A stretch of 8,836 nt of DNA from Candidatus Iainarchaeum sp. (GTDB lineage: Archaea; Iainarchaeota; Iainarchaeia; Iainarchaeales; 0-14-0-20-34-12): positions 1 through 8,836 of the forward strand of contig JAUSKK010000043.1 in assembly GCA_030649345.1 (NCBI GenBank), written 5' to 3'. Below, piece after piece: positions 1-8,836 of the stretch. The position numbers and the translations under genes were made by a program. The notes beneath the pieces are model-generated. The model saw only the letters and a list, made by a program, of their open reading frames with translations, was not told the origin of the DNA and did not search any database. How positions within the stretch are numbered: the first letter of the stretch is position 1; the number at the start of each line of letters is the position of its first letter.

Positions 1-1
1 A

Positions 2-268
2 AAAAAGATTGCAAAAAAAACATTAAATGTAATTGAACGAAAAAGATTACAACGAGAAGTGCGAAAAATTCAACTAGAGATTCGGGTACATTGGCTGCCG
101 GTTATTCGAAAAGAAGTAATTCGAGAACTAAAAAGACGAAAATTTAACAAAAAAACCATTTCAACCAGAGAAGTGTCTGAAATTGCCAGAAAATTCAAAC
201 GATATCCTAGAGATATTGGAATTGCTTTAAAGAACTTAGGGATCAAAATAGTAAAGTTAAAACGGTGA
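2..268 (+). CDS. 5'-partial ORF for a small Lys/Arg-rich protein, possibly DNA-binding (helix-turn-helix-like C-terminal half)
   Basis: The frame of the listed 59..268 ORF stays open to the window edge (KKIAKKTLNVIERKRLQRE precedes the GTG at 59). No SD-like motif precedes GTG 59, so the gene probably starts upstream of the window. The stop TGA at 266-268 overlaps the next start (GTGA). The segment ISTREVSEIARKFKRYPRDIGIALKNLGI looks HTH-like by eye only. Confidence 0.45.
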   Translation, partial: KKIAKKTLNVIERKRLQREVRKIQLEIRVHWLPVIRKEVIRELKRRKFNKKTISTREVSEIARKFKRYPRDIGIALKNLGIKIVKLKR

Positions 269-873
269 AAAAAATGGAAAAACCAAAAGCACGACTATTA
301 CGAAAAAGAGTATTGCCGATAGCTGAGCCTACGCGCGGAGAATTCAAAAAAGTTATGGAAGCTGGAAGACTCAGAAAACAATTGGGACAAGAACGAAAAG
401 GTTTGCGGGCCATGATTTCCAGTCAAGGATTGGAATTAACTTTGCAAAAATTAAAATTAGATGCGCAAGGAAGAAGAGCCTTGAATAGAATGTTAACTAG
501 AAAAAATCCAGGCTTAAAAGAAAGAGTGCATAAAGCATTAAGTAAACCCGGATATTTTTTGCCGGAAGTTTTTACAAAAATCAATGAAGAATTTGCAGAA
601 AAAGGAGTTATTATTCATAATGATGGAAAATTGCGGTTTATGACTGGAATGGAAACAGAAGTACAAGAAAGTTTGACACGAGAAATAGAAACACGAAGAC
701 AGCAGTTAACGAAAGATTTAGTCATAGAAGTTTTTTCTGGACTGGGAACGAAAATGATGGAAAAACCTCAAGCTTTTGAACGGTCAGAAATGAGAACAGC
801 TATTGTTACAAGCAAAACATTAACAGATTTAGTAACAAAAGTAAATCAAGTATTGGATCAACTACGAAGGTGA
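265..873 (+). CDS. Hypothetical basic protein (202 aa) with no family recognised
   Basis: This is a long ORF. Its GTG start at 265 overlaps the upstream stop, and ATG 274 is an in-frame alternative. It ends at a TGA embedded in the AGGTGA SD of the next gene. The N-terminus KPKARLLRKRVLPIA resembles the N-termini of the ORFs at 3718, 5267 and 8761. Confidence 0.6.
   Translation: MKKMEKPKARLLRKRVLPIAEPTRGEFKKVMEAGRLRKQLGQERKGLRAMISSQGLELTLQKLKLDAQGRRALNRMLTRKNPGLKERVHKALSKPGYFLPEVFTKINEEFAEKGVIIHNDGKLRFMTGMETEVQESLTREIETRRQQLTKDLVIEVFSGLGTKMMEKPQAFERSEMRTAIVTSKTLTDLVTKVNQVLDQLRR
868..873 (+). promoter_or_regulatory. Shine-Dalgarno-like AGGTGA for the HMG-CoA synthase gene
   Basis: AGGTGA lies 6 nt upstream of ATG 880 and directly abuts ATG 874. 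The same hexamer recurs at 1952-1957, 3136-3141 and 3948-3953, and GGTGAT occurs at 7518-7523, each 3-6 nt before a start. Confidence 0.6.
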
Positions 874-1938
874 ATGATTATGAGTGAAAAACAAAAGGCA
901 GGAATTGTTGCTTACGGGGTTTACATACCACGACTTAGAATTACAGTAGAAGAAATTGCACGCGTCTGGGAAAAAGACGGAAAACATGTAAGTGCAGGTT
1001 TGGGATTAAAAGAAAAAGCAGTGGGTGCCAGTGATGAAGATTCTGCCACTATTGCAGTGGAAGCTTCGAGAAGAGCTATTGAAGATTTTGGAATTACAGC
1101 TCAAAAAATTGGAGCAATCTATGTTGGTTCAGAAAGCCATCCGTATGCAGTCAAGCCAACTGCAACTATTGTAAGTGACGCATTGCAAGCAGGCCCAGAA
1201 GTAATGGCTGCAGATTTAGAATTTGCCTGCAAAGCTGGAACAGCTGGAGTGCAAATGTGTCTAGGCTTAGTCAAAAGCAAAATGATTGAATACGGTTTAA
1301 GTATTGGAGCAGATACTGCGCAAGGAAAACCAGGCGATGCTTTAGAATTCACAGCAGCTTCCGGTGGGGCGGCAATCATTATTGGAGATAAAGAAAATGA
1401 AATTATTGCAACCATAGATCATACTTGCAGTTATACTACAGACACTCCAGATTTTTGGAGACGACAACACGCAGAATATCCAGAACATGGGGGAAGATTC
1501 ACCGGAGAACCAGCTTACTTTAGACATGTTATTGGAGCAACTAAATTAATGTTCAAACAAACCAACACTAAAGCAGAAGACTATGATTATGTTGTATTCC
1601 ATCAACCGAATGGAAAATTTCCAGTTCAAGCAGCCAATATGTTGGGAATTGAATTCAAAAAAATTGAACAAGGATTAATCACACCCTATATTGGAAACAC
1701 ATATTCTGGTTCGAGTATGATTGGATTATGTTCTGTTTTAGATGTAGTTAAACCAGGACAAAGAATTTTAGTAACCAGTTATGGAAGCGGAGCAGGAAGC
1801 GATAGTTTTAGTTTAACGGTCACAGAAAATGCAGGAAAAAGAAAAGCAGATGTGCCAGTAAGAGAAATGGTGAATGAAAAAAGCTATATTGATTATGCTT
1901 TGTATGTCAAACACAGAGGAAAAATAAACAGAGGATAA
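874..1938 (+). CDS. Hydroxymethylglutaryl-CoA synthase, archaeal type
   Basis: The ORF is 354 aa. The N-terminus is GIVAYGVYIPRLRITVEEIARVW. It carries SESHPYAVKP (Glu), LEFACKAGT (nucleophilic Cys), VFHQPNGKF (His) and GNTYSGS, which match the HMGCS condensing-enzyme pattern. It is adjacent to the thiolase and DUF35 genes. SD spacing favours ATG 880 as the real start. Confidence 0.93.
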   Translation: MIMSEKQKAGIVAYGVYIPRLRITVEEIARVWEKDGKHVSAGLGLKEKAVGASDEDSATIAVEASRRAIEDFGITAQKIGAIYVGSESHPYAVKPTATIVSDALQAGPEVMAADLEFACKAGTAGVQMCLGLVKSKMIEYGLSIGADTAQGKPGDALEFTAASGGAAIIIGDKENEIIATIDHTCSYTTDTPDFWRRQHAEYPEHGGRFTGEPAYFRHVIGATKLMFKQTNTKAEDYDYVVFHQPNGKFPVQAANMLGIEFKKIEQGLITPYIGNTYSGSSMIGLCSVLDVVKPGQRILVTSYGSGAGSDSFSLTVTENAGKRKADVPVREMVNEKSYIDYALYVKHRGKINRG

Positions 1939-1962
1939 AAAAATATTTGAAAGGTGAAATGA

Positions 1963-3141
1963 ATGAGTAAACTTCGAAGAGTAGCAATGATTGGAGCAGG
2001 ATTAACTAAATTCGGAGAACATTGGAATTTAAGCTTCCGAGAACTCGGAACAGAAGCTGCCATTAAAGCTGTAGAAAATTCAAATATTGACGGAAAAGAA
2101 ATTGAAGCCATGTACATTGGATGTATGGCTTCTGGAAGATTTGTAGGCCAAGAACATATTGGAGCACTTGTAGCCGATCAACTTGGATTAAATCCAATTC
2201 CAAGCACTCGAGTTGAGGCTGCTTGTGCCAGCGGAGGATTGGCTTTGCGTACAGGATATTTAAGTATTGCCAGCGGAGAACACGACATTGTGGCTGTAGG
2301 CGGAATCGAAAAAATGACTGAAGTTACCACAGCAGAAGCAGGATTTGCCTTAGGTGGAGCCGGAGATCAAGAAACAGAATTATTTCACGGAGCAACTTTT
2401 CCTGCATTGTATGCTTTGTTAGCTAAAGTTCATATGAAACAATTTGGAACCACAGAAGAACAAATGGCTGCAGTGAGTGTCAAAAATCACAAAAATGCAG
2501 TTCACAATCCAATTGCTCAATTTCGAAAAGAAATATCCATAGAACAAGTCATGAAATCAGGATATGTTGCAACGCCTTTGAAATTATTGGATTGTTCTCC
2601 AATTTCAGACGGAGCTGCTGCAGTAATTTTAGCGGAAATTGGATTGGCTAAAAAATTATGCGAAAATCCAGTGGAAATTATTGGAAGCACGCATGCAACA
2701 GATTCTTTGGCTTTAACTGGAAGAAAAAGTTTAACAGAATTAAATGCAACCAAAGTTGCGAGTGCACAATTATTTCATCAAACAGGATTAACACCCAAAG
2801 ATATTGACATGGCTGAAGTACATGATTGTTTTAGTATTGCAGAAATTTTAGCCATAGAAGATATTGGATTTTTCAAAAAAGGACAAGGTGGACCAGCCAC
2901 AGAACAAGGAAAAACTGCCTTAGACGGAGAGATTGCAATTAATCCTTCCGGCGGCTTAAAAGGATGCGGTCATCCAGTGGGAGCTACAGGAGTCAAACAA
3001 GCCGCAGAAATGTTCCAGCAACTCAGAGGAGAAGCTGGAGGCAGGCAAGTCAAAGAAGCAGAAATTGGATTAACCCATAATGTAGGCGGCTCTGGGGCGA
3101 CCTGTGTTATGCATGCTTTTAGATTAATGGAAAATAGGTGA
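1963..3141 (+). CDS. Acetyl-CoA C-acetyltransferase (acetoacetyl-CoA thiolase), archaeal type
   Basis: The ORF is 392 aa. It carries VEAACASGG (acyl-Cys), GHPVGATG (His) and the C-terminal NVGGSGATCVMH. AGGTGA at 1952-1957 lies 5 nt before the ATG. The gene context is HMGCS and DUF35. Confidence 0.93.
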   Translation: MSKLRRVAMIGAGLTKFGEHWNLSFRELGTEAAIKAVENSNIDGKEIEAMYIGCMASGRFVGQEHIGALVADQLGLNPIPSTRVEAACASGGLALRTGYLSIASGEHDIVAVGGIEKMTEVTTAEAGFALGGAGDQETELFHGATFPALYALLAKVHMKQFGTTEEQMAAVSVKNHKNAVHNPIAQFRKEISIEQVMKSGYVATPLKLLDCSPISDGAAAVILAEIGLAKKLCENPVEIIGSTHATDSLALTGRKSLTELNATKVASAQLFHQTGLTPKDIDMAEVHDCFSIAEILAIEDIGFFKKGQGGPATEQGKTALDGEIAINPSGGLKGCGHPVGATGVKQAAEMFQQLRGEAGGRQVKEAEIGLTHNVGGSGATCVMHAFRLMENR

Positions 3142-3145
3142 AATT

Positions 3146-3258
3146 ATGATTTTGAATTTGAAAAATTTAAAAACTTATGAAAATTTTATAGATTTTCATA
3201 ATTATAAAATTCAACAGAATTTTATAACTTTTAAAATTCTTAGGGGGAATTTTGAATG
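3146..3258 (+). repeat. Copy 1 of a ~113-nt duplicated intergenic-like element
   Basis: By hand alignment to 4153-4266, 82 of the first 93 nt are identical. Perfect shared runs are GAAAATTTTATAGATTTTCA, AATTATAAAATTC and GAATTTTATAACTTTTAAAATT. Confidence 0.85.
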
Positions 3259-3259
3259 A
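3146..3259 (+). CDS. Candidate mini-ORF A (37 codons): MILNLKNLKTYENFIDFHNYKIQQNFITFKILRGNFE
   Basis: The ATG lies 4 nt after AGGTGA (3136-3141). The frame stays open for 37 codons in very AT-rich sequence. Its TGA overlaps the DUF35 start (ATGA at 3256-3259). A paralogous copy at 4153-4263 preserves the ATG, the frame and termination at the next start. It was not in the supplied ORF track because it is too short. Confidence 0.4.
   Translation: MILNLKNLKTYENFIDFHNYKIQQNFITFKILRGNFE
3202..3227. promoter_or_regulatory. Perfect palindrome TTATAAAATTC-AACA-GAATTTTATAA (11-bp arms, TATA-box-like arms)
   Basis: The arms are exact reverse complements. The second copy at 4209-4234 has identical arms but the loop is TGTT, the reverse complement of AACA. 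A second small inverted repeat, GAAAAT-TTTATAG-ATTTTC, lies at 3179-3197. Confidence 0.6.
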
Positions 3260-3705
3260 GTGATGGTTTAGCATTAAATTGGAGAAGAATTCCAGAAAGA
3301 TATGCAATGAAAGGAAATCATTGCACAAACTGCAAACAAGATTATTTTCCCAGCCGAATGATTTGCCCAAATTGCAGAAGAAAAGGACACTTGGTTTCCA
3401 AAGACATGCCTAGAATTGGAAAAATTGTCAGTTACACGAAAGTCATGGTCGGGCCTTCTGGTTTCGAAAATGAAGGAAATTATTATTTAGCCTTAATTGA
3501 TTTAGGTTCTGGAGCAAAAGTATTAAGTCAAATTGTAGATAGTGACGAACAAGACATTCATATTGGAGCTAGTGTCAAAAAAATGTTTCGAAAAATTGGA
3601 GAAGTAGAAGAAAAAGGAGCCATTACGTATGGATACAAATTCAAAGTAGTCAAACCTTTAACCGAAGACCAAGTGGAAGCATTGAAAGAAAAAAATAAAA
3701 AATAA
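3256..3705 (+). CDS. DUF35-family Zn-ribbon/OB-fold protein (partner of the archaeal thiolase/HMG-CoA synthase complex)
   Basis: The ORF is 149 aa. It has a CxxC-x10-CxxC zinc ribbon (C23, C26, C37, C40; nt 3322-3375) followed by a beta-rich OB-like segment (IVSYTKVMV, YYLALIDLGSGAKVLSQI, GASVKKMF). It has the conserved neighbourhood with thiolase and HMGCS. Confidence 0.88.
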   Translation: MSDGLALNWRRIPERYAMKGNHCTNCKQDYFPSRMICPNCRRKGHLVSKDMPRIGKIVSYTKVMVGPSGFENEGNYYLALIDLGSGAKVLSQIVDSDEQDIHIGASVKKMFRKIGEVEEKGAITYGYKFKVVKPLTEDQVEALKEKNKK

Positions 3706-3717
3706 GGAAGAAAACAT

Positions 3718-3915
3718 ATGCCAGCAGCTAGATTGCATACACAAAAAATACGGCGCATACGGCCAGCCAAAGAAAAAATATTTTTAGGCTTAAGCCCAAA
3801 AGAACAAGCCGCACGAAGAGCTAAAAGATTAGGCGTCAGACAAGGAAAAGAGTGGGAAGTAAATCGAGAACATAGACTAGCTGTTGTTACCAGAAGAAAC
3901 AGGATGAAAAAGTAA
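3718..3915 (+). CDS. Small Arg/Lys-rich protein (65 aa), family unknown
   Basis: The ATG lies 7 nt after GGAAG (3706-3710) and is tightly packed behind the DUF35 gene. Arg is encoded largely by CGN/AGA codons in an AT-rich context. The N-terminus MPAARLHTQKIRRIRPA aligns without gaps to residues 7-27 of the 265..873 ORF. Confidence 0.5.
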   Translation: MPAARLHTQKIRRIRPAKEKIFLGLSPKEQAARRAKRLGVRQGKEWEVNREHRLAVVTRRNRMKK

Positions 3916-4143
3916 TGCATAGTTTTTGAAAAAAACATAAAAAAAATAGGTGAATGCATAGAACGACGAAGAATTATTTTAAAGCAAGTAAAATTAGATA
4001 TTGCTGGAGCTCAAAGAGCCATTGCCAGAGAATTGGCTAGAAGAAGAGTACAAGAAAGACCTTTACCCATAGGATATACGCGTGTAGGAAAACCAGTATA
4101 TCCTGAACCAGAAAAAGGAAAAAAATTGGATAAAAAAGTTTGA
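3916..4143 (+). other. 75-codon stop-to-stop open frame lacking a canonical start; encodes an Arg-rich peptide (...IERRRIILKQVKLDIAGAQRAIARELARRRVQERPLPIGYTRVGKPVYPEPEKGKKLDKKV)
   Basis: It is in the same frame as 3718..3915 and separated from it only by the TAA at 3913-3915. AGGTGA at 3948-3953 suggests independent initiation, but the nearby ATG (3954) is in another frame that stops after 28 codons. The only in-frame candidates near the SD are ATA at 3958 or ATT at 3973. Confidence 0.3.
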
Positions 4144-4152
4144 GGAAAAAAC

Positions 4153-4263
4153 ATGATTTTAAAATTAAAAATTTTAAAAGCTTTTGAAAATTTTATAGAT
4201 TTTCACAATTATAAAATTCTGTTGAATTTTATAACTTTTAAAATTTCGGAGGCGAAATTTTAA
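4153..4263 (+). CDS. Candidate mini-ORF B (36 codons): MILKLKILKAFENFIDFHNYKILLNFITFKISEAKF
   Basis: The ATG lies 6 nt after GAGGA (4142-4146). The frame is open for 36 codons, and its TAA (4261-4263) directly abuts the kinase ATG at 4264. It shares 26 of 36 residues with mini-ORF A. Three of the nucleotide differences are silent (Leu3, Leu5, His18). Confidence 0.4.
   Translation: MILKLKILKAFENFIDFHNYKILLNFITFKISEAKF
4209..4234. promoter_or_regulatory. Perfect palindrome TTATAAAATTC-TGTT-GAATTTTATAA (loop flipped relative to 3202-3227)
   Basis: The arms are exact reverse complements and identical to copy 1. The loop is the reverse complement of the copy 1 loop. Confidence 0.6.
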
Positions 4264-5259
4264 ATGAAAAGTGTAAAAGCCAGTGCACCCGGAAGTTTAT
4301 TTTTTGCAGGAGAACATGCCGTAGTTTATAATTTACCAGCAATTGTAACTGCAGTAGGAAAACGAACCTATGTAACTGCAACTCAAAGATTAGATAATAA
4401 AATAATTATAATCTCAGACTCATTTGAAAACGCAGAAGCACAAATAGTTGGACAATCATTAATTAATCGAAAATTTGAAAAAATAGCTTTAGAACCTTTA
4501 TTGGATTTATGTGAAAAATGTGTCCAAGAATTTAAATTAACTCAAGGATTTGAATTAAACATTGAATCTGAAATTATGCCGGAATCTGGAATGAGTAGTT
4601 CTACGGCTGTTCTTTGTGCAATTTTGAAAGCATTGGATGGATTGCATAATTGGAATATTAGAGAAGAAAACTATTTTGATTTTTTATTGCCTTTTCAAGT
4701 AAAAATTCACGGCGGAAAAGCTTCAGGAGCAGAATTGGCCAGCAGTTCTATTGGAGGATTTAATTTAGTTCAAAAAATACAAATTGGAAATACCACAAAA
4801 TTAAACAGAACAAATTTGGGAAAAAAAGAATTTTGTATTGTTATTGGAAACACAAAAATTAGAAGTGCAACCGCATTGGCAGTACAGCATGTAGCTAACT
4901 TAAAACAAAGAAAACCAAAAAGTGTAGAAGAAGCTTTTGGAAAAATTGAAAAAATTGTAAAAGAAATGGAAAAAGCCATTGCAAAAGGAAATGAAATAAA
5001 AGTTGGAGAATTAATGAATGAAAACCAAAAATGGTTAACTGTACTTGGAGTCAGCCATCCTAAATTAGATGAATGCATTCAAACAGCTTTAGCTTACGGT
5101 GCTTTAGGAGCAAAGTTAAGTGGCGGCGGATGGGGTGGATGTATGTTTGCTTTAGTAAGAAAACAAGACCAAAACAAAATTGCCAATGCATTAAAAGAAT
5201 TAAATTGTGAAAGTATTGTAACTGAAATTGGAGTAGAAGGAGTTAGAATTGAAAAATAG
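4264..5259 (+). CDS. mvk: Mevalonate kinase family GHMP kinase (divergent)
   Basis: The ORF is 331 aa. It has APGSLFFAGEHAVVYNLPAIVTAV (the MVK-type N-terminal motif), the GHMP motif II PESGMSSSTAV, and motif III KLSGGGWGGCMFAL. GGAGG at 4248-4252 lies upstream. It sits within a mevalonate-pathway cluster. Confidence 0.85.
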   Translation: MKSVKASAPGSLFFAGEHAVVYNLPAIVTAVGKRTYVTATQRLDNKIIIISDSFENAEAQIVGQSLINRKFEKIALEPLLDLCEKCVQEFKLTQGFELNIESEIMPESGMSSSTAVLCAILKALDGLHNWNIREENYFDFLLPFQVKIHGGKASGAELASSSIGGFNLVQKIQIGNTTKLNRTNLGKKEFCIVIGNTKIRSATALAVQHVANLKQRKPKSVEEAFGKIEKIVKEMEKAIAKGNEIKVGELMNENQKWLTVLGVSHPKLDECIQTALAYGALGAKLSGGGWGGCMFALVRKQDQNKIANALKELNCESIVTEIGVEGVRIEK

Positions 5260-5266
5260 ATGAATT

Positions 5267-6547
5267 ATGCCAAAACCAAGAATTCCCAGCAGAGTAAAGA
5301 CAGTGCGAAAAGCCATAGCTCGTGCAATTCACGAACGGCCAGAATTGGTTCACCCAACACTACGTGAACCACAGCCAGCGTATGGATTACGGCATCGATT
5401 GGATAAAGGACATCAAAAAGCAAAAAAGGCATTCATTGATTTTAAAAAATTACGCACGCAAATTTTGCGATTAAAACCCATTCAAACATTATTGAAAAAT
5501 GATCTGAATGTACGAAAACGATTGAATCGAATTTTAAGAGAAGCTGTAAGTGAAACAGGATTTAGAGCAACCGAAGAATTATGGGGCGTGCGAACAGCTG
5601 CAGCCATCAAAGGCGGAACAAGATCTATTTCAGTTAGAGCTAAAGGAATGCCAACTCAAATGAATGAACACGCAGGAAAAAAAGTAGCTCAAGAACTTCG
5701 GTCTGTACGGAATCCCAATATTGTAGATATTGGAACTGGCGGAGGAGAAACAATTTTAGAATTAGCTAAAGCATTGTCTCCAGAACAGCGAAGAAATGCG
5801 CGCATTACTTTGGTAGACGTAATGACATCTGATTTAACAAGAACGAAATTGGAATTATCACGATTGGGAATTCCGTTTGGCAATGTCCGAATACTTCCAG
5901 TCTCGTTTGTACAATTGGCTGAAAGTATTGGAGCTAAAGCACGCAGTCCATTTACTGGAAAAACTACTAGAGACTCTGGAACAGAACGAGAATTCAAAAC
6001 AATGATGGGTTCAGCAGACGCTGTAGTCAGCGGGGCTACGTTTAACAACTTTAATAATTTACAACCTATTGCCAAAGCAGTGAAAAGTTTACTGAAACCA
6101 GGCGGAACAATGGCAGTATGGGACTGGGCTGGAGTAGATACGTATGCTAAAAAAGTTTCTGTAGTGAATGCTCGTGGAGAAAAAAAAGTTCGCACAACCC
6201 ATGGAACACAGCCAACGTATCGAGATTCGCTTAAATCTTTTTTAGATTTTTGGTTAAAATCATGGGAATTTCCAGAGCAAGTACGAACTCAACTTGAGCA
6301 TGAAATCAATACAGCAAAACGATTTGATTTTGAAGAATTTTTACACAGACATGTTAATTTACTGCCGGAAAACCAGCGAGGAAATACAAAAGTAGCTCGA
6401 ATGAATAGAGCGTATAGATTACCCGAAGATATTGCACAGGATTTCCAAAGAACTGGATTTAGAATTACACGAACAGAATATCCGTTTGCCAGCACTGGCG
6501 TGAATGTTGGGAATTTGACTTATTTAATGTTAGCTAAGAAAAAGTGA
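5267..6547 (+). CDS. Class I SAM-dependent methyltransferase with a ~140-aa basic N-terminal extension
   Basis: The ORF is 426 aa. Motif I is VDIGTGGGE (nt 5723-5749), an acidic residue ends the next strand (ITLVDV), and LKPGGTMAVWDW matches a later Rossmann-fold methyltransferase motif. Residues 1-140 are Arg/Lys-rich (MPKPRIPSRVKTVRKAIARAIHERP...), and I cannot assign a domain to them. Confidence 0.78.
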   Translation: MPKPRIPSRVKTVRKAIARAIHERPELVHPTLREPQPAYGLRHRLDKGHQKAKKAFIDFKKLRTQILRLKPIQTLLKNDLNVRKRLNRILREAVSETGFRATEELWGVRTAAAIKGGTRSISVRAKGMPTQMNEHAGKKVAQELRSVRNPNIVDIGTGGGETILELAKALSPEQRRNARITLVDVMTSDLTRTKLELSRLGIPFGNVRILPVSFVQLAESIGAKARSPFTGKTTRDSGTEREFKTMMGSADAVVSGATFNNFNNLQPIAKAVKSLLKPGGTMAVWDWAGVDTYAKKVSVVNARGEKKVRTTHGTQPTYRDSLKSFLDFWLKSWEFPEQVRTQLEHEINTAKRFDFEEFLHRHVNLLPENQRGNTKVARMNRAYRLPEDIAQDFQRTGFRITRTEYPFASTGVNVGNLTYLMLAKKK

Positions 6548-6551
6548 TTCT

Positions 6552-7361
6552 GTGAAATTAAATGAAGTGGATTTTAAAAAAATTTGTTTTATTTTTGATT
6601 TAGAAGGCGTACTGATTCAGCATATTTCCAGACAAGCAAAAATTATAGAAACTGCTTTTGAAGAAACAGGGATAAAATTAAGGTTCAAGATAAAAGAGAT
6701 TTATCATTTGCGAACCTATCCTGAAATTCATGGAAGTAAAAAATTTTTCCCTGCAATATATGCACTTAACAAATCTGACATTAAATTGAAAGAATGCAAA
6801 GAAAATATTTATGTAATTGAAAAAATAATAAACGAAGTCAAAAAATTGGCTCCAATGGAGTTACGCCAGGCAGGAAATGCTGAAATCCAATATATGGAAA
6901 TGAGAAAAAAACCTGAACTATTTCAAGAACTGGAAACCGTTATTCCGGGTGCGCAAAAAACTATTCGATTTTTGAAAAAAAATGGAATCAAAATTGCTGT
7001 TGCAACCCGAGCACACAAAATACAAAATGAAGCATTGCTGAAACGATTTGGATTAAAGGAATACATAGATTACAGTGTTACAAAAGAAGATTTTGGAATG
7101 GACAATGAATTCAAGCAGACAGGAGAACCTACATTAAAAATTGCAGAACAATTAAAGATTCAACCCAAACACTGCATTTTTGTAGAAGATTCAGTGGCTG
7201 GAATTAAAGGAGCTAAATTAGCTGGAGCCAAAACAATTGGAGTTTTAACCGGAACCAGCTCAAAAACGCAATTCGAAATCTATGGAAAGCCTGATTTAGT
7301 GCTAAAAAGCGTAGCTGAAATTAAAGAAAAATTTAAAACAATTGTAAAATTAATAAAATGA
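6552..7361 (+). CDS. HAD-superfamily hydrolase (subfamily IA-like, beta-phosphoglucomutase/phosphatase type) with an atypical motif I
   Basis: The ORF is 269 aa with a GTG start 4 nt after AAGTGA. Motif I is FIFDLEGVL (D16, E18; nt 6597-6605), motif II is IAVATRA, a Lys lies in KQTGEP, and motif IV is FVEDSVAGIKGAKLAGA. The insert between motifs I and II is long and consistent with a cap domain. Confidence 0.82.
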   Translation: MKLNEVDFKKICFIFDLEGVLIQHISRQAKIIETAFEETGIKLRFKIKEIYHLRTYPEIHGSKKFFPAIYALNKSDIKLKECKENIYVIEKIINEVKKLAPMELRQAGNAEIQYMEMRKKPELFQELETVIPGAQKTIRFLKKNGIKIAVATRAHKIQNEALLKRFGLKEYIDYSVTKEDFGMDNEFKQTGEPTLKIAEQLKIQPKHCIFVEDSVAGIKGAKLAGAKTIGVLTGTSSKTQFEIYGKPDLVLKSVAEIKEKFKTIVKLIK

Positions 7362-7385
7362 TTTAACCCTTAAATGGAGTTACGT

Positions 7386-7499
7386 ATGGAAAAGAAAGAT
7401 AGGCTAAAAATTATTGCATTCGATTTTGACGGAGGTCTTATTAATTATTTTGGGTATTTTATTGATATTAACTTTATTAAAAATTTTAGCGTAAATTGA
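7386..7499 (+). pseudogene. 37-codon ORF resembling the N-terminus of a HAD hydrolase (possible truncated gene remnant)
   Basis: The ORF reads MEKKDRLKIIAFDFDGGLINYFGYFIDINFIKNFSVN and contains the canonical hhhhDxDG motif I (IIAFDFDG). GGAG at 7376-7379 lies 6 nt upstream of the ATG. The frame stops at 7497-7499 and nothing downstream continues the fold. Confidence 0.3.
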
Positions 7500-7526
7500 A
7501 TAATATTTATTGGAAACGGTGATACC

Positions 7527-8708
7527 ATGACAACAGCAACCAAAATTGAACAAGGATTTGAAGACATTGCACTTCAAATGAAAAAAGACAATGACGAAAT
7601 TGTAAAAGAAGTCAAAAAAAATTATACTATTCAAGATTATCCGGCAATTGAAAAAAAGAATAAATTGGACGGAATAGCTGTAGCGCAAGCCTATCCAATT
7701 CAAGGAATTTTAAAATATCATGGAATGAGTGACTGGAATTACCGGACAGCCTATTTGCCTAGTATTAGTGTCAACAACGATGCAGCTCGAACAGTTACGT
7801 ACGTAAAATTTGATTCCAATTACACTCAAGACAAAGGAGTCATTAATGACAAAGTTGTAAGCGGAAGAGATTTGGAACGAGTAGTCCAAACACTGGATAT
7901 GGTTCGAAAATTAACTGGAGCTACAACCAAAGCATTGGTAGTCAGCAAAAATATTGTACGCGCAACCAAAACAGGAAAAGGATTGGGGACCAGTGCTTCT
8001 GGATCTGCAGCCATTGGAACAGCAGCTGTAGCTGCAGCTATGGGAGATTCTTATTATCAAAATAAAAGATTTTTGAGCTGTATTGGAAGATTTTTAGCAG
8101 GCTCAGGATGCAGAAGTATTGCAGGCGGAATTTCATTATGGTTAAGTTATCCAGGAATTGCTCATGAAGACAGTTATGCTGTACGTTTAGATGATCAAGA
8201 ACAACTCAAAGACGTAAGCTTAATTACAGTTCCAGTGGACAGCCGAATTGGATTGAAAACAGAAACAGCCCACAAGGATGCCCCGCATTCTCCTTTATTC
8301 AAAAAATGGATGGAAATGCGAAAGCCTTACATTTTAGAATGCATGCAAGCAGTCCAAAAAGGAGACTGGCAAACTGTTGCAAGATTAGGAGAATTGGATA
8401 CAATTTTATTGCATGGAGTAACCATGAGCGGAACTCTTGAATCCAAAATTATTGCATGGGAACCAGAAACCATTCAATTAATGCGAGCCAGCAATGAACT
8501 CAAAGATTCTGGAATTCCATGCTATTATAGTATTGACACAGGACCAACGCCAGTATTCATTACACCCAAAAAATACGAAACAGAAGTTGTAGACAAAATT
8601 GCAAAACTAAAATTTGAATACGTAGTTGGAAAAATAGCTGGACCTGCAGAATTATTGAACGAAGAAAAAGCTGAAGAAATACTCCAAGTTAGTAAATACG
8701 ATAACTAA
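7527..8708 (+). CDS. Mevalonate diphosphate / phosphomevalonate decarboxylase family protein (GHMP fold); substrate not assignable from sequence
   Basis: The ORF is 393 aa and GGTGAT at 7518-7523 lies 3 nt upstream. It carries ILKYHGMSD (cf. IKYWGKRD), ISVNN, the GHMP motif GLGTSASGSAAIG, GSGCRSIAGG (conserved Arg), and YSIDTGPT with the catalytic-position Asp (D337, nt 8535-8537). Confidence 0.87.
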   Translation: MTTATKIEQGFEDIALQMKKDNDEIVKEVKKNYTIQDYPAIEKKNKLDGIAVAQAYPIQGILKYHGMSDWNYRTAYLPSISVNNDAARTVTYVKFDSNYTQDKGVINDKVVSGRDLERVVQTLDMVRKLTGATTKALVVSKNIVRATKTGKGLGTSASGSAAIGTAAVAAAMGDSYYQNKRFLSCIGRFLAGSGCRSIAGGISLWLSYPGIAHEDSYAVRLDDQEQLKDVSLITVPVDSRIGLKTETAHKDAPHSPLFKKWMEMRKPYILECMQAVQKGDWQTVARLGELDTILLHGVTMSGTLESKIIAWEPETIQLMRASNELKDSGIPCYYSIDTGPTPVFITPKKYETEVVDKIAKLKFEYVVGKIAGPAELLNEEKAEEILQVSKYDN

Positions 8709-8760
8709 AAAATTTATTCAAACTTTACTGGCTGAGAAAGTTAACTAAAAACATACTCCT

Positions 8761-8836
8761 ATGATTTCTCCTAAACGACCTAGACTTCCTTTTCGAAATA
8801 TAGTTTTATCCAAAAAAAAGCGAAACTATCGAGTGA
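8761..8836 (+). CDS. 3'-partial ORF running off the window; the basic N-terminus MISPKRPRLPFRNIVLSKKKRNYRV
   Basis: The frame is open from ATG 8761 to the window end. PKRPRLPFR resembles the PKPRIPSR start of the methyltransferase ORF. No convincing SD precedes it, and only 25 codons are visible. Confidence 0.3.
   Translation, partial: MISPKRPRLPFRNIVLSKKKRNYRV

Follow-up and report, generated by a model that had tools for sequence, protein, structure and literature searches.

What is a short repeat doing in front of two genes of one mevalonate cluster? In the window (the whole 8,836-nt stretch of DNA analyzed here, a contig of Candidatus Diapherotrites, DPANN), one segment stands between the thiolase gene and the DUF35 gene and recurs directly upstream of the mevalonate kinase gene. 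Each copy contains a short open frame, here called mini-ORF A or mini-ORF B, which begins behind an SD-like motif and ends at the start of the next gene. The initial annotation proposed a translated leader, a coupling ORF or a genuine small protein, with a duplicated promoter module as its fallback. The comparisons reported here favor another answer. The repeats are probably two copies of a MITE-like, multi-palindromic, non-coding insertion that sits, flanked by ATGA, on the start codons of the two genes, and the mini-ORF is most likely a by-product of that insertion and not a conserved leader peptide.

Two copies of one repeat

A repeat search of the window aligned positions 3136–3256 with 4143–4263 over 121 nt without gaps (81% identity), and 3146–3259 matched 4153–4267 at 98 of 115 positions (85%) with one internal gap. 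Search and alignment both placed the repeat where the initial annotation had put it, at 3146–3259 and upstream of mevalonate kinase. Its count of 82 identical positions among the first 93 held on recounting, as did the perfect runs of 13 and 22 nt, while the first run is 21 nt long and not 20. The two copies (A and B) lie 1 kb from each other at sites that are not homologous; the flanks are unrelated, whereas identity between the inserts is 85%. Within the window, an nhmmer profile built from both copies alone recovered only this pair at full length (E = 1e-26 and 1e-27), its own inputs, which it matches by construction. A wider search, which had also been suggested at the outset, was run with this profile on 86 loci, relatives included, and gave no third copy. 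The known copies number two, both within one 8.8-kb contig.

The pair also appears in an independent assembly. Two Logan contigs of run SRR13727527 (L001 and L002) matched copy B at 100% and, taken together, matched copy A at 100%, which argues against misassembly. The Logan contigs of this run end within the span of the window and do not extend past it. Inside copy A the two contigs share an overlap of exactly 30 nt, presumably k-1, and the longest run shared by copies A and B is 22 nt; this overlap is a weak hint of multiple dispersed copies.

Empty sites in relatives

The following features, all on the forward (+) strand, define the two insertion sites.

3136–3141, +, AGGTGA: ancestral SD of DUF35, overlapping the thiolase stop TGA (3139–3141); now serves mini-ORF A
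3146–3149, +, left ATGA of copy A: ancestral DUF35 start, 4 nt past the thiolase stop; now the start of mini-ORF A
3146–3259, +, mini-ORF A: 37 codons, MILNLKNLKTYENFIDFHNYKIQQNFITFKILRGNFE
3150–3255, +, body of copy A: 106 nt, 83% A+T, four tandem hairpins
3256–3259, +, right ATGA of copy A, read from the sequence
4142–4146, +, GAGGA: ancestral SD of mevalonate kinase, overlapping the stop TGA (4141–4143) of a small upstream ORF; now serves mini-ORF B
4153–4156, +, left ATGA of copy B: ancestral mevalonate kinase start; now the start of mini-ORF B
4153–4263, +, mini-ORF B: 36 codons, MILKLKILKAFENFIDFHNYKILLNFITFKISEAKF
4157–4263, +, body of copy B: 107 nt, the stretch missing from the relative L082
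4264–4267, +, right ATGA of copy B, read from the sequence

At the copy B junction, the relative L082, whose mevalonate kinase is 78% identical, reads GAGGAAAAAAATGAAGACTGTAAAAGCC, and the window reads GAGGAAAAAACATGA, then 107 nt, then ATGAAAAGTGTAAAAGCC. The two loci align with otherwise conserved flanks and a single clean gap, about 111 nt long, that separates GAGGAAAA from AAATGAA; in L082 the ATG within TTTGAGGAAAAAAATGAAGACTG is the mevalonate kinase start. At the copy A junction, the empty site rests on more distant relatives, since none of those with DNA that spans this junction exceeds 70% identity (the closest DUF35 overall, that of P0014, is 86% identical): three loci (L011, L085 and L086) have the thiolase TGA, 4 nt and the DUF35 ATG, and deleting 110 nt from the window restores this 4-nt spacer. 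The window junction AGGTGA-AATT-ATG corresponds to GGGTGA-AAAT-ATG in L085 and GGGTGA-TCAC-ATG in L011, where the ATG is the DUF35 start. The left junction of copy A, AGGTGAAATTATG, agrees with that of L085, GGGTGAAAATATG, at 11 of 13 positions.

These alignments showed the order that preceded insertion, namely thiolase stop, 4 nt and DUF35 ATG at one site and small upstream ORF, 6–8 nt and mevalonate kinase ATG at the other. Given the empty junctions of the relatives, the SD and start codon that now serve each mini-ORF once belonged to the displaced gene, DUF35 or mevalonate kinase.

This origin bears directly on the proposal of a selected regulatory leader, coupling ORF or small protein that controls DUF35 and mevalonate kinase. 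Both ATGs, both upstream SD-like motifs and the frames of 37 and 36 codons are present as first described. The persistence of SD, ATG, open frame and stop/start juxtaposition in both copies despite an indel in the tail would fit such a leader, as would the location of both copies upstream of genes of one pathway. However, the start signals were inherited from the displaced genes rather than evolved for the mini-ORF, and none of the relatives examined (L082, L011, L085, L086 and L010) has the element at an orthologous junction. A dedicated leader is considered quite unlikely, and the peptide evidence discussed below points in the same direction.

Each copy stands between two occurrences of one 4-nt direct repeat, ATGA, which lie 110 nt apart in copy A and 111 nt apart in copy B. 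An identical, non-palindromic ATGA at both sites could reflect a target-site duplication, a specific target, an end carried by the element or selection for a restored start.

An insert placed exactly at a duplicated ATGA, removable without a seam, also recalls an intron. Archaea splice a few mRNAs at bulge-helix-bulge (BHB) motifs, for example that of cbf5 in Crenarchaeota, and excision of 110 or 111 nt by the tRNA-splicing endonuclease would restore the original SD, ATG and gene. A BHB motif (helix, 3-nt bulge, 4-bp helix, 3-nt bulge, helix) was sought at both junctions in the registers that restore the ATG, and only central 4-bp helices were found; in either copy the exon helix had 0–1 bp, and the intron helix never exceeded 2 bp. 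Furthermore, a spliced intron would have no use for an SD, yet the insert brings one that is correctly spaced for the second ATG. Splicing is extremely improbable here.

Hairpins, ends and translation signals of the insert

The putative insertion is built from palindromes and ends in a rebuilt start site. Hairpins and loops below are from RNA folding, and the termini were read from the sequence with the stops in each frame computed.

3150–3172, 3175–3201, 3202–3227 and 3230–3256, +, hairpins H1, H2, H3 and H4 of copy A
3213–3216, +, H3 loop of copy A, AACA
3242–3247, +, AGGGGG: loop and 3' arm of H4, 8 nt before the present DUF35 ATG; element-borne SD-like motif
3253–3259, +, terminus of copy A, TGA-ATG-A
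4157–4179, 4185–4205, 4209–4234 and 4237–4264, +, hairpins H1, H2, H3 and H4 of copy B
4220–4223, +, H3 loop of copy B, TGTT, the reverse complement of the copy A loop
4248–4252, +, GGAGG: loop of H4, 11 nt before the present mevalonate kinase ATG; element-borne SD
4261–4267, +, terminus of copy B, TAA-ATG-A

Copy A folded at -26.1 kcal/mol compared to a shuffle mean of -12.9 (z = -5.45), and copy B at -26.3 kcal/mol (z = -4.73); the reverse strands of the two copies also folded well (z = -4.6 and -6.3). Single hairpins have energies of -2.5 to -7.2 kcal/mol in copy A and -2.4 to -9.7 kcal/mol in copy B. On a larger scale, copy A contains inverted arms of 37 nt (3154–3190 and 3203–3239, 70% complementary), and copy B has arms of 23 nt (74% complementary). 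The best alignments of the 5' end to the reverse-complemented 3' end begin 11–17 nt inside the ends, and the inverted repeats are imperfect and subterminal; the extreme ends show matches of the TTAAAATT type only.

The differences between the copies follow the hairpins. Paired columns differ at 11 of 90 positions (12%) and unpaired columns (loops and linkers) at 10 of 23 (43%; Fisher p = 0.0016). In H1, a T-A pair is replaced by a compensatory A-T pair, altering two residues of the peptide (N4K and N7I). The H3 loop is inverted between the copies, AACA to TGTT, which is a hairpin-type event and changes QQ to LL. H4 forms a 12-bp stem in the fold of each copy despite local sequence differences and an indel, and in H2 one pair has changed on both sides with loss of pairing (A-U to U·C). 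Judged from the aligned copies, it is the palindromes, not the codons, that are conserved.

Such conservation might equally suggest a structured intercistronic RNA or protein-binding palindromes (REP, ERIC or operator-like) that act in mRNA stability, processing or binding of a dimeric co-regulator. The strong excess of folding on both strands, stems that are more conserved than loops, the compensatory pair with the maintained H4 stem, and the same orientation of both copies within one operon are all consistent with this proposal. However, the A-U stems are weak, and a scan of the window against Rfam 15 (E <= 1) gave nothing in the element, its sole match being a chance miRNA elsewhere. The absence of the element from relatives indicates that it is not an ancestral regulatory feature. 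Conservation of palindromes is equally expected from recognition structures of a mobile element or from homogenization within the element, and two sequences cannot separate constraint on DNA from constraint on RNA. A regulatory RNA or operator is considered improbable as the explanation. Avoidance of runs of five or more T, as under selection against archaeal terminators, was not significant, since 35–42% of shuffled sequences also lacked them.

The right end of the insert carries its own translation signals, and the SD-like motif of the downstream gene does lie inside the 3' end of the mini-ORF in both copies, as claimed. AGGGGG of copy A, the sole G-rich patch in the element, has a mean pairing probability of 0.41 in its context fold, and GGAGG of copy B, at 0.20, is mostly exposed in the loop. 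The juxtaposition of stop and start at both downstream genes is likewise real. In copy A, TGA (3253–3255) lies in the DUF35 frame, ATG (3256) is the DUF35 start and TGA (3257–3259) is the stop of mini-ORF A. In copy B, TAA (4261–4263) is the stop of mini-ORF B and lies in the mevalonate kinase frame, ATG (4264) is the kinase start and TGA (4265–4267) closes a second frame. With the terminus T(G/A)A-ATG-A, two of the three frames are thus closed exactly where the new start lies. The N-termini of both host proteins match those of relatives; that of DUF35, MSDGLALNWRR, aligns with them.

The fallback of the initial annotation, a portable archaeal promoter, was assessed against the same signals. 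It would place BRE/TATA-like boxes at GAAAATTTTATAG (about 3178–3191) and AGAATTTTATAAC (about 3215–3228), with transcription starts about 25 nt downstream, short-leader or leaderless mRNAs and an incidental open frame. Motifs of the TTTATA type follow purine-rich stretches identically in both copies. In archaeal promoters the TATA box is centered near -26, a spacing at which the second box would put the start about 6–7 nt before each ATG, and outward promoters are known in small repeats such as Correia elements. However, relatives express both genes from spacers of 4–21 nt with no dedicated promoter, so none is required, and TATA-like strings are expected by chance at 83% A+T. Neither ATGA flanks nor 107 nt of conserved palindromes would be required for a promoter, and the G-rich SD that both copies carry 8–11 nt ahead of the ATG points to a leadered mRNA. 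Promoter activity is possible as a side effect; as the explanation of the element it is unlikely, leaving the ATGA flanks and the empty sites unaccounted for.

Mini-ORFs and their peptides

The mini-ORF of 36 or 37 codons is the sole frame in each body. The initial annotation had found it striking that a frame should stay open in such AT-rich DNA. The openness was borne out, but it is less unusual than it first seems: about 5% of dinucleotide-preserving shuffles kept the ATG-defined frame open and about 15% kept any forward frame open, and the two copies are not independent trials for this test. The peptides have 26 invariant columns, in agreement with the 26 shared residues first counted, and the silent differences at Leu3, Leu5 and His18 were all recovered. 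Three of the seven point changes are synonymous compared to 16% expected, an excess that would favor a coding function but is not significant (p = 0.09). The non-synonymous changes track hairpin pairing and the loop inversion, with four residues altered, and the C-terminal 5–6 residues are unrelated between the two peptides. Peptide-level selection is not detectable in this pair of sequences.

Database searches gave a similar picture. Pfam has no family for mini-ORF A, the small ORFs of the window that were tested had no match in Pfam or NCBIfam, and no protein sharing words with the peptide was found among 5.8 billion called proteins (query: a 43-aa in-frame extension). Mini-ORF B is unannotated at NCBI, since the consecutive accession numbers there allow a single protein between DUF35 and mevalonate kinase. 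Collectively, these results suggested that the translation signals seen at the outset are real and that translation and coupling are plausible, whereas a dedicated leader or small subunit fits poorly with an element absent from relatives, ancestral SD and ATG signals, changes that follow hairpins, a p value of 0.09 and the lack of a homologue in these searches.

A proposed course of insertion

The preferred reading, a MITE-like insertion, accounts for several features together. First, the bodies of 106 and 107 nt fall within the size of MITEs (about 50–800 bp) and contain no transposase gene. Second, the element is polymorphic in presence and absence, with a clean gap for copy B in L082 and the 4-nt spacer in place of copy A in L011, L085 and L086. 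Third, short direct repeats (ATGA) flank both copies. A Pfam scan found no transposase or partner IS within the window.

By this account, the body would have been copied by a transposition-like, duplicative mechanism and inserted at the starts of DUF35 and mevalonate kinase, with ATGA duplicated around each copy. The ancestral SD and ATG stayed at the left end and now lead into the insert, which gives the 37- and 36-codon mini-ORFs. The right end presents a G-run in the last hairpin and then T(G/A)A-ATG-A, and rebuilds an SD and the start of the displaced gene. Ribosomes that begin at the ancestral ATG could read past the hairpins, which are weak A-U stems, stop on or beside the regenerated ATG and start again there. 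In this way the mini-ORF may act as a relay that keeps the translational coupling of the operon, rather than encode a functional peptide, and direct initiation at the element's own SD would provide an additional route. Sequestration of the SD by H4, considered as a reason for obligatory coupling, was rejected, as the SD lies mostly in the loop with a pairing probability of 0.2–0.4. With hairpins this weak and a new SD that is exposed in any case, coupling may even be unneeded.

A bolder proposal, which we regard as speculative and unlikely, is that the insert represents a family, so far undescribed, of mobile elements that are transparent to translation and adapted to the ultra-compact genomes of DPANN archaea, characterized by an ATGA target, an open frame from the captured start, an SD of its own in the last hairpin loop and a T(G/A)A-ATG-A end. 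If so, the ATGA target would correspond to a start codon followed by A, and also to stop/start gene overlaps; ribosomes in two of three frames would stop exactly on the regenerated start. Such elements could invade operons that have hardly any intergenic DNA, leaving essential genes unsilenced and relay mini-ORFs behind.

Searches for further members

Exact-core scans were made of three public collections. One genome per GTDB species (a collection without the source MAG) gave no relative of the element. The H3 palindrome TTATAAAATTCNNNNGAATTTTATAA occurred there in seven bacterial contigs, matches attributed to chance, as the similarity stops at the palindrome. In JGI metagenome contigs the 20-mer GAAAATTTTATAGATTTTCA had 69 matches, none of which extended over the element. 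The best metagenome matches (67 nt, 79%) are 3' ends of an ORF, which we take to be glyS, that encode KTYENFIDF by coincidence. The contigs with these 67-nt matches are A+T-rich and look marine. Two cores searched in IMG/VR viral contigs gave no relevant match.

Comparison with known systems

MITEs that carry ORFs, fused to or abutting host ORFs, are known (PMC10969869), and MITE-dense DPANN genomes have been reported (PMC11602168). Like MITEs (PMC10969869, PMC11602168), the present element is small (about 107 nt), A+T-rich and without a transposase; it is strongly self-complementary, with inverted subterminal arms and short direct repeats at its ends, and it is present or absent between related genomes and placed at gene boundaries. 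Unlike typical MITEs, it has been seen in two copies only, has imperfect inverted repeats that are not strictly terminal, shows the same non-palindromic ATGA at both sites and has no known partner IS and no sequence relative in the exact-core scans of public collections.

Rickettsia palindromic elements (RPEs) and intragenic ERIC/BOX repeats have an open frame that can be read with host ORFs without destroying them (PMC10969869). The present element shares with these repeats the 100–150 bp palindromic scale and the frame kept open, and like RPEs copy B keeps the mevalonate kinase frame, its length being exactly 111 nt (37 codons). Unlike in RPEs, a stop (TAA or TGA) precedes or overlaps the regenerated ATG in both copies, so that the host protein is unchanged and the element unfused. 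RPEs and ERIC/BOX further differ in sequence, with no similarity, and the host here is an archaeon.

Palindrome-associated elements derived from IS200/IS605 (PATEs) and REP/REPIN elements are mobilized by Y1 HUH transposases. The hairpins near both ends, the constant tetranucleotide by the left end, the same orientation at both sites and the two inverted palindrome-containing halves, as in REPINs, resemble these elements. Compared to PATEs, however, ATGA and the first hairpin lie too close together to fit a guide sequence, and compared to REPs there is no GTAG-type head and no TnpA/RAYT gene in the window.

With respect to translation, ATGA overlaps led to strict termination-reinitiation coupling in 13 of 14 gene pairs studied in Haloferax volcanii and E. 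coli (PMC6728339). As in ATGA/TGATG coupling, mini-ORF A ends in an ATGA overlap with DUF35 and mini-ORF B in TAA-ATG, and, as at known termination-reinitiation junctions, the 3' end of the upstream frame harbors the SD. In contrast to known coupled pairs, the upstream cistron here is a frame made by insertion and not a gene. Attenuator leader peptides and regulatory uORFs likewise have a short, translated-looking frame directly before a biosynthetic gene and overlapping RNA hairpins. Unlike attenuators, the element shows no evident alternative pairing of terminator and antiterminator and no regulatory codon runs in the mini-ORF; unlike leader peptides, the mini-ORF is not conserved in orthologous operons, and its start signals come from the downstream gene.

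Implications

A mevalonate-pathway leader peptide appears to be a tempting false lead, replaced here by an insertion on two start codons that the operon tolerates. The locus would be a natural example of a small repeat that makes an upstream ORF from the ribosome-binding site of a gene and rebuilds a new one, and it illustrates how selfish DNA may be accommodated inside essential operons of gene-dense DPANN genomes. For annotation, gene calls should leave out mini-ORFs that arose by insertion, and short-read assemblies are broken by such repeats. Should additional copies prove to share the ATGA flanks and the stop-start terminus, they would constitute a distinct, start-codon-compatible class of archaeal MITE.

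Gene Layout and the Duplicated Element

The genes relevant to this analysis are arranged in the window as follows.

874-1938, + strand, HMG-CoA synthase
1963-3141, + strand, thiolase
3256-3705, + strand, DUF35/OB-fold protein
3718-3915, + strand, basic ORF of 65 aa
4264-5259, + strand, GHMP kinase (mevalonate kinase)
Also on the + strand, methyltransferase, HAD hydrolase and MVD-like decarboxylase

A repeated element lies between thiolase and DUF35 (copy A) and before the kinase (copy B), and each copy holds a mini-ORF, of 37 codons in A and 36 in B. The NCBI records for DUF35 and the kinase are MDO8428696.1 and MDO8428698.1, from a Candidatus Diapherotrites (DPANN) MAG of which the window is one entire contig, 8,836 bp long. 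Because this numbering fits one protein between the two, neither mini-ORF is annotated.

The stretch from the thiolase stop to the DUF35 start is found again before the kinase over 121 nt at 81% identity ungapped; with one gap, 98 of 115 positions are identical. A profile made from these same two copies recovered them in nhmmer at E = 1e-26 and 1e-27, and both are matched exactly by Logan contigs of run SRR13727527, built with another assembler. The motif positions, frames and peptides of the initial annotation were all verified, as were its identity of 82/93 and its three silent changes; of its perfect runs, the first is 21 nt rather than 20, and no other length needed correction. The element is known here from two copies on one contig, and exact-core scans of one genome per GTDB species, JGI metagenomes and IMG/VR returned no relative of it. 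Two of the Logan contigs, L002 and L001, share exactly a 30-nt overlap (presumably k-1) within copy A (3163-3192), and the longest run common to copies A and B is shorter (22 nt). The overlap hints that some other sequence in the sample, perhaps a strain variant or a third element copy, has this 30-mer; it is only a hint, since another Logan contig break falls inside the kinase and breaks thus occur without repeats too.

Evidence for an Insertion on Two Start Codons

Comparison with related loci, collected through DUF35 and kinase homologues of 55-86% protein identity, indicates that the repeat probably arose from insertion of a palindromic, MITE-like element at two start codons. At copy B, the comparison is with locus L082, whose kinase is 78% identical. 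Its preceding 58-aa ORF runs into ...AAAATTTGAGGAAAAAAATGAAGACTGTAAAAGCC, in which the ATG is the kinase start, and the corresponding window stretch reads ...AAAGTTTGAGGAAAAAACATGA, 107 nt, and ATGAAAAGTGTAAAAGCC. The alignment shows one clean gap, and therefore the GAGGA and ATG of mini-ORF B are the ancestral SD and start codon of the kinase. At copy A, the junction was compared with three more distant relatives (L011, L085 and L086). In all three, the thiolase stop is followed by 4 nt and the DUF35 ATG (GGGTGA-TCAC-ATG and GGGTGA-AAAT-ATG among them), and the window reads AGGTGA-AATT-ATG at 3136-3148. If the 110 nt separating the ATGA repeats of copy A are excised, the result is AGGTGAAATTATGAGTGATGG, with the canonical spacing re-created before the conserved DUF35 N-terminus MSDG..LNWRR.

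An identical direct repeat, ATGA, stands on both sides of each insert (3146-3149 and 3256-3259 in A; 4153-4156 and 4264-4267 in B). At the level of sequence comparison, these alignments demonstrate for both copies an insertion at a start codon that captured the native SD and ATG and whose right end supplies a rebuilt SD and ATG, with stops abutting the new start. A portable BRE/TATA promoter is an unlikely explanation: TTTATA-type boxes do occur in the element, but the relatives need no such promoter at these junctions, and the ATGA flanks would be left unexplained.

Folding of the Insert

The insert body is 106 or 107 nt long with 83% A+T, and its halves are mutual inverted copies (70-74%). 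The fold of each copy consists of four hairpins in tandem (H1 to H4, 5' to 3'), with an energy of -26 kcal/mol compared to about -13 in dinucleotide shuffles (z-scores of -5.45 and -4.73). Folding of the reverse strand is likewise good. Taken singly, the stems are A-U helices and weak, at -2.4 to -9.7 kcal/mol. Differences between the copies track this structure, falling in 11 of 90 paired columns versus 10 of 23 unpaired columns (p = 0.0016). H1 carries a compensatory change from T-A to A-T, the H3 loop is inverted (AACA versus TGTT), and H4 forms a 12-bp stem in the own fold of each copy despite sequence differences and an indel there; one pair of H2 is broken in copy B. A secondary role as an RNA structure or operator under selection is conceivable. 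Rfam contained no match to the element, and a BHB intron is highly improbable, as an explicit test did not find the motif.

The sole G-rich patch (AGGGGG or GGAGG) is located in the H4 loop region, 8-11 nt upstream of the second ATG. Both copies terminate in T(G/A)A-ATG-A, so that one frame has a stop directly before the rebuilt start and a second frame has a stop that overlaps this start; for this reason, the next start is where each mini-ORF closes, though their tails differ by one nucleotide.

Coding Status of the Mini-ORFs

The frame set by the ancestral ATG stays open in about 5% of shuffles, and the remaining five frames contain 1-8 stops each. Besides the loop inversion, seven point changes separate the copies over the first 31 codons, and three of the seven are synonymous, versus 16% expected (p = 0.09). 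The nonsynonymous N4K and N7I correspond to the two halves of the compensated H1 base pair, QQ to LL results from the H3 loop inversion, and the C-terminal five or six residues are unrelated. None of 5.8 billion proteins has even three 5-residue words in common with the peptide. From these comparisons, we concluded that the peptide does not represent a conserved product. Selection on the open frame is weak at best, and could reflect tolerance only of insertions that let ribosomes reach the new start. The initial annotation had proposed a translated leader or coupling ORF, or a small protein. Translation and coupling to the downstream genes are plausible; a dedicated, pathway-specific leader or small protein is disfavoured, as the element is absent from the related loci compared and the peptide shows no detectable constraint.

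In marine-looking A+T-rich contigs (L015 6518-6600 and L066 11008-11090; also L068 and L078), a long ORF, presumably glyS, ends in ...LELLNF(L/F)CKT(Y/F)ENFIDFQLIKD. This ending shares a 20-mer with the element and mimics the mini-ORF motif KTYENFIDF. This likeness was judged a chance convergence of A+T-rich codons.

Neighbouring Small ORFs and Gene Order

The window frame 3958-4140, within 3916-4143, is homologous to the 58-aa pre-kinase ORF of L082 (52% identity, E 4e-13) and apparently lacks NCBI annotation. It has no in-frame ATG, GTG or TTG before TTG 4033, and the codon at the orthologous start is ATA (3958); another frame there holds a good SD and ATG (AGGTGA-ATG, 3948-3956). Start-codon loss, a 1-nt indel and an unusual start are possibilities. 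The 65-aa ORF shares this reading frame, separated by a lone TAA (3913-3915), and mini-ORF B and the kinase continue it. L082 lacks the 65-aa ORF; its DUF35 stop is followed by 6 nt and the 58-aa ORF. A 9-nt direct repeat, AATGCATAG (3914-3922 and 3953-3961), encloses a 39-nt A-rich stretch including the 12-mer AAAATAGGTGAA (3943-3954), identical to the thiolase gene end (3131-3142). Possibly, this stretch is another small, SD-bearing insertion or duplication.

Between the kinase and the MVD-like gene, L082 has 66 nt (1290-1355), and the window has the methyltransferase, the HAD hydrolase and a 165-nt spacer (5267-7526). A 41-aa ORF (7374-7499) includes IAFDFDG, similar to HAD motif I, and looks like a HAD gene fragment. 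In L010, a GC-richer relative with a 69% identical DUF35, very basic low-complexity ORFs of 118 aa (8078-8434) and 109 aa (9653-9982) sit between HMG-CoA synthase, thiolase and DUF35. In this lineage, small basic ORFs seem to be a recurrent feature of the mevalonate cluster.

Comparison with Mobile Elements and Proposed Mechanism

With its hairpins close to the ends and an ATGA flank that is constant and non-palindromic, the element may recall IS200/IS605-type or REPIN-type elements. With MITEs, the element shares its size, lack of a transposase, an empty site and a flanking repeat, a likeness drawn from two copies whose inverted halves match at 70-74%. MITEs with ORFs, or with an in-frame position relative to genes of the host, are documented (RPE, ERIC and BOX; PMC10969869), and MITE-dense genomes exist among some DPANN (PMC11602168); RPEs join the host protein, whereas the element here does not. 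Two contigs of an uncultured Campylobacter MAG (L003 and L004) hold several tandem or clustered TTATAAAATTC-type palindromes, which appear to be an unrelated bacterial palindromic repeat family.

The preferred reading is that the element is, or was, presumably mobile and MITE-like. Ribosomes starting at the ancestral ATG would traverse the A-U hairpins; at the ATGA of copy A or the TAA-ATG of copy B, they would terminate and then reinitiate. Experiments in one archaeon and one bacterium have established termination-reinitiation at such junctions (PMC6728339). Taken alone, this relay-ORF coupling step is a tentative proposal, somewhat short of an even chance. Since most of the new SD is unpaired, direct initiation may be enough as well. 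Reinitiation would preserve the thiolase-to-DUF35 and small-ORF-to-kinase coupling implied by the compact ancestral junctions.

What the first reader, a model, noticed from the sequence alone, without database searches (positions are those of the whole stretch)
3202..3227. Perfect 11-bp-arm palindrome whose 4-nt loop is inverted between the two copies
Copy 1 reads TTATAAAATTC-AACA-GAATTTTATAA (3202-3227) and copy 2 reads TTATAAAATTC-TGTT-GAATTTTATAA (4209-4234). The arms are identical and perfectly complementary, and the loops are reverse complements of each other. The whole 26-nt unit has therefore been flipped in one copy. Flip-flop of a loop between conserved inverted arms is the classic footprint of a hairpin or cruciform that forms in vivo, or of recombination between the arms. 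This implies the palindrome is a structural unit rather than chance AT-rich symmetry. Both arms are TATA-box-like (TTATAAAA / TTTTATAA). A second conserved inverted repeat lies just upstream, GAAAAT-TTTATAG-ATTTTC at 3179-3197 and 4186-4204, with a TTTATA loop. Candidate roles are an operator for a dimeric regulator overlapping an internal promoter, or an RNA hairpin inside the mini-ORF that modulates ribosome passage to the downstream start. If the mini-ORF is translated, the flip converts Gln-Gln to Leu-Leu. The small HTH-like ORF at 2-268 is an untested candidate binder.
Basis: seen in the sequence. Interest (0 to 1): 0.65.

Follow-up and report, generated by a model that had tools for sequence, protein, structure and literature searches.

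The report
Start-codon-inserting palindromic repeat in a DPANN archaeon
The flipped-loop palindrome is real; it is the conserved core of a ~110-base AT-rich repeat that has inserted exactly at the start codons of two mevalonate-pathway genes in a DPANN archaeon, bringing a replacement ribosome-binding site and an open reading frame running through it, much as MIRU repeats do in mycobacteria.

Summary
In detail: perfect 11-bp arms at 3202-3227 and 4209-4234, with loops AACA and TGTT that are exact reverse complements.

The palindrome is hairpin H3 of a 110/111-nt, 16 % GC, four-hairpin element (3146-3255 and 4153-4263).

- **Insertion.** Each copy starts at an ATG 4-9 nt after the upstream stop and ends at the ATG of the next gene (DUF35 scaffold gene, mevalonate kinase). 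The closest relative (MVK 78 % aa) has an empty site: removing 111 nt restores colinearity. Removing copy 1 restores the 'GGTGA-N4-ATG' thiolase/DUF35 junction seen in seven relatives.
- **Other copies.** A profile of the two mini-ORF peptides found two more copies in other metagenome assemblies. One lies between the Rpp29 and uS17 genes with the same architecture, 10-bp arms and loop AAGA.
- **The flip.** Copy 2 therefore carries the derived flip, the known outcome of template switching at inverted repeats.
- **Best reading (0.6).** A mobile, MIRU-like intercistronic element that is translated through, keeping downstream expression coupled.

Copy number, mobilising enzyme and any promoter or operator role are untested. 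No Rfam, Pfam, TIR or intron signature was found.

The parts
3146..3255 (+). Element copy 1 (110 nt, 16 % GC), from the ATG 4 nt after the thiolase stop to the base before the DUF35 ATG
   Evidence: Repeat family D1; blastn 85 % to copy 2; homology to copy 2 and L099 begins at the 5' ATG and ends at the gene ATG; removing it restores the GGTGA-N4-ATG junction seen in relatives
4153..4263 (+). Element copy 2 (111 nt, 16 % GC), from the ATG 9 nt after the sb2 stop to the TAA abutting the MVK ATG
   Evidence: empty site in relative L091: colinear once 111 nt are removed
3146..3259 (+). Mini-ORF 1 (37 codons, MILNLKNLKTYENFIDFHNYKIQQNFITFKILRGNFE); its TGA overlaps the DUF35 ATG (ATGA, -4 spacing)
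   Evidence: the only open frame of six; this frame is open in 3 % of dinucleotide shuffles
4153..4263 (+). Mini-ORF 2 (36 codons, MILKLKILKAFENFIDFHNYKILLNFITFKISEAKF); its TAA directly abuts the MVK ATG
3150..3172 (+). Hairpin H1, copy 1 (10 bp, includes one G.U)
   Evidence: compensatory pairs at element positions 12/20 and 8/24 across the three copies
3178..3198 (+). Hairpin H2, copy 1 (TGAAAATTT-TAT-AGATTTTCA); contains the BRE/TATA-like GAAAATTTTATAG
   Evidence: 9 pairs, invariant in 3 copies; the promoter resemblance is by inspection only
3202..3227 (+). Hairpin H3, copy 1: the reported palindrome, 11-bp arms, loop AACA (ancestral orientation)
   Evidence: L099 has loop AAGA in the same orientation
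3230..3256 (+). Hairpin H4, copy 1 (12 bp with three G.U); the element's own Shine-Dalgarno GGGGG (3243-3247) sits at the apex and the DUF35 AUG at the 3' foot
4157..4179 (+). Hairpin H1, copy 2
4185..4205 (+). Hairpin H2, copy 2
4209..4234 (+). Hairpin H3, copy 2: palindrome with the inverted (derived) loop TGTT
4237..4264 (+). Hairpin H4, copy 2 (perfect 12 bp); Shine-Dalgarno GGAGG (4248-4252) at the apex and the MVK AUG at the 3' foot
3136..3141 (+). Host Shine-Dalgarno-like AGGTGA (last thiolase codon plus stop) that now precedes the mini-ORF 1 ATG
   Evidence: same GGTGA-N4-ATG junction in relatives
4142..4145 (+). Host Shine-Dalgarno-like GAGG that serves MVK directly in relative L091 and now precedes the mini-ORF 2 ATG

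Best explanation
The 26-nt palindrome is the conserved central hairpin (H3) of a roughly 110-140-nt, very AT-rich repeat element found in a small group of DPANN (Iainarchaeota-like) archaea.

The element behaves as mobile or copied DNA that lands exactly at the start codon of a gene inside an operon. After insertion, the host's old Shine-Dalgarno sequence and ATG start a 36-45-codon frame that runs through all the element's hairpins. That frame stops on or next to a regenerated ATG of the host gene (spacing -4 to 0). The element also carries its own Shine-Dalgarno sequence at the tip of its last hairpin (H4), whose 3' foot is the host AUG. Ribosomes translating the through-ORF would open H4 and terminate at the gene's start, so the downstream gene stays translationally coupled and the insertion is tolerated.

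The AACA-to-TGTT loop flip in copy 2 is a single inversion, produced by intrastrand template switching or cruciform-type recombination between the perfect arms. It was neutral because it changes neither the stem nor the openness of the frame.

Shown: the repeat, the precise insertions, the empty sites, the shared architecture at four loci, the conserved hairpin plan, and the derived state of the flip. Inferred: translation of the through-ORF, the coupling, mobility as an active process, and the way the flip arose.
For: 1. Repeat. 3146-3259 and 4153-4267 are 85 % identical between unrelated flanks.
2. Insertion.
- Relative L091 (MVK 78 % aa, 77.5 % nt) reads ...TTTGAGGAAAAAA-ATG-AAGACTGTAAAAGCC. 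The window is colinear with it once 111 nt are removed.
- Removing copy 1 leaves AGGTGA-AATT-ATG, the same GGTGA-N4-ATG junction as L004, L006, L008, L009, L011, L013 and L026.
- 44 of 81 relatives have a thiolase/DUF35 gap of 7 nt or less.
3. Family.
- A profile of the two mini-ORFs against 1.84 billion proteins returned two 45-aa ORFs, P0289 (E = 3e-10) and P0292 (E = 9e-4).
- In L099 the element lies between the Rpp29 and uS17 genes: ATG 3 nt after the upstream stop, GGAGG, then TAA-ATG.
- On the P0292 contig the ORF starts 13 nt after one gene and overlaps the next by 1 nt.
4. Structure.
- All three DNA copies fold into the same H1-H4 plan, with z = -4.6, -3.9 and -4.85.
- H1 has two both-sided changes, and the top pairs of H4 differ in sequence but pair in every copy.
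- L099's extra 30 nt nests as a hairpin inside H2.
5. Not an ordinary gene.
- GC is 16 %, below every 110-nt coding window of the contig (minimum 20.9 %).
- Homologous H4 nucleotides are read in different frames in copy 1, copy 2 and L099, yet the frame stays open.
- No Pfam or NCBIfam family matches.
6. Flip polarity. Copy 1 (AACA) and L099 (AAGA) share an orientation; copy 2 is the exact reverse complement of copy 1.
7. Precedent.
- Template switching gives loop inversion and arm homogenisation (PMC8794818, PMC8604942).
- MIRUs 'insert themselves at start codons' with an internal ORF coupled at -4 nt (PMC12548453, citing Supply 1997).
Against: - Only four copies are known, three with DNA. 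Genome-wide copy number, orientation bias and a mobilising enzyme are unknown.
- There are no terminal inverted repeats above shuffle level. The only flanking direct repeat is ATG or ATGA, which is also the start codon itself, so the insertion mechanism is undefined.
- The two database copies were found through their ORFs, so they are ascertainment-biased toward open frames. For the unbiased copies, frame openness is only p of about 0.03.
- Covariation is thin: 2 both-sided changes, reached by 46 of 500 shuffles. Template switching can produce such changes without selection.
- The termini vary (10 of 29 sites) while the H2-H3 core is nearly invariant (1 of 45; Fisher p = 2e-4). This is the reverse of a typical transposase-end pattern and points to a sequence-specific role for the core that this model does not explain.
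- Many relatives carry unrelated small ORFs wedged at the same junction, so junction position alone is not specific to this element.
- There are no expression data.
Confidence: 0.6

Rival explanations
1. Portable promoter/operator cassette. The invariant H2-H3 core is a BRE/TATA box (GAAAATTTTATAG) followed about 10 nt later by a palindromic operator for a dimeric regulator. The element gives DUF35 and MVK an internal, regulated promoter. The loop flip is neutral because a dimer does not read the central 4-bp spacer.
For: - The core (element positions 33-67 and 72-81) varies at 1 of 45 sites, against 10 of 29 in H1 and 4 of 4 in the loop. This indicates constraint on sequence rather than only on pairing.
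- H2 and H3 show no covariation.
- There is no consistent sense/antisense difference in hairpin stability, as expected for a dsDNA site.
- By inspection, the TATA-like box would place a start site in or near the H3 loop.
- The element is the most AT-rich stretch of the contig.
Against: - The ancestral junctions are tightly coupled cistrons that need no promoter.
- This reading does not explain the conserved open frame, the exact ATG-to-ATG boundaries, or H4 with the Shine-Dalgarno sequence at its apex.
- No regulator is identified; ORF 2-268 has no family match.
- The promoter match is by eye in a 16 % GC sequence, where TATA-like strings are expected.
- P0292's peptide implies several changes in the core and a mismatch near the outer end of the arm (inference).
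Confidence: 0.2
2. A small mobile protein-coding gene. The 36-45-aa peptide is the functional product, and the hairpins are incidental to AT-rich coding sequence.
For: - The ORF is open in all four copies, starts at an ATG behind a Shine-Dalgarno-like sequence, and is called as a gene in two assemblies.
- Peptide identity is 62-72 %.
- There is an apparent excess of synonymous differences between copies 1 and 2 (pN/pS 0.22, binomial p = 0.018).
- Size differences among the copies total a multiple of 3 nt, so the frame is kept.
- Unrelated small ORFs occupy the same junction in relatives.
Against: - GC of 16 % lies outside the range of all coding windows.
- Perfect 11-12-bp palindromes are unusual in coding sequence.
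- The C-terminal third is read in different frames in different copies.
- The flip changes Gln-Gln to Leu-Leu.
- The 'synonymous' changes are G/A transitions that are also G.U-to-A-U changes in the stems.
- pN/pS versus L099 is 0.29-0.56 and not significant.
- No family matches.
- Database hits are biased toward open frames.
Confidence: 0.1
3. A host cis-regulatory structured RNA (a leader, thermometer or protein-binding element) duplicated locally to co-regulate two mevalonate genes; not mobile.
For: - The multi-hairpin fold is conserved with strongly negative z-scores.
- The Shine-Dalgarno sequence and AUG are embedded in H4.
- Two copies lie in one pathway operon.
- Copies 1 and 2 share the AACA loop ancestry.
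Against: - The third copy lies in a ribosomal-protein/RNase P operon and the fourth among unrelated genes.
- It is absent from the closest relative at MVK.
- It is absent from 80 species' mevalonate loci by blastn, nhmmer and a covariance model.
- Rfam has no match.
Confidence: 0.07
4. An RNA-level intervening sequence (an archaeal bulge-helix-bulge intron or similar) removed from the mRNA to restore the original junction.
For: The element is bounded by the same ATG on both sides, so precise removal would regenerate the ancestral junction.
Against: - No bulge-helix-bulge candidate has the required spacing at homologous positions in the three copies.
- Pairing between the two exon flanks is no better than shuffles.
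- The element is too small for a group I or II intron.
- Rfam has no match.
Confidence: 0.02

Closest known systems
Mycobacterial interspersed repetitive units (MIRUs; Supply et al. 1997, as summarised in PMC12548453)
   Same: Both are short repeats located between co-oriented cistrons and inserted at start codons. Both carry an internal ORF in the host orientation whose stop overlaps or abuts the downstream start (-4 nt in copy 1). The proposed consequence is the same: the insertion is tolerated because translational coupling is preserved.
   Different: Different domain of life, and no sequence relationship was tested. MIRUs are 46-101-bp units, often in tandem arrays and used for VNTR typing, and are not built from perfect palindromes (from my own knowledge). 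This element is a single 110-140-nt unit made of four or five AU-rich hairpins, and it carries its own Shine-Dalgarno sequence.
Palindromic repeats with coding potential: Rickettsia palindromic elements (RPE) and the M. jannaschii repeats of Suyama et al. 2005 (via PMC10969869 and PMC2229807)
   Same: Both are AT-rich palindromic repeats of about 100-150 bp that keep a reading frame open and so can sit in translated sequence.
   Different: RPE and the M. jannaschii repeats are found fused in frame inside host proteins. This element sits at the cistron boundary, has its own stop, and does not alter either host protein.
Co-transcribed hairpin repeats of bacteria (REP/BIME, ERIC, Correia/NEMIS, YPAL)
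   Same: Both are intergenic, transcribed within operons, and fold into stable stem-loops that can affect the mRNA of neighbouring genes.
   Different: Those elements have TIRs/TA duplications or RAYT partners. Here no TIR is detectable, the target is the start codon, and the termini are the least conserved part.
Template-switch mutations at inverted repeats (loop or spacer inversion, arm homogenisation)
   Same: The pattern is exactly the one reported: identical perfect arms, the loop replaced by its reverse complement, and compensatory changes in neighbouring stems (PMC8794818, PMC8604942).
   Different: This explains how the flip arose. It does not explain what the element is or does.

Membership tests
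MIRU-like start-codon-inserting intercistronic repeat (functional class) | Lies between co-oriented cistrons of an operon, in the same orientation | tested here: met
   Thiolase|DUF35, sb2|MVK, Rpp29|uS17, and two ORFs on the P0292 contig; all on the + strand relative to their neighbours
MIRU-like start-codon-inserting intercistronic repeat (functional class) | Insertion exactly at a start codon, shown by filled versus empty sites | tested here: met
   L091 empty site for copy 2; the GGTGA-N4-ATG junction is restored for copy 1; homology begins and ends at an ATG
MIRU-like start-codon-inserting intercistronic repeat (functional class) | Internal ORF whose stop overlaps or abuts the downstream start | tested here: met
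   Spacing is -4 (copy 1), 0 (copy 2, L099) and -1 (P0292)
MIRU-like start-codon-inserting intercistronic repeat (functional class) | Sequence homology to mycobacterial MIRUs / tandem arrays of 46-101-bp units | not tested
   No MIRU sequence was compared. No tandem arrays occur here; the only internal duplication is the 30-nt H2-like module in L099
MITE (miniature inverted-repeat transposable element) | Terminal inverted repeats | tested here: not met
   The best 5' versus reverse-complemented 3' alignment is reached by 110, 33 and 89 of 500 shuffles
MITE (miniature inverted-repeat transposable element) | Target-site duplication | tested here: inconclusive
   ATGA flanks both window copies and ATG flanks L099. 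This cannot be told apart from the element carrying its own ATG
MITE (miniature inverted-repeat transposable element) | Many dispersed copies per genome and a partner transposase | not testable with these tools
REP/BIME or IS200/IS605-derived hairpin elements | Hairpin-based element without TIR/TSD, linked to a Y1 HUH transposase (RAYT/TnpA) | not testable with these tools
   Hairpins are present and TIRs absent, but no transposase gene is available to link
RPE-type in-frame palindromic insertions | Inserted inside a host coding sequence as an in-frame fusion | tested here: not met
   The N-termini of DUF35 and MVK match relatives from the ATG after the element, and the element has its own stop
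Archaeal bulge-helix-bulge intron | h-B(3)-H(4 bp)-B(3)-h' motif joining the two junctions | tested here: not met
   No candidate has the required spacing at homologous positions; exon-exon pairing is at shuffle level
Any curated RNA family (Rfam 15) | Covariance-model match | tested here: not met
   No match in or near the elements even at E up to 10
Archaeal BRE/TATA promoter with palindromic operator | TBP/TFB-dependent initiation; regulator binding | not testable with these tools
   Only a by-eye resemblance of GAAAATTTTATAG and an invariant core
Known small-protein family | Profile match of the mini-ORF peptide | tested here: not met
   No Pfam or NCBIfam match for any of the four peptides at E up to 1

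The most novel reading that the evidence does not exclude
A previously undescribed family of archaeal (DPANN) mobile elements that home to start codons inside operons. Each would be a self-contained 'translation-coupling cassette': a through-ORF, a hairpin-displayed Shine-Dalgarno sequence and a regenerated AUG. Its invariant H2-H3 core, containing the 26-nt palindrome, would be the recognition hairpin for an unknown mobilising enzyme acting on single-stranded or cruciform DNA, or would double as a portable BRE/TATA-plus-operator module.
Probability: 0.35. Interest if true: 0.7.

Novelty: new variant of a known kind. Interest (0 to 1): 0.55.

Why it matters
DPANN archaea have very compact genomes, and little is known about their mobile DNA or their control of translation. 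An element that can insert inside essential operons (mevalonate pathway, ribosomal-protein/RNase P) without breaking them would be an independent archaeal counterpart of mycobacterial MIRUs. It would do so by duplicating the start codon, supplying a ribosome-binding site and staying translatable. It would also be a natural example of the 'bicistronic design' trick, in which a short ORF delivers ribosomes to a downstream gene.

It offers a concrete test case for the RNA-unfolding and reinitiation models of translational coupling in archaea. It provides a marker of recent genome change in uncultured lineages. The loop flip itself is a clean natural example of spacer inversion at a perfect inverted repeat.

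Tried and rejected
- **Rfam.** A scan of the whole window at E up to 10 found nothing at the elements.
- **Exact-arm pattern scans.** Seven JGI metagenome hits and one IMG/VR hit share only the palindrome; their flanks are unrelated, so they are chance AT-rich palindromes.
- **Three further IMG/VR scans** with H2, the core, and H3-H4 patterns gave only 19-30-nt chance matches, or none.
- **80 GTDB species' mevalonate loci plus other relatives (635 kb).** blastn, nhmmer and a covariance model of H1-H3 found no further copy.
- **Closer relative for the copy-1 junction.** A search with the thiolase C-terminus found nothing above 74 % identity. The 86 % DUF35 relative P0014 has no retrievable DNA.
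- **Flanks of the source genome.** Exact look-ups of window proteins added no new sequence.
- **Bulge-helix-bulge intron.** Rejected.
- **Terminal inverted repeats.** Not above shuffles.
- **Integron attC.** Considered from memory. By eye the ends lack the RYYYAAC...GTTRRRY core sites, and the neighbours are conserved syntenic genes rather than cassettes; not pursued.
- **Translational bypassing** between the two ATGs. Considered and dropped: the distance is 110 nt and no stop follows the first ATG.
- **Codon-based selection test.** Too few differences, and confounded by stem G.U/A-U changes.
- **Sense versus antisense hairpin stability,** to separate RNA-level from DNA-level pairing. Inconsistent between copies.

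Full report
**1. Context**

The 8836-nt window (35.6 % GC) is one + strand operon of the archaeal mevalonate pathway. In order it carries:
- two unassigned ORFs (2-268 and 265-873);
- HMG-CoA synthase (874-1938);
- acetoacetyl-CoA thiolase (1963-3141);
- the DUF35/OB-fold scaffold protein (3256-3705);
- two small basic ORFs (3718-3915 and about 3958-4143);
- mevalonate kinase, MVK (4264-5259);
- a methyltransferase, a HAD hydrolase and an MVD-like decarboxylase.

The nearest homologues of DUF35 are at most 69 % identical over full length. Where named, they come from Candidatus Iainarchaeum / Diapherotrites / Micrarchaeota MAGs, so the source is a DPANN archaeon. An independent Logan assembly of SRR13727527 carries the same sequence across both elements.

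**2. The observation**

- The two 26-mers are at the stated coordinates, with perfect 11-bp arms. They are the only matches to the arm pattern even at three mismatches; none is expected from shuffles.
- The loops AACA and TGTT are exact reverse complements.
- As ssDNA each hairpin folds at about -6.9 kcal/mol, with z of about -8.
- The upstream GAAAAT-TTTATAG-ATTTTC repeat and the Gln-Gln to Leu-Leu consequence of the flip are also correct.
- Outside the loop the copies differ at about 12 % of positions. Four adjacent changes giving the exact reverse complement are therefore very unlikely as point mutations (my estimate, about 1e-5 or less). One inversion is the economical reading.

**3. The palindrome is one hairpin of a larger repeat**

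- 3146-3259 and 4153-4267 align at 85 % identity, while the flanking genes are unrelated.
- Each copy has 16 % GC. This is below every 110-nt coding window of the contig, whose minimum is 20.9 %.
- Each copy folds into four consecutive hairpins, H1 to H4; the reported palindrome is H3. MFE is -29.3 and -28.8 kcal/mol, with z = -4.6 and -3.9.
- H4 carries a Shine-Dalgarno sequence (GGGGG or GGAGG) at its apex, and the AUG of the downstream gene sits at its 3' foot.
- One frame of six is open in both copies. It starts at an ATG 4 nt (copy 1) or 9 nt (copy 2) after the upstream stop. It ends in ATGA overlapping the DUF35 start (copy 1) or in TAA abutting the MVK start (copy 2).
- Under dinucleotide shuffling, that frame is open in about 3 % of sequences.

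**4. Both copies are insertions at start codons**

- *Copy 2.* The closest MVK relative is P0050 (78 % aa; contig L091, Logan SRR14366766). There the orthologue of the small basic ORF is followed 8 nt later by the MVK ATG...AAAATTTGAGGAAAAAA-ATG-AAGACTGTAAAAGCC. The window is colinear with this once the 111 nt at 4153-4263 are removed. MVK is 77.5 % identical at the nucleotide level and 62 % at third codon positions. More distant relatives also lack the element between DUF35 and MVK, so gain in the window's lineage is the parsimonious reading.
- *Copy 1.* No close relative covering this junction could be retrieved. Removing 3146-3255 leaves AGGTGA-AATT-ATG. This is the same GGTGA-N4-ATG thiolase/DUF35 junction as in L004, L006, L008, L009, L011, L013 and L026. 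In 44 of 81 relatives the gap is 7 nt or less.

**5. The family exists elsewhere, with the same architecture**

A profile of the two mini-ORF peptides, searched against 1.84 billion representative proteins, returned two 45-aa ORFs: P0289 (E = 3e-10) and P0292 (E = 9e-4).

- *P0289* lies on a groundwater contig, L099 (ENA ERZ978281), between an RNase P Rpp29 gene and an archaeal uS17 gene. Its ATG is 3 nt after the upstream stop and behind a GGGTGA. It carries an internal GGAGG, and its TAA directly abuts the uS17 ATG.
- *P0292* lies in ENA sample ERZ27297570, the same sample as the 86 % DUF35 relative P0014. It starts 13 nt after one ORF and overlaps the next by 1 nt. Its DNA was not retrievable.

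Alignment of the three DNA copies shows that homology begins at the 5' ATG and ends at the gene's ATG. L099 has an extra 30-nt H2-like module that nests as a hairpin inside H2. The overall fold is the same, with z = -4.85. Its H3 is TATAAAATTC-AAGA-GAATTTTATA, with 10-bp arms and the loop in the same orientation as copy 1. Copy 2 therefore carries the derived, flipped loop.

No further copy was found in:
- 635 kb of relatives' loci;
- JGI metagenomes, searched with the exact-arm pattern;
- IMG/VR.

**6. What is conserved**

- Over the first 81 aligned positions, the H1 region varies at 10 of 29 sites and the loop at 4 of 4. The H2-H3 core varies at only 1 of 45 sites (Fisher p = 2e-4).
- H1 has two pairs changed on both sides (U-A/A-U and U-A/C-G) and one G.U/A-U change. 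H2 and H3 never vary, so they say nothing about pairing. Overall covariation is weak: 46 of 500 shuffles reach the observed value.
- The upper pairs of H4 differ in sequence in all three copies but always pair.
- Stability on the sense versus antisense strand is inconsistent between copies, so RNA-level and DNA-level pairing cannot be separated.
- The peptide is not what is conserved. Homologous H4 nucleotides are read in different frames in copy 1, copy 2 and L099, yet the frame stays open. The flip replaces Gln-Gln with Leu-Leu.
- pN/pS estimates (0.22-0.56) rest on 10-12 differences and are confounded by stem-neutral G/A transitions.
- No Pfam or NCBIfam family matches.
- The two database copies were found through their ORFs, so their open frames are not independent evidence.

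**7. Most likely mechanism**

The element is DNA copied or transposed to the start codon of a cistron.

- After insertion, the host's old Shine-Dalgarno sequence and ATG drive a through-ORF across H1-H4.
- That ORF terminates within -4 to 0 nt of a regenerated ATG.
- The element's own Shine-Dalgarno sequence sits at the H4 apex.

This matches the spacing and the RNA-unfolding / reinitiation logic of translational coupling reviewed in PMC12548453. [quoted passage not shown] 1997.

The loop flip, and possibly the compensatory stem changes, are what template switching at inverted repeats produces (PMC8794818; PMC8604942).

The insertions and the shared architecture are shown. Translation, coupling and active mobility are inferred.

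**8. Rivals**

- *Portable BRE/TATA-plus-operator cassette (0.2).* This best explains the invariant core and the neutrality of the loop orientation. It does not explain the ATG-to-ATG boundaries, the open frame, or H4.
- *Functional small protein (0.1).* Disfavoured by composition, by the frame shifts across H4, and by the Gln-Gln to Leu-Leu change.
- *Non-mobile pathway-specific RNA regulator (0.07).* Contradicted by the copy in a ribosomal-protein operon and by its absence from relatives.
- *Bulge-helix-bulge intron (0.02).* Fails the motif test.

MITE membership is not established. No TIR rises above shuffles, and the ATG/ATGA flanking repeat is ambiguous.

**9. Limits**

- Only three DNA copies and one peptide-only copy are known.
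- The genome-wide census, any partner enzyme and all expression data are missing.
- The relationship between L099's host and the window's organism is unknown. The 85-88 % identity of the element between them therefore cannot yet be read as either constraint or recent transfer.

**10. Verdict**

The feature is best filed as a new archaeal variant of a known kind: an intercistronic repeat that inserts at start codons and is translated through, like MIRUs, and is built from palindromes, like RPE- or REP-type elements.

Noticed in passing
window 3949-4143: The second small basic ORF (sb2) has ATA at the position where its orthologue in L091 has the ATG start, and it has no canonical in-frame start. 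An out-of-frame ATG lies at 3954. It could be a pseudogene, use a non-canonical start, or reflect a sequencing error.
   Followed up: partly
window 3718-3915, 5267-7361 versus L091: The closest relative lacks sb1, the methyltransferase and the HAD gene; in L091 MVK is followed directly by the MVD-like gene. The window's operon is therefore a mosaic of several lineage-specific insertions besides the two repeat copies.
   Followed up: partly
window 7374-7499: A 41-aa ORF (MEKKDRLKIIAFDFDGG...) in the 165-nt HAD/MVD spacer looks like an N-terminal HAD motif-I fragment. It may be a gene remnant.
   Followed up: no
L010 3823-3992, L016 3782-3989, L005 1240-1519, L046 3684-4001, L017 3746-4001, L002 5653-5982: Many Iainarchaeota/Micrarchaeota relatives carry unrelated small ORFs packed between the thiolase stop and the DUF35 start. 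Some are basic 'MPA...' proteins of about 50-110 aa; others look like membrane proteins. The window's sb1 (MPAARLHTQK...) and the N-terminus of the methyltransferase (MPKPRIPSRV...) resemble the basic type. This cistron boundary seems to be a hot spot for insertions.
   Followed up: partly
L018 4353-4398 and 5765-5810: The last 46 nt of the DUF35 gene are duplicated (96 % identical) 1.4 kb downstream. This looks like an att-type duplication around an integrated segment.
   Followed up: no
window 3154 and 3254 (element positions 9 and 109): Copy 1 has G at both positions, each forming a G.U pair (in H1 and H4). Copy 2 and L099 have A at both. The two sites lie in the short direct repeat ATTTTRAAT at the two ends of the element. 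The correlated change is unexplained.
   Followed up: no
window 3661-3705 and L091 40-102: DUF35 in the window and in L091 carries a C-terminal extension of about 15 residues (KPLTEDQ...) that is absent from most relatives (132-134 aa).
   Followed up: no
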